A stretch of 64,000 bases of DNA, taken from positions 1,056,001 to 1,120,000 of the forward strand of contig CBDIIB010000004.1 in the NCBI GenBank assembly GCA_965279525.1, written 5' to 3'. The notes beneath the pieces are model-generated. The model did not search any database. It saw nothing but the letters and a program-made list of their open reading frames with translations, and had not been told where the DNA came from. A program made the translations under genes and the position numbers. This document shows, piece after piece, positions 1 through 64,000 of the stretch; position 1 is the stretch's first letter, and each line of letters begins with the position of its first letter. The stretch is from Tagaea sp. Lineage in GTDB: Bacteria > Pseudomonadota > Alphaproteobacteria > CACIAM-22H2.

Positions 1-1278
1 CGCCATGCCGAAGCGCTCGCCTTGCTGGGCGAAGCGCGCGCGGAGCAGAGCTGGCTTTTCACGCTCAACTACGCGCCGGGCGTGCCGGCCGAGATGGTCG
101 CCGACGCCTATCGTGCGTGGGGCCAGCGCCATGCCGAACCGCTGCGCGCCTTGTGGCCAAAGCATCCGGCCACGCGCGAACCTAAGCAGCGTCTGCGCGT
201 CGGTCTCGTGTCGTGCGACCTGCGCACCCATTCCATGCAGCACTTCCTGCTGCCGGCGCTCGCCAATCTCGATCCGGCCCGCATCGAGCTTTTCCTCTAT
301 TCGGCGACCAGCAAGGAAGACGCGGTCACGCAACGCTACCGCGCCCTTGCCGCCGGCTTCGTCGACATCGACGGCGTCGACGACGCGACGGCGGCAGCCC
401 GCATCGCCGCCGACCGGATCGACATCCTGATCGACGCGTCGGGCCACACCGGCGGCAACCGGCTGACGCTGTTCGCGCGCAAGCCCGCACCCGTGCAGGT
501 CACGTGGCTCGCCTACGGCACCACGACCGGTGTTTCGGCGATCGACTGGTTTCTCGGCGACGCGCGGCTGGTGCCGCCGGGCGGCGAGAAATACTTCATC
601 GAGGGCGTGTGGCGGCTGCCGACGACCTATTGCTACGCGCCGCCCGAGAACGCCCCCGACGTCGCGCCGCTTGCCGCCACCCAAGCCGGTGCCGTCACGT
701 TCGGCTGCTTCTCGCGTACGATCCGGCTCAACGACATGACGCTCGCCGCATGGGGCGAGATCCTGCGCCGGCTGCCGGCAAGCCGCCTGAAGCTCGACTC
801 CCTGCCCTTCGCCGATGAAACCATGCGCGCGGATTTCGCCGGGCGCCTCGTCAAGTTCGGGGCGAAACCGGGACAGCTCGCGATCGGCTACACCACGCCG
901 CAGTCGCGCGTGTGGGAGGCTTACGGCGAAGTCGACATCGCCCTCGATCCGTTCCCGCACAATGCCGGGGCGACCACGTTCGAAGCGCTGTGGCAGGGGG
1001 TGCCGGTGCTCTCGAAACGCGACCGCATCCCGGTCGGCCGGTTCGGCGATTCGATCCTGGGGGCCGCCGGGCTTGGCGACTGGGTCGTGGATACGGTCGA
1101 CCAATATGTGTCAATGGCCGTACAACGGGCGAACGATCCGGCGGCATTGGCCGCACTCCGGGCCGGCATGCGCGAACGCCTTCGGGCGAGCGAGCTTACC
1201 GATGCGGCCCTTTTCGGTCAGCGACTTAGCCAAGCCCTGCACGATATGTGGAGCCGTCCCGCGTCCGGGAATCCTTGA
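1..1278 (+). CDS. GT41 (SPINDLY/OGT-like) glycosyltransferase, C-terminal catalytic part; 5' end outside the window
   Basis: Frame is open from base 1. Motifs DILIDASGHT, KPAPVQVTWLAYGTTTG and DIALDPFPHNAGATTFEALWQGVPV are typical of GT41. Confidence 0.85.
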   Translation, partial: RHAEALALLGEARAEQSWLFTLNYAPGVPAEMVADAYRAWGQRHAEPLRALWPKHPATREPKQRLRVGLVSCDLRTHSMQHFLLPALANLDPARIELFLYSATSKEDAVTQRYRALAAGFVDIDGVDDATAAARIAADRIDILIDASGHTGGNRLTLFARKPAPVQVTWLAYGTTTGVSAIDWFLGDARLVPPGGEKYFIEGVWRLPTTYCYAPPENAPDVAPLAATQAGAVTFGCFSRTIRLNDMTLAAWGEILRRLPASRLKLDSLPFADETMRADFAGRLVKFGAKPGQLAIGYTTPQSRVWEAYGEVDIALDPFPHNAGATTFEALWQGVPVLSKRDRIPVGRFGDSILGAAGLGDWVVDTVDQYVSMAVQRANDPAALAALRAGMRERLRASELTDAALFGQRLSQALHDMWSRPASGNP

Positions 1279-1302
1279 CTTTCACGGGGAAAACCCTATT
1301 TT
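1275..1302 (+). promoter_or_regulatory. Putative sigma70 promoter for the DEAD-box helicase
   Basis: TTGACT-N16-TATTTT about 175 nt upstream of ATG 1478. Confidence 0.45.
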
Positions 1303-1477
1303 CCGACCGTCGCCAAGGGTTTTTGTGCGACTGCGAAGGAACGCCGCATCCCGTGTTCCGTCTGTGGTCCCCGCCGATCCTCGTCAGGACGTCGGGCGCC
1401 AGTCGCGGGCACGATGCACGCGACGCGCCGCCGAAGCGGAACGCGGCGCCATAAACCCGAAAGAAGATCGCAAGAAA

Positions 1478-3169
1478 ATGGAATTCAAAGATTTGGGCCT
1501 GTCGGAGCCGGTGCTCCAGGCCATCGCGGACGCGGGCTATACGACCCCCACGCCGATCCAGGAAAAAGCAATTCCCTACGTTCAGATGGGCCGCGACGTT
1601 CTCGGCTGCGCCCAGACCGGAACCGGCAAGACCGCCGGCTTCACGCTGCCGATGATCGACGCGCTCAGCCAGGGCCGCGCCAAGGCGCGCATGCCGCGCT
1701 CGCTGATCCTCGAGCCGACGCGCGAACTCGCCGCACAGGTCGCCGAGAACTTCGACAAGTACGGCAAGTACCTCAAGCTCACCAAGGCGCTGCTGATCGG
1801 CGGCGTGTCGATGGACGAGCAGGAGAAGGCGCTCGACCGCGGCGTGGACGTGCTGATCGCCACCCCCGGCCGCCTGATGGACCTGTTCGACCGCGGCCGC
1901 ATCCTGCTGCACGACGTCAAGATCCTCGTCATCGACGAAGCCGACCGCATGCTCGACATGGGCTTCATCCCCGACGTCGAACGCATCGTGGGCCTGCTGC
2001 CGCCGCTGCGCCAGACGCTGTTCTTCTCGGCCACGATGGCGCCGGAAATCCGCAAGCTCGCCGACCGGTTCCTCACCAACCCCAAGGAAGTCGCGGTCTC
2101 GGCCCCCGCCGCCACCGCCGACACCGTGCTGCAGGGCTTCGTCATGGTGCCCGAGCGCGAGAAGCGCGAAGCGCTGCGCCGGCTCATCCAGGCCGAGCAG
2201 ATCAAGAACGCGCTCGTGTTCTGCAACCGCAAGCGCGACGTCGACATCCTGTGGAAGTCGCTCAAGCGCCACGGCTTCTCGGTCGGCGCGCTGCATGGCG
2301 ACATGGACCAGGGCACGCGCACCGAGACGCTCGAAGGCTTCAAGAAGGGCGACGTGCAGATCCTCGTGTGCTCCGACGTCGCCGCGCGCGGCCTCGACAT
2401 CGGCGGCCTGTCGCACGTCTTCAATTTCGACGTGCCGATCAACGCCGAGGATTACGTCCACCGCATCGGCCGCACGGGCCGTGCCGGGCGCTCGGGCGTG
2501 GCCTACACGCTCGCCAGCCCCGACGATTTCAAGTTCATGTCGGCGATCGAACGCCTGATCGGCAAGAAGATCCCGCCGCTGGCGGTCGAGGGCTTCATCG
2601 CCCCCGTCGGCGACGGCAGCCCCGAACCCGCGCGCGAAGAGCGCGGCGGTCGCGGTGGCCGTGGCGGACGCGGCGGCTCGGGCGGCGGTCGCGATCGTGG
2701 CGGTCGCAGCGGTGGGGGCGAACGCGGCCCCCGGCGCTCGCACCACGCCGATCACGCCAACGACAGCGCCCCGATGCCGGCGAATTCCGGCTGGGGCCCC
2801 TCGACTGAAGCGCGGGCGACTGAAGCGCGGGCGACGGACGCACCGGCATCGGCAACGCCGGTCGCGGCGGACGCCGCAGCACCGGCACCGATCGAATTCG
2901 CCGCGGCCCCGGTCGAAGCCTTCGTGCCGGTCGTGGTCACGCCGGCCGTGTCCACCCCCGTCGAGCCCACCCCCATCGCGAACCGCGAGCGCGCACCCCG
3001 CCGCGAGCGGGAACGCAAGCCCCAGCGCGAACGCGAGCCGCACCAGGACCGCGAACCGCGTCACGAACGCGAACCGCAGCAGGCGGGTGCCGGTGCCCCC
3101 GGCGGCCGCGGCTTCGACGACGACGGCGTGCCCGCCTTCCTGTTGCGCGGCAAGCGCGCGGCTGGCTAA
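1478..3169 (+). CDS. DEAD-box RNA helicase (RhlE-like) with low-complexity RGG/charged C-terminal tail
   Basis: Q motif GYTTPTPIQ, AQTGTGKT, PTRELA, DEAD, SAT, ARGLD and HRIGRTGRAG. Start moved to ATG 1478 (MEFKDLGL). Confidence 0.93.
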   Translation: MEFKDLGLSEPVLQAIADAGYTTPTPIQEKAIPYVQMGRDVLGCAQTGTGKTAGFTLPMIDALSQGRAKARMPRSLILEPTRELAAQVAENFDKYGKYLKLTKALLIGGVSMDEQEKALDRGVDVLIATPGRLMDLFDRGRILLHDVKILVIDEADRMLDMGFIPDVERIVGLLPPLRQTLFFSATMAPEIRKLADRFLTNPKEVAVSAPAATADTVLQGFVMVPEREKREALRRLIQAEQIKNALVFCNRKRDVDILWKSLKRHGFSVGALHGDMDQGTRTETLEGFKKGDVQILVCSDVAARGLDIGGLSHVFNFDVPINAEDYVHRIGRTGRAGRSGVAYTLASPDDFKFMSAIERLIGKKIPPLAVEGFIAPVGDGSPEPAREERGGRGGRGGRGGSGGGRDRGGRSGGGERGPRRSHHADHANDSAPMPANSGWGPSTEARATEARATDAPASATPVAADAAAPAPIEFAAAPVEAFVPVVVTPAVSTPVEPTPIANRERAPRRERERKPQREREPHQDREPRHEREPQQAGAGAPGGRGFDDDGVPAFLLRGKRAAG

Positions 3170-3205
3170 CCTTCGCTGACGTTAAGCTTCGGGGAGACCG
3201 CCGCC

Positions 3206-3442
3206 ATGCAGACGATCTTCATCATGGTCAAATGCGAACTCGGCCGCGCCTACGACGTGGCCGAGGCGGCGATGGAGACTGAGCAGGTCTCCGAAGTCTT
3301 CTCGATCTCCGGCCAGTACGACCTGCACTTCAAGTGCTACCTGCCCGACGATGCCGACGTCGGCCATTTCGTGATGGGCATCCAGAAGATCGCCGGCGTG
3401 AAGGACACCTTCACGCTGATCACGTTCAAGGCGTTCGGGTAG
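3206..3442 (+). CDS. Stand-alone Lrp/AsnC ligand-binding domain protein
   Basis: 78 aa with VSEVFSISGQYDL and IAGVKDTFTLI; RBS GGGGAG upstream. Confidence 0.85.
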   Translation: MQTIFIMVKCELGRAYDVAEAAMETEQVSEVFSISGQYDLHFKCYLPDDADVGHFVMGIQKIAGVKDTFTLITFKAFG

Positions 3443-3495
3443 CGCTCCCCTCACCGCAGCAATGCATCCGGCGCCTGCGCGAACGACGTCGGATT

Positions 3496-3777
3496 TCAGC
3501 CGAGCCCCAATTTGCTTCGGAGCGATGCGTCGTCGTGGCCATTGCGTACGGCCGCCCGGAAAGCTTCGATGGCGCCAGGCAGATCGCCGGTATGCACTAA
3601 CGCCACCGCAAGAAGATGATGTGCGCCGCCGTCAGAAGGCGCGCCGCACAAGTGCGCCTTGATCTCCTCGCGGGCTCCCTGAAAGTCACCGGCCAGCGCC
3701 CGACCGAAGGCGCGCTCTCGCGCTGACAGGACGCGCTGGAATCCCGGATCGACGTTGCGCTCGCTCGAATCGTACAT
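3496..3777 (-). CDS. Small TPR-like protein, possibly truncated
   Basis: AHHLLAVALVHTGDLPGAIEAFRAAV fits a TPR helix pair; AT-rich upstream region at 3780-3910. Confidence 0.5.
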   Translation of the reverse strand: MYDSSERNVDPGFQRVLSARERAFGRALAGDFQGAREEIKAHLCGAPSDGGAHHLLAVALVHTGDLPGAIEAFRAAVRNGHDDASLRSKLGLG

Positions 3778-3964
3778 CCTGAAGCCCCAAACCTGCCGAC
3801 AAAGGCCATTCTAAGAAATTTGCCGCGATCATTATACGTCCTATGATAGTATTTCATTTCGACCTGGTAACGGCCATGTCGACAACCGCTCGCGTTCAAG
3901 ACGATTTGTAGTTCCCCGCCCTGCCGGGACTCCTCGTAAACCCCGTCGCGTGCTTCGCTGCCGG

Positions 3965-4970
3965 CTAGTCGACCGGCGCCAGCGGCCCGGCCGTCAACCG
4001 GTCGACTTCGTACCAGGACTTCATCCGCATCCAGTCCCACGGCACGTCTGCGGGATCGAGGACGAGCGCGCATCCGCGACAGTCGATCAGGTACGCCACT
4101 TCATTCCCCCGGATCGCGGGCGCGATGTTCGATTTCGGCAGGGCGTCCGCCGAAACCGTTTCCGTGAGCGTGAATGTCAGGCGCATGGGTGCGTCGACCC
4201 GATAGATCTTGCGCCATTGCCGGCTGTATCTGGCACCGAGGAAATGCTGGTACGACGACAGCCCGAGCTCCAAGCCGCCGGCTTCGACATCCCCGGCCTG
4301 TCCGTCGATCCGGCCGATTTCCACGACGGCCGGCAGCACGATCGCGATGTCGAGCGGCGCACCGGCCCTCGCATGCAGCAGGGTCGCAAGCTGGTCGTAG
4401 AAGCCGAATGCCGGCTTCTCCTTCAGTGCCACCCGCTCGACCGGTGCGCCGGCGCGCGTTCGTTCCTGCGCCTCCTCGAAGGACAGCAGGCGTCCGCCGT
4501 GCCCGGAAGGCCACGCCGAAAAACGGATCGAGGAATATCCCGCGCGGGCCGATGGCGACGGCCAGCGCGCTATGCCCGCCGTTTGAAAGGCCGACAAGAT
4601 CGAACTGCCGGCTCGCGAGGTTCTCGGAGCGCAACAGGAAGGCCAGCATGGCGGCCGCGGCGTCGCACTCCCCCTTGCGCAGGAAAAGCTCGATCGCCCC
4701 GCGCGGCACCCGCATGAATTCCGGCAGGTGACGGTGCGACAGAAACGGCGTGATGCGCCGGATCCACGGATCTTCGCCGGCCGTCCATTGACCGGCGGAC
4801 CAGCGCGCAAGTGCAAACGCCTTCTCTTCGTCGTCCAGGCCGGCCGCACCCGCCTGCACCACCACATCGCGCGCGGCCCGGCCGGCGACGATTTCCACGA
4901 CAAGGCGCGGCAGGGCGGCCAGAAGCGCCAGACCTGCAAACAGCGCGACCGCTCGCGTGACGTTCTTCAC
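3965..4970 (-). CDS. Membrane-anchored transglutaminase-like protein; one frameshift near 4503
   Basis: GTG 4970 with GGGGAG RBS and a hydrophobic N-terminus. GECDAAAAMLAFLL...GHSAL...FLDPFFG gives a Cys-His-Asp pattern. Removing one G joins it to the frame ending at 3965. Confidence 0.6.
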
Positions 4971-5045
4971 TTCCGACTCCCCATCCCCTTGGCGACATCC
5001 TAGGGAACGCGGTCCGTCCGGAATACGTGCTATGATCGTATTACT

Positions 5046-5140
5046 TACATATGTATTTATAGTTGTATTTAGTCCTTCACCGGGATATAAGTCCAGCATT
5101 GGCCGAAACCATCCGGCCATGCGCTGTTTGAACCGGTGAA
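5046..5140 (+). promoter_or_regulatory. Leader of dispersed element copy 1: sigma70-like promoter, hairpin and boxA-like site
   Basis: TTGTAT (5063-5068)-N17-TATAAG (5086-5091); hairpin TGGCCG/CGGCCA 5100-5119; GCTGTTTGAA 5123-5132. All conserved in copy 2. Confidence 0.6.
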
Positions 5141-5156
5141 TATGGAACGGCAGCCA

Positions 5157-5403
5157 GCCGCAAGGTTTGGTTGACGGCGTGCGATTTCCGTCAACGTCAA
5201 CTGGCTTTCGTGGAAAATCAAGGGCATGGCCTGTTGACGGTCAACGCCCGTCAACTTCCGTCAACGACCCGCGTCAACTTCCGTCAACACGGCCGCAAGA
5301 ATGACGAGACATGCGCATGTGACGTCGCATGTCGCATCGGTTTCGTGGCGGATCAACGGGTTGGACAGGAGACGGTAACATGACGTCTCCTCGTGTCTCG
5401 TCA
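5157..5403. repeat. Two tandem palindromic units (135-bp period): unit A with GTTGACGG/CCGTCAAC arms, unit B with TGACGAGAC/GTCTCGTCA-type arms
   Basis: Nine GTTGAC/GTCAAC hexamers in 5170-5288. GCCGCAAG at 5157 and 5292; TTTCGTGG-N3-ATCAA at 5206 and 5341. Confidence 0.8.
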
Positions 5404-5507
5404 CCCTCACCCCGCAACGTATACGTTGCGCCTCTCCCGCAGGCGGGAGAGGGGACGCACCGGTCGAGTCCCCTCTCCCCTCCGGGGAGAGGGTTAGGGT
5501 GAGGGGG
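5404..5507. repeat. REP-like palindrome doublet (CCCTCACCC...CCTCTCCC-loop-GGGAGAGGG, two inverted copies)
   Basis: Hairpins at 5431-5452 and 5471-5493, just after the mrcA stop; homologous doublet at 54539-54635. Confidence 0.85.
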
Positions 5508-5513
5508 ACGGTC

Positions 5514-7933
5514 CTAATAAATCCCGTCGCTCGTCTCGCCGCCTTGCGTGGAAATTCCCTGCAGCGGCGACGTGAACTGCCCTGCCCCGTCGAGCACCTG
5601 CTGGTCGGCGCGCACTTCGGTGCCGGGCTTGAAGGCTTCCCAGATCGCGTCGCGTTCGCCGGGGCGTGCGGGGGCCCCGCTCTGCGGGTTGACGCGCACG
5701 AGCCGGATGCCCGGCGGCGTGCGGAACGGCACCACCGGCGTGCCCTGCAGCACTTCGGCCATCACGTCGCGGAAGATGGGCACCGCGACCGAAGAGCCGG
5801 TCTCGTTGGGCCCCAGCGTGCGCGGCGCGTCGAACCCGACCCACACGCCGACCGCAAGGTCGGGCGAGAAGCCCAGGAACCACGCATCGAACGAATCGTT
5901 CGTGGTCCCCGTCTTGCCGCCGAGCGGACGGTTGAGGTCGCGCAGGCGGCGCGCGGTGCCGCGTTCGACCACGCCCTGCAGCATCGACACCATCTGGAAG
6001 GCGCTGAGCGGATCGACCGCCTGCGCGCGCATGTCGGGCAGTTCGGGCGGTGCCGAGTCCGGCAGCCACACGTCGATGCGGCAGGCCTCGCAGGCGCGCG
6101 TGTCGTGGCGGAACACGGTGCGGCCCTCGCGGTCCTGCACGCGGTCGATCAGCGTGGGTTCGATGCGCTTGCCGCCATTGACGAACATCGCGTAGGCCGT
6201 GGTCATGCGCATCAACGTCGTCTCGCCCGCGCCCAGCGCCATCGCAAGGCTGGGTGCCAGCTTGTCGACCACGCCGAGCCGCTCGGCGCTCTCCGCGACC
6301 TTGTCCATGCCGACGGCCTGCGCCAGCCGGATCGTCATCAGGTTGCGCGACTGTTCGATGCCCACGCGCATCGGCGACGGCCCGTAGAAATTCCGCGAAT
6401 AGTTGGCCGGACGCCACGGCGGCAGGCCCGGCCCCTGGTCGACGACGATGGGCGCGTCGAGGATCAGGCTCGCCGGCGAGAAGTTGCTGTCGAGTGCGGG
6501 CAGATAGACGAACGGCTTGAACGACGAGCCGGGCTGGCGCTGGGCCTGCGTGGCGCGGTTGAACTGGGAAAGCTCGTAGCTCCACCCGCCGACGAGGGCG
6601 CGCACGCGCCCGGTGTGCGGGTCCATCGCGACCACGCCGCCGCCCACGTTGGGGATCTGGCGCAGGGCGAAGCGCTTCGCCGCCGCAAGCGGTTCGACCA
6701 GCACGATGTCGCCCACCGCCACGACGTCGGCGGGCACGCGCACGGCGGGGCCCACGCGCTGTTCCTTCTCGGTGCGCCGCGCCCAGCGCATCTCCTCGAC
6801 CGGCAACGCGCCCGTCGTGCCGTCGGCGAACGCGATCTCGGCGGCGTCGTTGGCAAGGGCTCGCACCAGCGCCAATTGCCATTCGGCGGCCGCACCGCCG
6901 GGCCGCGGATATGCCGCAAGCTGGCGGCGCCAGTCGGTAACACTGGCATCGATCCTTGCCGACCGGCCCGCGCCAGCCGTGGCGCCGGTCGTAGGCGAGC
7001 AGGCCCCGGCGCAGGGCCGCCTCGGCGGCCGCCTGGGTCTTGGGGTCCATCGTCGTACGCACGTTGAGCCCGCCGCGGAACAGGTCGCGCTCGCCGAAGC
7101 GCGCCAGCAGTTCGCGGCGCACCTCCTCGGCGAAATAGTCGGCGCGCACGGTGTCTTCGGGGCCGCGCTGGCGCGTGATGATCGGCGTCTGCGCGCGCGT
7201 TCTCGTAGTCGCCCGGCGTGATGTGGCCGTCTTCCAGCATGCGGCCCAGCACCCAGTCGCGCCGCTCGCGCGCGCGCTCCATGTAGCGGCGCGGGTCGTA
7301 GTTGTTGGGCGCTTTGGGGAGCACGGCGAGGAACGCGGCTTCGGCCAGCGACAGCTCGTCGAGCGAACGGTCGAAATAGTTGGTCGCGGCCGAAGCAACG
7401 CCATAGGCGCCGAAGCCCAGATAGATCTCGTTGAGATAGAGCTCGAGGATGCGCCGCTTGGAAAGCGACTCCTCGATGCGCAGCGCGAGGATCGCTTCCT
7501 TGGCCTTGCGCTCGAGCGACACCTCGTTGGTCAGCAGCATGTTCTTGGCGACCTGCTGCGTGATCGTCGATGCGCCCACCGGCCGGCGGGCGCCCAGGTT
7601 CGTGATGTTCTGGAAGGCCGCGCGCGCGATGTCGGGCAGGCTCACGCCGGGATGCGTGAAGAACGTCTTGTCTTCGGCCGCGAGGAACGCGTTGACCACA
7701 CGCCGCGGGATCGCGTCGAACGGCACGAAGGTGCGCCGCTCGATGGCGAACTCGGCAAGGATGCGCCCGTCGGCCGCGTGCACGCGCGTGGTGACCGATG
7801 TCTGGTAGGCGGCAAGCGTCTTGTGGTCGGGCAGGCCGCGGCCGAAATACCAGAAGCCGCCAAGCGTCGCCGCCGTCCCGCCGACGAGGCCGAGAAAAAT
7901 CAGAACGACAAGGGCGATGATCCCACGACGCAT
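5514..7933 (-). CDS. mrcA: Penicillin-binding protein 1A (class A PBP); two frameshifts near 7195 and 6954, probably sequencing errors
   Basis: Transglycosylase motifs AEDKTFFTHPG, GASTITQQVAKN, RKAKE and LYLNEIYLG; transpeptidase motifs SSFK, SRN and KTGT; spread over three consecutive frames; next to amiC. Confidence 0.92.
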
Positions 7934-8006
7934 GGTGCGGTCCGTCCGGCTTCAGTGCGGGGCAGACTATACGCCAGTGCCGTTGGCCTGTCGCGGCCCC
8001 GGATGA

Positions 8007-9386
8007 TCAGGGCCGGCGGACGGGGTTCGCCGCGAAATAGCCGTCGATCGCGCGCACGATGCCGCCCGCCACCTTCGTGCGGTGGACCGGGCGGTTCAGC
8101 AGCTGCTCGTCGTCGCGGTTGGAAAGATAGCCAAGCTCGATCAGCACCGAGGGCACGTCGGGTGCCCGCAGCACCGCGAAGCCTGCGAACCGGTGCGGGT
8201 TCTGCGGCAGGAGCTGCACCTCGCGCCCCATTTCGGAGACGAGCTGGCGGGCGAAGACGATTGAATGGTTCATCGTCTCGCGTTGCGCGAGGTCGATCAG
8301 GATCGAGGTCACGTCGCGGTTCTCGCGCGTCAGGTCCACGCCCGCGATGATGTCCGCCCGGTTCTCGCGCGCGGCCAGGCCCGCGGCTTCGGAGTCCGAC
8401 GCGTTTTCCGACAGCGTGTAGATCGACGCCCCGCGCGTGGCGGAGTTGCCGTTGCCCATCGAGTCCGCGTGGATCGAGATGAACAGGTCGGCCGATTGCT
8501 GGCGCGCGATGGCGATGCGGTCGCGCAGGCGGATGAACACGTCCTCGTCGCGCGTCAGGTTGACGCGATAGCGGCCCGACTGCTCGAGCTGGCGGCGCAC
8601 CTCGCGCGCCATGGCGAGCGTGATGTCCTTCTCGTGCGTGCCGCCGGTGCCGATGGCGCCGGGATCCACGCCGCCATGGCCCGGATCGATCACGATCGTC
8701 GGGCGATGGGCCTGCGGGCGCGACGGCGGTGCGCGCGGCGGCGCGACCGCGGCCGGCGGCGTGACCGACTGCACGCTCGGCGGGACCGGGCGCGGTGCGG
8801 CAGCGAAGGCCTGCTGGGTCGGTGCTGCGTTCGTCACCGGGCGTGCGGCCGGTGCCGCTTCGGCGGGCGCACTCGCCTGCAGGGCGCGCAGCACGCCCGA
8901 CACCGACCAGGGCTGGACGCCCTTGGCGAAGGACTCGTCGGTCGAGCGTTCGAAATCGAGGATCAGGCGCTGGCCCGGGCGCGCGCCGGTCGGCAGCTCG
9001 TACCGTGCCTCGCGCAGCTTGGCCGGCTGGGCAAGGTCAAGGACGAGCCGGCCGGTCTGCGCGTCGAACGCGCCATAACGCATGCCGGCGACCAGCCCGC
9101 TCGGCGCCACCTCGCCGCCGGCGATCTTCCATTGCACCGCCGGCAGGTCGACGACTGCGCGCATCGGCTCGGCGAGGAAAAAGACCCGGTGCTCGAGCCG
9201 GCGGGAAATCTGGAGGATGAGCCGGGTCGCCCCCGGGGCTTCGGTCAGCCAGACCCCGGTGACGACGGCCTCGGGCCCTGCCGCCGGCCGGGCGGGGGTC
9301 TGGGCGGCCAGCGGGCCGGCCGCAAGCAGCCCCAGCGCCCACAGGCACCTGAAAGACCACAACATATTGCGTGAGAACGACGCCAT
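8007..9386 (-). CDS. amiC: N-acetylmuramoyl-L-alanine amidase (AMIN + Amidase_3)
   Basis: IDPGHGGVDPGA, EK, FISIHADS and PSVLIELGYLSN; signal peptide. Start is 9386 or 9365. Confidence 0.9.
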   Translation of the reverse strand: MASFSRNMLWSFRCLWALGLLAAGPLAAQTPARPAAGPEAVVTGVWLTEAPGATRLILQISRRLEHRVFFLAEPMRAVVDLPAVQWKIAGGEVAPSGLVAGMRYGAFDAQTGRLVLDLAQPAKLREARYELPTGARPGQRLILDFERSTDESFAKGVQPWSVSGVLRALQASAPAEAAPAARPVTNAAPTQQAFAAAPRPVPPSVQSVTPPAAVAPPRAPPSRPQAHRPTIVIDPGHGGVDPGAIGTGGTHEKDITLAMAREVRRQLEQSGRYRVNLTRDEDVFIRLRDRIAIARQQSADLFISIHADSMGNGNSATRGASIYTLSENASDSEAAGLAARENRADIIAGVDLTRENRDVTSILIDLAQRETMNHSIVFARQLVSEMGREVQLLPQNPHRFAGFAVLRAPDVPSVLIELGYLSNRDDEQLLNRPVHRTKVAGGIVRAIDGYFAANPVRRP

Positions 9387-9965
9387 CGACTCGACATATA
9401 TCCCGCGACACGAATCCCCGGCAAGGCCGGCGAGCGGGACCCTTGAAACTAAACGCCGATAACGACGGTGGAAATTACCGATTGTGACCCGGGGAGTCGG
9501 CCTGTATTCTCCCCTCCGTTCGCTGGATGTCGACGCGCCCAAGACCGGAGCGCCGCGTCCGTGCGGGTCACCCATCGCGTGCCGCAACCGCTCCGGACCT
9601 CGGTCCGTGCGGCGGCAAGGCCCGGGGTGAGGCTCGCGGCGAACGCGCCAGGGGCGGCCGATCGACGGCGCACGCCCAAGAATTGGACCCCGCGGAAGGG
9701 GCCGTCTCCCCGCTCCCCTTTTTCAGGGTCGGAGCGATGTCAGGGACGGAAAACTCCGCGACGGTCAAGACCGCGGCGCGGGCCCAAGGAACCCGCGCGC
9801 GACCGCGACGCCAGACGGTTAACCCCCGACGGCACCGTGCGCCCAAGCGATCCGGTCAAGATTTTCATGGCGCCGCGCTCATGCGCGCGAACGACGCCGG
9901 CATTCCGCCGCTCGTCGCGACGCGCATCCGGGCGAACGGCGCCGCATTCGGAGAAGTGTATCGCG

Positions 9966-12836
9966 ATGGCTAAACGTATGTTGATCGACTCGACCCACCC
10001 GGAAGAAACCCGCGTGGTCGTTCTCGACGGGAACAAGCTGGACGAGTTCGATTTCGAAACCGCCAGCAAGAAGCAACTCAAGGGCAACATCTATCTGGCG
10101 CGCGTCACGCGCGTCGAGCCCTCGCTGCAGGCGGCGTTCATCGAATTCGGCGGCAACCGCCACGGGTTCCTCGCCTTCAACGAAATCCACCCGGACTATT
10201 ACCGCATCCCGGTCGCCGACCGGCAGGCGCTGATGGCCGACGACGAGGAAGAAACGGTGCGCTTCGAGCGCCCGCGCCGCCCGCGTCGCGAGGAGCGCGA
10301 TGCCGAAGCGGCGCACGCCGATCCGGTGCACGCCGATCCTGCATCGGCCGATCCGGCATCGGCCGATCCCGCATCGGCCGATCCGCTCCCGACCGTCCCG
10401 TTCGACGATGTCGCCGGTTCCGGCCCGGTCGAACTCGCACCGCCGGCTTCGCAGCCTGCCGAGCAGCTTTCGTTTCCGGTCGCCGACGCGCCGCCCGCCG
10501 CAAGCGAGCCGGCAACGGCCGACGCCGCTCCGCTGGGCTTCGATGCGCCCGCGACGGAAGCGGAACCCGGCGAAGCGGTCACCGGCGAAGTGCTGCCGCC
10601 CGACGGCGTTCCGTCCGACCTGCCGGCCGGCGACGACGCGGCCGAACCGCGCCAGCACCACGTCGAATCGCTCGGCGGCGACACGGTCGACGACGCGCAC
10701 GAGACGCGCCGCCGCGCGCGCCCGCAGCGCCACTACAAGATCCAGGAAGTGCTCAAGCGCCGCCAGGTGCTGCTCGTCCAGGTCGTCAAGGAAGAGCGCG
10801 GCACCAAGGGTGCGGCTCTCACCACGTACCTGTCGCTCGCAGGCCGCTACTGCGTGCTGATGCCCAACACCGACCGGGGCGGCGGGATCTCGCGCCGCAT
10901 CACCTCGCAGCAGGACCGCAAGCGCCTCAAGAACCTGATCGAGGAGCTCGACCTGCCCGACGGCATGGCCGTGATCCTGCGCACCGCCGGCATGGAGCGC
11001 GAGACCGCCGACATCCGGCGCGACTACGAATACCTGATGCGCCTGTGGGAGGAGATCCGCGACCTGACGCTGCGCTCGTCGGCGCCGTCGCTGATCTACG
11101 AGGAAGGAAGCCTCATCAAGCGCGCGATCCGCGACATGTACTCGGCCGATATCGACGAGATCCTCGTCGAGGGGCAGAACGGGTTCGAGTCCTCGCGCCA
11201 CTTCATGGGCATGCTGATGCCCAGCGACATCGGCCGCATCCGGCGCTACGACGACGCGCAGGTGCCGCTGTTCCAGCGCTTCCAGGTCGAGAACGAGCTC
11301 GACGAGATGCACCTGCCGACGGTGCGGCTCAAGTCGGGCGGCTACATCGTCATCAACTCGACCGAGGCGCTCGTCGCCATCGACGTGAACTCCGGCCGCT
11401 CCACGCGCGAGCGCAACATCGACGAGACGGCGTACAAGACGAACCTGGAGGCGGCCGACGAGGTCGCCCGCCAGCTTCGCCTGCGCGATCTCGCGGGCCT
11501 GATCGTCATCGACTTCATCGACATGGACGACCACCGTCACCAGACGAACGTCGAACGTCGCCTGAAGGACGCGATGAAGTCCGACCGCGCGCGCATCCAG
11601 ATCGGCCGCATCTCGGCCTTCGGGTTGCTCGAGCTGTCGCGCCAGCGTCTGCGTCCGTCGATCTCGGAGATCAGCTTCGAGGTCTGCCCGCACTGCAACG
11701 GCACCGGCCGCCTGCGCTCGACCGAGTCCGCGGCACTGCACGTTCTGCGCGGGATCGAGGAGGAAGCGGGCAAGATGCGCGCGGCCGAGATCGCGGTCTA
11801 TGTCGCCACTCCGGTCGCCCTTTATCTCTTCAACAACAAGCGTGCGGCACTGGCGGGCATCGAGAGCCGCTTCGGCCTGCGCGTCAATTTCCATTCGGAC
11901 GACACGCTGATCCCGCCCGCCTTCCGCATCGAACGCGCCAAGACCAAGGCGCCCGACGCGCAGGGTGCGGCACCGATCCGCAGCGTCGAGGACTTCTCGC
12001 CGTCGACAGGCACGTCGACCGACCCCAGCGACGTGCGCGAGCGCGACGATCTGGGCGACGACGACGCCCCGCCCGCCCGCAGCGAAAGCCCGCGCCATTC
12101 GCGTGGCGGTGAACGCGGCGGCGAGCGCGGCGGTGAACGTGGTGGCGAGCGCGGCGGCGAAGGCGGTGGCGAGGAAGGCAGCGGTCGCGGCCGGCGCCGG
12201 CGTCGGCGCGGTCGCGGCGATCGCGGCGATCGCCCCCAGCAGGGTGGCGAGCCGCAGGGCGATGCGGCCGAGACGGCCGTGCAGGCGGCCGAAGGCGTGC
12301 CGGCACAGGCCGACCGCGAAGCCCCGCAGGGTGGTGAGTTCCCGAATGAAGGTGCGCCCGGCGATGCCGGCGGCGAGGACGGCGCACGCCGTCGCCGCCG
12401 TCGCGGACGTCGCGGCGGCCGCCGTCGCGGGCGCCGTCCGGAAGACGGCGAAGTCACGGCCGATGCAGGCGCGCCGGAAGGTGCGGCGAACGGCGAAGCG
12501 GCACCCGTGCCGATGGCGACACCGGCCAATCCCGATCCGGTCTATGACGCACCGGCCTTCCGTCCAGAGCCGCAGCGCGTCCGCGTGGCCGGTCCGGGCG
12601 ACGACCGTTTCCCGCCGCCCGAGCGCGTGGCGGGTCCCGGCGATGCGCATGACTGGCCCTGGAACAAGCAGGCAGGTGCGCCAGCACCCGCTTCGGCAGG
12701 CGAACCGATCCGCGTGAGCGAACCGGTACCGGCACCGATCGTGGCAGCACCGCCCGAAACGGCGGCCCCGCCGCCCGAGGACGACGATCCGAACCGGCCG
12801 AAGAAGCGTGGCTGGTGGAACCGCCTGACCGGCTGA
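9966..12836 (+). CDS. rne: Ribonuclease E
   Basis: MAKRMLIDSTHPEETRVVV, S1 domain GNIYLARVTRVEPSLQAAF, IDVNSG, DFIDM, CPHCNGTG zinc link, Arg-rich C-terminal region ending GWWNRLTG. Confidence 0.96.
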   Translation: MAKRMLIDSTHPEETRVVVLDGNKLDEFDFETASKKQLKGNIYLARVTRVEPSLQAAFIEFGGNRHGFLAFNEIHPDYYRIPVADRQALMADDEEETVRFERPRRPRREERDAEAAHADPVHADPASADPASADPASADPLPTVPFDDVAGSGPVELAPPASQPAEQLSFPVADAPPAASEPATADAAPLGFDAPATEAEPGEAVTGEVLPPDGVPSDLPAGDDAAEPRQHHVESLGGDTVDDAHETRRRARPQRHYKIQEVLKRRQVLLVQVVKEERGTKGAALTTYLSLAGRYCVLMPNTDRGGGISRRITSQQDRKRLKNLIEELDLPDGMAVILRTAGMERETADIRRDYEYLMRLWEEIRDLTLRSSAPSLIYEEGSLIKRAIRDMYSADIDEILVEGQNGFESSRHFMGMLMPSDIGRIRRYDDAQVPLFQRFQVENELDEMHLPTVRLKSGGYIVINSTEALVAIDVNSGRSTRERNIDETAYKTNLEAADEVARQLRLRDLAGLIVIDFIDMDDHRHQTNVERRLKDAMKSDRARIQIGRISAFGLLELSRQRLRPSISEISFEVCPHCNGTGRLRSTESAALHVLRGIEEEAGKMRAAEIAVYVATPVALYLFNNKRAALAGIESRFGLRVNFHSDDTLIPPAFRIERAKTKAPDAQGAAPIRSVEDFSPSTGTSTDPSDVRERDDLGDDDAPPARSESPRHSRGGERGGERGGERGGERGGEGGGEEGSGRGRRRRRRGRGDRGDRPQQGGEPQGDAAETAVQAAEGVPAQADREAPQGGEFPNEGAPGDAGGEDGARRRRRRGRRGGRRRGRRPEDGEVTADAGAPEGAANGEAAPVPMATPANPDPVYDAPAFRPEPQRVRVAGPGDDRFPPPERVAGPGDAHDWPWNKQAGAPAPASAGEPIRVSEPVPAPIVAAPPETAAPPPEDDDPNRPKKRGWWNRLTG

Positions 12837-12860
12837 GTTCTTCGGGAAATCGAAAAGGGA

Positions 12861-12895
12861 AGCGGCGCGTTCTTCGGAACGCGCCGTTTTCGTTT
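12861..12895 (+). terminator. Rho-independent terminator after rne, possibly bidirectional
   Basis: GCGGCGCGTTC-TTCG-GAACGCGCCGT followed by TTTCGTTT. Confidence 0.8.
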
Positions 12896-12911
12896 CAGGC
12901 ACGCATTTTCT

Positions 12912-14075
12912 TCAGGACGGGCGCCAGTCCTTCAGGCGCTTCGTGGCTTCGACCATGTCGGCCATCGTGCCCGCGAAGGAAAAGCGCACGAAACGGTTGC
13001 CGCGCTCGGGATCGAAATCCACGCCCGGCGTCGCCGCCACGCCCGCCTCGGCCAGCATGCGCCGGCAGAACTCGGTGCTGTCGTTGGTGAGGTGCGCCAC
13101 GTCGGCATAGAGATAGAAGGCGCCGTCCGGCGGCGCGAACTCGCGGAAACCCGCCTTGGGCAGTTCGGCGAGCAGGTAATCGCGGTTGGCGCGATAGCGG
13201 CCAACATGCCCGTCCATCTCGGTGCGCGCGTCGAAAGCGGCGATGGCGGCGACCTGCGCCAGCGTCGGCGGCGAGATGAAAAGGTTCTGCGCCAGCCGCT
13301 CGACCGCACGCACCAGGTCGGGCGGCACGATCAGCCAGCCCAGGCGCCAGCCGGTCATCGAGAAGTATTTCGAGAAGCTGTTGACGACGAACATGTCGTC
13401 GCCGGCGGCAAGCGCCGTCGTGGCATGTCCGTCATAGACGATGCCGTGATAGATCTCGTCGGAAACCAGGCGCGTTCCCTTGCGGCGGCACCATTCGACG
13501 AGGGCGGCGAGTTCGGCCGCCGAAAGCATCGAGCCGGTCGGGTTCGCCGGGCTCGCGACGATCAGGCCGGCCATCTCGCCACCTGCCGCGTCGAGCAGCC
13601 CGGGTGTGGGCTGGAAGCGGCTTGCGGCCGTCGCCGGCAGGCCGACCGGCACGCAGTCGATGGCCTTCAGGATGTTGCGGTAGGCAGGGTAGCCCGGATC
13701 GGCAAGCGCCACGCGGTCGCCGGCGTCGAACGCCGACAGGAACGCGAGCAGGAACCCGCCCGAAGAACCCGTCGTCACGCACACGCGCGCGGGATCGATC
13801 TCGACCGAATAGGTCTCGGCATAATGGCGTGCGATGCGCGCGCGCAGCTGCGGCACGCCCATCGCGTCGGTGTAGCCGAGCTTGTCGGAATCGAGTGCCG
13901 CCTTGGCCGCCGCCCGCACGCCCGTCGGGGCGGGCGTGCCCGGCTGGCCCACTTCCATGTGGACCGTCCGGTCTGCCGGGCTCGCGCAGGCCTCGTCGCG
14001 CACGCGCGCCGCACGCATCACGTCCATCACGATGAAGGGTGCGATGCCGGCACGCCGTGCGGTCTTGAGCGCCAT
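12912..14075 (-). CDS. Class I/II PLP-dependent aminotransferase (aspartate aminotransferase family)
   Basis: HMEVGQP, ASPANPTG, SDEIYHG and NSFSKYFSMTGWRLG (PLP lysine). Confidence 0.92.
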   Translation of the reverse strand: MALKTARRAGIAPFIVMDVMRAARVRDEACASPADRTVHMEVGQPGTPAPTGVRAAAKAALDSDKLGYTDAMGVPQLRARIARHYAETYSVEIDPARVCVTTGSSGGFLLAFLSAFDAGDRVALADPGYPAYRNILKAIDCVPVGLPATAASRFQPTPGLLDAAGGEMAGLIVASPANPTGSMLSAAELAALVEWCRRKGTRLVSDEIYHGIVYDGHATTALAAGDDMFVVNSFSKYFSMTGWRLGWLIVPPDLVRAVERLAQNLFISPPTLAQVAAIAAFDARTEMDGHVGRYRANRDYLLAELPKAGFREFAPPDGAFYLYADVAHLTNDSTEFCRRMLAEAGVAATPGVDFDPERGNRFVRFSFAGTMADMVEATKRLKDWRPS

Positions 14076-14088
14076 CGGTGCGGTTCCG

Positions 14089-15561
14089 TTACTGCGTGCC
14101 GATGCCCAGGCCCGCCCCGCGCGGATCGGCTTCGATCCGGCAGGTCGAAGGGGAGTCGACGATGCCGCCCGGGCACACGATCGCCTGCACGCGCGTGGGA
14201 CCACCGCCTGCGGCGGCACCTGTTTCGGGCGATACGCGTGGTGCTGCGAGCGCCTGGTCGAGATTCTGGCCCGCGACGAGCGTGTCCAGCGCCACCTGCG
14301 CGAGCGCCAGAGGTGCCGCGGAACCGCCGGAAGCCGCACCCGCGAACACGACGTCGGCACGATCGCGAAGTCCGATCGCCACGGTTAGCCAGCGCGCGGC
14401 GCGCATCGCGTTGTCCGGTGCCGGTGCGAGCAGAAACCCTGCACCCGCCGGCACGCGGCCGATGCCGAAGGCCCGGTAGCCCGTGAAGCTGCAAGCGATC
14501 GCCATGCCGTTGCGGTCGATGACGGCGATGCCGGTTCCGCTCGGCGTATCGGCTTCGCGCGCCCATTGGCCGCCGGCACCTGCGATGGCGCGCAGGGCCG
14601 CCGGCGACATGGCTTCCGCAAGCGGTCGCGTCGCCGAGAGATCGGCACCGATGAAAGTCGCCCGATCGCGCGAAGCGGCGGCGGCGGTCGACCCCAGCAA
14701 CGCCGCGTGCTGGCCGGCCGGCACCGATTTCCAGCGCCCTTCGAGGGCGCCGTAGATCTGGCCTGCGGCAAGGCCGCCGACGGCCGGCGTCGATCCGACG
14801 AAAAGGTCGAAACGTTCGCCCACGCGGAACGACGGACCGAACTGCGGAGCACCGGCGGCAAGATCCTCCATGCGCAGATCGATGCCGGCAGCGGCCGCCG
14901 CCTGGATGACCTGCCGGCCGAGCTGGCCGTTATGCAGGTCGCCGGGACCGCGCTGGCGGATTGCACCCAGCACCACCGCCATTTCCGGCTGGACGAGCGG
15001 CACGCCTTCGCCGACCGTCTGGCCGTCGCGCGTGTAGAGCCGTCGCAGGCTTTCCTCGGCGCGAACGGTTTCCACGTTGGCGACGAGATCGTTGGCGAAC
15101 GCACGGGTCGCGGGTGCCCCGTTGCGCGCGAGCAGTTCGGCCGGCGACAGGACCTGCTCCCAGCGCAGCGTTCCGAAACGTGCGTGGAGCGCAAACAGTC
15201 CGCGCGGAATCCCCGGGGTGGCGACGGTCGAATCGGGCCGTGCCGCCACGGCCGGAAACGACAGCATTTCGATCGAGCGCTGCTTGGCGGTGCCCGACGT
15301 GATCAGGCATACCCCGCCGCCGCCCAACGGCATCTGGCCGGGGTAGGTGACCGTCAGCGCGAATGCCGCGGCCACGGCCGCATCGGCGGCACCGCCGCCG
15401 GCCGAAAGGATGTCCCGTGCGACGAGGGCCGCGCGCGGTTCGTCCGCCGTCGCCCCGCCAAGGAACCCGCGCACCGATCCAATCACGCCCGGCGTCGAGA
15501 CCTTCGAGCCGCCGAACCAGTCGCAGCCCGGCAACAGGGCCGCTGCCAGCAGCGCCGCCAT
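14089..15561 (-). CDS. Gamma-glutamyltransferase-like lipoprotein with a degenerate active site
   Basis: Lipobox-like LPGC; ILSAGGGAADAAVAAAFALTVTYP, LGGGG, TPGIPRGLFALHARFG; C-terminal ADPRG. Start uncertain. Confidence 0.8.
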   Translation of the reverse strand: MAALLAAALLPGCDWFGGSKVSTPGVIGSVRGFLGGATADEPRAALVARDILSAGGGAADAAVAAAFALTVTYPGQMPLGGGGVCLITSGTAKQRSIEMLSFPAVAARPDSTVATPGIPRGLFALHARFGTLRWEQVLSPAELLARNGAPATRAFANDLVANVETVRAEESLRRLYTRDGQTVGEGVPLVQPEMAVVLGAIRQRGPGDLHNGQLGRQVIQAAAAAGIDLRMEDLAAGAPQFGPSFRVGERFDLFVGSTPAVGGLAAGQIYGALEGRWKSVPAGQHAALLGSTAAAASRDRATFIGADLSATRPLAEAMSPAALRAIAGAGGQWAREADTPSGTGIAVIDRNGMAIACSFTGYRAFGIGRVPAGAGFLLAPAPDNAMRAARWLTVAIGLRDRADVVFAGAASGGSAAPLALAQVALDTLVAGQNLDQALAAPRVSPETGAAAGGGPTRVQAIVCPGGIVDSPSTCRIEADPRGAGLGIGTQ

Positions 15562-15634
15562 AATTGCGCCACGGCCCCGCGATTGATTTCGGGAGTCGGT
15601 CGGCTTAGCCTGTCTGGGAGAAAAGGCGGAGAAT

Positions 15635-17074
15635 TTGAACTCTTTCATCCGCAAGGCATTCGTCGTTTTCAAGGTCACTCGTTTGGCGCCCGTCGATCGA
15701 GGGAAAATCCGCGTCCGGCGACAGCGGACCCGTTCCGTCGCTGCATTCCTTGCAGCACTGCTCCTGCTTTCGGCCGCCAGCCAACCGCTCCATGCCCAGC
15801 AGCAGCGCATCAGCTTCATCCGCGACGCTGAAACCGAACATATCATCCGCGTCTATGCCGCGCCAGTTTTCCGGGCCGCCGGCCTCAACCCGGCCGACAT
15901 CAATGTCCACCTGATCAACGACCGCTCGCTCAACGCGTTCGTCGCGGGCGGACTCAACATGTTTTTCCATACCGGCCTGCTGCTCCGCTCGGACAATCCC
16001 AACCAGATCATCGGGGTGATCGCGCACGAGACCGGCCACATTTCCGGCGGCCATCTCTCGCGTCTCCCCGAGGCGATGCAGAATTCGTGGGAGACGCTGA
16101 TCATTTCGCTGCTCGGTGCGGCGGCTGCCGCAGCTGCGCGCTCTGCCGACGGCGCGATGGCGTCGGTCATGGCCGGGCAGCAGATCGCCGAGCGCCAGTT
16201 CCTGCGCTACACGCGCACGCTCGAATCCTCGGCCGACCAGGCCGGCGTCGGCTTCCTCGATCGCACGCAGCAATCCTCGCGCGGCCTGCTCGAGTTCCTG
16301 CAGATCCTGGTCGACCAGGAAGCGCTGGCCGTCGACCGGCAGGACCCCTACATGCGCACGCACCCGGTCACCGTCGAGCGCGTGAATTTCGTGCGCAACT
16401 GGGTCGAGAATTCGCGCTACTCCAACATGCCGGTCAAGCCGGAACACGTCGAGATGCACCGGCGCATGCGCGCCAAGCTCCTCGGCTTCACCGAGCCTGC
16501 CCGCGCCCTCCAGCAGTACAAGGAGGGCGACAAGACGCTCGAAGGGCGCTATGCGCGCGCCTTCGCGCTCTACCGGCGCGGCGATTTCGCGCGCGCGATC
16601 CCGCTCGTGGACTCGCTGCTCGCCGACATGCCGGACGATCCGTTCTTCCACGAGACGCGCGCCCAGTTCGTCTACGAAGGCGGCAATCCGCGCGGCTCCA
16701 TCGCGAACTACGAGAAAGCCGTCGCGGCACTTCCCGACAACGCGCTGCTCCGCCTCGAACTGGCGTCGGCGCAGATCGCGACCGAGGACAAGGTGCTCAA
16801 CGCCGCGGCGATCAAGAATCTCGAGCTTGCACTCAAGGGCGAGCCACGGAGCGGGGAAATCTGGCGCCAGCTTTCCGTGGCTTACGGCCGCGACGGACAG
16901 CTCGGATTATCGTCGCTTGCGCAGGCGGAACAGGCGATGCTGATGGGTCGGCGCGTCGATGCCCGCGGATTCGCGGAGCGTGCCGAACGTCTGCTGCCTC
17001 CCGGTTCCCCGCATATCCTGCGCGCGCAGGACATAAAGTCCGCCGCCGAACGGCTCCGCCCCCAGGTGAGATGA
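15635..17074 (+). CDS. M48 metalloprotease with TPRs (BepA/YfgC family)
   Basis: NAFVAGG, AHETGH, ESSADQAG and YMRTHP, then TPR-like helices. True start may be downstream. Confidence 0.88.
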   Translation: MNSFIRKAFVVFKVTRLAPVDRGKIRVRRQRTRSVAAFLAALLLLSAASQPLHAQQQRISFIRDAETEHIIRVYAAPVFRAAGLNPADINVHLINDRSLNAFVAGGLNMFFHTGLLLRSDNPNQIIGVIAHETGHISGGHLSRLPEAMQNSWETLIISLLGAAAAAAARSADGAMASVMAGQQIAERQFLRYTRTLESSADQAGVGFLDRTQQSSRGLLEFLQILVDQEALAVDRQDPYMRTHPVTVERVNFVRNWVENSRYSNMPVKPEHVEMHRRMRAKLLGFTEPARALQQYKEGDKTLEGRYARAFALYRRGDFARAIPLVDSLLADMPDDPFFHETRAQFVYEGGNPRGSIANYEKAVAALPDNALLRLELASAQIATEDKVLNAAAIKNLELALKGEPRSGEIWRQLSVAYGRDGQLGLSSLAQAEQAMLMGRRVDARGFAERAERLLPPGSPHILRAQDIKSAAERLRPQVR

Positions 17075-17823
17075 AAATGCACATGCGACTTCTGGCAATC
17101 GCCGCCGCACTTCTCCTGACGGCCTGTGCCGGCCCTGCACCCCGGGCGGTCGTCGTCGACGGTTCGCTGCGCCTGCTCGAACGCGGCGTCCCGGGCATTC
17201 ACCCGGGCGCCAACATCCAGGAATGGCAGATGCTCCGCGGCCTCAACGAGGCGCAGCTGAACGTCATGGAACTCCAGGGCTCCGTCGTCGTGCGCGCCAA
17301 TGCGCCCGGCGGCGCCACGATGGGCCGGCGGATCGCCACCACGATCGGCGCCACGCCCTATCTGCGCTGGAGCTGGTATCTGGAGCCCACGCAGTTCGGC
17401 GGCGGTGCGGCCGACGGCGTCGAACGCGGCATGCGCCTGATGGTGTTTTTCCGCAGCCCGGTGCGGCCGGGCCTCGAGCGCTACACGGGCTGGACGGGCA
17501 TCGGCGTGGCCGAGTGGGACCGCTACGTCGAGATCTCGTTCGGCGGCTTCGGGGTGGGGCGCGCGGAGGAAGCGCGCCTGGCCAAATGGGTGACCGACGA
17601 CCAGGGCCGCAAGCTCAACCTGCGCGACCCGCGCACCGGCCAGGCCGGCGCCTGGCACGTGGAGGCGGTCGACCTCGCGGAAGTCCACCGGCATTTCTGG
17701 CCCAACGAGAATCCGGCGGGCGTGCAGATCACGCTTATCTCCTTCGGCGGCCTGCACGGCAGGATTCCGCCGGACGTGCCCGAAGCGATCGGCTACATCG
17801 CTGAAGTCACGCTGTCGCGCTGA
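17071..17823 (+). CDS. Lipoprotein, DUF3047-like
   Basis: ATGA overlap with the upstream gene; lipobox LTAC; TPYLRWSW and GAWHVEAVDL resemble DUF3047. Confidence 0.6.
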   Translation: MKMHMRLLAIAAALLLTACAGPAPRAVVVDGSLRLLERGVPGIHPGANIQEWQMLRGLNEAQLNVMELQGSVVVRANAPGGATMGRRIATTIGATPYLRWSWYLEPTQFGGGAADGVERGMRLMVFFRSPVRPGLERYTGWTGIGVAEWDRYVEISFGGFGVGRAEEARLAKWVTDDQGRKLNLRDPRTGQAGAWHVEAVDLAEVHRHFWPNENPAGVQITLISFGGLHGRIPPDVPEAIGYIAEVTLSR

Positions 17824-17831
17824 GAATCAGA

Positions 17832-18572
17832 ATGCGCCGCCTCCTGCTTTCTCTGGCGGTCGCCGCCGCCCTCCTTGCTCCGGCCACGGCGCGCGCGCAG
17901 GGCCCCTTCTCGCCCGCCGAGCGCGACGAGATCCGACGTCTGATGATCGACGTGCTGCGCGAGCGGCCCGAGCTTGTCCTCGAAGCGCTTGAGGCGATCG
18001 AGGCCAAGCGCGAGGCGCAGGCGCGCGCGCGTTCCGGCGAGTCCGTGCGCGAGCGCAAGGCCGAGCTATACGACGACGCCGCGGCACCCGTTGCCGGCAA
18101 CCCGCGCGGCAATTTCGCGATCGTCGAGTTCTTCGACTATCGCTGTCCCTACTGCAAGCAGATGCACGCTCCCATGAAGGCACTGCTGGCGGGCGACCGC
18201 GAACTTCGCGTCATCCGCAAGGACCTGCCGATCCTCGGTCCCGCCTCGATCGTCGCATCGCACGCGGCACTCGCGGCCCGCGCACAGGACAAGTACCCCG
18301 CCTTCCACGACGCGCTGATGGAGTTCCGCGGCCAGCTCGACGAGGCGGCCATCTTCCGCATCGCGGCCGACCTGAAGCTCGACGTCGCCCGGCTGCGCCG
18401 CGACATGGAATCGCCGGCGGTCGTCTCGCTCCTGCAGCGCAACGTGGCGCTGGCGCAGGCGCTCGGCATCACCGGCACGCCGGCCCTGGTGATCGGCGAA
18501 GCGCTCGTTCCCGGCGCCATCGACGTCGAGACGATGAAGAAGCTCGTCGCCGAGGCGCGCGCGAAACGCTAG
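17832..18572 (+). CDS. DsbA family thiol:disulfide oxidoreductase (ScsC-like)
   Basis: Signal peptide, EFFDYRCPYCK and GITGTP. Confidence 0.9.
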   Translation: MRRLLLSLAVAAALLAPATARAQGPFSPAERDEIRRLMIDVLRERPELVLEALEAIEAKREAQARARSGESVRERKAELYDDAAAPVAGNPRGNFAIVEFFDYRCPYCKQMHAPMKALLAGDRELRVIRKDLPILGPASIVASHAALAARAQDKYPAFHDALMEFRGQLDEAAIFRIAADLKLDVARLRRDMESPAVVSLLQRNVALAQALGITGTPALVIGEALVPGAIDVETMKKLVAEARAKR

Positions 18573-19219
18573 GGGGCCGGATCGAAGTCGGGCTGGTTCT
18601 CGGGCAGTGCCTTCGCGAAGGCCGGATGCTCGAGGCAGTTCGCGAAGATCTTCATCAGGCGCGGATAGACGGTCAGTTCCTCGTCCTTGTAGAAGCGCTT
18701 GGCGTTGAACACCTGCGGCACCAGGCAGATATCGGCAAGCGTGGGTGCATCGCCGTGGCAGTACCGCCCTGCCTTGCCGTCGGCCAGCATCTTCTCCAGC
18801 GCTTCGAAGCCGACCGCGATCCAGTGGCGGTACCAGGCGTCGTGCGCCGCCTTCTCGATCTTCAGGACTTTGAGCAGATACATGAGGACGCGCAGATTGT
18901 TGATCGGGTGGATGTCGCAGGCGATCGCATAGGCGATCGCGCGCACGCGCGCACGTCCGACCGGATCGGCCGGCAGGAACGGTGCACCCGCTTGCGTCTC
19001 ATCGAGATATTCGCAGATCGCAAGCGATTGCGTGATCGTCGCGGTCCCGTCCTCGAGCGTCGGCACGAGACCCAGCGGGTTCTTCGCGAGATAGTCGGGC
19101 GCGCGCTGTTCGGCCTTGCGCAGATGGACAAAGGCCTGTTCGGGCTCGAGCCCCTTCAGGGCCAGCGCAATGCGCACGCGGAATGCCGCCGACGAACGGA
19201 AATAGCCCCAGACCTTCAC
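18569..19219 (-). CDS. maiA: Maleylacetoacetate isomerase (GST zeta)
   Basis: GTG start, YFRSSAAFRVRIAL and IACDIHPINNLRVL; lies in the homogentisate cluster. Confidence 0.92.
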   Translation of the reverse strand: MKVWGYFRSSAAFRVRIALALKGLEPEQAFVHLRKAEQRAPDYLAKNPLGLVPTLEDGTATITQSLAICEYLDETQAGAPFLPADPVGRARVRAIAYAIACDIHPINNLRVLMYLLKVLKIEKAAHDAWYRHWIAVGFEALEKMLADGKAGRYCHGDAPTLADICLVPQVFNAKRFYKDEELTVYPRLMKIFANCLEHPAFAKALPENQPDFDPAP

Positions 19220-20223
19220 GGTTGCGCTCCCTTCTGCTTGACGATCTTCTGGTCGATGGCGCCGAAGATCGAGTTTCCGGCGGCATCCTTCATCTCGATG
19301 CGGATGCGGTCGCCGAACTTCATGAACGGCGTCGTCGGCTTGCCGTCGGCGATGGTCTCGATCATCCGCACCTCGGCAAGGCAGCATGAGCCCACGCCCG
19401 GATCGCGGTTGGAAACCGTGCCGGAGCCGACGATCGTGCCGGCCGTCAGCCGCCGCGTGCGTGCGGCATGCGCGATCAGCCGGCCGAAATCGAAATTCAT
19501 GTCGTGCCCGGCATTCGGCCGGCCGAACGGCTTGCCGTTCAGCTCGGCGAGCAGCGGCAGGTTGAGCTTGCCGCCATCCCATGCGCCGTCGAGCTCGTCG
19601 AGCGTGACCGCCACCGGCGAGAAGGACGACGAGGGTTTCGACTGGAAGAAGCCGAACCCCTTGGCCAGCTCGGCCGGGATGAGGTTGCGCAAGCTGACGT
19701 CGTTGACCAGCAGCACGAGCTGGATGTGTTTGCGCGCCGCCACGGGGTCGATGCCCATCGGCACGTCGTCGGTGATGACGGCCACTTCGGCCTCGAAATC
19801 GATGCCGTGCGCCTCGTCGACCGCCTCCACGTCGTCGCACGGGCCGATCATCGCGTCCGATCCGCCCTGGTACATCAGCGGGTCGTCGTAGAATTCGGGC
19901 GGCATCTCGGCCTTGCGCGCCTTGCGCACCAGCTCGACATGGTTGAGATAGGCCGATCCGTCGATCCACTGGGCGGCACGCGGCAGGGGTGCGTGGCACG
20001 CCGTCGGGATGAACGGCAGGACGGGCGCGTCGTTGATGTTGTCCACACCCTTGTCGAGAAGCTCGGCGACGAGCGCCAGTTCGCCGGATCGGTGCTCCCA
20101 GTCGTCGAGGGCGATGCGCATCGTGGCCGCGATGCGCGGCGCCGTCACGCAGCGCTTGAGATCGCGCGAGACGACGACAAGCAGGCCGTCGCGCCCGCCT
20201 TGCTTGAGGGTCGCGAGTTTCAC
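19216..20223 (-). CDS. Fumarylacetoacetate hydrolase family protein
   Basis: KLATLKQGGRDG, DGSAYLNHV, DFEAEVAV, NDVSLRNL and GSGTVSN. Confidence 0.9.
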   Translation of the reverse strand: MKLATLKQGGRDGLLVVVSRDLKRCVTAPRIAATMRIALDDWEHRSGELALVAELLDKGVDNINDAPVLPFIPTACHAPLPRAAQWIDGSAYLNHVELVRKARKAEMPPEFYDDPLMYQGGSDAMIGPCDDVEAVDEAHGIDFEAEVAVITDDVPMGIDPVAARKHIQLVLLVNDVSLRNLIPAELAKGFGFFQSKPSSSFSPVAVTLDELDGAWDGGKLNLPLLAELNGKPFGRPNAGHDMNFDFGRLIAHAARTRRLTAGTIVGSGTVSNRDPGVGSCCLAEVRMIETIADGKPTTPFMKFGDRIRIEMKDAAGNSIFGAIDQKIVKQKGAQP

Positions 20224-20227
20224 TGCA

Positions 20228-21373
20228 CTACTCCGCCGCCTGGGGTTTGGCTTTCCACGAATCGACGTAACCGGTCCATTCCACACCGTCCTGCAAGAGG
20301 GCGACCTCGACCGCGTCGCGCGTGTCGATCATCACCGCCACCTCGTCGAGCATCTGGCCGCCCTGCGGGTTCTTCGCCGCGAGTTGGAAGGCCTTTGGAT
20401 GCGGTCCGTGCGGGAAGCCGCACGGATGCAGCGTCGCCATGCCCGGATGGATGTTGTCGCGGCTGAAGAACTTGCCGCGGTGGTAGAAGATGATCTCGTC
20501 GTAATCGTCGTTCGAGTGGAAGAACGGCACCTTGAGGGCGCCAGGATCGGTTTCCGCCGGACGCGGCGCGAACGTGCACACGACGAAGCGGCCGGCAAGG
20601 AACGTCGTGTGGGCCGACGGCGGCAGGTGGTAGCGGTGGCTCATCAGCGGGCGGAAATCGCGCCAGTTGATCTTCACCGGAGCGAGATCGCCGTGCCAGC
20701 CCACCGCATCGAGCGGGTTGTAGGGATACGTCATCGTCGAGATGCGCCCGCCGCGCTTGATCGACACGCGCGTCGGCGTCTCCGACTTCTGCGCCTCGAA
20801 AGCGGCATCGAGCTTCGGATGCACGAGGCATCCGGCGTCGAAGATCGCATGGCGGCCGACGAGCCCCTTCTCGGGCAGACGATAGGAGTCGTTCGTCGCT
20901 TCGATCAGCAGCAACGTCGTCGCTTCAGTCGGCACGAGCCGCCACATCGCCGCACGCGGCAGCAGGATGTAGTCGCCTTCCGTGTAGGTCAGATGGCCCC
21001 AGTCGCAGAACAGCGACCCCGCCCCCTCGTGGACGAACAGCAGTTCGTCGCCGTCGGCATTGCGCACGAGATCGGTCATGGTGCCCGCGACGCGCCAGTG
21101 GCGGAACTTCATCGCCACGTTGTGCATGACGGGCGTGGCATCCCACGGGCTTGCCGACAGCGCGTTCGCCTTGCGCAGGTCGAAGGCGCGGGGGCGAAGA
21201 TCGCCCTCCCAGTCGCTCCAGCCCGTCGGCGGATGCGAATGGTACATGTGCGCGGCCGGGCCGAAGAAACCCTCCTTGCCCAGTTCGCGCTCGTAGGTGC
21301 CCTCGGGCAGGTCGCAATGCGCCTGGCGCGAGGTGCGGCCCTCGGTCAGCGGAAAGCCGATCCAGTTCTTCAT
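20228..21373 (-). CDS. hmgA: Homogentisate 1,2-dioxygenase
   Basis: EGFFG, NADGDELLFVHEG, DAVGWHG, PFFHSNDDYDE and HGPHP iron-binding motifs. Confidence 0.9.
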   Translation of the reverse strand: MKNWIGFPLTEGRTSRQAHCDLPEGTYERELGKEGFFGPAAHMYHSHPPTGWSDWEGDLRPRAFDLRKANALSASPWDATPVMHNVAMKFRHWRVAGTMTDLVRNADGDELLFVHEGAGSLFCDWGHLTYTEGDYILLPRAAMWRLVPTEATTLLLIEATNDSYRLPEKGLVGRHAIFDAGCLVHPKLDAAFEAQKSETPTRVSIKRGGRISTMTYPYNPLDAVGWHGDLAPVKINWRDFRPLMSHRYHLPPSAHTTFLAGRFVVCTFAPRPAETDPGALKVPFFHSNDDYDEIIFYHRGKFFSRDNIHPGMATLHPCGFPHGPHPKAFQLAAKNPQGGQMLDEVAVMIDTRDAVEVALLQDGVEWTGYVDSWKAKPQAAE

Positions 21374-21383
21374 GGCGTCCTCC

Positions 21384-22478
<1,095 letters not shown>

Positions 22479-22530
22479 TTCGTTTCTCCCGGGCGGATGC
22501 GGCTTGACGGCCGCGCGATCCGGTTCCATT

Positions 22531-22552
22531 ATTAGTTTCATATGAAACCAAT
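22531..22552. promoter_or_regulatory. Palindromic operator between divergent hppD and the MarR regulator
   Basis: Perfect 14-bp palindrome GTTTCATATGAAAC (22535-22548). It lies in the spacer of TTGCAA-N17-TAATAA (minus strand) and just downstream of TTGACG-N17-CATTAT (plus strand). Confidence 0.7.
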
Positions 22553-23006
22553 TGCAAGCCCTGCCCCGCCGCCGCCCTTCGCGCTCGAGGCATTCGTGCC
22601 GTACCGCCTGTCGGTGCTGGCAAATACCGTGTCGGACGCGATCGCGACGCTCTATCGCGACCGGTTCGGCCTGACGATCCCGGAATGGCGCTGCCTGGCG
22701 GTCCTGTTCCGCTTCGCCCCGCTTTCGGCAAGCGAAGTGGCCGCACGCACGGCGATGGACAAGGTGCAGGTCAGCCGCGCGATCGCGTCCCTGGTCGCCA
22801 AGGGGCTTGCCCTGCAGGCAATCGACCGCGACGACCGGCGACGTTCGAAGCTGGCGCTGTCGGCCGCGGGACGGCGCATGCATGACGGGATCGTCCCGCT
22901 GGCGCGCGGCGCCGAAGCACAGCTGCTCGATGGCCTCGATGGTTCCGAACGCGCGATGCTTGACCGGCTGCTGGCCAAGCTCCAGGACCGGGCCGCGACG
23001 CTCTAG
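22542..23006 (+). CDS. MarR family transcriptional regulator
   Basis: FVPYRLSVLAN, GLTIPEWRCLAVL, MDKVQVSRA and DRRRS wing. Confidence 0.9.
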   Translation: MKPIASPAPPPPFALEAFVPYRLSVLANTVSDAIATLYRDRFGLTIPEWRCLAVLFRFAPLSASEVAARTAMDKVQVSRAIASLVAKGLALQAIDRDDRRRSKLALSAAGRRMHDGIVPLARGAEAQLLDGLDGSERAMLDRLLAKLQDRAATL

Positions 23007-24001
23007 CCCATCGTCGCGAGGATCTCGGCCGTCACCTGGTGGCGCAGCGGCCGGCCAGCGACCCACGATTCAAATTCCGCGATCGCGAGATCGGCCAGGC
23101 GCACGACCTCGTCGCCGATCGTGCCGCCGATATGCGGACTGATCACGAGATTGGGCAGCGTCCACATCGGCGAACCCGCCGGCGGCGGCTCGGGCCATGT
23201 CACGTCCACAAGCGCCGTCAGGTCGGGGCGTGCGCGGAGCACCTCGACCAGATCGGTTTCGACGACCTGCGCCCCGCGTCCGGTATTGATGAACGTCGCC
23301 CCCTCGCGCATCGCGGCGAAATGCTTCGCCGTCAATGTGCCGCGCGTCGAGGGCAGATCGGGGATGTGGTTGCACACGACCAGAGAACGCGAGAAGACCT
23401 CGTCCAGCGATACGGCCTCGATGTCGAGCGCCTTGGCACGCGCAGCCGTCAGGAACGGGTCACAGGCGATCACGCGCAGCGGATAGGGTGCTAGCACTTC
23501 GCGCAACCGTGTGCCGATCTTGCCCATCCCGATCATGCCGACCGTCTCGCCGTTGACGCCGGTCCGGTGGAACGCCTTCGCGGCGAACGTCTTTGCATCG
23601 CGATAGCCGCGCACGGCGCGGAAATAGCCGCGCAACGACAGCAGGATCTGCGCGAGACACATCTCGGCGACCGGGATCGCATTGACCTGCCAGGCACTGA
23701 CGAGGGCCACGCCGTTCGCCACCAGCGGCTCGGCAAAGGCGCGCACGTTGCCGGCCGCGTAGAACACCGCCTTCAGCTTCGGCATCGCGGCAAAGTGCCG
23801 CGCTTCGAAGCGGATCATGCCCCAGGTCGCGAAGATCACTTCGACGTCGGCAAGGCCTGCGGCGTGCGCGTCGAAGTTCCCGGCATGCACGACATGCGGA
23901 TAGACATCCGCCAGCGCTGCCACGCGCGCGCGCCGCCCTTGCCCGTACACGTCGCCGTCGGCGACCGGATAGTCGTGGAAGAATGCCGCTTTCGGCCGCA
24001 T
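23003..24001 (-). CDS. D-isomer specific 2-hydroxyacid dehydrogenase family protein
   Basis: GMIGMGKIG, FINTGRG, DVTWPEP and SPHIGG. Confidence 0.88.
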   Translation of the reverse strand: MRPKAAFFHDYPVADGDVYGQGRRARVAALADVYPHVVHAGNFDAHAAGLADVEVIFATWGMIRFEARHFAAMPKLKAVFYAAGNVRAFAEPLVANGVALVSAWQVNAIPVAEMCLAQILLSLRGYFRAVRGYRDAKTFAAKAFHRTGVNGETVGMIGMGKIGTRLREVLAPYPLRVIACDPFLTAARAKALDIEAVSLDEVFSRSLVVCNHIPDLPSTRGTLTAKHFAAMREGATFINTGRGAQVVETDLVEVLRARPDLTALVDVTWPEPPPAGSPMWTLPNLVISPHIGGTIGDEVVRLADLAIAEFESWVAGRPLRHQVTAEILATMG

Positions 24002-24037
24002 GGACGCCCCCGTTCCGCGCAAAGATAGCGCACGCGT

Positions 24038-24424
24038 CTAGCGGCGGAACAGCGGCATCGCTCCGAACACCATCTGCCCGGCAAGCCCGAGCGCCTCCGC
24101 CGGCCCGGCATATCGAGACAGATGCTCCGCCAGCGAGCGTCCGAAACCGACATTGGCCAGCAGGAATTCGACGACCATCAACACGCCGAAGGCGACAAGG
24201 CCCATCGTGCCGCGCGCGTCGAACGTGGCGCCGGCATCGCAGCGGCGGATGGCGTAGCCGCACGCGACCCACGATACGCCGAGCAAGACGGGCAGCTCGG
24301 CCAGGACCGCCGGCAGCTCGCCGATGTGCGGCGCAACGACGAGCACGCGCAGCGTGCCGAGCGCGAACCCGGCCGCGAACACGATCGCGAAATAGACGAG
24401 CCCCGCGCGGACGGAATGGCTCAC
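24038..24424 (-). CDS. Small hypothetical integral membrane protein
   Basis: GTG start overlapping the DMT stop (GTGA); four hydrophobic segments. Confidence 0.7.
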   Translation of the reverse strand: MSHSVRAGLVYFAIVFAAGFALGTLRVLVVAPHIGELPAVLAELPVLLGVSWVACGYAIRRCDAGATFDARGTMGLVAFGVLMVVEFLLANVGFGRSLAEHLSRYAGPAEALGLAGQMVFGAMPLFRR

Positions 24425-25308
24425 GCCGGCTTGTCCGCGCGCGCCCGGTTGGCGAGCACGATCCCGGCGATCACGCACGCAAGCCCGGCCATCAGGCGTG
24501 CCGTCACCGGCTCGGCCAGGAACAGTGCGCCGAGGATCGCCGCCGAGATCGGATTGAGCGACACGGTCAGCGCCACTGCCGAAGCAGGTGCCCGTTCGAG
24601 CGCCCAGAACCACAGCAGGTACGACGGCAGGCCGGCCACGAATAGCAGCCAGAAGACGCCCAGCCACTCGAACCCGGAAAACGAGACGAGGCCGCTGGCA
24701 TCGCCGCGCACCGCAAGGACCAAGCCCAGCACCACGGTCCCGGCCATCACCTGTACCGCAAGCACGGGAACCGCCGCATGACGGCGCAGCGCCACCGACG
24801 AAAGCACCGCATGCGAAGCACCCAGAAATGCCGCAAGCGCCATATAGAGATCACCGCGCCACGCCTCGGGCCCTGCGACGGCCTTGTCGCCAAGCGCGAT
24901 GACCACGCCGGCAAGTGCGAACGCCGCCCCTAGCGCCTTGGGCCAGGTCAGAAGCTCGCGCCCGAACAAGGCCGCGATGACCAGCGTCAGGATCGGCATC
25001 GTCGCGAGCACGACGGCCCCGCGCGCGGCCGGCACATAGGCAAGCCCTGCCGAGAAAAGCCATCCGAAGGCGCCGAACATCATCACGCCGAGTGCCGACA
25101 TCTGCACGAGCTCGCGGGGTGCGAAACGCACCGCGCGCACGCCGAACACGAAGGCCGCGAGGACGATTGCCGCACCGGCGCTGCGCAGGAAGGCGACCGA
25201 CGTCGCGTCGGACACGCCCACGAGCATGCGCGTGAAGACCACCGCCGTACCGCCGAGAATGCTCGCCGTCGCCGCCGCAAGGACCGGAAGTGGGATGATC
25301 GCGCGCAT
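24421..25308 (-). CDS. DMT/EamA family transporter
   Basis: About ten hydrophobic segments in two EamA repeats (FLR; LNPISAAILGALFLAEP). Confidence 0.88.
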   Translation of the reverse strand: MRAIIPLPVLAAATASILGGTAVVFTRMLVGVSDATSVAFLRSAGAAIVLAAFVFGVRAVRFAPRELVQMSALGVMMFGAFGWLFSAGLAYVPAARGAVVLATMPILTLVIAALFGRELLTWPKALGAAFALAGVVIALGDKAVAGPEAWRGDLYMALAAFLGASHAVLSSVALRRHAAVPVLAVQVMAGTVVLGLVLAVRGDASGLVSFSGFEWLGVFWLLFVAGLPSYLLWFWALERAPASAVALTVSLNPISAAILGALFLAEPVTARLMAGLACVIAGIVLANRARADKPA

Positions 25309-25512
25309 TGTCGCGCTCGAGTTTGGCCCGTGGGCCCGCCGATACGCCAGATCGTCGCGCGCACTGCACCCATGCGTCGGACCCGAATCGCGGCCGGCGA
25401 CGGGCCCGGTCGCGCATGCTTCCTTCGGACGCCAGCAGCGCGTGCACCGGATCGGCGGATTCCCGAACATCTGAAAGCGTTTAGGGGGCATTGGCAGGGG
25501 CGGTCGGACGCG

Positions 25513-25540
25513 TTGCATGGGCGCTCGTCCGTGCTATAAC
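25513..25540 (+). promoter_or_regulatory. Putative sigma70 promoter of aroQ-accBC
   Basis: TTGCAT-N16-TATAAC with an extended TG, 35 nt upstream of the aroQ start. Confidence 0.55.
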
Positions 25541-25575
25541 GGCGCCGCGCCGCCCGGCCCTGCACGGAGAGTTCC

Positions 25576-26031
25576 TTGGACGCGAAGCCCATCCTTCTGG
25601 TCCTCAACGGCCCCAATCTGAACATGCTCGGCGTGCGCCAGCCCGAGATCTACGGCCGCACGACCCTGGCGGACATCGAGGCCGAGTGCCGCGCACTTGC
25701 CGAGGATCTCGGCTTCGCGCTCGAATTCCGCCAGTCGAACCACGAAGGCCAGCTCATCGACTGGATCCAGGAAGCGCGCCTGACGGCCGAGGGCATCGTC
25801 ATCAATCCGGGCGGCCTCACGCATGTGTCGGTGGCACTGCGCGACGCCCTTCTCGCCAGCGACCTGCCGGTCATCGAAGTGCACATCTCGAACATCCATG
25901 CGCGCGAGCCGTTCCGCCACCATTCCTACGTCAGCGGCATCGCCAAGGGCGTGATCGCCGGTCTCGGGCCGCAGGGCTACCTGTTCGGCCTCGAAGCGCT
26001 GGCGCGGATCGTCGATCCCGACCTCGAATGA
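25576..26031 (+). CDS. aroQ: Type II 3-dehydroquinate dehydratase
   Basis: [23 protein letters not shown] and [15 protein letters not shown]. Confidence 0.95.
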
Positions 26032-26513
26032 AACCCTCCAAGCCCGACCGAGCCATGCCCGCAAACAGCAACAAAGCCGAATTCGGACCCTCCGCCACGA
26101 CCGTGCGCCGTCTCGCCAAGCTCATGGAAGAGACCGGCCTTACCGAGATCGAGTACCAGGAGGGCGCCAAGCGCCTGAAGCTCGGCCGCGGCACCGTCGC
26201 GGCAGCCGCACCCGCCGCCGCTGCAACCGTCGCAGCCAGGCCTGCGGCCGCACCGGCGGCGCCGAGCGACGGCCCGCCGGCCGGTGCCGTCACCTCGCCG
26301 ATGGTCGGCACGTGCTATCTCGGCGCCGAGCCGGGTGCGCCTGCCTTCGTCAAGGTCGGCGACAAGGTGCGCGAAGGCCAGACGCTGGTCATCGTCGAGG
26401 CGATGAAGGTGATGAACCCGATCCGCAGCCCGCGCGGCGGTACCGTCGTCAGCATCGCCGTCGAGAACGGCGCGCCGGTCGAATACGGCGAAGTCCTGCT
26501 GGTTCTCGAGTAA
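26028..26513 (+). CDS. accB: Acetyl-CoA carboxylase biotin carboxyl carrier protein
   Basis: SPMVGT and the EAMKVMN biotinylation site. Start is 26028 or 26055. Confidence 0.93.
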
Positions 26514-26515
26514 CC

Positions 26516-27855
<1,340 letters not shown>

Positions 27856-27859
<4 letters not shown>

Positions 27860-28539
27860 GCGACCCGGCGGACGACGACGCGAAAGTGCGTACGGTCGCC
27901 GCCGAGATCGCCGCCACGCGCCGCGAGGCGGTCAAGGCGCTGCTGCGCGAAGGCAATCTCGCCCAGCCCGTGCTGATCTGGGATCCGCCGGCCGAAACGC
28001 TGCCCAGCGAGCAGCTTCCCCATCTGCGCCGCCACTGGGACGCGCTGCGCGCCGGCCACGACGTCCCGGCTTCCGACGACCTGAAGCCCGAGGATCTGGG
28101 TCGTGCGATCGGCTATTCGATCCTTGCCGACATCGAGCGCGACGGGCTCGACTTTCGCTACCGGGTCTTCGGCGAGAAGGTGGCACTCGCCGGCGGCGTC
28201 GACTGGACCGGACATACCGGCGCGGAGATGTCGGCACGCACCGGCCTGCCGATCGGCACGTTCTACCGGGCGGCCAACCTCGCGGTCGTCGAGCGCCGCA
28301 AGCCGTTTTTCACGATGCACACGGCCCAGGCGCGCGAGCGCACCGTGACATGGGCACGCCTGGCGCTGCCGCTGGCCGACTTGCCGGGCGGGCGCATCGT
28401 GCGCATCCTGGTCGGTGCCGTTCCCATGGACCAGGCGCCGCTTTCCTTCGCCGACATCTTCGCGATGAACGCGCGTCTCGGAATCGATCCGCTCGGTTCG
28501 GCCGCGTTGCCGGTACGTCCGAACAAGGACGGCGGCTGA
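27856..28539 (+). CDS. Stand-alone PAS (PAS_5-like) domain protein
   Basis: [12 protein letters not shown]...[18 protein letters not shown] and RLALPLAD; ATGA overlap with accC. Confidence 0.7.
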
Positions 28540-28565
28540 GCCGGCGTTGTTGCGAGGAGACGGGC

Positions 28566-29207
28566 TTGATCACCACCCGCCTGAGCGTGCGCAATCTTGT
28601 CTGGGCCTATGCCAACGGCATCTTTCCGATGGGCCGGTCCGCGACCTCGCCGAAGATCGACTGGTTCGACCCCGATCCGCGCGGCGTGATGCCGCTGGAG
28701 GACTTCCAGATCCCGCGCTCGCTGCGCAAGACGATCCGCAAGGCGCCCTACGAGGTACGCGTCGACACCGACTTCGCCGCGACGATGGCCGGCTGCGCCG
28801 ACCGCGGATCGACATGGATCAACGACGAGATCCGCCGCGGCTATCTCGAGATGCACGAAGCGGGCATGGCCCACTCGGTCGAGTGCTGGAAGGACGGCGA
28901 GCTGGTTGGCGGCCTCTACGGCGTGCACATCAAGGCGGCGTTCTTCGGCGAGAGCATGTTCGCGCGCGCCACAGACGCGTCGAAGATAGCGCTCGTCCAT
29001 CTCGTGGCACGCCTGCGCGCGGGCGGCTTCCGCCTGCTCGATACGCAGATGGCGACCGATCACATGATGCGCTTCGGCGCCGTCGAGATCCCCCGCTCGG
29101 AATACCGCCGCCGGCTGGCGGTGGCGCTCGAAGGCGATGCGGTCTTCTACCGCGAGGCCGGCGCGGAAGTCCGCGAGGCCCTGCAGTCGATCACCCAGAC
29201 GTCGTAG
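28566..29207 (+). CDS. aat: Leucyl/phenylalanyl-tRNA--protein transferase
   Basis: TTG start after GAGGAG; AYANGIFPM, AHSVECW, GGLYGV, FFGESMF and LLDTQ. Confidence 0.93.
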   Translation: MITTRLSVRNLVWAYANGIFPMGRSATSPKIDWFDPDPRGVMPLEDFQIPRSLRKTIRKAPYEVRVDTDFAATMAGCADRGSTWINDEIRRGYLEMHEAGMAHSVECWKDGELVGGLYGVHIKAAFFGESMFARATDASKIALVHLVARLRAGGFRLLDTQMATDHMMRFGAVEIPRSEYRRRLAVALEGDAVFYREAGAEVREALQSITQTS

Positions 29208-29534
29208 ACCGGATGTTCGAGCGCCGAGACCGCCGGGCTCGACGCGAACATCCAGCCCTTGAAGACCTCGTTGACCGTCTCGGCCGTCTTGCGTTCGGAA
29301 ATCTCGATGAAGGCCGAGCTTTCCGGCGGCTCCTCGGGCGGGCGCTTGCGGCAGGCGCGCACGACGATGCTGAGCGGCCCGAACTCGACTGCCTGCCCGA
29401 CCGGTGCCTCGAGGCCGCCGCACACGGCCGGTCACCTTGTCGAGCGTCTGGAGGACGGCGACGTCCATGGCCGGCGCCTGCGCGAGGGCGACTGCGGTGC
29501 CGGCAAGAAAGACGAGGAGGGAAAGGACGCGCAT
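29147..29534 (-). CDS. DUF2155 domain secreted protein; frameshift near 29415
   Basis: Signal peptide, LDKVTGR and FKGWMFASSPAVSALEHPVYDVWVIDC. Confidence 0.82.
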
Positions 29535-29578
29535 GGCGGCGCTAGCCGTAGCGCGCCGCGTACACCACTTGCAAGCGC

Positions 29579-29864
29579 TCAGCGCGCCGCGTCGGATTCC
29601 TCGCCGTCGCGGCCGTAAACGGCCTCGAACCGGCGGGTCGCGTTGACGAAGCCCGAATGCTGCGGCACGCGCAGGCCGGGCTCGCGCAGCTGTGCGCGGA
29701 CTGCCGGGGCGGGCGTCTGGCGGTCGACTCCGGTGGCTGGTCAGGTAGATTGCCGCCGCTTGCCCGACAATCCCCACGAAGACCGCCACGCCGAGTCCGA
29801 ACATGGCCTGGCGGGTCGCCCTCAGGACCGTCTGCACCGATAGGATCTGCTGTCCGGTCTCCAT
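29579..29864 (-). CDS. Small single-pass membrane protein of about 94 aa; frameshift near 29740
   Basis: GGGAG RBS and METGQQ...FGLGVAVFVGIVGQAAAIYL. Removing one base gives ATGVDRQ...ESDAAR-stop with GC-ending codons. Confidence 0.45.
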
Positions 29865-29966
29865 ATTCCGTCTCCCGTTCGCGTCGACGGCGCCGATTTG
29901 GCACCGAGCGACGAGGGGAGAATGGCGCAAACGGATACGGGCGCGCAGTGATGCCCGTCACATGCC

Positions 29967-30759
29967 CTATCGCGTCGATTCCGCCGGCATGGCGCGCACG
30001 ACGACCCGCGCGATCTGCCGTCCAAGGCAGTCATACACCTGGTCGGCCATGGCCGTGGCCTGTGCGGGCGTGAGATTGTCGAGCTGCATCTGGCCCGACT
30101 CGACCCAGTGGCGCATCACCTCGAAGCGCGGAAACAGCAGCACGTCGCGCCGCATGCCGATGCTGTTCATCGCGTCGATATAGGGCTGGTAGGCGATCAG
30201 GCGGGCAGTCTCACGCGAATATTGCGGCGTGACGAGCATCACGTCGGCGCCGGCCTGGACGATGAGGTCGATGCCGGACTGGAGATGTTCGGAGAACGAC
30301 TCCACCTCGCGGTGGCGCATCGCCTCGGCCGTGCCGGTTTCCCAGATGACGATGTCGGGCTTGAGTCCGAGCACGTCCGCCGGCAGGCGCCGGACCATGT
30401 TCTCGGCATCGTCGCGCGCGCGTCCGCGATTGTGGACCTTCACGTCGACTCCGGGCAGACGGCGGCGCAGATCGGCTTCCAGACGGGCGGGCCACGCGTT
30501 CGTCTGCGTACTGGCACTTTGCCCGAGCGTAGACGTCGAGCCGAGCGCCACCACGGTCAGGGTCTTGTCCTTCGAGACGCGCCTGACGACGGCCTTGAGT
30601 TTCGGCATCGTCGACGAAAACCGCACCCGGCACGCGGCACGCTTCCGGCATTCCACCCGGGGCCGGTGCCTGGGCGCGCGCGGGCGCGACCTCCGCGAAA
30701 AGGAAAAGGAGGGTCGCGACGACGAAGATGTACAGAACATTCCCCGACCGCATTTTCAT
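29967..30759 (-). CDS. SGNH/GDSL hydrolase-fold periplasmic protein; frameshift near 30620
   Basis: Signal peptide, VVALGSTST, VHNRG and PDIVIWETGT; ATGA overlap with the reconstructed OpgC stop. Confidence 0.75.
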
Positions 30760-31904
30760 CCCCGGCCCCCGTCCCGCGGCACTCCGGCGCGGGCGGACTT
30801 GCGTTCCTTGCTCCCAAGACAATACCCGCGCCGCCCCCAAGAGCAAGAGGCATCCGCCGAACGTCACCAGCCGCCTGCGTCCCAATACTGTAGCCGAACT
30901 CCAGCAGCAGCGAATGCCCGGAGACCGAAAGGAAGATGCCGAGGCAGAAAACCTGGCAACGACTGCTGCCCGCACAGGACGATGGCGCCGGCGATCCGGC
31001 CCTCGAGCCAGGCGGCCGTGCGCGGCACCGTGCCGACGACGACAATCGCCAGCGCCAGGAAGCTCGCCAGCCGCAGAGGGCCAAGGTCGGTCTTGCTCGC
31101 GAACTGGTAGGCGAACTCGGCGAAGCTCGGCGGCACGCCGTCGAAGAAATAGCCGATGCTGATCCACGCGCGCACCGGCACGATCGCCACGAGGAACGCC
31201 GCCGCGGCAAGGAACACGGGCCGCGGAACGCGCACGGGCATCTGGATCACGCCGGCCCGCCAGCCGCACACCACGCCGATCACGAAAAGGAACTGCCATG
31301 CGGCGGGATTGAAGAACCAGACGCCGTCGGGATAGGCGCGCGGGTTCATGGGCACGAACGGCACCGCCGCATAGACTGCCGCCGACAGCGCGACGAATCC
31401 CCAGCCTGCATGGCGCAGCACCGGCAAGGCCACCGCGAGCCCCGTCAGCAGCACGATGTAGAGCGGCAGGATGTTCATGAAAAGCGGCTGGTGGGCCAGC
31501 AGGAGCGCCTGGAGGATCGCCACGTGCGGCTCGTCGAGGAACGATGCGACCTGCATTTCCTCGATGAACAGCGAATTCTCGAAACGCTGGGCGGTCCAGC
31601 TCACCTGTGCCGTGTAGATGACGAAGAGGAAGATGTGCGCGACATAGAGCGTCCAGCAGCGCTTGAGCACCTGCGCCATCGCATAGGCGTTGCCTTCGCG
31701 CTGCGCCTCTCGGCCGAAGACAAGGGCCGCGGCGTACCCCGACAGGAACACGAAGATCTCGGCCGCATCGCAGAACACGAAATTCGCGAGCGTCAGGTAC
31801 GAGAACGCGTTCTCCGGGATATGGTCGATGAAAATGAAGAGCAGGCCGAGCCCGCGGAAAAAATCGAGACGCAGGTCGCGAACCGGCTTTTTCCCCGCGT
31901 CCAT
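30756..31904 (-). CDS. OpgC family membrane acyltransferase; three single-base frameshifts near 30955, 30872 and 30813
   Basis: RDLRLDFFRGL, FCDAAEIFVFLSG, NILPLY, FNPAAWQFLF and GQQSL; many hydrophobic segments. Confidence 0.85.
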
Positions 31905-31923
31905 CCGCGACGGTCCCGTCCGC

Positions 31924-32391
31924 TCAGTTCTTGGGCGCGCCCTGTGCGTTCTCGGCGGAATTGAACATGAATTTGCCGAGCATCTGGACGAGATTGACCG
32001 GCGCTTGCGTGTATTTGATCTGGCCGCCGGCCGCGAGCATCTTGTCTTCCGCACCCGGAACGAGCTGGACGAACGATCCGCCGAGCAGCCCTTCGCTGGA
32101 GATCTGCGCCACCGTGTCGACCGGCAGCTTGATCGCGGATTCGACCGTCAGCGTCAGCACGGCCTGGTAGGTCTCCGGATCGAGCGACTGGCCGATCACC
32201 GAGCCCACCTTGATGCCCGACAGCTTCACGTCGGTGCCCAGGCGCACGCCGTCGATCCGCTCGAACTTCGCCGTCAGCGCGTAGCCGCGCACCGGTTTGA
32301 TGTCGGCGGTCGAATAGGCGAACATCAGGAACATGCCGGCGACGACGAGCACGACGGCCCCCATCAGCGTCTCGACGAGATTCTTGCCCAT
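31924..32391 (-). CDS. mlaD: Outer-membrane lipid asymmetry protein (MCE domain)
   Basis: N-terminal TM segment, AKFERIDG, GIKVGSV and SEGLLGGSFV. Confidence 0.88.
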   Translation of the reverse strand: MGKNLVETLMGAVVLVVAGMFLMFAYSTADIKPVRGYALTAKFERIDGVRLGTDVKLSGIKVGSVIGQSLDPETYQAVLTLTVESAIKLPVDTVAQISSEGLLGGSFVQLVPGAEDKMLAAGGQIKYTQAPVNLVQMLGKFMFNSAENAQGAPKN

Positions 32392-32429
32392 CTAGCGGCG
32401 GCTCCGTTTTCTGTCGGAAAGGGGCGGGA

Positions 32430-32792
32430 TCAATTCGGCGTCCACGGTTCGTAGTCGCCGGTCGCCTTGGCGCGGTTCCCGCCCCGATAGTCGTGGCCGG
32501 GCGGGCGGTAGGCGTTGGGCGTGCCGGTCTGGTTGGGCAGGTGTGGCAGCTGCCAGGGCTTGCGCGTGGGCAGGCCACCGGCCGGCGGCGGAGCCGCGAT
32601 CAGGTGGTGCAGCCACGCGTGCCAGTCGGGCGGGACCTTCGTCGCCTCGGCTTCGCCCTCGTACACGACCCAGCGCTTCTCGCGCCGCGCGCGCAGCACG
32701 CCGGTCTTGTCCTTGTAGTAGCGGTTGCCGAATTCGTCGCGGCCCACTTCCTGGCCGCGCAGCCACGTATAGAGGCGAGTTCCGATCGTCAT
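32430..32792 (-). CDS. NADH:ubiquinone oxidoreductase subunit NDUFA12 family protein
   Basis: VGRDEFGNRYY, RWVVY, VPPDWHAWLH, PNQTGT and DYEPWTP. Confidence 0.92.
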   Translation of the reverse strand: MTIGTRLYTWLRGQEVGRDEFGNRYYKDKTGVLRARREKRWVVYEGEAEATKVPPDWHAWLHHLIAAPPPAGGLPTRKPWQLPHLPNQTGTPNAYRPPGHDYRGGNRAKATGDYEPWTPN

Positions 32793-32902
32793 TTCGCGAT
32801 TCCCTTGTCGAATCAGGTGTTCGACGCGAGCGGACTATTGCACGCTCCCCTGCCCTCGTCCAGATTGCGGGCCTCCGCTCCCCAGCCGCTTCCGGCCTGC
32901 AA

Positions 32903-33949
32903 ATGAACGATTTCTGGCGCAATTCCGGTTTCCACCTGCTCGACGCGCGGCCCGGCCCGCCGCGCCGGCTGGCGGTGACCGACGATTTCCTGCGCGCCTA
33001 CCTGATGCGCCCGGAGATCCGCCCGGTCGCCGAGTCCTGTGCTGCCGAGCGGGCCCTGCACGCCAGCCTGCTCGAGAATCCGCGCCGGTCGCCCAAGGCG
33101 GCCGAAATCGGGGCGCTGGCCGACGCCGACATGCGCGACAACTACGCGCTGCTGGTCGCGTTCCTTGCCCGGCTGGCGAAGGCCGGCACGGTCGAGGACG
33201 CCTATCTCGGCCATTTCGTCGCCCCGCCCAAGCGCGGCGAACCACCGGTCCCGCCGCTGTTCCTCGACCAGCTCGCGCACGTCGTGCTGCGCCACGCGCT
33301 CGACGGGACCGCCGATCCCATGCGCCTGCGCGCGGCCGAGATGCTCTACCGCAGCCAGCGGATCACCGTTTCCGACGGCGCCACGATGGCGGCCGACGAA
33401 GAGACGGTCGAGATGCACGCCGCCCGCCAGGCCGCCGGCGACGTGGGCCTGGGCGCCATCGGCGAACTCCTCAAGGAAGCCAAGCTGCCGGTGCGCTCGA
33501 TCGAGCTCGACGTGATGACCGAGGCCAACGCCGCGATCTATTGGGGCCGCGACGAGACGCATGACCTCGTGCTCGACCTCACCTTCGGGCGCGCCGGTCT
33601 CGATGCGCTGGCGCGGGTCCTCGAGACGTGGGTGGCGCATTTCCTGGGCATCGGCGTGTCGATCCAGCCGATGGTGCGCATCGACGACGAGCGCTGGGTC
33701 TGGCATGTCGGCCTCGACGCGCAGGCAAGTGCCATCATGAACGACCTCTATCGCGGCGAGACGGTCGACGAAGCGCGCCTGGCGCAGATCGTGGCGCTGT
33801 TCCGTCTCGACTTCGCCGATTCCAACGTCATGCGCCCGGATATTTCCGGCCGACCGGTCTATCTCGGCCTCGGCATGGACGAGAACAAGCGCGTCCGCCT
33901 CAAGCCGCAGAACCTTCTGGTCAACCTGCCGCTTGCGGCGCGGGCCTGA
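32903..33949 (+). CDS. DUF6352 family protein
   Basis: DFWRNSGFHLL, VTDDFLRAYL.RPE, WVWHVGLD and KPQNLLVNLP; family recognised from memory. Confidence 0.7.
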   Translation: MNDFWRNSGFHLLDARPGPPRRLAVTDDFLRAYLMRPEIRPVAESCAAERALHASLLENPRRSPKAAEIGALADADMRDNYALLVAFLARLAKAGTVEDAYLGHFVAPPKRGEPPVPPLFLDQLAHVVLRHALDGTADPMRLRAAEMLYRSQRITVSDGATMAADEETVEMHAARQAAGDVGLGAIGELLKEAKLPVRSIELDVMTEANAAIYWGRDETHDLVLDLTFGRAGLDALARVLETWVAHFLGIGVSIQPMVRIDDERWVWHVGLDAQASAIMNDLYRGETVDEARLAQIVALFRLDFADSNVMRPDISGRPVYLGLGMDENKRVRLKPQNLLVNLPLAARA

Positions 33950-34228
33950 ACCCGACGCGGCTCGACCGAGCCGCGATACCGGTTGTGATTTTCCGGCCGT
34001 TTCCGGATTGTACACTTTTCCCGGTGCAGAATTAATCACATGATATCATTTGAAAAATATTGATACTTGGCCACGCTCCAATCGATGATGCTGCACTGCA
34101 ATAACCCGAATTGTAACTTTCGGCATGGGGGTTAAGGGCCCGTCAAATAACGATAAATTAACACTTGACCGATTTCGCCTCGATTTTCCATGGATCGACG
34201 CTACAGGTGCCCCGATATCCCGTTGGCA

Positions 34229-34341
34229 ATGCTAGATATTGTAGCGGTACGCATAATTCGGTCAAAATCCAGTTGCGGGCGATTCCGGGCTCTGGTCAAC
34301 ATTTGGTAACGAGCTTCGCCCTCCACCACGACATCTTGTGA
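34229..34341. promoter_or_regulatory. NrdR boxes upstream of nrdJ (three good, one degenerate)
   Basis: 16-mers at 34229, 34294 and 34326 match the nnnCnAnATnTnGnnn core; the one at 34260 has a single core mismatch. Confidence 0.75.
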
Positions 34342-34518
34342 GGCGGCCCAACCTCCACCCAGGGGACGGGGCAGGAGTCGGCGAAGACGGCGGGAGACCT
34401 TGCGCGACAGGCCACGGAGCCGACGCGGGCGGGGTCGAACGTTCGCGATGAACCACAGTCCGCACGCGCGATCCACGGGGATCGCCGGCGGGCGAAAAGA
34501 AAAAGGCCGGAGGCCAGC

Positions 34519-37500
34519 ATGCGTATCGAACGGCGATTCACGAAGGCAGGGGACGACGCGTACGCGTCGCTCGCGTTCACCACGACGAACAGCGAGATTC
34601 GCAATCCCGACGGCTCGGTGGTTTTCCAGGCCAAGGATATCGAAGTGCCCGCCACGTGGTCGCAGGTCGCATGCGACGTGCTGGCGCAGAAGTATTTCCG
34701 CAAGCGCGGCGTGCCCGCGGCGCTGAAGTCCGTCGAGGAAAACGACGTGCCGTCGTGGCTGTGGCGCAAGAAGCCGGACGACCTGGCGCTTGCCAAGCTG
34801 CCCGAGAACCAGCGCATCCGCGGCGAGCAGTCGGCCAAGGAAGTGTTCGACCGTCTCGCCGGCACCTGGACCTACTGGGGCTGGAAGGGCGGCTATTTCG
34901 ACAGCGAGGACGACGCGCGCGCCTATTTCGACGAGATGCGTTTCGCGCTCGCCGCCCAGCTCGCGGCACCCAACTCGCCGCAATGGTTCAACACCGGCCT
35001 GCACTGGGCCTACGGCATCGACGGCCCCGGCCAGGGCCACTTCTATGTCGACTACCGCACGGGCAAGCTGACCGCGTCGAGCTCGGCCTACGAGCATCCG
35101 CAGCCGCACGCCTGCTTCATCCAGTCCGTCGAGGACGACCTCGTCAACGAGGGCGGCATCATGGACCTTTGGGTGCGCGAGGCGCGCCTGTTCAAGTACG
35201 GCTCGGGGACGGGCTCCAACTTCTCCAAGTTGCGCGGCGAGAGCGAGAAGCTGTCGGGCGGCGGCAAGTCGTCGGGCCTGATGAGCTTCCTCAAGATCGG
35301 CGACCGGGCTGCCGGCGCCATCAAGTCGGGCGGCACGACGCGGCGCGCGGCCAAGATGGTCACCGTCGACGTCGACCATCCGGACATCGAGAACTACATC
35401 AACTGGAAGGTCGTCGAAGAGCAGAAGGTCGCCGCCCTCGTCGCCGGCTCGCGCCTGTGCGCCAAGCACCTCAACGACATCATGGCGTCGATCGAGCGCA
35501 AGGACGGCGATGCCACGTTCGACCCCAAGGCGAACAAGAAGCTGCGCGACGCCATCAAGGCCGCGCGCAAGTCGCTGATTCCGGAAAACTACATCCAGCG
35601 CGTCATCCAGTTCGCCAAACAGGGCTTCGACAGCATCAACTTCCCGACCTACGACACCGACTGGGATTCGGAAGCCTACCTGACGGTTTCGGGCCAGAAC
35701 TCGAACAACTCGGTGCGTCTGACCAACGAGTTCCTGCAGGCCGTCCTCGACGGCGGCAAGTGGACGCTCGTGCGCCGCACCGACGGCAAGACGCACAAGG
35801 AAATCGAAGCCAAGTCGCTGTGGGACCAGATCGCCTACGCCGCCTGGGCCTCGGCCGATCCGGGCCTGCAGTACGATTCGACGATCAACGAGTGGCACAC
35901 CTGCCCGGCCTCGGGGCGCATCAACGCCTCGAACCCGTGCTCGGAATACATGTTCCTCGACGACACGGCGTGCAACCTCGCCTCGATCAACCTGCTCGCC
36001 TTCCGCCGCGCCGACGGCTCGTTCGACACGCCCGCCTTCGAGCATGCGTGCCGCCTGTGGACGGTGACGCTGGAAGTCTCGGTGCTGATGGCGCAGTTCC
36101 CGTCCAAGCGCATCGCGGAACTCTCCTACGAGTACCGCACGCTCGGCCTCGGCTTCGCGAACATCGGCGGCCTGTTGATGGCGATGGGTCTCTCCTATGA
36201 CAGCGACGAAGGGCGCGCCATCTGCGGGGCGATCTCCGCCGTCATGACCGGCGTCAGCTACGCCACGTCGGCCGAGATGGCCTCGGAGCTCGGGCCGTTC
36301 CCCGGCTACGAGCCGAACCGCGAGCACATGCTGCGCGTCATCCGCAATCACCGGCGCGCGGCATACGGCGAGACGCAAGGCTACGAAGGCCTGACGATCC
36401 CGCCCGTCCCGCTCGACCACAAGTCGGTCGTCGACAAGGAACTGGTCGCCGCCGCCAAGCGCGCCTGGGACCAGGCGCTGGAACTGGGCGTGGCGCACGG
36501 CTACCGCAACGCGCAGGCCAGCGTCGTGGCGCCGACGGGCACCATCGGCCTCGTCATGGATTGCGACACGACGGGCATCGAGCCCGACTTCGCGCTCGTG
36601 AAGTTCAAGAAGCTGGCCGGCGGCGGCTACTTCAAGATCATCAACCGCGTCGTGCCCGTGGGTCTCGAGACGCTCGGCTACACGCAGGAACAGATCGACG
36701 AGATCATCCTCTATGCCGTCGGCCACGGCACGCTGAAGGGCTCGAACGCGATCAGCTATGAAGCGCTGAAGTCCAAGGGCTTCGGCACGGCCCAGCTCGA
36801 GGCGCTGGAGACCGCGCTCAAGACCGCCTTCGACGTCAAGTTCGCCTTCAACAAGTGGACGCTGGGCGAGGAATTCTGCCTCAACACGCTGAAGCTGACC
36901 AAGGCGCAGCTCGACGATCCGGCTCTCGACCTCCTGACGGCCATCGGCTTCTCGAAGGCCGAGATCGACGCGGCCAACACCTACTGCTCGGGCTCGATGA
37001 TGCTGGAGGGTGCCCCGCACCTGAAGGAAGAGCACCTTTCGGTGTTCGACTGCGCCAATCCGTGCGGTCGACTCGGCAAGCGCTACCTTTCGGTCGACAG
37101 CCACATCCACATGATGGCGGCCGCCCAGCCCTTCATCTCGGGCGCCATCTCCAAGACCATCAACATGCCCAACCACGCGACGGTCGAGGACTGCAAGGAC
37201 GCCTATCTGCTGTCCTGGCGCCTGTGCCTGAAGGCCAACGCGCTCTATCGCGACGGCTCGAAGCTTTCCCAGCCGCTGGCTTCCATCGTGGGCGAGGACA
37301 TCGACCTGCACGAGGAGGTCGAGGAGATCGCGGCCGCCCCGGCCCAGGCGAAGGTCGAGCGCGTCGTGGAGCGGATCATCGAGCGCGTCTCGGAAGCCGC
37401 CAAGCGCGACCGCCTGCCCAACCGGCGCAAGGGTTACACCCAGAAGGCGATGGTCGGCGGGCACAAGGTCTACCTGCGCACCGGCGAATACGAGAGCGGC

Positions 37501-38283
37501 CAGATCGGCGAGCTGTTCATCGACATGCACAAGGAAGGTGCGGCCTTCCGCAGCCTGATGAACAACTTCGCGATCGCCGTCTCGATCGGCCTGCAATACG
37601 GCGTGCCGCTCGACGAATACGTGGAGGCGTTCACCTTCACGCGCTTCGAGCCCAACGGCATCGTGCAGGGCAACGAGACGATCAAGAACGCGACGTCGAT
37701 CCTGGATTACATCTTCCGGGAACTGGCGATCTCGTATCTGGGCCGCGACGACCTCGCCCACGTGGTGCAGGAAGATCTCGCCCCGGACGCGATGGGCAAG
37801 GGCGAACGCGCCTCGTCGCTGCCGGGCGAAGGCTCGGCCGCCGCGGCCGCCGCCCTCGACGCGGTCAAGCGGGTCGCCTCCACCGGCTTCGTGCGCCAGC
37901 GCTTCAAGGTGCTGCCGGGCGGTTCGACCCGCCCCGCGGCGACTGCACTTGCCGGCGACCTCGCCCTGCTCGAGCCGGAAGTCGAGACCGACGTCGCCGT
38001 CGCGACGGTCGCGGTCGGCGAGACGAGCGTATCGATCGAAGCCGAAGCCGCGACGACCGAAGCCGGCAGGCAGCCGATCGGCTTTGCGATAGAGGCCGTC
38101 GCCACGGCGATGAACGCGGCCCTCTCGGCCCCCGCACCCGCGGGCAAGGGCGAGAAGATCCGCGAAGCGCGCATGAAGGGCTACACGGGCGATTCCTGCG
38201 AGAACTGCGGCTCGATGGGCATGGTGCGCAACGGCACGTGCACCAAGTGCATCGACTGCGGTTCGACGAGCGGGTGTTCCTGA
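34519..38283 (+). CDS. nrdJ: Class II (adenosylcobalamin-dependent) ribonucleotide reductase
   Basis: [29 protein letters not shown]-terminal TSCPD-type region and CxxC...CxxC zinc ribbon. Confidence 0.96.
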
Positions 38284-38306
38284 ACCAAGACCTGAGCCGA
38301 CACGTC

Positions 38307-38339
38307 AAGGGCCGGTCGCAAGACCGGCCCTTTTCGTTT
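38307..38339 (+). terminator. Rho-independent terminator after nrdJ
   Basis: AAGGGCCGGTC-GCAA-GACCGGCCCTT followed by TTCGTTT. Confidence 0.85.
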
Positions 38340-38365
38340 GCGCAGCACCCCGCTAATGTCGCGCG

Positions 38366-39028
38366 ATGATGACAAAATCCACACCGAGAATCGCCCTTAT
38401 CCACGCGCTGCGCGATTCCGTCGCCCCGGCCATGGACGCCATGGCGCGCGGCTGGCCGCAGGCGACGGCGACGAACCTGCTGGACGATTCGCTGTCGGCC
38501 GACCTCGCGCGCGACGGCCGGCTCACGCAAGCGATGACCGACCGGTTCGTCGCACTCGCGCGCTATGCGGTCGGGACCGGCGCCGACGGGATCCTGTTCA
38601 CCTGTTCGGCCTTCGGGCCGGCCATCGAGGCGGCCCGGGCGGCCGTCGCCGTCCCGGTCCTGAAGCCCAACGAGAGCGCGTTCGCGGCAGCGCTGGCCGC
38701 AGGCCCGCGCATCGGCATGCTGGTCACCTTCACGGGCTCGCTGCCGGCCCTGCAGGCCGAACTCCACGCGATGGCCGCCGGCACCCGGGTCGACGTGCAT
38801 GCGCGCCTCGTCCCGGGCGCGCTCTCGGCGCTGCAGAGGGGTGACGCCATCGGCCACGATGTCGCGATCGCCGCCGACGCGGCCGGCCTGCCGGACTGCG
38901 ATGCGATCGTGCTTGGCCAGTTCTCGATGGCGCGCGCGCAAAGTGCCGTGGCCGCCCGCGTCGCCTGCCCCGTGCTGACAACGCCCGACGCCGCCATCGC
39001 CGACCTGCGCCGGCGCCTTGCCGCATGA
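38366..39028 (+). CDS. Asp/Glu/hydantoin racemase superfamily protein
   Basis: IALIHA, NLLDDSL, ILFTCSAFG, IVLGQFSMA and PVLTTP. Confidence 0.8.
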   Translation: MMTKSTPRIALIHALRDSVAPAMDAMARGWPQATATNLLDDSLSADLARDGRLTQAMTDRFVALARYAVGTGADGILFTCSAFGPAIEAARAAVAVPVLKPNESAFAAALAAGPRIGMLVTFTGSLPALQAELHAMAAGTRVDVHARLVPGALSALQRGDAIGHDVAIAADAAGLPDCDAIVLGQFSMARAQSAVAARVACPVLTTPDAAIADLRRRLAA

Positions 39029-40125
39029 CGGCGGTCAATCCGTGGGCCGGCGTGGTGAAGGGCGACGACCGCGGCATCCGCGAGATGCTGCGGCTTGCCT
39101 CGGAAGGCGTGGAAGGCCTGCTGATGCGCCAGGTGCCGGGCAAGGAATCCGAGCTCGACCGGCAGATCTTCGCGGACATCGAGACCAACGGCTGCTTCCG
39201 TTTCAAGGAATCGACGGGCGCTTTCGCCAACGAGCCGATCACCTTCGACGCGCGCATGGGCCGGCTCGACGTGACGACGAACATCATGTCCGGCAAGGAC
39301 GGCAGCGGTGCCCAGCTCGTACGCTCGGGCAGCGACATGGCGCTGATGAAGGACAACGACCCCGGCTCGCAATACAACAGGCGCCTGGTCGAGATCGTCT
39401 CGCAGGTGCTTGGCCTCGGCATCGTCGACGAAGTCACGTTCGGGCAGAAGCTGCTGCCGAGCACGCTGCTCTATCTGAAGCCGCTGCCCAACCCCGAGGA
39501 TTCCTGCGACCGGTTCGTCGCCGACATCATCGGCGCGCTGAAGCGCTACAAGCCGCAGGCGATCCGCGACAAGAAGATGTTCGATGCCACCTACGTGAAA
39601 CTCGTCGACCGGATGTTCCGCTCCGGCATCGAGGCAAGCCGCATGACGCCCGAAAGCCTGCAGTCCACGATCCTGCAGGAGACGCTGCGCGCGGCGGTCA
39701 AGGTCGAGATCTGGCGCAAGCTGTGGCGCTGGACGATCGACACGGCGCTGAAGGTGGGCGAGCTGCGCACGATCCAGGCGATCCTGCTCGACCAGGACCT
39801 GAGCAAATGGGTGCGTGATCTCGAAGAGGCGATCAAGCGTGCCGGCAAGATCGTCGGCAACTACGCGGCCAACGGCTCGTCGCTCTACGAACGCGCCATC
39901 AAGAGCGAGGATTTCTACGTCGAGGCGATGCCGGCCATCATCTACATGCGCGACGCGCGCACGACGGTCGAGGAGGTCTTCGTCCATGTCGCCGAGTGGG
40001 CGACGATCCCCTCGAAGGTCCCGAAGATGGGCTCGATCAAGATGGCGACGGACGCGCTGAAGCCGCAGCTGCCGGTCATCCGCGAGATCATGAAGATGCC
40101 GGTCCCCCGCGCGGTCGCGGGCTAG
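39025..40125 (+). CDS. Hypothetical protein, 366 aa
   Basis: Long ORF with strong G/C third-position bias and an ATGA overlap with the upstream gene; no family recognised. Confidence 0.8.
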   Translation: MTAVNPWAGVVKGDDRGIREMLRLASEGVEGLLMRQVPGKESELDRQIFADIETNGCFRFKESTGAFANEPITFDARMGRLDVTTNIMSGKDGSGAQLVRSGSDMALMKDNDPGSQYNRRLVEIVSQVLGLGIVDEVTFGQKLLPSTLLYLKPLPNPEDSCDRFVADIIGALKRYKPQAIRDKKMFDATYVKLVDRMFRSGIEASRMTPESLQSTILQETLRAAVKVEIWRKLWRWTIDTALKVGELRTIQAILLDQDLSKWVRDLEEAIKRAGKIVGNYAANGSSLYERAIKSEDFYVEAMPAIIYMRDARTTVEEVFVHVAEWATIPSKVPKMGSIKMATDALKPQLPVIREIMKMPVPRAVAG

Positions 40126-40129
40126 CGGT

Positions 40130-40769
40130 TCAGCGCACCATCCCGAAACGGCGCAGCATCGCGACGAGCGCTTCGCCCGCCACAGGCACGATGCGCCCGG
40201 CAGGGGCGTCGACCAGTTCGCGTGCCACCGGCCCGACGGCGACGTTGGCAAAGCGCCAGTCGAGCGTGCCCGGCTGGCCCAACGCCTCGCCTGCCCCCTG
40301 AAGGCGCCACAGGATGTTGCGCGCATCGACCCACGCGAAACCGTCGAAGCCCGGATCGGCGGCCGTGCGGGTCATGCGCAGCTTGGTCGTCGGCTGGCCT
40401 TCCATCCGCTCGCTGCCGATCGTCTGGAGCCGGAACCCGTCGCCGCGCAGGGCCGCCGGCGACAGGCCGAAGCCGGAAAGATCGGTCTCGAAATTGACGC
40501 CGAGCGACGGAAGCGACAGCCACGCCTTGTCCAGATCGAGACGCGCCACGACATGCCGCTCGACCCCGCCGCGCGCCTCGTAGCGGATCGCGTTGCGCGT
40601 GCGCCAGATGCGCGCCGCCTCCGGCCGCTTTACGTCCTCCGGCTTGCCGAAGAAACCGTCGATCGCGTAGTCGACCTGCGGCGCGAACGGCGAGACGGCT
40701 GCGGCCCTGCGCGAAGGCGGGGGATGCGGCAAGGGCCAACAGGGAAGCCAGTAGCGAACGGCGCTGCAT
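40130..40769 (-). CDS. Secreted beta-rich protein (DUF4412/LolA-like); frameshift near 40706
   Basis: Signal MQRRSLLASLLALAASPAFA; IGSERMEGQPTTK, AWVDARNIL and NVAVGP. Confidence 0.6.
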
Positions 40770-40883
40770 TGTTCCGGTATAGGCAGGGAAAATGGCGGCG
40801 GCAAGGCGGGCAAGCGGTCTGGTTTCCGGGGCACCCGTCCGCTAGTCTGAAGGCCCGACCCGACAGCAGACGGAACCTCCCCC

Positions 40884-41351
40884 ATGCCCGGCAAGATCGA
40901 AGCGCGTCTCAAGGAAATCGGTATCGACCTTCCCGTGGCGGCGGCCCCGGCCGGCAACTACGTGCCCTATGTCGTCTCCGGCAAGCTCGTGTTCGTCGCC
41001 GGCCAGATCACGCTCAAGGACGGCAAGCCGCAGTTCCTGGGCAAGCTCGGGCGCGAGTTCGGCATCGAGGACGGCCAGGCGGCGGCCCGGCTGTGCGCGA
41101 TCAACATCGTCTCGCAGCTCAAGGCCGCGTGCGGCGGCGATCTCGACCGGGTCGTGCGGATCGTCCGGCTCGGCGGTTTCGTCAACTGCATCCCCGAATT
41201 CACCGACCAGCCCAAGGTCATCAACGGCGCTTCGGACCTGATCGTCCAGATCTTCGGCGAGGCCGGCAAGCACGCGCGCGCGGCCGTGGGCTCAGCCGGG
41301 CTGCCGCTGGGCGTGGCGGTCGAGATCGACGCGGTCGCCGAGATCGCCTGA
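40884..41351 (+). CDS. RidA/YjgF family protein
   Basis: PAGNYVP, VAGQI, VINGASDL, HARAAVG and LPLGVAVEI. Confidence 0.9.
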   Translation: MPGKIEARLKEIGIDLPVAAAPAGNYVPYVVSGKLVFVAGQITLKDGKPQFLGKLGREFGIEDGQAAARLCAINIVSQLKAACGGDLDRVVRIVRLGGFVNCIPEFTDQPKVINGASDLIVQIFGEAGKHARAAVGSAGLPLGVAVEIDAVAEIA

Positions 41352-41356
41352 CGCGG

Positions 41357-42520
41357 ATGCCCGACGGCGATCCCACGCTGACGCTGGAGACGGTCGACTC
41401 GCTCGCCGGGATCGCGCCTGCGGACTGGGACGCGTGTGCGGGTGCCGACAATCCGTTCGTCAGCCATGCGTTCCTGCTGGCGATCGAGGAATCGGGTTCG
41501 GCCACGGCCGAGACAGGCTGGGGTCCGCAGCATCTGGTCGCACGCGATGCCACGGGCACGCTCGTGGGTGCCGTGCCGATGTATCTGAAGGGCCACTCCT
41601 ATGGCGAGTACGTGTTCGACCATAGCTGGGCTGAAGGCTACCGGCGCGCCGGCGGGCGCTACTACCCCAAGCTCCAGGCGTGCGTGCCTTTCACGCCGGT
41701 GCCGGGCCCGCGCCTGCTCGCTCGGCCCGGCCCGTTCGCCGAGCGCGTGCGCGAGGCGATGGCGACCACGCTGACGGGCCTGCCCAAGCGCCTGGGCGTG
41801 TCGTCGCTGCACCTGACGTTCTGCACAAAGGACGAGGCCGAGCTGATGGAGGACGCGGGCTGCGTCATCCGCCACGGCTTCCAGTTCCACTGGTCGAACC
41901 GCGGCTACGGCGATTTCGATGCGTTCCTTGCCGAGCTCACGCACAACCGGCGCAAATCGATCCGCAAGGAACGGCGCGAGGTCGCCGACCAGAACGTCGA
42001 GCTTGTCCGGCTGACCGGCGGGGACATCAAACGCGAGCACTGGGACGCGTTCTTCGACTTCTACATCTCCACGTCCGACCGCAAATGGGGCAGCCCGTAC
42101 CTCACGCGCGACTTCTTCGACCGGCTGGGCGCCACGATGGCCGACAAGGTGCTGCTGGTGATGGCGCGCAAATCGGGCGACTGGGTCGCGGGTGCCCTCA
42201 ACCTGATCGGCAGCGACACGCTCTATGGCCGCAACTGGGGCTGCAGCGGCGACTTCAAGTTCCTGCATTTCGAGACCTGCTACTATCAGGCCCTCGATTT
42301 CGCCATCGAGCGCAAGATCGCGCGCGTCGAAGCGGGTGCGCAGGGCGAACACAAGCTGCAGCGCGGCTACATGCCCGTTCCGACCTGGAGCGCGCATGCG
42401 ATGCGCGAAACGGGATTCCAGACGGCGGTGCGCGATTTCTGCAAGCACGAGGCGGAGGCGGTCGCTGCCCACATCGTGGCCCTGGGCGCGGAAGGACCGT
42501 TCAAGACCCTTCCGTCTTGA
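41357..42520 (+). CDS. GNAT-fold FemAB-like protein (DUF482)
   Basis: KGHSYGEYVFDHSWA, VPFTPVPG, LHFETCYYQ and EAGAQGEHK. Confidence 0.88.
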   Translation: MPDGDPTLTLETVDSLAGIAPADWDACAGADNPFVSHAFLLAIEESGSATAETGWGPQHLVARDATGTLVGAVPMYLKGHSYGEYVFDHSWAEGYRRAGGRYYPKLQACVPFTPVPGPRLLARPGPFAERVREAMATTLTGLPKRLGVSSLHLTFCTKDEAELMEDAGCVIRHGFQFHWSNRGYGDFDAFLAELTHNRRKSIRKERREVADQNVELVRLTGGDIKREHWDAFFDFYISTSDRKWGSPYLTRDFFDRLGATMADKVLLVMARKSGDWVAGALNLIGSDTLYGRNWGCSGDFKFLHFETCYYQALDFAIERKIARVEAGAQGEHKLQRGYMPVPTWSAHAMRETGFQTAVRDFCKHEAEAVAAHIVALGAEGPFKTLPS

Positions 42521-42941
42521 CCACTTGTGCTGCAGCGGCCGTCGCCTCTTCGGACTGGCGGCGCATGAATTCGCTGCGCATCTCGGCCGCGATCGCCTTT
42601 TCCGTCATCACGCGCAGGTTCTTCACGAACATGCGCAGCAACGCGCGCACGAAGGGGTCCGCCTCGCGGAGCTTTTCCTGGAACTGCTCGACCGAGATCG
42701 CGAGCACCGTCACGTCGGTCGACGCGATCGCGTCGGCCATGCGCGGCGAGCCGTCGATCAGCGCCATCTCGCCGAAGATCTCGCCGGCCGCGAGCGTGGC
42801 GATCACGCGCCGCTGGTCGACGACCGGGCGCACGATCTCGACCGTACCGCTCTGGATCACATAGGCCATGTCGCCGGCGTCTCCCTTGCGGAAGATCGCG
42901 CGGCCGGCCCGGACAAGCTTACGGGGCAGAATCTCAGCCAT
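42501..42941 (-). CDS. Stand-alone cyclic nucleotide-binding domain protein
   Basis: IFRKGDAGDMAYVIQSGTV and GEIFGEMALIDGSPRMA. Confidence 0.88.
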   Translation of the reverse strand: MAEILPRKLVRAGRAIFRKGDAGDMAYVIQSGTVEIVRPVVDQRRVIATLAAGEIFGEMALIDGSPRMADAIASTDVTVLAISVEQFQEKLREADPFVRALLRMFVKNLRVMTEKAIAAEMRSEFMRRQSEEATAAAAQVVKTEGS

Positions 42942-42949
42942 ACACAAAT

Positions 42950-44026
42950 CTAACACAGACCCCACAGCGCACGAACTGATGCCGCAGTGCAAAACGCAGG
43001 TGCCGGACGCGCCTTCGGAGCGGCATCGTCGATCCGCGCCGGAAAGCGTCCGAGCAGGTCGCGTGCGGCAAGCTGCGGATGGCCCGGCATCTCGTCCGGT
43101 GCAAGCACGACGGCAAAGCAGCAATCGACCGGGCCCAACAGGGTTTCCCAATCGGCCCGGCTGCGGCCAGCGAACAGTGCCGCGACCTCGCCGGTCAGGG
43201 ATGTCTGGGGCAGCTTTTCATCCTGGCGCGCGATCCAGTCGGGCCGCCCGACGGCGTCGCAGAAATTCGCCCAGAATTTGGGCTCGATGGCGCCCAGCGT
43301 GACATGCCCGTCGGTGCAGGCATAGACGCGATAGAACGCCGCCCCGCCATTGAGCAGGCCCGCCTCGCGATCCTGGGTGAAGCCGGGCCGGCCGTGCTGC
43401 GCCAGCAGCGGCCCCTGCCAGCCCGCCACGGTGTCGGCAAGGCTCGCATCCACATAGGCACCCTTGCCGCTCGTCGCACGCCCCAGCAGGGCCGCACAGG
43501 CCGCCAGTGCGGCGAACTGCGCGCTGGCATAGTCGGCGGTCGGCGGATGGGCGATCTGCGGTGCAGTGCTTGTGCCCGAGGCCCACAGCCCGCCACCCGT
43601 CGCCATGTAGTTGAGGTCGTGGCCGGTGCGCAGGCGCCATGGTCCCGTCTGGCCGTAGCCCGACAGCGCGACGTGCACGAGGCGCGGATTGAGCGCCGCG
43701 AGCGCCGCGCGCCCGAAACCGAGACGTTCGAGCGTGCCGGGGCGATAGGATTCGATCAGCACGTCGGCTTTCGCCAGAAGCGCTTCGAGCAGGGCCTTGC
43801 CGTCGGCCGTTTTCAGGTCGAGTTCGAGCACCGATTTGCCGGCGTTGAAGCCCTTCCACAGCGGCGAGATGCCGTCGGGATCGTGCGGACCGAGCCCGCG
43901 CATCGGATCGCCGCCGGGCGGCTCGATCTTGAGGACATGCGCACCCAGATCAGCCAGCAGCTGGGCCGCATAGGGACCTGGGATGTACTGCGAAAGATCG
44001 AGAACGCGCGTCCCGTCGAGGAACAT
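42950..44026 (-). CDS. Family III CoA-transferase (CaiB/BaiF)
   Basis: VLDLSQYIPGP, LADLGA, ESYRPG, SGYGQTGP and GHDLNY. Confidence 0.9.
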   Translation of the reverse strand: MFLDGTRVLDLSQYIPGPYAAQLLADLGAHVLKIEPPGGDPMRGLGPHDPDGISPLWKGFNAGKSVLELDLKTADGKALLEALLAKADVLIESYRPGTLERLGFGRAALAALNPRLVHVALSGYGQTGPWRLRTGHDLNYMATGGGLWASGTSTAPQIAHPPTADYASAQFAALAACAALLGRATSGKGAYVDASLADTVAGWQGPLLAQHGRPGFTQDREAGLLNGGAAFYRVYACTDGHVTLGAIEPKFWANFCDAVGRPDWIARQDEKLPQTSLTGEVAALFAGRSRADWETLLGPVDCCFAVVLAPDEMPGHPQLAARDLLGRFPARIDDAAPKARPAPAFCTAASVRALWGLC

Positions 44027-44048
44027 GCCGACGGGACGCGCGCGCTTC

Positions 44049-46403
<2,355 letters not shown>

Positions 46404-46615
46404 GCGCTGTTCAACTCCCCTCTTCCCGGGACGGCCAGCGGGGCCGGTCGTCCGAGGCGGTGCAAGCAGTGGGCCGCGACCTGTCGGGATAGAGCTTACG
46501 GGCCAATCGGCGCGATGCCAACTCCACGACCGTCCTATTTACGCACTCGGTCCTTAACAAGTTAGGTGCATCCGTCGCGAAATACGAGAGATGCGCCGGA
46601 GTCGCCACCGGCCGC

Positions 46616-46963
46616 TCACTCTTTTTCGAGCGTGCAGCGCAGCGGATGCTGGCTGCGCCTTGCGAATTCGGTGACCTGGTTGACCTTGGTTTCCGCGACC
46701 TCGTAGGTGAATACGCCGCACACGCCCACGCCGCGGCGGTGCACCTGCAGCATGATGTCGGTCGCTTCCTGGCGGGTCTTGGAGAAGTACTTCTCGAGGA
46801 CGTGGACGACGAACTCCATCGGCGTGTAGTCGTCGTTCAGCATCAGCACCTTGTACATGGCCGGCCGCTTCGTGCGCGTGCGCGTCTGCAGCGCCACGCC
46901 CGAGCCGTTGCCGTCATCCCCGGTCCGGCCGGGGCTACGGCCGTTGTCTTTTTCGTCGCTCAT
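46616..46963 (-). CDS. clpS: Clp protease adaptor ClpS
   Basis: [17 protein letters not shown] and HPLRCTLE. Confidence 0.95.
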
Positions 46964-47111
46964 GGAGATCGGTCGAAACACGCTGGCTTCCGGTCGAATG
47001 ACAAAATCGTTCACGACCAATGATATGGCATTCGCCGCGGCCGAATAAAGGGGTGCCGTCGAAGGCCATCGAACACCTTGTTCGCAAACGCAAAATGGCG
47101 CCTGAAAACGG

Positions 47112-47145
47112 AAAAGCCCGGCCCCCTTGCGGGAGCCGGGCTCTT
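47112..47145 (-). terminator. Rho-independent terminator after the phasin gene
   Basis: Minus strand AGCCCGGCTCCC-GCAA-GGGGGCCGGGCT followed by TTT. Confidence 0.75.
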
Positions 47146-47189
47146 GCCGATTCGATTCGACTTCCGCCCGAAGGCGGAGGTGCGAAAGC

Positions 47190-47840
47190 TCAGGCCGCGT
47201 TGGCGGGCTTCAGCAGCTTCTCGACGGCCACGTTGACGCGGGCGTTGATCGGCTCGAGTGCCTCGTTGGCGACCTTGATCGACATCTCCGAAAGCTTCGT
47301 GCCTTCGGCGACGAACTTGTCGAACGTGGTCTTCGCGAAGTCGGTCTGCAGGTCGACCGCTTCCTTCAGCGTCTTGGCGCCGAGGAGCTGCTTGGCGACG
47401 GCGGCCGAAGCCTCGACCGTCTCCTGGGTCAGCGCGTACCAGGCCTTGCCGAAGGTCTCGAAGCCCTTGGCGTAGACCGTCGACGCGGCGACGGCCGCTT
47501 CCATGTTCTCCTTCGAGAACTTGGTCATGTCCTCGAGCGCCTTCGTGCTCTGGACCTGGGCCTTCTCGACCTGCTCCTTGGCGGGGCCGAAGAACTGCTC
47601 GAAGCCCTTGAACTGCTCGAAGCCCTTGGGGCTGAAGATCTGGGCGAACTGCTGGAACTGCTCGTTCATGGTGGATCCTTTCACGATCGGGAGGGCGATC
47701 GCGGGGATCGCCGTCTTGGTTGGGGTCATGTTGGTCGGTACCGGTTTCGGGGCGGCAGTCTTGGGCGGGGCGACGGCAGCCGGCACGGCCTTGATGGCCG
47801 TCGGCTTGGTCCCCTTAGCCTTGTCTTTGGCTTTACCCAT
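47190..47840 (-). CDS. phaP: Phasin (PHA granule protein) with Lys/Ala/Pro-rich N-terminal extension
   Basis: [27 protein letters not shown] and EPINARV. Alternative start at 47669. Confidence 0.85.
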
Positions 47841-47865
47841 TCTGGCACCCGTCTCCGGAAGTGAA

Positions 47866-47938
47866 ATGCTGCAACGCAACATGATCACAATATGGGCTGC
47901 CGGCCCTCTGGGTCAAGGGGTTTTTGTGCGCCGCAACA
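47866..47938 (-). promoter_or_regulatory. Phasin promoter flanked by PhaR-like boxes
   Basis: TTGACC-N16-CATATT on the minus strand (47916-47889), between ATGCTGCAACGCAACAT (47866) and TTGTGCGCCGCAACA (47924). Confidence 0.65.
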
Positions 47939-47987
47939 TAGCAACTGCAATATTTAATTCAAAGGGCTGAAAACAAACGATGAATAA

Positions 47988-48674
47988 TTAGAATGGACGC
48001 CACTGTTGGCGCAAACCGTCGGGGGCGAGCTGGACATCGAAGTTCATGTCGGAAGCACCGTTGCGCATCCGGGTCAGGTGGTCGCCATAGGTATTCGAAC
48101 TGACCGGATTGACGGGGATCTCCGTGCGATCCTGGGCATAGAGCAGGGCCGGGAAACGAAGTGCGGCAAAACCGGGCGAGCCGTTGCGCCAGCCGTTGAT
48201 GTGGAACTTGCCGTCGGCACAGGCCGCGACGATCCAGTAATGGTCCCACGACGGGAAATTCTGTCCGCTCGCCGTCGGCCCGCCGAAGCCGTCTTCTTCA
48301 AGCTGGCGTGCGATCGCGCGATAGGCGGCCACATCGAGCGTGGTCGTCGCCTCGCGCTTCGGGCTGAACGCGTTGGCGGCATCGCCGCGATAATCGATGA
48401 GCGCGAAGCCGGAATGCGGAACGCGGACCTGCAGCGTGGCACCCGTTTCGGTGCGCACGAGGTCGTAGCTGCGGACCTGCAGGTCGAGCACGGCGTTGTA
48501 GACGAAGCGGTAGCGCGCCGGCGATCCGGGCTTGCAGGAATCGCGGATGTCTTCGCCGCCGAGAAAAGGGAACCAGGAGAAGCGGCCGGTGACCGGCTGG
48601 TCGACCCGGCTTGCGTCGCTGCACGCCGAAACAAGCAGGCTCGCGGCCAAAGTGACGATCGAAATCACACGCAT
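47988..48674 (-). CDS. Hypothetical lipoprotein
   Basis: Hydrophobic signal with lipobox VSAC; 228-aa ORF. Confidence 0.75.
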   Translation of the reverse strand: MRVISIVTLAASLLVSACSDASRVDQPVTGRFSWFPFLGGEDIRDSCKPGSPARYRFVYNAVLDLQVRSYDLVRTETGATLQVRVPHSGFALIDYRGDAANAFSPKREATTTLDVAAYRAIARQLEEDGFGGPTASGQNFPSWDHYWIVAACADGKFHINGWRNGSPGFAALRFPALLYAQDRTEIPVNPVSSNTYGDHLTRMRNGASDMNFDVQLAPDGLRQQWRPF

Positions 48675-48805
48675 CCGGCATTCCTCGATTCGAGTCGAAC
48701 TGGCCTATCTAATATCATGGAATAGCGGTTTTTTATGGACACCGGAATCCTCAGTCGTTTACTCTCGATTCGCTGAAACAATTTGTAACAGGGGGTCTTC
48801 CTGAC

Positions 48806-50140
48806 GTGACAGCTTCTCGACCGGACGACAGCCCCGCCCGCCAGCCGAAAACCTTCCGCCGCTCCCTCGTGCGTCTGGCGCTTGCCGGTCTGCTGACTGT
48901 CGCCGCATCCTTCTTCGCGCCGGCCGAGGCGCGCTATGCCTCGATCGTCGTCGATTTCGAAACCGGCCGGATCCTGCACGAGCAGGGGGCCGACGAGCGC
49001 CGCCACCCGGCATCGCTGACGAAGATGATGACCCTCTATCTGATCTTCGAAGCCCTCGACCAGAAGCAGATCTCGCTCGACACGCGCTGGAACGTCAGCG
49101 CCTTCGCCGCCGGCCAGTCGCCGACCAAGCTCGGCCTCGAGGAAGGCGACCGCATCCGCGTGCGCGACGTGATCCTGGGGCTCGTCACGCGTTCGGCCAA
49201 CGATGCCGCGGTCGTCGCCGCCGAAGGGCTTGCCGGCACCGAAGCGCGTTTCGCCGAACTGATGACCCGCCGCGCCCGCCAGATTGGCATGCCGTCGACC
49301 GTCTTCATGAATGCCCACGGCCTTCCCAACGACGCCCAGGTCACGACCGTGCGCGACATGGCCACGCTGGGGCGCGAACTCATCAAGCGCTTCCCGCACC
49401 ACTACCATTATTTCTCGACCGCCGAGTTCGTCTACGAGGGCCGCACCTTCGCCAACCACAACCGGCTGATGCGCTGGTTCGAGGGTGCGGACGGGATCAA
49501 GACCGGCTTCATCCGCGCGTCGGGCTTCAATCTCGTCGCGTCGGCCGTGCGCGACGGCCGGCGGATCGTCGGCGCCGTGATCGGCGGCCCCAATCCCACC
49601 GAGCGCGACCAGTACATGGGCAAGCTTCTCGACGCGGGCTTCAACCGCACGGGCGAAATGCCCGCCGTCCGCCAGGCACGGGCCACCGCGACCCAGACCG
49701 CGAGCGCGCCGCGCCAGGTCGCCTCGACGGCCGGCACCGCCAAAGCGGCCCCGGCGAAGGCCGCCGCCAAGCCGGCCAAGGCCGAGCCCAAGGCGAAAGC
49801 CGCACCCAAGCGCGAGACCGGCGGGCAGGCGATCCACCGGACCGAGGCGACCGAATGGTCGATCCAGGTCGGCGCCTTCAACCAGCGTGCCCTCGCCCGC
49901 AAGGCGGCGGAAGAAGCCGTCCGCGTGGCGGCCAAGCACGTCGCCGACGCCGAGATCCAGATCATCGGCCCTGCGTCGACCGCGCGCAGTGCCGCTTCCC
50001 ACCGCGCCCGCCTGACCGGCCTTACCCAGACCCAGGCGCGCGCGGCCTGCCGCGTGCTCGACCAGCGCGACATGGATTGCATGATCGTCGGACCGGTCAC
50101 GGAAAAGCGGACCTCCGGCAGCCTCGCCAGCGCGGGCTGA
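48806..50140 (+). CDS. D-alanyl-D-alanine carboxypeptidase (S11) with C-terminal SPOR-like domain
   Basis: PASLTK, SAN and IKTG; C-terminal WSIQVGAF...CRVL...C. Confidence 0.9.
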   Translation: MTASRPDDSPARQPKTFRRSLVRLALAGLLTVAASFFAPAEARYASIVVDFETGRILHEQGADERRHPASLTKMMTLYLIFEALDQKQISLDTRWNVSAFAAGQSPTKLGLEEGDRIRVRDVILGLVTRSANDAAVVAAEGLAGTEARFAELMTRRARQIGMPSTVFMNAHGLPNDAQVTTVRDMATLGRELIKRFPHHYHYFSTAEFVYEGRTFANHNRLMRWFEGADGIKTGFIRASGFNLVASAVRDGRRIVGAVIGGPNPTERDQYMGKLLDAGFNRTGEMPAVRQARATATQTASAPRQVASTAGTAKAAPAKAAAKPAKAEPKAKAAPKRETGGQAIHRTEATEWSIQVGAFNQRALARKAAEEAVRVAAKHVADAEIQIIGPASTARSAASHRARLTGLTQTQARAACRVLDQRDMDCMIVGPVTEKRTSGSLASAG

Positions 50141-50279
50141 TCCGGAAATCGGAACGCCGCCACCCTCCCCGCGCGCGCGGGCAAAAGGAGCTGGCCACAC
50201 AACAAATGTAAGCTAGGATCGTCGACGGGAAGAACGTCGAACGAGAAATTCGTCACGTCCCGCGAAAAGGGAGGCCGAA

Positions 50280-50738
50280 TTGGAACCGCCATTGCCGGCA
50301 CCCCGCTTTGCCGGCCCGCTGCCCGTCGCGCGCGCGCAGTCTCTGCTGTCCCTTGCGAAATTCTCGGATGCCGCCTTCACCCGCGACGGGCCGCGCGCCG
50401 ACGTCGAGTATCGCGATCTCGGACTCGCCGCCGCCAGCGGCGGCCGGATCGGCGCCAAGCACATCCGCGCGATCCGGCCCTTCGAGAAGGAAACCGGCTG
50501 GCACTGGCACGACATGACCGGCCATTTCGTGTTCGTGATCCGCGGCTGGATTAAGTTCCGTTTCGCCGGCAACGACGGCCTCGTGACCGCAAGCGTGGGC
50601 GACTGCCTATCCCAGCCCGGCGGCGTGGCGCACAACGTCATCGACCGGTCGGACGATCTCGAACTGATCGAGATCAACATGCCCGCCGAGTTCGGCACGC
50701 GCGATCTCGACCGCGAGCCGAAGGAAACGGCCACATGA
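50280..50738 (+). CDS. Cupin domain protein
   Basis: TTG start after GGAGG; TGWHWH and GDCLSQPGGVAHN. Confidence 0.8.
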   Translation: MEPPLPAPRFAGPLPVARAQSLLSLAKFSDAAFTRDGPRADVEYRDLGLAAASGGRIGAKHIRAIRPFEKETGWHWHDMTGHFVFVIRGWIKFRFAGNDGLVTASVGDCLSQPGGVAHNVIDRSDDLELIEINMPAEFGTRDLDREPKETAT

Positions 50739-51520
50739 AAATCCCGGTCTGGCTGCGCCGGCGGGCCGGCGCCCTCGCGATGTTCGTGCTGCTGTTCGCC
50801 GTGTGGGAAATCGGCGTGCGCATCCTCGAGATCAAATCCTACCTGCTGCCGGCACCGACCAAGATCTGGGCGGACTTCGCCAAGCGCGCCGACATCGTGG
50901 GTTCCGCCACCATCGTCACGGCCTCCGAGATGCTCGGCGGCTATCTCCTCGCGGTCGCGGTCAGCATCCCCTTCGCACTCGCCGTCGCCTATTCGCGCTT
51001 CCTGGAAACGTCGGTCTATCCCGTCGTCGTCTTCCTGCAGATCATCCCGAAGATCGCGATCGCCCCGCTGTTCATCATCTGGTTCGGCTTCGGCTACTTC
51101 CCCAAGCTGCTGATCGTCTTCCTGCTCTCGTTCTTCCCGATCGTCGTGTCCAGCATCGCGGGCTTCAAGTCGGTCGATCCCGAGATCATGGATTTCGCGC
51201 GCACGACCGGTGCCGGCGGCTGGAAGATGTTCGTGCGCATCCGCCTGCCGCAGGCACTGCCCGAGATCTTCACGGGCCTCAAGGTGGGTGCCGCCCTTTC
51301 GGCGACGGCCGCCCTCGTCGCCGAGTTCGTCGCGTCCGACCGCGGCCTCGGCTACCTGCTGCTGCAGTACAACGGCAATCTCGAGACGCCGATGGTGTTC
51401 GCCATCATCGTCGTGCTCAGCGCCATCGGCCTGGCGCTCTACTACACGGTCGAACTCATCGAGAAACTGACGATCCCCTGGCACGTGTCGCAGAACGCCG
51501 CCGGGCCGACACCGAACTGA
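50735..51520 (+). CDS. ABC transporter permease (NitT/TauT family)
   Basis: LLPAP, PKIAIAPL, EAA-like loop and AEFVASDRGLG. Confidence 0.9.
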   Translation: MKIPVWLRRRAGALAMFVLLFAVWEIGVRILEIKSYLLPAPTKIWADFAKRADIVGSATIVTASEMLGGYLLAVAVSIPFALAVAYSRFLETSVYPVVVFLQIIPKIAIAPLFIIWFGFGYFPKLLIVFLLSFFPIVVSSIAGFKSVDPEIMDFARTTGAGGWKMFVRIRLPQALPEIFTGLKVGAALSATAALVAEFVASDRGLGYLLLQYNGNLETPMVFAIIVVLSAIGLALYYTVELIEKLTIPWHVSQNAAGPTPN

Positions 51521-51550
51521 AAATCCAAAAAAAGACGACAGGAGGAAACC

Positions 51551-52522
51551 ATGAAACTTCGAAACCTGATCCTGGGCCTTGCCGCCGCATTCGCGGTCGT
51601 GGCGGGTCCGGCCGGCGCACAGGAGGCCGTGTCGCTGCGCCTCAACTGGTATCTGGGCGGGCTGCACGTCCCCTACTACTACGGCGTCGAGCGCGGCTTC
51701 TTCAAGGCCGAGGGCATCGACCTCACGATCAACGAGGGCCGCGGCTCGGCCAACACGGTGCAGGTCGTGGGTGCCGGCTCCGACACGTTCGGCATGGCGG
51801 ACTCTTCCAGCGTCGTCTCGGCGATCGCCAAGGGCGTCGAGATCAAGTCGGTCAAGTCGCTGCTGAACTCGACCGGCTTCGCGGTCGTCTCGCTCGCCTC
51901 GACCGGCATCAAGACCCCCAAGGATCTCGAAGGCAAGTCGCTCGCCGTCTCGCCGGGCGATCCGCTGGGCCAGCTCTTCCGCGCACTCGCCGCGCACAAC
52001 AACCTCGACATGAACAAGATCCGCTTCGTGCAGGTCGATCCGGCGGCGAAGGTCGTGACGGTGCTTGAAAAGCGCGCCGACGCGCTTCTCGGCGGTGCCG
52101 ACGACCAGTTCTTCCTGATCAAGTACCGCGGGCAGGAACCGGCGGCCCTGCGCTATGCCGACCACGGCGCCAACATCGTCGGCATGACGATCCTTGCCAG
52201 CAACGCCACGATCAAGGCCAAGCCCGACATGGTCCGCCGCTTCCTGCGCGCGTCGGTCAAGTCGTGGGAGGAGGCGCGCAAGAACCCGGATGCCGCCGTC
52301 GACGCCGCGATGAAGGTGAAGCCCGACCTCAACCGCCAGTCGACCAAGGACCAGATGATGGTCGATTTCGAACTGCTCGACTCGCCCAACAGCAAGGGCC
52401 GCATCGGCCGGGGCGCCGAGGCCGACTGGAACCAGACGATCGACTTCCTGAAGAAGTACCGCGAACTCGAGACCAAGGACACCTGGGCCGCGTTCCACAC
52501 GAACGAGTTCCTGCCGCAGTGA
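51551..52522 (+). CDS. ABC transporter substrate-binding protein (NMT1/THI5-like)
   Basis: Signal peptide, LRLNW, GFFKAEGID, GRGS and KDLEGK. Confidence 0.88.
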   Translation: MKLRNLILGLAAAFAVVAGPAGAQEAVSLRLNWYLGGLHVPYYYGVERGFFKAEGIDLTINEGRGSANTVQVVGAGSDTFGMADSSSVVSAIAKGVEIKSVKSLLNSTGFAVVSLASTGIKTPKDLEGKSLAVSPGDPLGQLFRALAAHNNLDMNKIRFVQVDPAAKVVTVLEKRADALLGGADDQFFLIKYRGQEPAALRYADHGANIVGMTILASNATIKAKPDMVRRFLRASVKSWEEARKNPDAAVDAAMKVKPDLNRQSTKDQMMVDFELLDSPNSKGRIGRGAEADWNQTIDFLKKYRELETKDTWAAFHTNEFLPQ

Positions 52523-52540
52523 TCGACGGCGGTACTCAAG

Positions 52541-53348
52541 ATGACCGTCACCGCCCCGGCAAGCGCCGGGGCGGCTGACGCGCATATCGAGATCGAAGGC
52601 CTGCGTCATGTGTTCCGGCGCGAGGAGAAGACCACGCATGCCATCGAGCGCGTGGACCTGAAAATTCCACGCGGCGAGTTCGTCGCGATCGTGGGCGCTT
52701 CCGGCTGCGGCAAGAGCACGCTCTTGAAGATCGTCGCCGGCCTGCTTTCGCACAGCGAAGGCTCGGTCAAGTTCGAAGGGCGCGAGGTGCGCGGCGCCCA
52801 GACCAATCTCGGCATCGTGTTCCAGAGCCCGGTGCTGCTCGAATGGCGCAACGTCATCGACAACGTGCTGATCCAGCTCGAGCTGCGCGACATCGACCCG
52901 AAACCCTTCCGCGCCCGCGCCGAGCAGCTGCTGCGCGACGTCGGGCCTCGGCGACTTCTTCGACCGGCTGCCGCGCGAGCTTTCCGGCGGCATGCGCCAG
53001 CGCGCGGCCATCGTGCGCGCCCTCATCCACGATCCGCCGCTGGTGATGATGGACGAGCCGTTCGGCGCGCTCGACGCGCTGACGCGCGAGCAGATGCGCA
53101 TCGACCTCGAGAAGCTGTGGCTCGCGCGCCGCCAGACGATGGTGTTCGTCACGCATTCCATCGGCGAGGCGGTGGCACTCGCCGACCGCGTCGTCGTCAT
53201 GACGCCGCGCCCGGGCAAGATCGACCGCATCGTGCCCATCGACCTGCCGCGCCCGCGCGACAAGGACACCATCGCGAGCAAGCGATTTTCCGAATATGTC
53301 GAGGAGATCACCGAGCGGTTCATGCGCCACGGCGTGATCCGCTACTGA
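52541..53348 (+). CDS. ABC transporter ATP-binding protein; frameshift near 52945
   Basis: GASGCGKST, LSGGMRQR, MDEPFGALD and FVTH, split by one extra G. Confidence 0.9.
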
Positions 53349-53361
53349 AGGAGTGTTTCCG

Positions 53362-54306
53362 ATGCTGAAGCGTCCGTTCACTGGCGTGATCGCCGCCCCG
53401 TTGCTGCCCATGCACGACGACCAATCGGTCGACTGGACCACGCTCGAGCGCTACATGGACTGGATCGCCGGTCAGAACCCGGCCGCCATCGCGATGAACA
53501 TGGATGCCTCGGAAGTGATCTCGCTGACCGAGGACGAACAGTTCGAGGTCGTGCGCGTGTGCCGGGCCGGCATCGGCGGCCGCGTGCCCTTCCTGTCGGG
53601 TATCGTCGCGGGCTCGACGGCGGCCGCGGCTGCCAAGGCCGTGAAGCTGCGCGATGCCGGCGTGGAAGGCTTCGCGATCTTCCCGCCCTTCCCCACGTTC
53701 AGCGGCGCACCCGTGCCCGAGCAGATGATCGTGCGCTACCACCGCGCGATCGCCGACGCCTCGGGCCTGCCGATCATCTGCTTCCAGTTCCCCAAGAACT
53801 GGGGCCCGGACTACACGCCCGAGATCCTGCGCGCCATCGCCGAGATCCCGCAGCTCGTCGCGATCAAGGAATCCTCGTTCGACGTGACGCAGACACTGTC
53901 CACCATCAGCGGTGCTGCCAATCTGAAGCGGCCCATCGGCGTGCTGACGGGCAGCGACACCTTCATCTTCGAGGCGATGGTGATGGGCTGCGACGGCGCC
54001 CTGATCGGCTTCGGCGGCACGGCCACCGCCGAACTCGTCGCCATGCACGCGGCCGTGAAGCGCGGCGACATCTCGGCCGGCAAGGCGATCTGGGACCGGC
54101 TCGGCCCGCTCGCCCGCTGGTGCTGGCGCCCGCCGATCCGCGACTTCCGCCCGCGCATGAAGGAAGCGCTGAAGCTCCAGGGCATCTTCCCGTCGGCCAT
54201 GTGCCGCGAGCCGCAGCTTGGCGTCGACGATGCCGACCGGCGCGAGATCGCCGCGATCCTGAAGACGGCCGGCATGCTGGGAACGGGCATGCGCAAGGCC
54301 GGATGA
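53362..54306 (+). CDS. DapA/NAL family class I aldolase-fold protein with an atypical active site
   Basis: FTGVIAA, AIKES (Schiff-base Lys), LTGSD and GCDGALIG; RBS AAGGAG. Confidence 0.85.
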   Translation: MLKRPFTGVIAAPLLPMHDDQSVDWTTLERYMDWIAGQNPAAIAMNMDASEVISLTEDEQFEVVRVCRAGIGGRVPFLSGIVAGSTAAAAAKAVKLRDAGVEGFAIFPPFPTFSGAPVPEQMIVRYHRAIADASGLPIICFQFPKNWGPDYTPEILRAIAEIPQLVAIKESSFDVTQTLSTISGAANLKRPIGVLTGSDTFIFEAMVMGCDGALIGFGGTATAELVAMHAAVKRGDISAGKAIWDRLGPLARWCWRPPIRDFRPRMKEALKLQGIFPSAMCREPQLGVDDADRREIAAILKTAGMLGTGMRKAG

Positions 54307-54523
54307 GTTGACGGGTGTTGACGGGGCGTTGACCGTCAACACGCATCCCGTTGGAATTGCTCGATAGCCAGTTGACGGCGACCGGATCTGCTTGACCGTC
54401 AACCAAACTTTGCGCCCGGCCGCTCCGCTTCACGATGTCAAACAGCGCACGGCCGGATGGTCTCGGCCGATGCGAGGACTCTAATCTGGATCAGGACTAA
54501 ATACAACTATAAATACTTATGTA
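54307..54523 (-). repeat. Dispersed element copy 2: promoter, hairpin, boxA-like site and one GTTGAC/GTCAAC unit
   Basis: Reverse complement aligns by eye with 5046-5265; 30 of the first 31 nt are identical; six GTTGAC/GTCAAC hexamers. Confidence 0.85.
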
Positions 54524-54538
54524 GGATCTCGCACAGAT

Positions 54539-54635
54539 ACCCTCACCCCTGCCCTCTCCCGCAAGCGGGAGAGGGGGACGTCAGCATCGGTGTGATCCCC
54601 TCTCCCGCTTTGCGGGAGAGGGTTAGGGTGAGGGT
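54539..54635. repeat. REP-like palindrome doublet
   Basis: ACCCTCACCCCTGCCCTCTCCCGCAAGCGGGAGAGGG plus an inverted partner ending GGGAGAGGGTTAGGGTGAGGGT; homologous to 5404-5507. Confidence 0.85.
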
Positions 54636-54642
54636 GAACGCT

Positions 54643-55062
54643 CTAACGCGGTGCTGCAACCTGCGTCCGGAGCTTCGCAAGAAACGCGCGCTTGTCGCGT
54701 TTCGCCCACGTCGCGTAGCTCCACGCCCCTTGTGCCGCGACGAGCGTGCCGCTGCCGTCGTCGACATAGAGGATCGCGGACAACGTCTTCCCGCTGGCGA
54801 CGATCTCGACCTTCGTGCGCCGATAGCCGTCGCCTTCATAGGCGTCGAGCAGACGCCCGGCGGCGGCGGAAAGACCGCGTGCCAGCACGCCTTCCATCTC
54901 CGCTTTCGGATCGGGGCGCGCGATGGGAAAGGTCACGCCTTTGGCGGCGAAGCGCCGCCAGCCGGGCAGCGTGGCGGGTTCGACCGTTTCGGGCGCAAGC
55001 CGGCCCAGCACGGCCCGGCGCACGTCCGGGTCGATCAGGGTGCCGTAGAAGAAGAAACGCAT
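54643..55062 (-). CDS. Gamma-glutamylcyclotransferase (AIG2-like) family protein
   Basis: FFFYGTL and LDAYEG..Y.R. Confidence 0.85.
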   Translation of the reverse strand: MRFFFYGTLIDPDVRRAVLGRLAPETVEPATLPGWRRFAAKGVTFPIARPDPKAEMEGVLARGLSAAAGRLLDAYEGDGYRRTKVEIVASGKTLSAILYVDDGSGTLVAAQGAWSYATWAKRDKRAFLAKLRTQVAAPR

Positions 55063-56462
55063 CAGTGCCCGGATGCTGCGTCTTCGGGCAGGGCCACGCC
55101 CGACTTGCCGAGCTGTGCTTCGAGATCGCGCGTGAGCCTTGCAAGGGCCGCCTCGCTCTTCGCCTCGCAGCGTGCCACGAGCACGTCCTGCGTGTTCGAC
55201 GCGCGCAGCAGCCACCAGCCGTCGGCGGTGTTGACGCGCACGCCGTCGACGTCGCTGAACGTCGCCCCGGCGGCTTTCAGGCGGGCCGCCACTTCGTCGA
55301 CCACGCCGCGCTTGCGCGTGTCGGCGCACGGGAAGCGCAGCTCGGGCGTGTTGACCACGGCCGGCATGCGGTCGCGGAACTGGGCGAGCGTCGTCGGGCC
55401 CGTCGACAGGATCTTGAGCAGGCGCAGGCCTGCATACATCGCGTCGTCGAAACCGTACCAGCCGTCGGCGAAGAAGATGTGGCCCGACATCTCGCCCGCG
55501 AGCGGGGCCACCGTCTCGACCATCTTGGTCTTGATGATCGAATGGCCGGTCTTCCACATCAACGGCTTGCCGCCCATGCGGGCGATCTCGTCGAACAGCA
55601 CCTGGCTTGCCTTGACGTCGGCGATGATCGTCGAGCCCGGCAGGCGGGCGAGGATCTCGGACGCGAGCACGGCGATCAGCTGGTCGCCCCACAGGATGCG
55701 GGCCTGCCCGTCGACCACGCCGATGCGGTCGCCGTCGCCGTCGAACGCGATGCCGAGATCGGCCTTCTCGCGCAGCACCGCTTCCTGGAGCTGGACGAGA
55801 TTCTTGGCGACCGTCGGATCGGGATGGTGGGCCGGGAAATTGCCGTCGATCTTCTCGTTGAGCAGGATGTGCCGGCCCGGCAGGCGCTTGGCCACCGCGA
55901 CGAGCACGTCGCCCATCGAGCCGTTCCCGGCATCCCACACGACGGTGAGCGGGCGCGCATCCTTGGGATAGTCGCGCAGCAGGCGGTCGATATAGGCGGC
56001 CACGACCGCGATGTCCGAGACATTGCCCGTGCCGGTGGCGACGCTGCCTTCGGCCGTGCGCTTGCCCATCGCCTGGATGTCGGCCCCCCAGAACGACGCC
56101 TTGGCGAGCATCATCTTGAAGCCGTTGTAATCCGACGGATTGTGCGAGCCGGTGATCATCACGCCGCCGTCGAGATGGTTCTCGCGCACGGCGTAGTAAA
56201 GCTGCGGCGTGGGGCCGAGCCCGCTGCGCAGCACCTCAAGTCCGCAATCGGCAAGCCCGGCCACGACCTTGGCCGCCATCGCCGGCGACGAATGCCGCCC
56301 GTCCCAACCCACCGCCACGCGCTTGCCGCCCTTGTCGACAAGGGCCGAGCCGAAGCCGCGGCCGATCGCGTAGGCGTCGGCCTCGTGCAGCGTCTTGCCG
56401 ACGATGCCGCGCACGTCGTATTCGCGCAGGATCGTCGCCTCGAAGGCGTGGCGGAAGCTCAT
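55062..56462 (-). CDS. Phosphomannomutase/phosphoglucomutase
   Basis: REYDVRG, ITGSHNP, FDGDGDR, GEMSGH and LRASNT. Confidence 0.93.
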   Translation of the reverse strand: MSFRHAFEATILREYDVRGIVGKTLHEADAYAIGRGFGSALVDKGGKRVAVGWDGRHSSPAMAAKVVAGLADCGLEVLRSGLGPTPQLYYAVRENHLDGGVMITGSHNPSDYNGFKMMLAKASFWGADIQAMGKRTAEGSVATGTGNVSDIAVVAAYIDRLLRDYPKDARPLTVVWDAGNGSMGDVLVAVAKRLPGRHILLNEKIDGNFPAHHPDPTVAKNLVQLQEAVLREKADLGIAFDGDGDRIGVVDGQARILWGDQLIAVLASEILARLPGSTIIADVKASQVLFDEIARMGGKPLMWKTGHSIIKTKMVETVAPLAGEMSGHIFFADGWYGFDDAMYAGLRLLKILSTGPTTLAQFRDRMPAVVNTPELRFPCADTRKRGVVDEVAARLKAAGATFSDVDGVRVNTADGWWLLRASNTQDVLVARCEAKSEAALARLTRDLEAQLGKSGVALPEDAASGH

Positions 56463-57793
56463 TCGCTGGTCCCCGTCCCCTTCGCGGTGCGCGGACGGCC
56501 GATCGAATGGTAGTCGAACCCGGCCGCCGCCATGTCGGCCGGCGAATAGACGTTGCGCAGATCGACGATGACCGGCGTCTTCATCAGCTTCTTGACGCGG
56601 TCGAGCTGCAGCGACCGGAACTGGTTCCATTCGGTGACGATGACCAGCGCGTCGGCGCCCGCCATCGTGGCGTAGGCGTCGGCCGCCAGTTCCACGCCCG
56701 GCAGCATGTGCTTGGCCTCGTGCATGCCTTCCGGGTCGTAGGCGACGACGCGCGCACCGGCGGCCTGCAGGGCCGGCAGGATGTCGAGCGACGGGCTATC
56801 GCGCATGTCGTCGGTGTTCGGCTTGAACGTGAGGCCGAGCACGGCGACCGTCTTGCCCTTGACCGAACCGCCGCACGCGGCGACGACCTTGTCGGCCATG
56901 CTCTTCTTGCGCTTGTCGTTGATGTCGACGACCGTCTCGATGATGCGCAAGGGCGCACCATAGTCCTGTGCCGTCTTGACCAGGGCCAGCGTGTCCTTCG
57001 GGAAGCACGAGCCGCCATAGCCGGGGCCGGGATGCAGGAACTTCTTGCCGATGCGCCCGTCGAGGCCGATGCCCTTGGCGACGTCGTGCACGTCGGCACC
57101 CACCTTCTCGCACAGGTCGGCGATCTCGTTGATGAACGTGATCTTGGCGGCAAGGAACGTGTTGGCCGCGTACTTGATGAGCTCGGACGTCTCCAGCGAC
57201 GTGAAGACGATGGGCGTCTCGATGAGATACAGCGGGCGGTAGAGCTGGCGCATCACTTCGCGCGCGCGCTCGCTCTCGCAGCCGATGACCACGCGGTCGG
57301 GCCGCATGAAGTCGCCGATCGCGGCACCCTCGCGCAGGAACTCCGGGTTCGAGGCCACGTCGAACTTGGCGTCGGGGCGCACGGCGCGGATGCGGCGCGC
57401 GACTTCGCGACCCGTTCCCACCGGAACGGTCGACTTGGTGACGACGACGGCGTAGCCCGTCAGCGCGCGGCCGATTTCCTCTGCGGCGGCATAGACGTAG
57501 GAAAGATCGGCGTGCCCGTCGCCGCGGCGCGACGGCGTTCCGACGGCGATGAACACCGCGTCGGCACCCGGCACGGCTTCGGCGAGGTTCGTCGTGAAGC
57601 TGAGGCGCCCGGCCTTGACGTTCGTCTCGACCAGCTTGTCGAGGCCCGGCTCGAAGATCGGGATGCCGCCCGCCTTCAGGCGCGCGATCTTGGCTTCGTC
57701 CTTGTCGACGCACACGACATCGACGCCGAATTCCGAGAAACAGGCCCCGGTCACCAGACCCACGTAGCCGGTGCCGACCATGACGATACGCAT
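56459..57793 (-). CDS. ugd: UDP-glucose 6-dehydrogenase
   Basis: GTGYVG, KSTVPVGT, NPEFLREG and GYGGSCFPKD. Confidence 0.93.
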   Translation of the reverse strand: MRIVMVGTGYVGLVTGACFSEFGVDVVCVDKDEAKIARLKAGGIPIFEPGLDKLVETNVKAGRLSFTTNLAEAVPGADAVFIAVGTPSRRGDGHADLSYVYAAAEEIGRALTGYAVVVTKSTVPVGTGREVARRIRAVRPDAKFDVASNPEFLREGAAIGDFMRPDRVVIGCESERAREVMRQLYRPLYLIETPIVFTSLETSELIKYAANTFLAAKITFINEIADLCEKVGADVHDVAKGIGLDGRIGKKFLHPGPGYGGSCFPKDTLALVKTAQDYGAPLRIIETVVDINDKRKKSMADKVVAACGGSVKGKTVAVLGLTFKPNTDDMRDSPSLDILPALQAAGARVVAYDPEGMHEAKHMLPGVELAADAYATMAGADALVIVTEWNQFRSLQLDRVKKLMKTPVIVDLRNVYSPADMAAAGFDYHSIGRPRTAKGTGTSE

Positions 57794-57979
57794 CGTTCAA
57801 ATCCTCGCGACGAACCCTGGACCTTCGCGCGCACAACGCCGCGCCGGTGCGTCCCATTCCCCTCAAGGAAGGACGCGGCGCTGGGTACCAAGACAGCGCC
57901 CGGAAGTCGAGAGATTCGACGCCCGCACGACAATAAGCCTTTGAAATGCCTTAATTCACGCCCGACGGTCGCCCGGCGT

Positions 57980-58849
57980 TCAGGCGTACCGCTTCACGAC
58001 GGCCTTGGCGGCGGCACCGAGGTCGGCCCGGTCGAGCGCGAAGGCGATCTGGGCTTCGAAAAAGCCGATCTTGTCGCCGCAGTCGAAACGCTGGCCCTCG
58101 AAGCGGAAGCCGTGGAACGGGCTGGTGCCGATCATCGGGATCAGGGAGTCGGTGAGCTGGATCTCGCCGCCCGCCCCCTTGGTCTTGCGATCGAGGAAGC
58201 CGAACACGGCCGGCTCGAGGATGTAGCGGCCGATGACCGCAAGCGTCGAAGGGGCCGCTTCGGGCTTGGGCTTCTCGACGAGGCCCTTCACCTGCACCAG
58301 CCGCCCGTCATCCTTGCCCGGCGACAGGATGCCATAGCGCTGCGTGTGCTCCTTGGCGACGTCCATCACCGCGACCATGTTGCCGCGTACTTCGGGATAG
58401 ATGTCGCACATCTGCTTCAGGGCCGGCGTCTTGGCGAGAATGAGGTCGTCGGCCAGAAGCACCGCGAACGGCTCGTCACCGACCAGATCGCGCGCGCACC
58501 ACACCGCATGCCCCAGCCCCAGCGGAACCTGCTGGCGGGTATAGGCGACGTCGCCGGCCGGCGGCAGCCAGGCGCGCAGCGCTTCGAGCTCGGCAGTCTT
58601 GCCGCGGCTTTCCAGCGTGTGCTCGAGCTCGTAGGAATGGTCGAAATGGTCCTCGATCGTCGTCTTGCCGCGCCCGGTGACGAAGATGAATTCCTCGATG
58701 CCCGCCGCGCGCGCTTCTTCGACCGCGTACTGGATCAGCGGCTTGTCGACGACCGGCAGCATCTCCTTGGGCATCGCCTTGGTGGCGGGAAGGAAACGGG
58801 TGCCGAGACCGCCGACGGGGAAGATGGCCTTGCGTACGCGGAGCTTCAT
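57980..58849 (-). CDS. galU: UTP--glucose-1-phosphate uridylyltransferase
   Basis: GLGTRFLPATKAMPKEML, LGLGHAV, VEKP and GGEIQLTD. Confidence 0.95.
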   Translation of the reverse strand: MKLRVRKAIFPVGGLGTRFLPATKAMPKEMLPVVDKPLIQYAVEEARAAGIEEFIFVTGRGKTTIEDHFDHSYELEHTLESRGKTAELEALRAWLPPAGDVAYTRQQVPLGLGHAVWCARDLVGDEPFAVLLADDLILAKTPALKQMCDIYPEVRGNMVAVMDVAKEHTQRYGILSPGKDDGRLVQVKGLVEKPKPEAAPSTLAVIGRYILEPAVFGFLDRKTKGAGGEIQLTDSLIPMIGTSPFHGFRFEGQRFDCGDKIGFFEAQIAFALDRADLGAAAKAVVKRYA

Positions 58850-58945
58850 GGGTCGAGGTTCCCGGAAGGGTGTTGTGTCCGCTGCCATAACGCGCGGACC
58901 GAGGGGCTAATGCCATAGCCGGCCCCTCGGGGCAAGTTCACCCCC

Positions 58946-59644
58946 CTATTCGCCCAGCAGGATCCGCTTGGCCTCGTTGATCTTGGCGGCGAGGTAATCC
59001 GAGCCGCCATGGTCGGGATGCACCTTCAGCATCAGGCGGCGGTGGGCCGCCTTGACCGTGTCGATATCGGCCGTTTCGGGCACGCCGAGCAGGCGTGCGG
59101 CTTCCGCGCGGTCCATCGGGCCGGCCGAAGGCGCGGGGCCGGGGCCGGCGGAGGCACCGCGCCAGTCGGGATGCGTGCGGTCGAGATAGGCCTCCAGCAG
59201 CTGGCCCGCGTCCGGGTCGGCGAGCCGGCATTCGGCGAGCAGGGCCAGAAGCGAGGCCGCGTCCAATTCGGACAGCCGGCGGCCCTTGTAGGTCCCCTCG
59301 CGCACCAGCCCGTCCATGGCGCCGGTCGCGTGGTCGAGGCGCATGGCGAGCCACGCGGTCTCGACGTCGGAGCCTTCCTCGCCGGGTTCCGCCGATTTCG
59401 CCCGGCCGATGCGCCACGAATTGAACAGGCGGGCGAGCTGCGGCATGAAGAACGTGCCCAGTGCCAGCACGCTCCACAGCCGCCCGGTCACCATCAGCCA
59501 GAGCGCGCCGACGGCACCAAGCCCCGCACCGGCGATCTTGGCGCCCGCGATGATCTTCTTGGGCGGCGTTTCGGCCAATCCCTTCAGCAGCGCCCAGACG
59601 ACGAACGCGATCGCCACGCCGCCGATCATGTAGAGGAAGAACAT
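58946..59644 (-). CDS. Membrane protein with a C-terminal DnaJ-like domain
   Basis: N-terminal hydrophobic segments; AHRRLMLKVHPDHGGSDYLAAKINEAK. Confidence 0.85.
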   Translation of the reverse strand: MFFLYMIGGVAIAFVVWALLKGLAETPPKKIIAGAKIAGAGLGAVGALWLMVTGRLWSVLALGTFFMPQLARLFNSWRIGRAKSAEPGEEGSDVETAWLAMRLDHATGAMDGLVREGTYKGRRLSELDAASLLALLAECRLADPDAGQLLEAYLDRTHPDWRGASAGPGPAPSAGPMDRAEAARLLGVPETADIDTVKAAHRRLMLKVHPDHGGSDYLAAKINEAKRILLGE

Positions 59645-59648
59645 CGCG

Positions 59649-60353
59649 CTATTTCACCTGTGCCAGCAGCAAGCGGGCGGAAGCCCCGCGCAGCTTGGTG
59701 AAATCGGCAAGGGCGGCACGCCCGCCGGCCGCGAAGGCGGCGGCCGCCGCGAGCAGTTCCTTCAGCATGTCGGCCGAGCTTGCGTCGAACGGGCAATAGG
59801 CACCACCCGACAGGCGTGCCACGGCTTCCAGCGCCGCGCGCGCGACCGGCTCGCCGCCTTCGTGGAAGACGAAGACCGGCACGCCGGCAAGGCCGAGCTG
59901 GCCCGCAAGCCCGGCAAGCGTGTCGGCACTCTCCTCGACCGCGTCACCGATGAAGACGACGGCGTTCACTTTGCGCCGCTTGGTCTCGGCGAGCGAATGG
60001 CGCAGCACGTTGGCGATCTGGGTTTCGCCCGAAGCGCAGCGCACGCGGCCCATGCGCTCGACCAGCTCCGCTCCGCTCGACACGAACGGCGAAGCGACGA
60101 AATCGACGAGGCCGCCGTAATGGACGAGCTGGATCTCGATCCCGCCCAGATCGCGCGTGGCGAGGAACATCTCGCCCTGGATGCGCGCGGCCCGCTCCCA
60201 GCTCGGCTCGCGGCTGGCAGTCGCGTCCATCGCGAAGATGAGCCGGCCGCGCCGCGCTGACGCCGCGACGGGAACGGGCAGCGACTTCGCCTTCGCAAGG
60301 AAGGCCGCGACGTCGGATCGCGCGGATTTGGCGGGTACGTTGCGGTCGGACAT
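59649..60353 (-). CDS. VWA domain protein
   Basis: MIDAS-like FAMDATASR, GETQI and VFIGDAVEE. Confidence 0.8.
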   Translation of the reverse strand: MSDRNVPAKSARSDVAAFLAKAKSLPVPVAASARRGRLIFAMDATASREPSWERAARIQGEMFLATRDLGGIEIQLVHYGGLVDFVASPFVSSGAELVERMGRVRCASGETQIANVLRHSLAETKRRKVNAVVFIGDAVEESADTLAGLAGQLGLAGVPVFVFHEGGEPVARAALEAVARLSGGAYCPFDASSADMLKELLAAAAAFAAGGRAALADFTKLRGASARLLLAQVK

Positions 60354-60386
60354 GCCCCTAGAGATAGGCGTCCGCGCGCCCCGGCG

Positions 60387-61304
60387 CTAGGGGGACGGGG
60401 CGGCCTGCGGCAGGGCCGTGGGAACGGCCGCCGGGACGGGTGCTTCGCGCAGGCCGATCGCGTGGATCATGCCGCGCACTTCCTGGCGCCCGGCGACGTG
60501 GCTCATGGTCAGCGGCGTGCTGATGCCGCGCTCGCGCAGGTCGAGCAGCGTGAGGCCCGAGAGGAACAACTCGCGGAACACGACCCGGTCGCCCAGCCCG
60601 ACCGCCTGGCGGAAGCCGAAGCGGCGCGAAAGCGCGTCGAGGGCGGACCCCATGTTGCGCTTGTTGCGCGCGTCGACCGCGTGCAGGCGGTTGCGCACGA
60701 CGATCCAGTCGATCGACTCGCCGTTGCGCTTCGCGCGCACCTTGCGCTGCTCCCACACCATCGCGCTATAGGCCGACGGACAGATGATCTTCAGCGTCAC
60801 CGGCTCCACCTTCGCGATGAGGTCGAGATCGATGAAGCTGTCGTTCATCGGCGTGACCAGCGTGTCGGCATAGGAATGGGCGACCCTGCTCAGCGTCTGG
60901 TCGGAACCCGGCGTGTCGATGACGATCGCCTCGCAGCGTGCCGAAAGCTCGCCGATCGCCGTCTCGATGCGCGCGGTCTCGTCGGCGATCCCGTCCTCGC
61001 CCAGCGACTTCGAGCGCGGGATCAGCCGGTGGTCGGGCATCGGCAGCGGGAGCTTCAGCTTCTCCATCGTCTGGGCGCGGTTCTCGAGATAGCGGGTCAG
61101 CGTCGCCTGGCGGGAGTCGACGTCGATCGAGCCGACGCGCACGCCCTCGCGCAGCAGGCCCACGACGAGGTGCATGGCGACGGTGGACTTGCCCGACCCG
61201 CCCTTTTCGTTGCCCAGCACGATCACGCGCGCCCGCCGCCGTTCAGGGGCAAGCGGCGGCGATTCCTGCAAAATTTCCGATATGGAGCCCGAATCGGCGG
61301 TCAT
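60387..61304 (-). CDS. mipZ: Division plane positioning ATPase
   Basis: GNEKGGSGKST, IDTPG, TPMNDSFIDLD, WIVVRNR and RVVFRELFLSGLTLLD. Confidence 0.92.
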   Translation of the reverse strand: MTADSGSISEILQESPPLAPERRRARVIVLGNEKGGSGKSTVAMHLVVGLLREGVRVGSIDVDSRQATLTRYLENRAQTMEKLKLPLPMPDHRLIPRSKSLGEDGIADETARIETAIGELSARCEAIVIDTPGSDQTLSRVAHSYADTLVTPMNDSFIDLDLIAKVEPVTLKIICPSAYSAMVWEQRKVRAKRNGESIDWIVVRNRLHAVDARNKRNMGSALDALSRRFGFRQAVGLGDRVVFRELFLSGLTLLDLRERGISTPLTMSHVAGRQEVRGMIHAIGLREAPVPAAVPTALPQAAPSP

Positions 61305-61350
61305 AACTCTAGTCTACCGTGTTCCGACGGGTTTAATCTTGCCCACGTAA

Positions 61351-62613
61351 ATGGCAGATCAAGAACCCACGAATGGCGGGGCCCTGTCGCCCGGCGCCAT
61401 GAAGCTCAAATGGCTGGCCGACCGCCACAGCGCCTTCCTGTTCGGAAGGCCCGGCGGCCAGCGCGCCGATTCGCGCAAGCAGAATTTCCGGGGTGCCGTG
61501 CTCGACGGCGGGAACCTGTCGTCCGCGATCCTGTCGGGCTGCATTTTCGCGGAAGGCCGGCTGCCGGACTGCGACATGTCGATGGCCGACCTGTTCGCCG
61601 CCGACTTCTCGGGCTGCGACCTGTCGCGCACGTCCTTCCGCAAGGCCGACCTTCGCGCGGCGAGCTTCATCCACGCGAAGATGCGCGGCTGCGACCTGTC
61701 GGGTGCCGACCTGCGGCCGGGCCAGATCATCGACTGGGCGAGCCTGAATTCCGAGACCAAGGAAGTGACCGCGAGCTTCGAATCCGCCGATCTCGAGAAC
61801 GCGCGGATGGGGGCTTCGGATCTCTCCTTCGTCAATTTCGAGAATGCCTCGCTGAAGGGCGCACAGCTCGCCGGCGCCACGCTGTTCGCGGCCAACCTGC
61901 GCGGGGCCGATCTGGTCGGCGCCAAGTTCGACGGCGCCAAGCTCAAGGGCGCACAGCTCGCCGGCGCCAAGCTCAACGGGGCCTCGTTCCGCAACGCCGA
62001 CCTTGCGGGCGTCGACCTGCGCGGCGTCGACATGAACAACGTCCAGATGGGCGGTGCCAGGCTCGAAGGCACCATCTATGCGAACCCGCCGCCCGGCGAG
62101 AAGCTGCCCGACGACCTGAAGCCGATCGTCGACCTGCACCGGCAGTGGGCCGACACGGGCGGGCGCGAAGGCGTGCGCGCGGACTTCGCGGGCCGCGACC
62201 TGACCGGGACCGATTTCGGCGGCTGCGATCTTTCCGGCGCGCGCTTCGACGGTGCCGTCCTCAGCCGCGCGCGTTTCGTCGCCGCGTCGCTGCGCCTGGC
62301 GAGCCTGCTGTCGGTCAGCGCCGAGCGCTGCGATTTCGCCGACGCCGACCTGTCGGGCGCCATGATGCTGGGCGCACGTCTCGAAGGGGCGTCCCTCGTC
62401 GGCGTCGTCGCACGTCCGATGGAGATGCGCCGCCACGACGGCTCGCCCGCCGGCAAGCGCACGCCGACGAGCTTTGCCAACGCCTCGCTGGTGGGTGCCG
62501 ACCTGCGTGCGGCCGACCTGCGCGCCGCCAACTTCAGCGGGGCTGACCTGCGCGGCGCCAACCTTGCCGGCGCCTTCCTTGCCAATGCCGACCTGACCGG
62601 GACGCGGCGCTAG
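61351..62613 (+). CDS. Pentapeptide repeat protein
   Basis: Extensive A(D/N)L-type repeats, with internal HSAFLFGRPGGQRA and HRQWADTGGREGVRA caps. Confidence 0.9.
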   Translation: MADQEPTNGGALSPGAMKLKWLADRHSAFLFGRPGGQRADSRKQNFRGAVLDGGNLSSAILSGCIFAEGRLPDCDMSMADLFAADFSGCDLSRTSFRKADLRAASFIHAKMRGCDLSGADLRPGQIIDWASLNSETKEVTASFESADLENARMGASDLSFVNFENASLKGAQLAGATLFAANLRGADLVGAKFDGAKLKGAQLAGAKLNGASFRNADLAGVDLRGVDMNNVQMGGARLEGTIYANPPPGEKLPDDLKPIVDLHRQWADTGGREGVRADFAGRDLTGTDFGGCDLSGARFDGAVLSRARFVAASLRLASLLSVSAERCDFADADLSGAMMLGARLEGASLVGVVARPMEMRRHDGSPAGKRTPTSFANASLVGADLRAADLRAANFSGADLRGANLAGAFLANADLTGTRR

Positions 62614-62653
62614 AATCCGCGAACAACGAGACCACCTGGGGGGATCACCGCCC

Positions 62654-64000
62654 TTGCTGCCGTCCGCCGCCACCTATGACGAGCTGGCCGCCCGCTTCAC
62701 GTGGAAGGTGCCGGCCCGCTACAATATCGGCGTCGATGTCTGCGACCGGCATGCCGCCGCACGGCCCGATGCCCCGGCTTTGATCTTCGAGGACGAGACC
62801 GGCGCCGTCTCGACCTGGAACTTCGGCCACCTCAAAGCCCAGACCGACCGCTTCGCCAACATGCTTGGCGGCCACGGTATCGTGCCCGGCGACCGCGTGG
62901 CGGTGCTCTTGCCCCAGTCGCCCGAAACCGCCGTCGCCCATATCGGCGCCTACAAGGCCGGGATGATCGCGGTCCCCCTCTTCGTGCTGTTCGGCGAGGA
63001 TGCGCTCGAATACCGGCTGGCCGATTGCGGGGCGGCCTTGGTCGTCACCGATACGCACCAGCTCCCCAAGCTGCTCGCGATCCGCACCCGCCTGCCCGCC
63101 TTGCGCGCCATCGTCGTCGTCGACGGCGGCGGACGGGACGGCACGCTCGACTTTCATGAAGGCCTCGCGCGTGCGTCCGACAATTTCACGCCGGTCGACA
63201 CGGCGGCCGACGATCCGGCCGTCATCATCTATACGTCCGGCACCACCGGCAGCCCGAAGGGGGCGCTGCATGCGCACCGCGTGCTGCTCGGCCACCTGCC
63301 GGGCGTGGAACTGCCGCAGGAGCTGTTCCCGAAGCCGGGCGACCTGTTCTGGACGCCGGCCGACTGGGCATGGATCGGCGGGCTGTTCGACGTGCTCCTG
63401 CCTTCGCTGCATCATGGCGTGCCGGTCCTCGCCCACCGCTTCCGCAAGTTCGAGCCGGACCGCGCCCTCGACCTGATGGCACGCCACAAGGTGCGCAACG
63501 TCTTCTTCCCGCCAACGGCGCTGAAGCTGATGCGCCAGTCCGCGATGCGCGCCGACCCGGGCGTCAGGCTGCGCTCGATCGGCTCGGGCGGGGAATCGCT
63601 GGGCGAAGAACTGCTCGACTGGGGCCGCGCCACGTTCGGCGTGACGATCAACGAGTTCTACGGCCAGACCGAATGCAATCTGGTCGTCTCGAACTGCGCG
63701 TCGCTGTTCGCGGTGAAGCCCGGCGCCATGGGCCGTGCGGTTCCCGGCCACACGCTTGCCATCCTCGACGACGACGGCAACCCGCTTGGCCACGGCGAGG
63801 TCGGCGAGATCGCGGTGCGCCGGCCCGACCCGGTCATGTTCCTGCGCTACTGGAACCGGCCGGCCGACACGGCGGCGAAATTCGCCGGCGACTGGATGCG
63901 CACGGGCGACCGCGGCAAGCGCGACGCCGACGGCTATCTGCGCTATGTCGGGCGGGCGGACGACGTCATCACGTCGGCCGGCTACCGCATCGGCCCGGCC
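62654..64000 (+). CDS. AMP-binding acyl-CoA synthetase; runs off the window end and is absent from the ORF track
   Basis: Translated by hand from TTG 62654: LPSAATYDEL..., IYTSGTTGSPKG, EFYGQTE, TGD and GRADDVITSAGYRIGP. Confidence 0.9.
   Translation, partial: MLPSAATYDELAARFTWKVPARYNIGVDVCDRHAAARPDAPALIFEDETGAVSTWNFGHLKAQTDRFANMLGGHGIVPGDRVAVLLPQSPETAVAHIGAYKAGMIAVPLFVLFGEDALEYRLADCGAALVVTDTHQLPKLLAIRTRLPALRAIVVVDGGGRDGTLDFHEGLARASDNFTPVDTAADDPAVIIYTSGTTGSPKGALHAHRVLLGHLPGVELPQELFPKPGDLFWTPADWAWIGGLFDVLLPSLHHGVPVLAHRFRKFEPDRALDLMARHKVRNVFFPPTALKLMRQSAMRADPGVRLRSIGSGGESLGEELLDWGRATFGVTINEFYGQTECNLVVSNCASLFAVKPGAMGRAVPGHTLAILDDDGNPLGHGEVGEIAVRRPDPVMFLRYWNRPADTAAKFAGDWMRTGDRGKRDADGYLRYVGRADDVITSAGYRIGPA

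Follow-up and report, generated by a model that had tools for sequence, protein, structure and literature searches.

A lineage-restricted family of gene-free modular units led by rRNA-type boxA words in Tagaea sp.

The window analyzed here, a 64,000-nt stretch of a Tagaea sp. contig, contains two related intergenic elements, copy A (5044-5403, + strand) and copy B (54524-54307, - strand). Each points into the 3' end of a convergent gene, as the first-pass annotation had proposed: copy A faces a gene for a penicillin-binding protein (transpeptidase; 5514..6875, - strand; Pfam PF00905, PF17092), and copy B faces a gene for a DHDPS-family protein (53353..54306, + strand; Pfam PF00701), with the last repeat word of copy B lying 1 nt from the stop codon of that gene. 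The 48 ORFs called in the window encode housekeeping functions (RNase E, ribonucleotide reductase, ClpA/ClpS, MipZ, biotin carboxylase, and others). The same annotation had reported that the window is free of transposase, cas, and integrase genes, and, with ORF calls that follow a crude GC3 rule, such a domain was found in 0/48.

At the left edge of copy A lies an AT-rich block (5044..5076, + strand) that contains a direct repeat of TGTATTTA (5053-5060 and 5065-5072) and that, over 31 nt, is identical to copy B at 30/31 positions. A hairpin, GGCCG-N8-CGGCC (5101..5118, + strand), directly precedes a boxA word, GCGCTGTTTGAA, which is separated by 3 nt from GTGAATATG (5121..5144, + strand). Two modules make up the remainder of the element. 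Module 1 (5158..5288, + strand; nhmmer match C4:1061193-1061263; 67.8 bits with the covariance model) is built on the word GTCAAC; it begins with CCGCAAGG, continues with a 5' inverted repeat (5170-5195) and an extra word (5196-5201), and then contains the core ATCAAGGGCATGG (5217-5229), the inverted repeat GTTGAC-G-GTCAAC (5233-5245), and further words at 5250, 5260, 5273, and 5283. Module 2 (5293..5403, + strand; nhmmer match; 64.8 bits) uses a different word type, GTCTCC, and is absent from copy B; it comprises the start CCGCAAGAATGACGAGAC, the core ATCAACGGGTTGG, the inverted repeat GGAGAC-N11-GTCTCC (5368-5390), and a closing GTCTCGTCA (5395-5403).

Copy B has the same parts in the same order on the reverse strand: an AT-rich block (54494..54524, assigned by alignment with copy A), the hairpin GGCCG-N8-CGGCC (54451..54468), a boxA word, GCGCTGTTTGAC, followed after 3 nt by GTGAAG (54428..54448, identified by comparison with the rRNA boxA), and a sole module with the word GTCAAC (54307..54414; nhmmer match C4:1110309-1110380). 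Using blastn against the window's genome, we aligned the query 5040-5300 to 54307-54523 on the reverse strand with 77% identity (E = 7.9e-37), and a repeat search of the window recovered repeat arms at 5046-5140 and 54429-54523. The homology is limited to 5044-5288 of copy A, copy B being without 5293-5403, and identity between the copies is 73-77%; in a MAFFT alignment of the shared part, mean column identity was 73%, with internal gaps of 4, 1, 1, and 1 nt. These gaps exclude a shared reading frame. The proposed homology between 5046-5265 and 54307-54523 is thus real, the conservation is non-coding as had been claimed from frame-breaking indels, and every landmark in the proposed order is present in both copies: the AT-rich block, the hairpin, GCGCTGTTTGA, the arms GTTGACGG...CCGTCAAC, a core of ATCAA or TCCAA, the palindrome GTTGACGGTCAAC, and then more GTCAAC words. 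The hairpin is present in the genome's five AT-block loci. The same AT-rich block additionally precedes a protein operon on contig C2, whose products are a DUF6973 protein and a protein of 160 aa that had no Pfam match; as a lead to a partner protein, this operon yielded nothing.

Both copies adjoin REP-like doublets, as had been noted; the doublets lie on opposite sides of the two copies, however, and represent an unrelated repeat that was inserted separately. The doublet next to copy A belongs to the GGGAGAGGG / GGGTGAGGG family, which has many genomic copies, and is located 3' of the element (5404..5512), whereas the doublet next to copy B (family D19, found by the repeat search) is located 5' of it (54541..54648). 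In a related strain, a contig joins 5399 to 5518 with the doublet absent, which identifies the doublets as a separate insertion; another relative joins 5399 to 5516.

The two copies in the window belong to a much larger family. Within the 4.35-Mb genome (5 contigs, 97% complete), copy A had 16 blastn matches, and a module profile refined over three rounds of nhmmer had 45 matches; after removal of one reverse-strand duplicate, these correspond to 44 modules at 38 loci, with the 36 loci other than copies A and B spread across four contigs. The first-pass annotation had counted two copies of a dispersed non-coding family: both copies are real and the family is dispersed, but its size is 38 loci. 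Units consist of one to three modules of ~110-135 nt each. A module often starts with CCGCAA(A/G)..TT and then has a reverse-complement word, ~10 nt, the word once or twice, and ~15 nt; next come the core (A/T)TCAAnGG..T, a reverse-complement word, one base, the word, and repetitions of the word every 10 nt. The words used in this genome are GTCAAC, GTCTCC, GTAACC (the most frequent), GTCGCC, GTCACC, and GTTGCA, and the palindrome GTTGACGGTCAAC occurs 12 times.

The family did not correspond to a described one in the sources searched. Rfam covariance models had no match in the window at gathering score, and among 16 loci searched at E ≤ 1 there were 5 chance-level matches to unrelated families, well under their gathering scores, the best of which fell on the REP-like doublet of a single locus (L002). 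Likewise, 5040-5405 had no blastn match in plasmid and phage collections, and no such family is described in the publication listings and opening parts of abstracts on boxA and on the genus.

The boxA-like site proposed for the two copies matches the genome's own rRNA boxA. In the rRNA operon, boxA sites occur in the 16S leader (GCGCTCTTTGAAAAGTGAATACGG) and in the 16S-23S spacer (GTGCTGTTTGACATGGTGAAGAGG, in two spacer copies), and the words of copy A (GCGCTGTTTGAA) and copy B (GCGCTGTTTGAC) match those of the leader (GCGCTCTTTGAA) and spacer (GTGCTGTTTGAC). The pattern G[CT]GCT[GC]TTTGA[AC] occurs 29 times in the genome: three times in the rRNA operon, once in a coding frame, and 25 times in intergenic sequence. 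Downstream of the intergenic words there is usually an (A)AGTGAATA(T)G box, with modules after it; the (A)AGTGAATA box also appears in the 16S leader, and a GTGAAT box follows boxA in both leader and spacer. The hairpin of copy A, just before boxA, occupies the place of boxB in rRNA leaders. The rRNA operon promoter region, in contrast, is unlike the promoters of the boxA units, which suggests that the leader was copied rather than the whole control region.

Modules and boxA words are coupled. A boxA word with a GTGAAT box starts 26/38 loci, and modules are present without boxA at the other 12. When one further word variant is counted, there are 31 boxA words, and a module begins no more than 400 nt downstream of 26 of them; of the other five, three lie in the rRNA operon, one is the site in a coding frame, and one belongs to a divergent locus. 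All 31 modules located downstream of a boxA word are on the boxA strand, with 0 on the opposite strand. The genome also encodes NusB and NusG (PF01029 and PF02357 matches above cut-off). A NusG paralogue (C5:868441-868944) was considered as a factor dedicated to the family and was set aside; it is present in 18/21 genomes of the genus, some of which have no modules, and three genomes that do have modules yielded no match to it. Two further candidates were rejected. A small ORF starting at the ATG of GTGAATATG is followed by unconserved bases and in one copy reaches a stop after three codons, and the idea that the core acts as an "anti-boxA" (TTCAAAG being complementary to CTTTGAA) was dropped because the position after TCAA varies freely.

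Upstream of boxA, the -35/-10 pair originally called in copy A (TTACAT-N17-TTTAGT; 5045-5050 and 5068-5073, + strand) is weak, and a strict sigma-70 scan found no promoter in copy A or copy B. A candidate with the same spacing, TTGTAT-N17-TATAAG (5063..5091, + strand), was read from the sequence and fits the relatives better, one of which has TTGCAT-N17-TATAAT in the same geometry. Across the genome, 8/31 boxA words have a perfect TTGACA and a -10 hexamer ending 14-17 nt 5' of boxA, and the mean best promoter score at boxA words was 8.1/12, compared with 6.2 in 2000 random genome windows. In two metatranscriptome runs, contigs from relatives cover 5044-5207 and 5273-5378 at low depth, and DNA carry-over is possible; one contig on copy A spans the presumed promoter block as well.

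At the downstream end, the word classes differ. The last hairpin of the GTAACC class is flanked by AAA(T/C)AGG on its 5' side and CCT(A/G)TTnTTT on its 3' side and lies directly against the convergent gene's stop codon; given these flanks, it resembles a bidirectional terminator. In the two classes found in the window, GTCAAC and GTCTCC, the last hairpin is followed by no T tract, and a strict terminator scan found no terminator in copy A or copy B.

Based on these features, and on the distribution, descent, covariation, and convergent gene context described below, we favor the reading, with a probability of about one half, that copies A and B belong to a lineage-specific family of genes for small non-coding RNAs that would be transcribed under Nus-dependent antitermination. 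A unit would start with a promoter of one of two kinds, a TTGACA-type promoter or, in the window's copies, the AT-rich block that contains TGTATTTA as a direct repeat, and would continue with the short hairpin, the rRNA-type boxA and GTGAAT box, and one to three modules. Past boxA, the polymerase would be loaded with NusB/NusE (S10), NusA, and NusG, as in rRNA operons, and a polymerase so loaded would complete the untranslated transcript without Rho-dependent termination. Pairs of words would form hairpins in this transcript. In the GTAACC class, the last hairpin, with its A tract before and T tract after, probably ends the RNA and doubles as the terminator of the convergent gene; in the GTCAAC and GTCTCC classes, which have no T tract, the Rho-resistant polymerase would continue into the convergent gene from its 3' end and transcribe it in antisense.

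The most serious alternative, which we regard as possible though rather unlikely, is that the modules act as DNA, as palindromic repeats resembling REP/BIME, ERIC, or Correia elements. The words would then be putative recognition sites of a sequence-specific protein, the DNA might bend at the ATCAA core, the units, located between convergent genes, might serve as terminators, insulators, or nucleoid sites, and the boxA promoter would be accessory or co-opted. A role as a protein-binding decoy, which the first-pass annotation had suggested, is also possible. Covariation analysis bears on both readings. RNAalifold, applied to 42/44 modules (two with long inserts were left out), predicted one common helix, formed by the reverse-complement word and the second word after it. 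Across the 9 pairs of this 3' inverted repeat, 84.4% of cells were paired, compared with 69.0% in shuffled alignments and 25-53% in slid controls, and 7/9 pairs had changed on both sides. The covariation score was 0.371 compared with 0.132, and 0/500 shuffles were as high, a count that overstates the case because the modules are related paralogues and their kinship inflates the shuffle contrast. Compensatory change therefore conserves one helix only. The palindrome of adjacent words, with a loop too short for an RNA fold, was retained about equally well (87.3% paired, score 0.276), which is in keeping with a DNA site. The transcribed strand showed no particular tolerance of G-U pairs: G-U and A-C cells were equally common in the covarying helix (14 vs 11), the G-U counts were 179/1665 for sense and 175/1668 for antisense, and the sense fold had lower energy than the antisense fold in 18/44 modules and higher energy in 26. 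This lack of a sense-strand G-U excess likewise fits modules that act as DNA. We conclude that the 3' inverted repeat is under selection and that the data are compatible with either an RNA or a DNA palindrome. A further helix, in which bases upstream of the core would pair with GGGAT of the core, can be traced by eye in about half of GTAACC modules; RNAalifold did not pick it up.

Other features of the modules divide between the two readings. The words are exact, palindromic, and tandem, with a 10-nt period, and they are the same within a genome and different between species; this pattern leans towards recognition by a protein. The 12/38 loci with no boxA, the position of modules at convergent gene ends, and the modules that end in an inverted copy of their CCGCAAG...TTGACGG start (~14/85 GTCAAC modules by eye, the others abutting the next module or gene) also accord with DNA-level repeats. 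The polarity of 31 to 0 behind a transcription signal, however, would be needless for a palindromic DNA site and leans towards RNA. An IHF site (consensus WATCAANNNNTTR) at the module core was considered and appears doubtful; the IHF core consensus ATCAANNNNTTR is present in just 47/174 modules, compared with 2 on the reverse strand, or in 22/174 with the leading W, which also weighs against a DNA-level role.

The distribution of the family points to a link between boxA leaders and modules. The exact GTCAAC pattern is present in 8/20 other genus genomes and the GTAACC pattern in 3/20, and neither is present in 20 genomes of other genera. A search for the GTCAAC pattern in one genome per species (185,579 species) returned 78 loci, nearly all of them from assemblies that bear the titles Tagaea sp., Rhodospirillales bacterium, or uncultured Azospirillum sp.; Streptomyces and a few others account for the remainder, with single matches. 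In other species, the words GTCGCG, GTTGCC, and GGCGAC occupy the same scaffold. A word-independent core pattern occurs 4-19 times in 14/20 other genus genomes, and the boxA+GTGAA word is multi-copy (6-25 copies) in the identical 14 genomes. Among 29 genomes of the order's other genera, the core pattern occurred at most once, and a control pattern was at a similar level; the module covariance model had no match at E ≤ 0.001 in 150 genomes representing 150 other families of the class. In 4/5 module-free genus genomes tested, the boxA+GTGAA word occurs once, as the rRNA leader (GTTGTTTGACAAGTGAA), and in the fifth there was no match. Amplification of the boxA leader thus accompanies the modules, and the two are found in exactly the same genomes, which argues against repeats that act as DNA. 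The family is lineage-restricted and consists of gene-free, boxA-led modular units.

Comparison of loci across genomes was informative about descent. We examined 126 loci of other genomes. A module is present at 109, and 98 of the 109 could be placed in the window's genome by a flank; the orthologous place was occupied in 69/98 and unoccupied in 29/98. Five species have the copy A locus occupied, with the same genes on either side, and related species share both window loci by position. Module 2 at the copy A locus reads GGAGAC/GTCTCC in three genomes; in two it reads GGTGAC/GTCACC, a compensatory change of both arms. A search for empty sites found one clean empty allele, at the copy A locus of genome G016, in which the flanking genes are ~108 nt apart and ~50 nt with a simple hairpin replace the whole unit. 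Homology with this site ends immediately 5' of the copy A AT-rich block; the unit is missing in its entirety, promoter block included, and no target duplication was seen. The synteny, the empty site, and the word change together indicate that units are mostly inherited, are gained or lost as whole blocks, and have their words changed in place, and descent of the loci is mostly vertical.

Presence or absence at a locus is thus variable, as expected of dispersed DNA repeats, yet such repeats fit poorly with mostly syntenic loci, with the absence of transposase among the ORFs called in the window, and with the absence of a RAYT gene (no PF01797 match in the genome, which is 97% complete; the control was positive in 6/14 reference genomes), which argues against a REP/RAYT system. 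The suggestion that the element is a non-autonomous mobile unit is mostly disfavored: insertion in either orientation and at varying sites, as for a MITE, is contradicted by the 31/31 polarity and by the 69/98 loci that are syntenic, although gain and loss do occur.

Turning from the modules to their neighbors, a convergent gene lies opposite 20 of the 26 boxA loci, and at 15 of these 20 the module match ends within 25 nt of the gene end, based on the crude GC3-based ORF calls. The units might accordingly be cis regulators in which a strong boxA promoter drives a Rho-resistant polymerase head-on into the 3' end of the neighbor, producing transcriptional interference or a long antisense RNA, with the modules merely tuning pausing or termination. 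Rho resistance of this kind is attributed to boxA on untranslated transcription in the survey PMC5725501, and the missing T tracts in the window's two classes and the single nucleotide between copy B and the neighboring stop codon are consistent with read-through. Even so, we consider this explanation improbable: the neighbors share no common theme (the two in the window encode a DHDPS-family enzyme and a penicillin-binding protein), an antisense run would be halted by the terminator-like hairpin and T tract that close units of the most frequent class, and the conserved core and words would be left unexplained.

That the copies, inverted and 49 kb apart with their AT-rich blocks outward, are the ends of a transposon or island, or else decayed remnants of a protein gene, is barely credible, as the 49-kb interval holds housekeeping genes, 0/48 ORFs called in the window carry a transposase, integrase, or cas domain, there are 36 more loci on four contigs, related species have units at both of these positions, and every frame is broken by indels.

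Several known systems resemble the family in part. Antitermination by boxA is known from rRNA, lambdoid phages, a few mRNAs, and CRISPR arrays; upstream of CRISPR arrays, boxA shields a long, untranslated, repeat-bearing transcript from Rho. One likeness is to the antiterminator of the rRNA leader and spacer (boxB-boxA-boxC, bound by the Nus-factor complex), which has the same boxA word, the GTGAAT box, and a preceding hairpin and which also heads an untranslated stretch. The boxA of the family, however, heads palindromic modules of 100-350 nt rather than rRNA, the promoters differ, and a genome has ~25 extra copies compared with one rRNA operon leader. A boxA at a non-rRNA locus is also found in the suhB leader, in other mRNAs, and at CRISPR arrays, and the family differs from these cases in being multi-copy, with neither cas genes nor a spacer-repeat array; its words recur at a 10-nt period without spacers, and no cas domain was found in the 48 window ORFs. 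Activity of boxA outside rRNA, in the suhB leader and other mRNAs, was described by Baniulyte et al. 2017 (PMC5725501), and non-coding RNAs were, by those authors' own account, not considered in their survey.

On the DNA side, the resemblance of the family to intergenic palindromic repeats lies in modules of ~110-135 bp, inverted words, some terminal inverted repeats, sites between convergent genes, mosaic combination, and a central IHF-like ATCAA...TT. Such repeat families include REP/BIME (with RAYT), ERIC, and the Correia elements of Neisseria. The modules differ from them in a polarity fixed by boxA, no RAYT, mostly syntenic loci, an IHF consensus in a minority of modules, and words that change at the same locus. 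The last hairpin of the GTAACC class is similar to bidirectional intrinsic terminators in its flanking tracts and its position at a convergent stop codon; it differs in that its 11-nt loop contains a further word and in that the window's classes have no T tract.

The finding has different consequences under each reading. If the units are transcribed, they would constitute a multi-copy, Nus-dependent small RNA family found neither in Rfam nor in the literature searched, and a natural system for the role of antitermination in short untranslated RNAs and for antisense drive into neighboring genes. Should the units instead work at the DNA level, the genome would harbor a family of dispersed repeats equipped with an antiterminated promoter of their own. 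In either case, this is a genome with ~25 extra rRNA boxA leaders placed before gene-free modules, whereas module-free sister species have the word once. More speculatively, and as an idea for which we claim less than an even chance by some way, a young clade of one alphaproteobacterial genus may have copied its rRNA leader about 25 times onto palindromic RNAs that would mimic rRNA operons and draw on or buffer the Nus machinery, with antisense transcription at many loci. Such rRNA-operon mimics, if real, would amount to a genome-wide regulatory layer tied to the apparatus of ribosome synthesis.

A REP-like doublet, an element separate from the boxA-led repeat family, stands beside each of the two copies in the window. 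The doublets at window positions 5404-5512 (adjoining copy A) and 54541-54648 (beside copy B) are both built from CCCTCTCCC-GC..GC-GGGAGAGGG and GGGTGAGGG; numerous near-identical copies occur in the window's genome and in relatives (matches at query positions 1204-1307), and a related strain's contig lacks the doublet that adjoins copy A. We also observed a second repeat family, GTCGTGGATGCCCGG...CCGGGCATGACGG, which is distinct from the boxA-led modules. It is inserted within module 1 of the copy A orthologue in G012, another genome of the genus (locus L206), and it adjoins several boxA-led units in the window's own genome, G000 (e.g., C4 about 422250 and C2 about 39470). Within window genes, a 15-nt repeat (CGGCCGATCC...) occurs four times in tandem at 10315-10386, inside an RNase E/G-family ORF (9468-12836), and a 90-nt repeat occurs twice in tandem at 61819-61998, inside a pentapeptide-repeat protein gene (61351-62613).

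A boxA at G000:C5:1675631 has a TTGACT promoter and is followed by a divergent stretch with GTCAAC/GTTGAC words, in which no module match was found; this locus is possibly a decayed or distinct family member. At G000:C5:868441-868944 the genome encodes a paralogue with a NusG domain (about 168 aa), which was found in 18 of the 21 genus genomes; its presence showed no correlation with the boxA-led family.

The AT-rich block at the left edge of copies A and B, with its TGTATTTA direct repeat, also stands 5' of a two-gene operon at locus L232 (G000:C2:37730-40894), of whose two products one, of 160 aa, matches no Pfam family and the other is a DUF6973 protein. This arrangement lies at L232 positions 3022-1791 and about 1680-1505 on the minus strand; 3' of the operon, a GTCAAC module and a GTCTC/GTCGC module, both without boxA, abut a convergent GGDEF-EAL gene. 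One possibility is that the AT-rich block acts as a common regulated promoter or operator.

Follow-up and report, generated by a model that had tools for sequence, protein, structure and literature searches.

Why should a genome carry what looks like the start of an rRNA operon, with promoter, hairpin and boxA, in a place where no gene follows? Nus-factor antitermination at boxA is textbook material for rRNA and for phage lambda, and later work has added a few mRNAs and CRISPR arrays. In the window (by which we mean the whole 64,000-nucleotide stretch of Tagaea sp. DNA that was analysed) two 95-nt segments, 5046-5140 and 54429-54523, form the top inverted repeat of a repeat search, with 79% complementarity, and both contain such a leader. 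A sequence-only reading had taken them for a two-copy element with a boxA of the rRNA or CRISPR style, whose downstream array would be transcribed as untranslated RNA under repressor control. We followed this up in the window, in the rest of the genome (G000; 4.35 Mb in five contigs, 66% G+C, 97% complete) and in its relatives.

Anatomy and neighbours of the two window copies

The likeness between the two copies runs on past the leaders ("heads" below) and through a GTCAAC-rich body. The copies are inverted and inward-facing, 49.3 kb apart, and have the following parts:

5046..5071, + strand: copy 1, conserved AT-rich upstream block, made up of the palindrome TACATATGTA (5046-5055) and the GTATTTA repeat
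5053-5059 and 5065-5071, + strand: copy 1, direct repeat GTATTTA-N5-GTATTTA, its second copy overlapping the -35
5063..5091, + strand: copy 1, predicted sigma-70-type promoter, predicted start near 5098
5063-5068, + strand: copy 1, -35 TTGTAT, with a 17-nt spacer to the -10 TATAAG at 5086-5091
5100..5119, + strand: copy 1, boxB-like leader hairpin, TGGCCG (5100-5105), 8-nt loop AAACCATC, CGGCCA (5114-5119)
5122..5142, + strand: copy 1, boxA region, CGCTGTTTGAAC (5122-5133) with core GCTGTTTGAA (5123-5132), then GTGAATA (5136-5142)
5158..5291, + strand: copy 1, body module of the GTCAAC type, opening with CCGCAAGGTTT
within 5158..5291, + strand: copy 1, first hairpin of that module, GGTTGACGG-N10-CCGTCAAC, then the linker ATCAAGGGCATGG
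5233-5245, + strand: copy 1, palindrome GTTGAC-G-GTCAAC, after the linker
5240-5288, + strand: copy 1, GTCAAC array with a 10-nt period (Tandem Repeats Finder: period 10, 4.6 copies)
5292..5403, + strand: copy 1, second body module, GAGAC/GTCTC type, closed by TGACGAGACA / TGTCTCGTCA
within 5292..5403, + strand: copy 1, inner hairpin of the second module, GGAGACGG-loop-CGTCTCC, then one more GTCTC
54429..54523, - strand: copy 2, head (upstream block, promoter, hairpin, boxA)
54506-54501 and 54483-54478, - strand: copy 2, promoter, -35 TTGTAT, N17, -10 TAGAGT, predicted start near 54471
54469-54450, - strand: copy 2, hairpin, CGGCCG (54469-54464), N8, CGGCCG (54455-54450)
54446-54437, - strand: copy 2, boxA GCTGTTTGAC, followed by GTGAAG (54433-54428)
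54303..54428, - strand: copy 2, body, a single GTCAAC-type module

The hexamers, their spacers, the direct repeat overlapping the -35, the hairpins and the boxAs of both copies thus all lie where the sequence-only reading had placed them. It had also held that no gene follows, and this is correct: copy 1 runs towards the 3' end (stop near 5514) of a class A penicillin-binding-protein (PBP) gene, and copy 2, which lies just 3' of a GGACT-family gene on the same strand, faces the stop of a DHDPS-family gene (53353-54306, +), the stop codon of this convergent gene being overlapped by the last repeat of copy 2. As there is no open reading frame (ORF) after either copy, an untranslated transcript would be their natural product, and that half of the earlier proposal stands. 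A scan of both loci found no recognisable terminator-like site after either copy.

Several other features of the window may be noted here. The class A PBP gene (5514-7933, -) reads as two overlapping ORFs in different frames, one for its transpeptidase part (5514-6875) and one for its transglycosylase part (6464-7933), possibly because of a frameshift or an assembly error. Both copies are flanked by a second, unrelated palindromic repeat, CTCTCCCGC..GCGGGAGAGGG / GGGTGAGGG (window 5405-5520 and 54540-54650), which also occurs inside or beside units in relatives. Elsewhere, 61819-61998 holds two tandem 90-nt copies with 70% identity within an ORF whose translation resembles pentapeptide repeats, and 10315-10386 holds four copies, at 15-nt spacing, of a CGGCCGATCC-type unit.

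Promoter and upstream block

The putative promoters are far from consensus. TTGTAT matches TTGACA at three of six positions, the -10 of copy 1 lacks the final T, and a sigma-70 consensus scanner reported no promoter-like site at copy 1 or at copy 2. In an alignment of 26 distinct copies from this genome and its relatives, the upstream block is near-invariant and the promoter has the conserved columns GTTG.A and TAT, so that the promoter is a prediction from conservation and context, not from consensus strength. The upstream block consists of a TACA-N2-TGTA palindrome and GTAT.TA repeats, at and 5' of the weak -35. A block in this position fits an activator or an UP-like element at least as well as a repressor, and the repressor control that had been proposed finds no support in it. 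Small shares of four metagenomic or metatranscriptomic runs were also searched, and one of these, an RNA run (X4), gave a single 223-nt contig with about 90% identity over 5044-5207; since the promoter lies within this contig too, the contig is no evidence for a start near 5098 and may derive from carried-over DNA, and it gives no usable signal for ends or level.

The leader hairpin covaries

The 26 distinct heads with the TTGTAT promoter variant were used for a covariation test of the hairpin. The 6-bp helix is paired in 98.1% of the 156 cells, and none of 500 shuffles reaches either the observed pairing or the observed covariation score, as the sequence-only reading had anticipated from the one compensatory difference between the window copies. 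Helix registers slid along the alignment are only 20-55% paired. The pairs are of several types, UA (11), GC (8) and CG (7) at the outer position, GC (17), AU (6) and GU (2) at the third, and UG (15) and CG (11) at the fourth; read on the opposite strand, the 17 G-U cells become A-C mismatches, which places the helix on the strand expected to be transcribed from the promoter. Conservation extends to the 8-nt loop, mostly AGACCATC, a hint that more than pairing is recognised. Both the predicted consensus fold and the predicted single-sequence fold contain the hairpin.

The boxA matches that of the native rrn operon

The boxA element recruits NusB/NusE and thereby starts assembly of the rrn and lambda antitermination complexes (PMC12360218; PMC3177189). 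A comparison with the signals of this genome's own rrn operon bears out the assignment of the Tagaea element. The rrn leader boxA is GCGCTCTTTGAAAAGTGAATACGG (core with tail GCTCTTTGAA..GTGAATA; extended, GCGCTCTTTGAAAAGTGAATACGGAATGG), 212 nt before 16S, and that of the 16S-23S spacer is TGTGCTGTTTGACATGGTGAAG (GCTGTTTGAC...GTGAAG; extended, TGTGCTGTTTGACATGGTGAAGAGG). Copy 1 has GCGCTGTTTGAACCGGTGAATATGG (extended, GCGCTGTTTGAACCGGTGAATATGGAACGG), with core and tail GCTGTTTGAA...GTGAATA, and copy 2 has GCGCTGTTTGACATCGTGAAG (extended, GCGCTGTTTGACATCGTGAAGCGG), with core and tail GCTGTTTGAC...GTGAAG; the match to the native leader and spacer therefore goes beyond the core and into GTGAA(T)A. 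Two weak matches of a head profile elsewhere in the genome proved to lie in its own 16S-23S rrn spacer.

The element sits about 25 nt after the predicted start, with no ORF 3' of it, and is unpaired in the predicted consensus fold and in the predicted single-sequence centroid fold. Both nusB and rho are encoded in the genome. One observation counts against a Nus function: both window copies have G at boxA position 4, and C4 mutations abolish function in the E. coli boxA (PMC5725501). The native spacer boxA also has G there, so the position-4 G looks like a trait of the lineage. We also considered that the boxA might be a mini-ORF (ATG/GTG...TGA); its reading frame changes from one head type to another and a Shine-Dalgarno sequence is absent, and we treat the resemblance as coincidence.

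At least 27 units in one genome

The two window copies proved not to be a two-copy element; they represent one of several promoter variants in a family that numbers at least 27 units. Copy 1 as a query gave 15 matches in the whole genome, and a profile of the three full copies gave many partial matches that split into a head part and a body part. The core pattern GCT[GC]TTTGA[AC] occurs 41 times, where 14 are expected from composition: 27 matches are noncoding and lie behind AT-rich promoter-like heads, three are in rrn (one leader, and the spacer counted twice at contig ends), and 11 are chance-like. Thus there are at least 27 gene-less units composed of an AT-rich promoter, a boxA and a modular body of hairpins and 10-nt repeats, spread over four contigs in both orientations. 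Their heads are of at least three unrelated kinds. In the commonest, the -35 region is TTTTCTTGACAACC... and the promoter looks strong (TTGACA-type, AT-rich upstream), the variant of the window copies (TACATATGTATTTATAGTTGTATTTAGTCC) precedes five boxA units in this genome, and a third type is marked by a TCCTAT.ATAGGA palindrome. A predicted hairpin ends two bases 5' of boxA in about ten of the 27 units.

The boxA alone is common to these otherwise unrelated heads. It is, with the bases that follow it, the only information-rich block in an ungapped profile of the 27 units, a result that is circular for the columns set by the search pattern, so features that had not been selected were judged separately; G at -2 (25 of 27), A at +10 (26 of 27) and the GTGAA motif are conserved. 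When body modules were found by their own motifs, 24 of the 31 matches had a boxA within 450 nt upstream on the same strand, and in none of the 31 was it downstream or on the opposite strand. The remaining seven, with no boxA upstream, count against the model of protected noncoding transcripts given below.

The next downstream gene is convergent in 22 of the 27 units, so they are not mRNA leaders, and 12 lie between convergent genes (both counts rest on crude gene calls). Nor do they appear to be tRNA leaders; a tRNA lies within 1.5 kb of only one of the 27, and it is divergent.

Two inverted, inward-facing copies 49.3 kb apart could in theory be the ends of a mobile element of about that size, and a boxA 5' of a repeat array recalls CRISPR leaders, so that the array might instead be a degenerate CRISPR or a repeat RNA like those of type III antitoxins. 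We find either notion very improbable. At least 27 copies on four contigs in both orientations are not what the two ends of one element would give, and copy 1 has its own syntenic flanks in four relatives. The CRISPR style that had been suggested does not hold for the array, whose period is 10 nt and which has no spacers; Rfam gave no match to it, and no nuclease or cas-like ORF is adjacent (the 49-kb interior was viewed as an ORF list).

Body modules

The untranslated bodies are about 100-310 nt long and consist of modules with a common grammar, namely a CCGCAA(A/G)..T opening, a first hairpin, a linker (T/A)TCAA-N4-(T/A)T(G/A), a second hairpin, and arm repeats, which are direct copies of the C-rich 3' arm of the second hairpin at about 10-nt spacing. 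Many close with a T-rich tail such as TTTTGCGG. The modules fall into types by their arms: GTTGAC/GTCAAC (the window copies), GGTTAC/GTAACC and GGAGAC/GTCTCC here, and GGTGAC/GTCACC and GCGAC/GTCGC in addition in relatives. A scan for the generic grammar of a hairpin with repeated arms gave 169 mostly spurious matches in this GC-rich genome, and type-specific motifs were used in its place.

Are these modules RNA structures or DNA sites? From one type to the next, both arms differ in step with the extra repeats, an argument for base pairing. The 17 copies of the GTCAAC type, by contrast, have identical stem arms without a single compensatory change, and vary in their loops and spacers; RNA structure would explain this no better than sequence-specific recognition or recent spread would. 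Copy 1 has five GTCAAC repeats here and its orthologs in three relatives have three, three and two, and one ortholog (L027) has a large insertion within the body, so the precise RNA fold is not under strong constraint. The predicted 308-nt RNA of copy 1 has a fold z of -2.0. At the Rfam gathering score nothing in the window matched, and nine other loci gave only rRNA and tRNA; at E<=10 only chance-level matches appeared. A strict script found a terminator (hairpin and T-run) behind seven of the 27 units, neither window copy among them, and many GTTAC-type units end in a hairpin with a T-rich tail (CTATTGTTT, TGATGATTTGCGG). The array is not a good candidate for a Rho-loading (rut) site, as the bodies are not enriched in C over G; C minus G averages -2.9 per 100 nt, and C exceeds G in only seven of the 27 units.

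The invariant arms bring in a different explanation, in which the family consists of mosaic DNA repeats of the BIME/REP or MITE kind that have settled in "safe" convergent spacers and act, if at all, by binding protein as DNA. A GTCAAC-site binder might occupy the arms and IHF the ATCAA-N4-TTG-like linker, and the promoter and boxA, perhaps derived from rrn, would be passengers without an RNA function. Such repeats would account for the 10-bp phasing and for the repeat number that varies among orthologs, for the free combination of heads and bodies, and for the 12 units between convergent genes; the linker also resembles the IHF consensus. We regard this explanation as unlikely. It leaves unaccounted for a boxA that is kept across unrelated heads and is strictly linked in orientation to the bodies, and a leader hairpin with compensatory changes and strand-specific G-U pairs. 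Moreover, arms that covary across the types GTTGAC/GTCAAC, GGAGAC/GTCTCC, GGTGAC/GTCACC and GGTTAC/GTAACC point to pairing, not to one DNA-binding specificity.

Distribution in the genus and beyond

Four related genomes have a counterpart of copy 1, 78-89% identical to it, in the same place beside the PBP gene. Where a species of the genus has no match to copy 1, boxA units occur nevertheless, built by the same body grammar with different arm sequences. In 15 of 21 genomes of the genus, a boxA followed by GTGAA occurs 8-36 times (26 times in the present one, 23 of these outside rrn), and in the remaining six 0-1 times; the reversed pattern, used as a control, occurs in none of the 21. This patchiness is what mobile or spreading DNA repeats might give, as is one site at which two relatives (G014 and G016) have a unit and the Tagaea genome analysed here has about 35 bp. 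At that filled and empty site, however, we saw no clean ends, terminal inverted repeats or target duplication, the flanks being too divergent to define ends, and a search of the present genome for the Y1/RAYT transposase family PF01797 gave no match (control genomes were positive), so mobilisation of the IS200/IS605 or RAYT kind was set aside.

Outside the genus, 300 other alphaproteobacterial genomes (254 genera) have 0-4 matches to boxA with GTGAA, with one exception, which has 12. The exception (G178), from another alphaproteobacterial family, has the same head logic with unrelated bodies (L123-L128), and looks like an independent expansion of such sites. Each of its 12 sites has a promoter-like head, and its bodies end in the repeated motif GGATGAACCCCATGCACCCATCTT. 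The window copies' body motif, sought in 185,579 species with one genome for each, gave 86 stretches; among the 80 listed, 57 come from seven assemblies labelled Tagaea, Rhodospirillales or "uncultured Azospirillum", and the remaining 23 are single matches in unrelated taxa.

The same promoter block without boxA lies ahead of genes

The conserved promoter block also occurs without a boxA at five loci, four of them in relatives and one here on contig C2. Four of the five have a two-gene operon, whose first ORF has a plausible ribosome-binding site and begins about 60-110 nt from where the block starts. At L022 3521-4752 (-; on C2), and likewise at L071 and L092, the operon encodes a protein of about 160-190 amino acids, for which Pfam gave no match, and then one of about 245 amino acids that matches DUF6973 (E 3.6e-7); at the fifth locus (L096) the ORF that follows the block encodes the DUF6973-type protein itself. 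PADLOC reported nothing for the two proteins. The 3' region of the C2 operon carries GTCAAC- and GTCTC-type modules.

Conversely, a boxA is present in all 26 distinct heads that precede a long untranslated stretch, two of which have a small ORF starting only about 200 nt downstream. Those at L071 and L092 are followed at this distance by a conserved ORF of about 52 amino acids (MAKIAPFHSKK...CSRCARLA), and at L092 a GTCAAC-type module comes after it. The presence of boxA before untranslated bodies and its absence before ORFs is the pattern predicted if boxA protects untranslated RNA from Rho, and the absence before ORFs speaks against the DNA-repeat explanation.

This pattern also bears on a further possibility, that the boxA is functional and the body is nevertheless unprotected. 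The RNAs would then draw off NusB/NusE (and SuhB) as decoys, or would favour termination by Rho, as happens in suhB, and the availability of Nus factors, and hence rRNA synthesis, would be tied to the activity of the unit promoters. There are many units for one assembled rrn operon, the most frequent promoter type looks strong, and boxA can enhance Rho-dependent termination in some contexts (PMC12360218; PMC5725501). Against this, the restriction of boxA to heads with long untranslated bodies is the prediction of protection from Rho, and a pure decoy would need no body at all. We judge this possibility to be quite improbable, more so than DNA repeats.

A model for the units

We think it rather probable that the units are NusB/NusE-loaded, Rho-resistant noncoding transcription units. 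Their transcription, the binding of Nus factors, the resistance to Rho and a function of the RNA body are what we infer from the anatomy described above. An AT-rich sigma-70-type promoter, to whose conserved upstream block a factor may bind, would start an RNA a few bases 5' of the 6-bp hairpin. A single-stranded boxA would come directly after this hairpin, and then GTGAA(T)A, in the layout of an rrn leader. NusB/NusE would bind this boxA and, with NusA and NusG, would make RNA polymerase resistant to Rho, so that the untranslated body of 170-310 nt, made of hairpin modules and 10-nt-period repeats of a C-rich arm, could be completed. The whole would form a lineage-specific modular family, lying mostly against convergent 3' ends and behaving like small-RNA genes. 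The transcripts may serve as small regulatory RNAs, as 3'-end or antisense elements or as a sink for Nus factors, or may have no role. An antisense or 3'-end RNA comes to mind because most units point into convergent 3' ends, and copy 2 reaches the stop of the DHDPS-family gene without a terminator.

More broadly, and with considerable doubt, one might imagine portable promoter and boxA cassettes that have given rise to dozens of Rho-proof units per genome, and with them to a new route to processive antisense or 3'-end RNAs, or to a collective Nus-factor sink coupled to rRNA synthesis. If the noncoding, Rho-resistant reading is true, the 8-36 boxA sites in most species of the genus, lying for the most part on gene-less units with promoters of their own, would make up a larger non-ribosomal Nus regulon than any yet proposed. 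The use of one promoter with boxA before untranslated bodies and without it before ORFs would be a natural experiment on when a transcript needs protection from Rho, and the compact leader (hairpin, boxA, GTGAATA) might serve for the expression of long untranslated RNAs in GC-rich Alphaproteobacteria.

Comparison with known boxA sites and intergenic repeats

Our literature search found no description of a dispersed boxA-led family or of any Tagaea RNA biology, and the family suggests a large and undescribed set of protected noncoding RNAs. The closest parallel is with the rrn leader and spacer sites (boxB, boxA and boxC, with NusB/NusE/NusA/NusG/SuhB/S4), in which a promoter-proximal hairpin is likewise followed by a single-stranded boxA, and to which core and GTGAA(T)A correspond. 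Unlike the rrn sites, the Tagaea units have no rRNA downstream, are dispersed in about 27 places with short bodies, use several unrelated promoters, and have a hairpin whose loop sequence is conserved.

CRISPR-array leaders reportedly (Stringer et al. 2020) carry boxA ahead of long untranslated repeat transcripts that would otherwise be targets of Rho. The Tagaea repeats have a 10-nt period and no spacers, whereas CRISPR arrays have repeats of about 23-50 nt with unique spacers, and the Tagaea units are single and dispersed. The boxA sites in mRNA leaders (suhB and others; PMC5725501) are also non-rRNA sites that were found by their similarity to the rrn boxA. In the survey of Baniulyte et al. 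2017 (PMC5725501), a gamma-proteobacterial genome has 0-7 putative sites, none more than 50 bp from a gene start, and noncoding RNAs were explicitly left aside; the Tagaea genome has 23 non-rrn matches, most without a gene downstream.

As DNA, the units recall the mosaic intergenic repeats of other bacteria, such as the REP/BIME sequences of E. coli (including the IHF-binding RIP type), the BOX elements of pneumococci and the Correia elements of Neisseria. Like these they are modular palindromes around a short linker, intergenic, mostly at convergent 3' ends, and variable in the number and combination of their modules. They differ in carrying their own promoter and a Nus-type boxA in fixed orientation, a combination that, to our knowledge, is found in none of the three. 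The search for a RAYT/Y1 transposase in the Tagaea genome was negative, and the body-motif family is restricted to one genus.

Finally, the nut sites of phage lambda consist of boxA and boxB, and the Tagaea units share with them a boxA and a hairpin with a conserved loop sequence. We know of no lambda-like N protein for the Tagaea units, and in them the order of the two elements differs from that of nut, the hairpin coming first and the boxA second, as in rrn.

Follow-up and report, generated by a model that had tools for sequence, protein, structure and literature searches.

Dispersed boxA-headed repeat cassettes with a constant module plan and variable arms in part of an alphaproteobacterial genus

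Layout of the locus and anatomy of its two units

The window analysed here is a 64,000-nucleotide stretch of a Tagaea sp. genome. Within it, a 521-bp intergenic region lies between a divergent gene on the left, for which no Pfam match was found, and a convergent gene for a class A penicillin-binding protein (PBP). When this region is searched against 41 related genomes it falls into four independently matching parts: X, which comprises the P1 module, a hairpin and boxA and matches on its own (5046-5146), A (5157-5265), B (5291-5402) and R (5403-5506). BLAST against the same genome gives, self included, 7 matches for P1/X, 13 for unit A, 6 for unit B and 23 for R, and A and B are seen singly, as A-B and as B-A, with or without X. 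Dispersed modules, and no local tandem array, make up this intergenic mosaic. The features of the window are as follows.

5046..5094, plus strand: P1 module, AT-rich and promoter-like (sequence, BLAST, orthologues)
5101..5118, plus strand: boxB-like hairpin GGCCG-N8-CGGCC, directly 5' of boxA (sequence)
5121..5140, plus strand: rRNA-type boxA antitermination motif GCGCTGTTTGAACCGGTGAA (motif scan)
5157..5291, plus strand: unit A, arm motif CGTCAAC/GTTGACG (repeat search; consensus of related units)
5216..5228, plus strand: core of unit A, AATCAAGGGCATG, one mismatch to the IHF consensus WATCAANNNNTTR
5292..5403, plus strand: unit B, arm motif CGTCTCC/GGAGACG (repeat search; BLAST)
5351..5363, plus strand: core of unit B, GATCAACGGGTTG, one mismatch to the same IHF consensus
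5403..5510, no strand assigned: R, a REP-like nested palindrome of the type CCCTCTCCCGC...GCGGGAGAGGG (BLAST)
5514..7933, minus strand: convergent class A penicillin-binding protein (PBP1A) gene (Pfam Transgly, PCB_OB, Transpeptidase)
54307..54523, minus strand: second cassette of the window, with P1, hairpin, boxA (54429-54448) and one A-type unit

The PBP1A gene reads as two overlapping frames (5514-6875 and 6464-7933), and its stop codon lies 3 nt past R. R is unrelated to units A and B and was inserted separately, at a later time. G007 and G011 lack it at their orthologous loci. In a near-identical strain, whose contig shows 20 differences and 2 gaps against the window over 4400-5399, position 5399 is joined to 5518 with 29 other letters between, so that R is absent and X-A-B is kept. 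The second cassette abuts the stop codon of a gene of the DHDPS family (53338-54306, plus strand; DHDPS domain found).

A first-pass annotation of the window had described units A and B as 135-bp repeats that share a scaffold and differ in their arms, and its account of the letters holds in every element. The repeat search places GCCGCAAG at both 5157 and 5292, and a 36-nt block beginning TTTCGTGG recurs at 5206 and 5341, again offset by 135 bp, with 72% identity. Unit A carries nine hexamers (GTCAAC at 5190, 5196, 5240, 5250, 5260, 5273 and 5283; GTTGAC at 5170 and 5233), whereas unit B is framed by TGACGAGACA (5302) and TGTCTCGTCA (5394), a perfect 10-nt inverted repeat, and also contains AGGAGACG (5367) and CGTCTCCT (5384). 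The cores at 5216 and 5351 each differ from the IHF consensus at a single position. In unit A the hexamers make up a left inverted repeat (GTTGACGG at 5170-5177 with CCGTCAAC at 5188-5195) followed by an extra GTCAAC at 5196, then the palindrome GTTGACGGTCAAC (5233-5245), then four more direct CGTCAAC repeats (5249-5288). Unit B has an inner repeat (GACATGCG at 5308-5315 with CGCATGTC at 5326-5333), a hairpin (5367-5374 with 5384-5391) whose loop starts GTAAC, and the closing inverted repeat, in which 5302-5311 pairs with 5394-5403; its right-arm repeat, GGAGACGGTAAC, is not palindromic, but the hairpin with a third copy is nonetheless kept.

The exact pattern GCCGCAAG-N35-47-TTTCGTGG was found nowhere in this genome beyond units A and B, so that conservation of the scaffold applies to its profile and not to each letter. 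That the only two exact occurrences are adjacent is what a local tandem duplication, or a chance resemblance of no wider meaning, would predict. Against this, homologous A and B units occur apart, in either order, at many loci and in several genomes, and unit B of the window is closer to a copy on another contig (C2:39230-39341, its nearest copy, 90% identical) than to the adjoining unit A. Chance similarity of the two units, which the first-pass annotation had allowed for, is ruled out because homologous units recur (the 13 A and 6 B matches above), and we regard this explanation as already refuted.

The cassette family, its head and its genomic positions

An exact scan for the right arm of unit A (GTTGACGGTCAAC-N3-4-CGTCAAC), with one genome per species, returned 73 loci, 62 of them in one group of related Rhodospirillales (Tagaea sp., Rhodospirillales bacterium and an 'uncultured Azospirillum' MAG). 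The other 11 are single matches in phyla unrelated to this group, namely in Streptomyces (8) and in a Solirubrobacteraceae, a Chloroflexia and a Planctomycetaceae MAG. The 62 related units align nearly gap-free, and 45 of them enter a second alignment together with the window unit; distances from arm to arm are altered by hardly any insertions or deletions. The consensus of the 62 reads, in its left part, ggCcGCAAg..TTGcTTGACGG, N10, CCGTCAACGTCAAC and about 13 nt, and in its right part (G/A)ATCAAnGGGTTGGCnT, GTTGACGGTCAAC and N3-CGTCAAC, at times with a second N3-CGTCAAC. The centre of the 13-bp palindrome is free, being C or G, and among 39 intervals between tail repeats that lie outside the search pattern, 27 measure 10 nt, nine 11 nt, two 12 nt and one 13 nt.

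One member of this family, with the order P1 - hairpin - boxA - A - B, has units A and B as its modules. The family consists of about 30 non-coding cassettes per genome and is confined to part of one genus. Each cassette is made up of a promoter-like module, an rRNA-type boxA and one to three modules of about 110-135 nt, and ends a few bases from the stop codon of a convergent gene. All modules follow a common plan. They open with CCGCAAR, continue with the hexamer as a left inverted repeat plus one more direct copy and with a TCAA-N4-TTR core, and close with the motif in inverted form and then two to six direct copies at a spacing of about 10 nt. While the plan is constant, the hexamer varies by module class, with at least three arm classes in this genome, namely CGTCAAC, CGTCTCC-like (CGTC[T/A/G]CC) and GTAACC/GTTGCA. 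The relative G003 adds a fourth, GTCGCG, with a period of about 11 nt in some arrays, and other arrays of G003 blend GTCGCG, GTCGCC and GTAACC at a 10-nt period. Since further arm classes are built on the same plan, and the scaffold does carry arm types other than those of A and B, the constant scaffold with variable arms that had been proposed from the window is a property of the whole family. The idea of a cassette array survives in part, in that the element is modular with variable arms, but the copies are dispersed on the chromosome and do not form a local tandem array.

The GTAACC/GTTGCA class, C, is represented by 22 units in this genome, 18 of which have a boxA within 330 nt upstream, and by matches at E <= 1e-6 in 9 of 21 genomes of the genus. 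Its units have GTTAC, GTAAC or GTTGCA on the left, TTCAA-N4-(T/A)TAAATA as the core, and GGTTAC(C/G)GTAACC-N3-GGTAACC on the right. G003 has no A or B units and a single weak match to class C, yet contains 29 boxA motifs; the corresponding counts are 28 in G019, 7 in G010 (74% complete) and 1 each in G001 and G018.

The boxA pattern GYGCTSTTTGAH-N2-5-GTGAA matches 25 times in this genome. Three of these matches belong to the rRNA operon, one 5' of the 16S gene and two before 23S, the latter being an identical sequence on two contig ends, one of which was confirmed to carry 23S, 5S and tRNA-Met. All 22 non-rRNA motifs head units of the A/B or C classes. The boxA of the window fits 10 of the 11 positions of GYTCTTTAANA, the published gamma-proteobacterial consensus (PMC5725501). 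At 43 of the 62 related loci a boxA precedes the unit on its own strand; at none does it lie downstream, and at none on the opposite strand.

Two types of module precede boxA. P2 consists of TTGACA-N17-TATATT with a T-rich tract upstream, and loci of this type reach a sigma-70 hexamer score of 10-11/12. P1, the type in the window, comprises a palindrome, TACATATGTA, followed by TTGTAT (5063-5068), a 17-nt spacer, TATAAG (5086-5091) and then the hairpin. Scores of at least 9/12 are found at 27 of 42 loci compared with 3 of 42 shuffles. P1 at the window locus is a weak match (8/12), and a consensus promoter scan of 4800-5700 called no promoter, P1 included. P1 is, on the other hand, AT-rich against a genome of 66% G+C and almost invariant across four orthologous loci, and its first 32 nt also occur about 45 nt 5' of an ORF with a ribosome-binding site (C2:40.8 kb, a two-gene operon). 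The hairpin at 5101-5118, which we call boxB-like by analogy with the E. coli rrn leader, is kept in the four orthologues and in other P1-type loci. No other single observation says as much about the nature of the cassettes as their obligate, orientation-fixed link to boxA and a promoter-like module. Because the arrays are headed, always in the same orientation, by this module and an rRNA-type boxA, the sequence of the head points to a transcribed element.

A convergent ORF ends just past the units at 17 of the 22 non-rRNA boxA loci, as counted with a crude GC3-filtered ORF caller that overlooked the PBP gene at the window locus, and most class C tails, judged by eye, lie 0-25 nt from a convergent stop codon. 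The genes beside the cassettes have unrelated functions, as judged from their translations and, for a subset, from Pfam. At the PBP locus, P1-boxA-A-B is found in four species (G000, G012, G007 and G011). The motif blocks of these orthologues are identical (for example CCGTCAACGTCAAC at 14/14 positions and GCCGCAAGGTTTG.TTGACGG at 20/21) while loops differ, and identity at third codon positions of the PBP gene among the four is only 0.80-0.88; the blocks are therefore under constraint. Tail copies number six in G000 and three to four in the other three species, and G012 has an additional partial unit that is split by a REP of another type. At the PBP site, more distant congeners have different neighbours and lack the element.

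The second locus, after the DHDPS-family stop codon, holds P1-boxA-A in G000 and G012, P2-boxA-B-A in G017, G011 and G007, and P1-boxA-class C in G016, G014 and G010. In G019 it is empty, the convergent stop codons being 10 nt apart. In line with the variable specificity suggested by the first-pass annotation, arm classes thus differ between species at one chromosomal site. Likewise, the 3' end of the RNase J gene carries a boxA-led class C unit in G003 and G005, and an A-type unit without boxA in G000. BLAST found no pair of copies above 90% identity in this genome, and no target-site duplication was seen at the empty site of G019. Given that no copies exceed 90% identity and that the same sites hold different cassettes, we conclude that sites are stable while cassettes turn over, and we see no trace of recent transposition. 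Copies are scattered over the chromosome and passed on at fixed positions.

These distributions also bear on the possibility that the cassettes are selfish or relic mosaic repeats of the REP/BIME or MITE kind, which would have spread early into the gaps between convergent genes and would now drift, slip and recombine, the promoter and boxA being hitch-hiking copies of an rRNA leader without present function. The composition is indeed modular and mosaic, and like REP/BIME elements the cassettes combine palindromic units in extragenic mosaics where genes end. Some units have terminal inverted repeats, CCGCAAGNNTTGCTTGACG...CGTCAAGCAANNCTTGCGG, for example a 19-nt pair in L033, L075 and L078; such repeats are absent from unit A of the window (unit B has its own 10-nt closing repeat). 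The position between convergent genes, the patchy occurrence in the genus (boxA counts of 29, 28 and 7 versus 1 and 1), the empty site of G019 where six related genomes have A- or A+B-type and three have class C cassettes, and the varying number of tail copies in orthologues all fit as well. However, motif blocks at orthologous loci are conserved far above neutral sites, and promoter and boxA are intact at almost all loci. There are only about 30 loci per genome, the best copy pair is 90% identical and none reaches 95%, which speaks against recent transposition, and no target-site duplication was seen at the DHDPS site. Furthermore, the Y1/RAYT transposase (PF01797) has no match in this genome, which is 97% complete, in a search whose controls were positive in 6 of 14 genomes. 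We therefore consider a selfish origin of this kind unlikely to account for the cassettes as they now stand.

Transcribed RNA or nucleoprotein site

The best reading of the cassettes, to which we give an even chance, is that they encode modules of a Rho-resistant, structured non-coding RNA. The cassette would be transcribed from its own promoter, and NusB/NusE loading at boxA would render RNA polymerase Rho-resistant as in rRNA operons, so that the untranslated, C-rich module RNA could be completed at full length. The arm motifs would be hairpin stems, and the CCGCAAR...YTTGCGG ends would close the module where both ends exist, so that the core and the 3' repeat copies would remain accessible to a sequence-specific partner. 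Modules would grow by slippage and swap between loci. The function of boxA is to keep RNA polymerase moving across RNA that is not translated. Repeats of CCGTCAAC-N2-3 make the plus-strand tails rich in C and poor in G, as in typical targets of Rho, and this would supply the reason for boxA. It is the link to boxA and a promoter-like module, together with these Rho-prone tails, that leads us to favour a transcribed modular non-coding RNA. The putative stems differ between classes (GTTGACGG/CCGTCAAC, GGAGACG/CGTCTCC, GTGACGG/CCGTCAC and GGTTACC/GGTAACC), with plan and loop start, GT(C)AAC, constant. RNA library X18 contains short, low-depth contigs over 5044-5207, spanning the putative promoter, and over 5273-5378, for which DNA carry-over is a possible source; these contigs speak neither for nor against transcription.

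Several observations on structure count against an RNA. Members of one class keep the sequence of their stems, and a fixed repeat period is predicted by phased DNA sites and not by RNA. Covariation gave proof for none of the helices of the units. A long-range helix between the 5' end of a unit and the segment before the core scores -10.7 kcal/mol for cognate and -10.3 for non-cognate pairs (p=0.19), and the long-range 'Pc' helix of class C has 4.14 pairs in cognate and 4.16 pairs in non-cognate combinations. Extension of a helix between the left extra copy and the palindrome was not supported when the alignment was inspected by eye, the variable stem position in class B left arms is often unpaired (by eye), and the second stem pair of class C is mismatched in 6 of the 12 cases listed. 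Folding energy of the plus strand is unremarkable (z -1.7), and that of the minus strand is better (z -3.3). An initial count of G:U against A:C mismatches (18 versus 2) was discarded because the score favoured G:U; of two unbiased reruns, one took in unrelated hairpins (168 versus 128) and the other caught too few units (39, with 3 G:T and 0 A:C), so that neither is informative.

Searches for an external counterpart of such an RNA had negative outcomes. A scan found no terminator 3' of the modules, Rfam gave no credible match (E limit 10 for the window region and 1 for 31 related loci), and no complementarity of the core to the rRNA operon was found at up to three mismatches. The best-scoring Rfam models were microRNA models placed on palindromes.

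Three further candidates were set aside. That the units terminate an antiterminated polymerase was rejected because the rRNA operon itself closes with a canonical terminator, a hairpin followed by a T-run. No NusG paralogue is confined to carriers among the genomes tested, since 5 of 5 have two NusG-family genes. Small ORFs running through the units were dropped because their start codons are not conserved (ATG, GTG, CTG).

The main alternative, which we hold possible though on balance doubtful, is a nucleoprotein site in the DNA, in which the hexamers would be phased protein-binding sites and IHF would bend the centre so that the arms meet; transcription from the cassette promoter would then modulate or expose the complex. 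This is close to the idea of the first-pass annotation. A comparable arrangement is found in attP arms, at P1 parS, at transposon ends and in oriT. The IHF-like core described there proves to be family-wide, fitting WATCAANNNNTTR at a fixed offset with at most one mismatch in 39 of the 62 units (none in 9, one in 30) against 8 of 1240 shuffles, although the 62 units are not independent because the copies are homologous. In 59 of the 62 units the core lies 16-17 nt before the palindrome, and four genes of the HU/IHF family (PF00216) are present in the genome. Spacing tells in the same direction, since the distances between direct repeats match the helical pitch of DNA (of the 39 intervals, 27 measure 10 nt and nine 11 nt; about 11 nt for the GTCGCG class) and arm-to-arm distances are nearly free of indels. 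So do the 13-bp palindrome with its free centre and the conservation of the motifs as sequence, in a direct/inverted mix whose period stays constant even where GTCGCG, GTCGCC and GTAACC share one array.

A pure DNA site leaves promoter and boxA superfluous, yet all 22 non-rRNA boxA loci carry units, with no exception to the orientation. It also requires at least four cognate specificities, and a candidate protein was not found. Nor does the locus have the context of an iteron origin, a recombination arm or a packaging site, to which the first-pass annotation had likened the units. The 15 flanking ORFs tested at the window locus contain PBP, TPR, DEAD helicase or no domain, and in none was a Rep, integrase, terminase or transposase domain found; there is no Y1 transposase in the genome. 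A blastn search in distant mode against 72,556 plasmids gave no match. The dispersal of the copies on the chromosome and their inheritance at fixed places likewise disagree with such a context.

Relation to known systems and significance

E. coli BIMEs are mosaics of REP sequences, and BIME-1 or RIP-RIB has a central IHF site. The cassettes resemble them as extragenic mosaics of palindromes and linkers with an IHF-consensus motif between inverted units, placed at gene 3' ends and between convergent genes, with species-specific versions at the same sites. They differ in having about 30 loci per genome instead of hundreds, in 110-135 nt units with phased direct repeats, in the promoter-like module and boxA at their head, and in a genome that is devoid of RAYT/Y1. 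Moreover, a true REP-like element, R (5403-5510), stands beside the array as a separate insertion.

The Correia elements of Neisseria (NEMIS/CREE) are about 100-150 bp long, with terminal inverted repeats, a central IHF site and promoter activity, and are transcribed into neighbouring RNA. Unit size, terminal inverted repeats in some units, a central IHF-like site, a putative promoter and possible transcription into neighbouring RNA are points of likeness. In contrast, no TA target duplication was seen for the cassettes, their interior consists of phased hexamers, boxA precedes the units, there are several arm classes, and cassette positions are conserved between species.

Direct and inverted short repeats at helical spacing around an IHF consensus are shared with attP arms, P1 parS and iteron origins. 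Unlike these, the cassettes have no adjacent integrase, ParB or Rep gene and no plasmid match, and occupy dispersed, fixed chromosomal places with boxA in front.

With rRNA operons (PMC5725501), and with some CRISPR arrays, which are reported to have boxA in the leader, the cassettes share a promoter-like start, a nearby boxA and a long, untranslated, repetitive stretch that would be a target of Rho. Their boxA is the same motif as in the rRNA leader of this genome. The cassettes nevertheless contain no rRNA, tRNA, CRISPR repeats or cas genes, and the short units end at a convergent stop codon, without a canonical terminator like that closing the rRNA operon.

No description of such cassettes was found in the literature searched. 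Among the papers listed none contained the 13-mer, matches to the 8-mers were primers and the like, and among the titles listed for the genus none was about repeats.

A more far-reaching proposal, speculative and in our view rather improbable, is that the cassettes may be a new host-encoded, highly transcribed modular element, protected by Nus factors and boxA, whose arms act as decoys or sponges. Fast-switching arms would titrate sequence-specific nucleic-acid-binding proteins, for instance those of phages, plasmids or transposons, either as RNA or as transcribed DNA. If so, an arms race would explain the different arm classes of sister species at shared sites, and also the exchangeable modules and the jump in copy number from one to about thirty within the genus.

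Whichever reading applies, these iteron-like arrays should be annotated neither as origins nor as packaging sites, and the turnover of cassettes at the same site in sister species is an unusual mode of intergenic evolution. If they are transcribed as we infer, each genome would have about 30 boxA-led non-coding genes with no counterpart in Rfam, and antitermination by Nus factors would extend well beyond rRNA in an alphaproteobacterial lineage. With one plan, at least four interchangeable arms and a core that mimics an IHF site, the family offers a natural experiment in selection at the RNA level versus the DNA level.

Palindromic repeats at the cassettes

The REP-like nested palindrome that adjoins the cassette in the window has another copy there and is found at many further places in the genome.

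5403-5510 (window): REP-like nested palindrome beside the cassette
54553-54637 (window): another copy of the same palindrome

Its pattern is CCCTCACCC...CCTCTCCCGC-N-GCGGGAGAGG..., for which BLAST returned 23 matches in the Tagaea sp. genome itself (G000), the query included. A search of related genomes found it in other families of the class as well, and contig comparison showed it to be polymorphic among near-identical strains. No Y1/RAYT gene was found when the Tagaea sp. genome was searched.

Another hairpin-forming repeat is also short: GTCGTGGATGCCCGG-N-CCGGGCATCCACGAC, with a variant ending in ...CATGACGG, is present at loci L097 (genome G012), L098 (G011), L042 and L082, and on contig C2 of G000 (39460-39500). 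It is frequently paired, and its insertions adjoin cassettes or even fall within them; in G012 a unit is broken up by it.

Further modules, and likenesses outside the cassettes

Between boxA and the first unit, roughly ten of the 62 unit-A-type loci in related Rhodospirillales genomes carry a conserved module with a 5-bp hairpin, CCATGCCGGCAGGTCGAGGCCGG (L033, L035, L039, L042, L061, L062, L070, L075, L078 and L082). The promoter-like module P1 is in part also found upstream of an operon, where its first 32 nt are present.

G000 C2:39520-40830, minus strand: two-gene operon with the P1 start upstream

Of the two proteins that the operon encodes, one has 160 aa and a predicted membrane anchor and the other about 245 aa; an A-B array lies downstream of the operon. 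The 16S leader (G000 C5:1864183-1864560) contains GTTCAAAGACTAAACGAG, which is similar to the core CTTCAAAGGCTTAAATACG of class C, the units with GTAACC arms.

Reading frames and stop codons of neighbouring genes

Both genes flanking the window cassette read in more than one frame.

3965-5240 (window), minus strand: left-hand gene, frame change near 4500
5514-7933 (window), minus strand: PBP1A gene, in two overlapping frames (5514-6875 and 6464-7933)

Either indels from assembly or real frameshifts may account for these changes; compared with the window, the contig of a near-identical strain lacks single bases at 4499 and 4979. At the empty site of G019 (L187), CGG following the stop codon yields GTGACGG, which resembles an arm motif, and the stop at the PBP 3' end in G010 (L100) likewise reads TGACGG. 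Such arm-like letters may be due to chance, or may hint at gain or loss of units.
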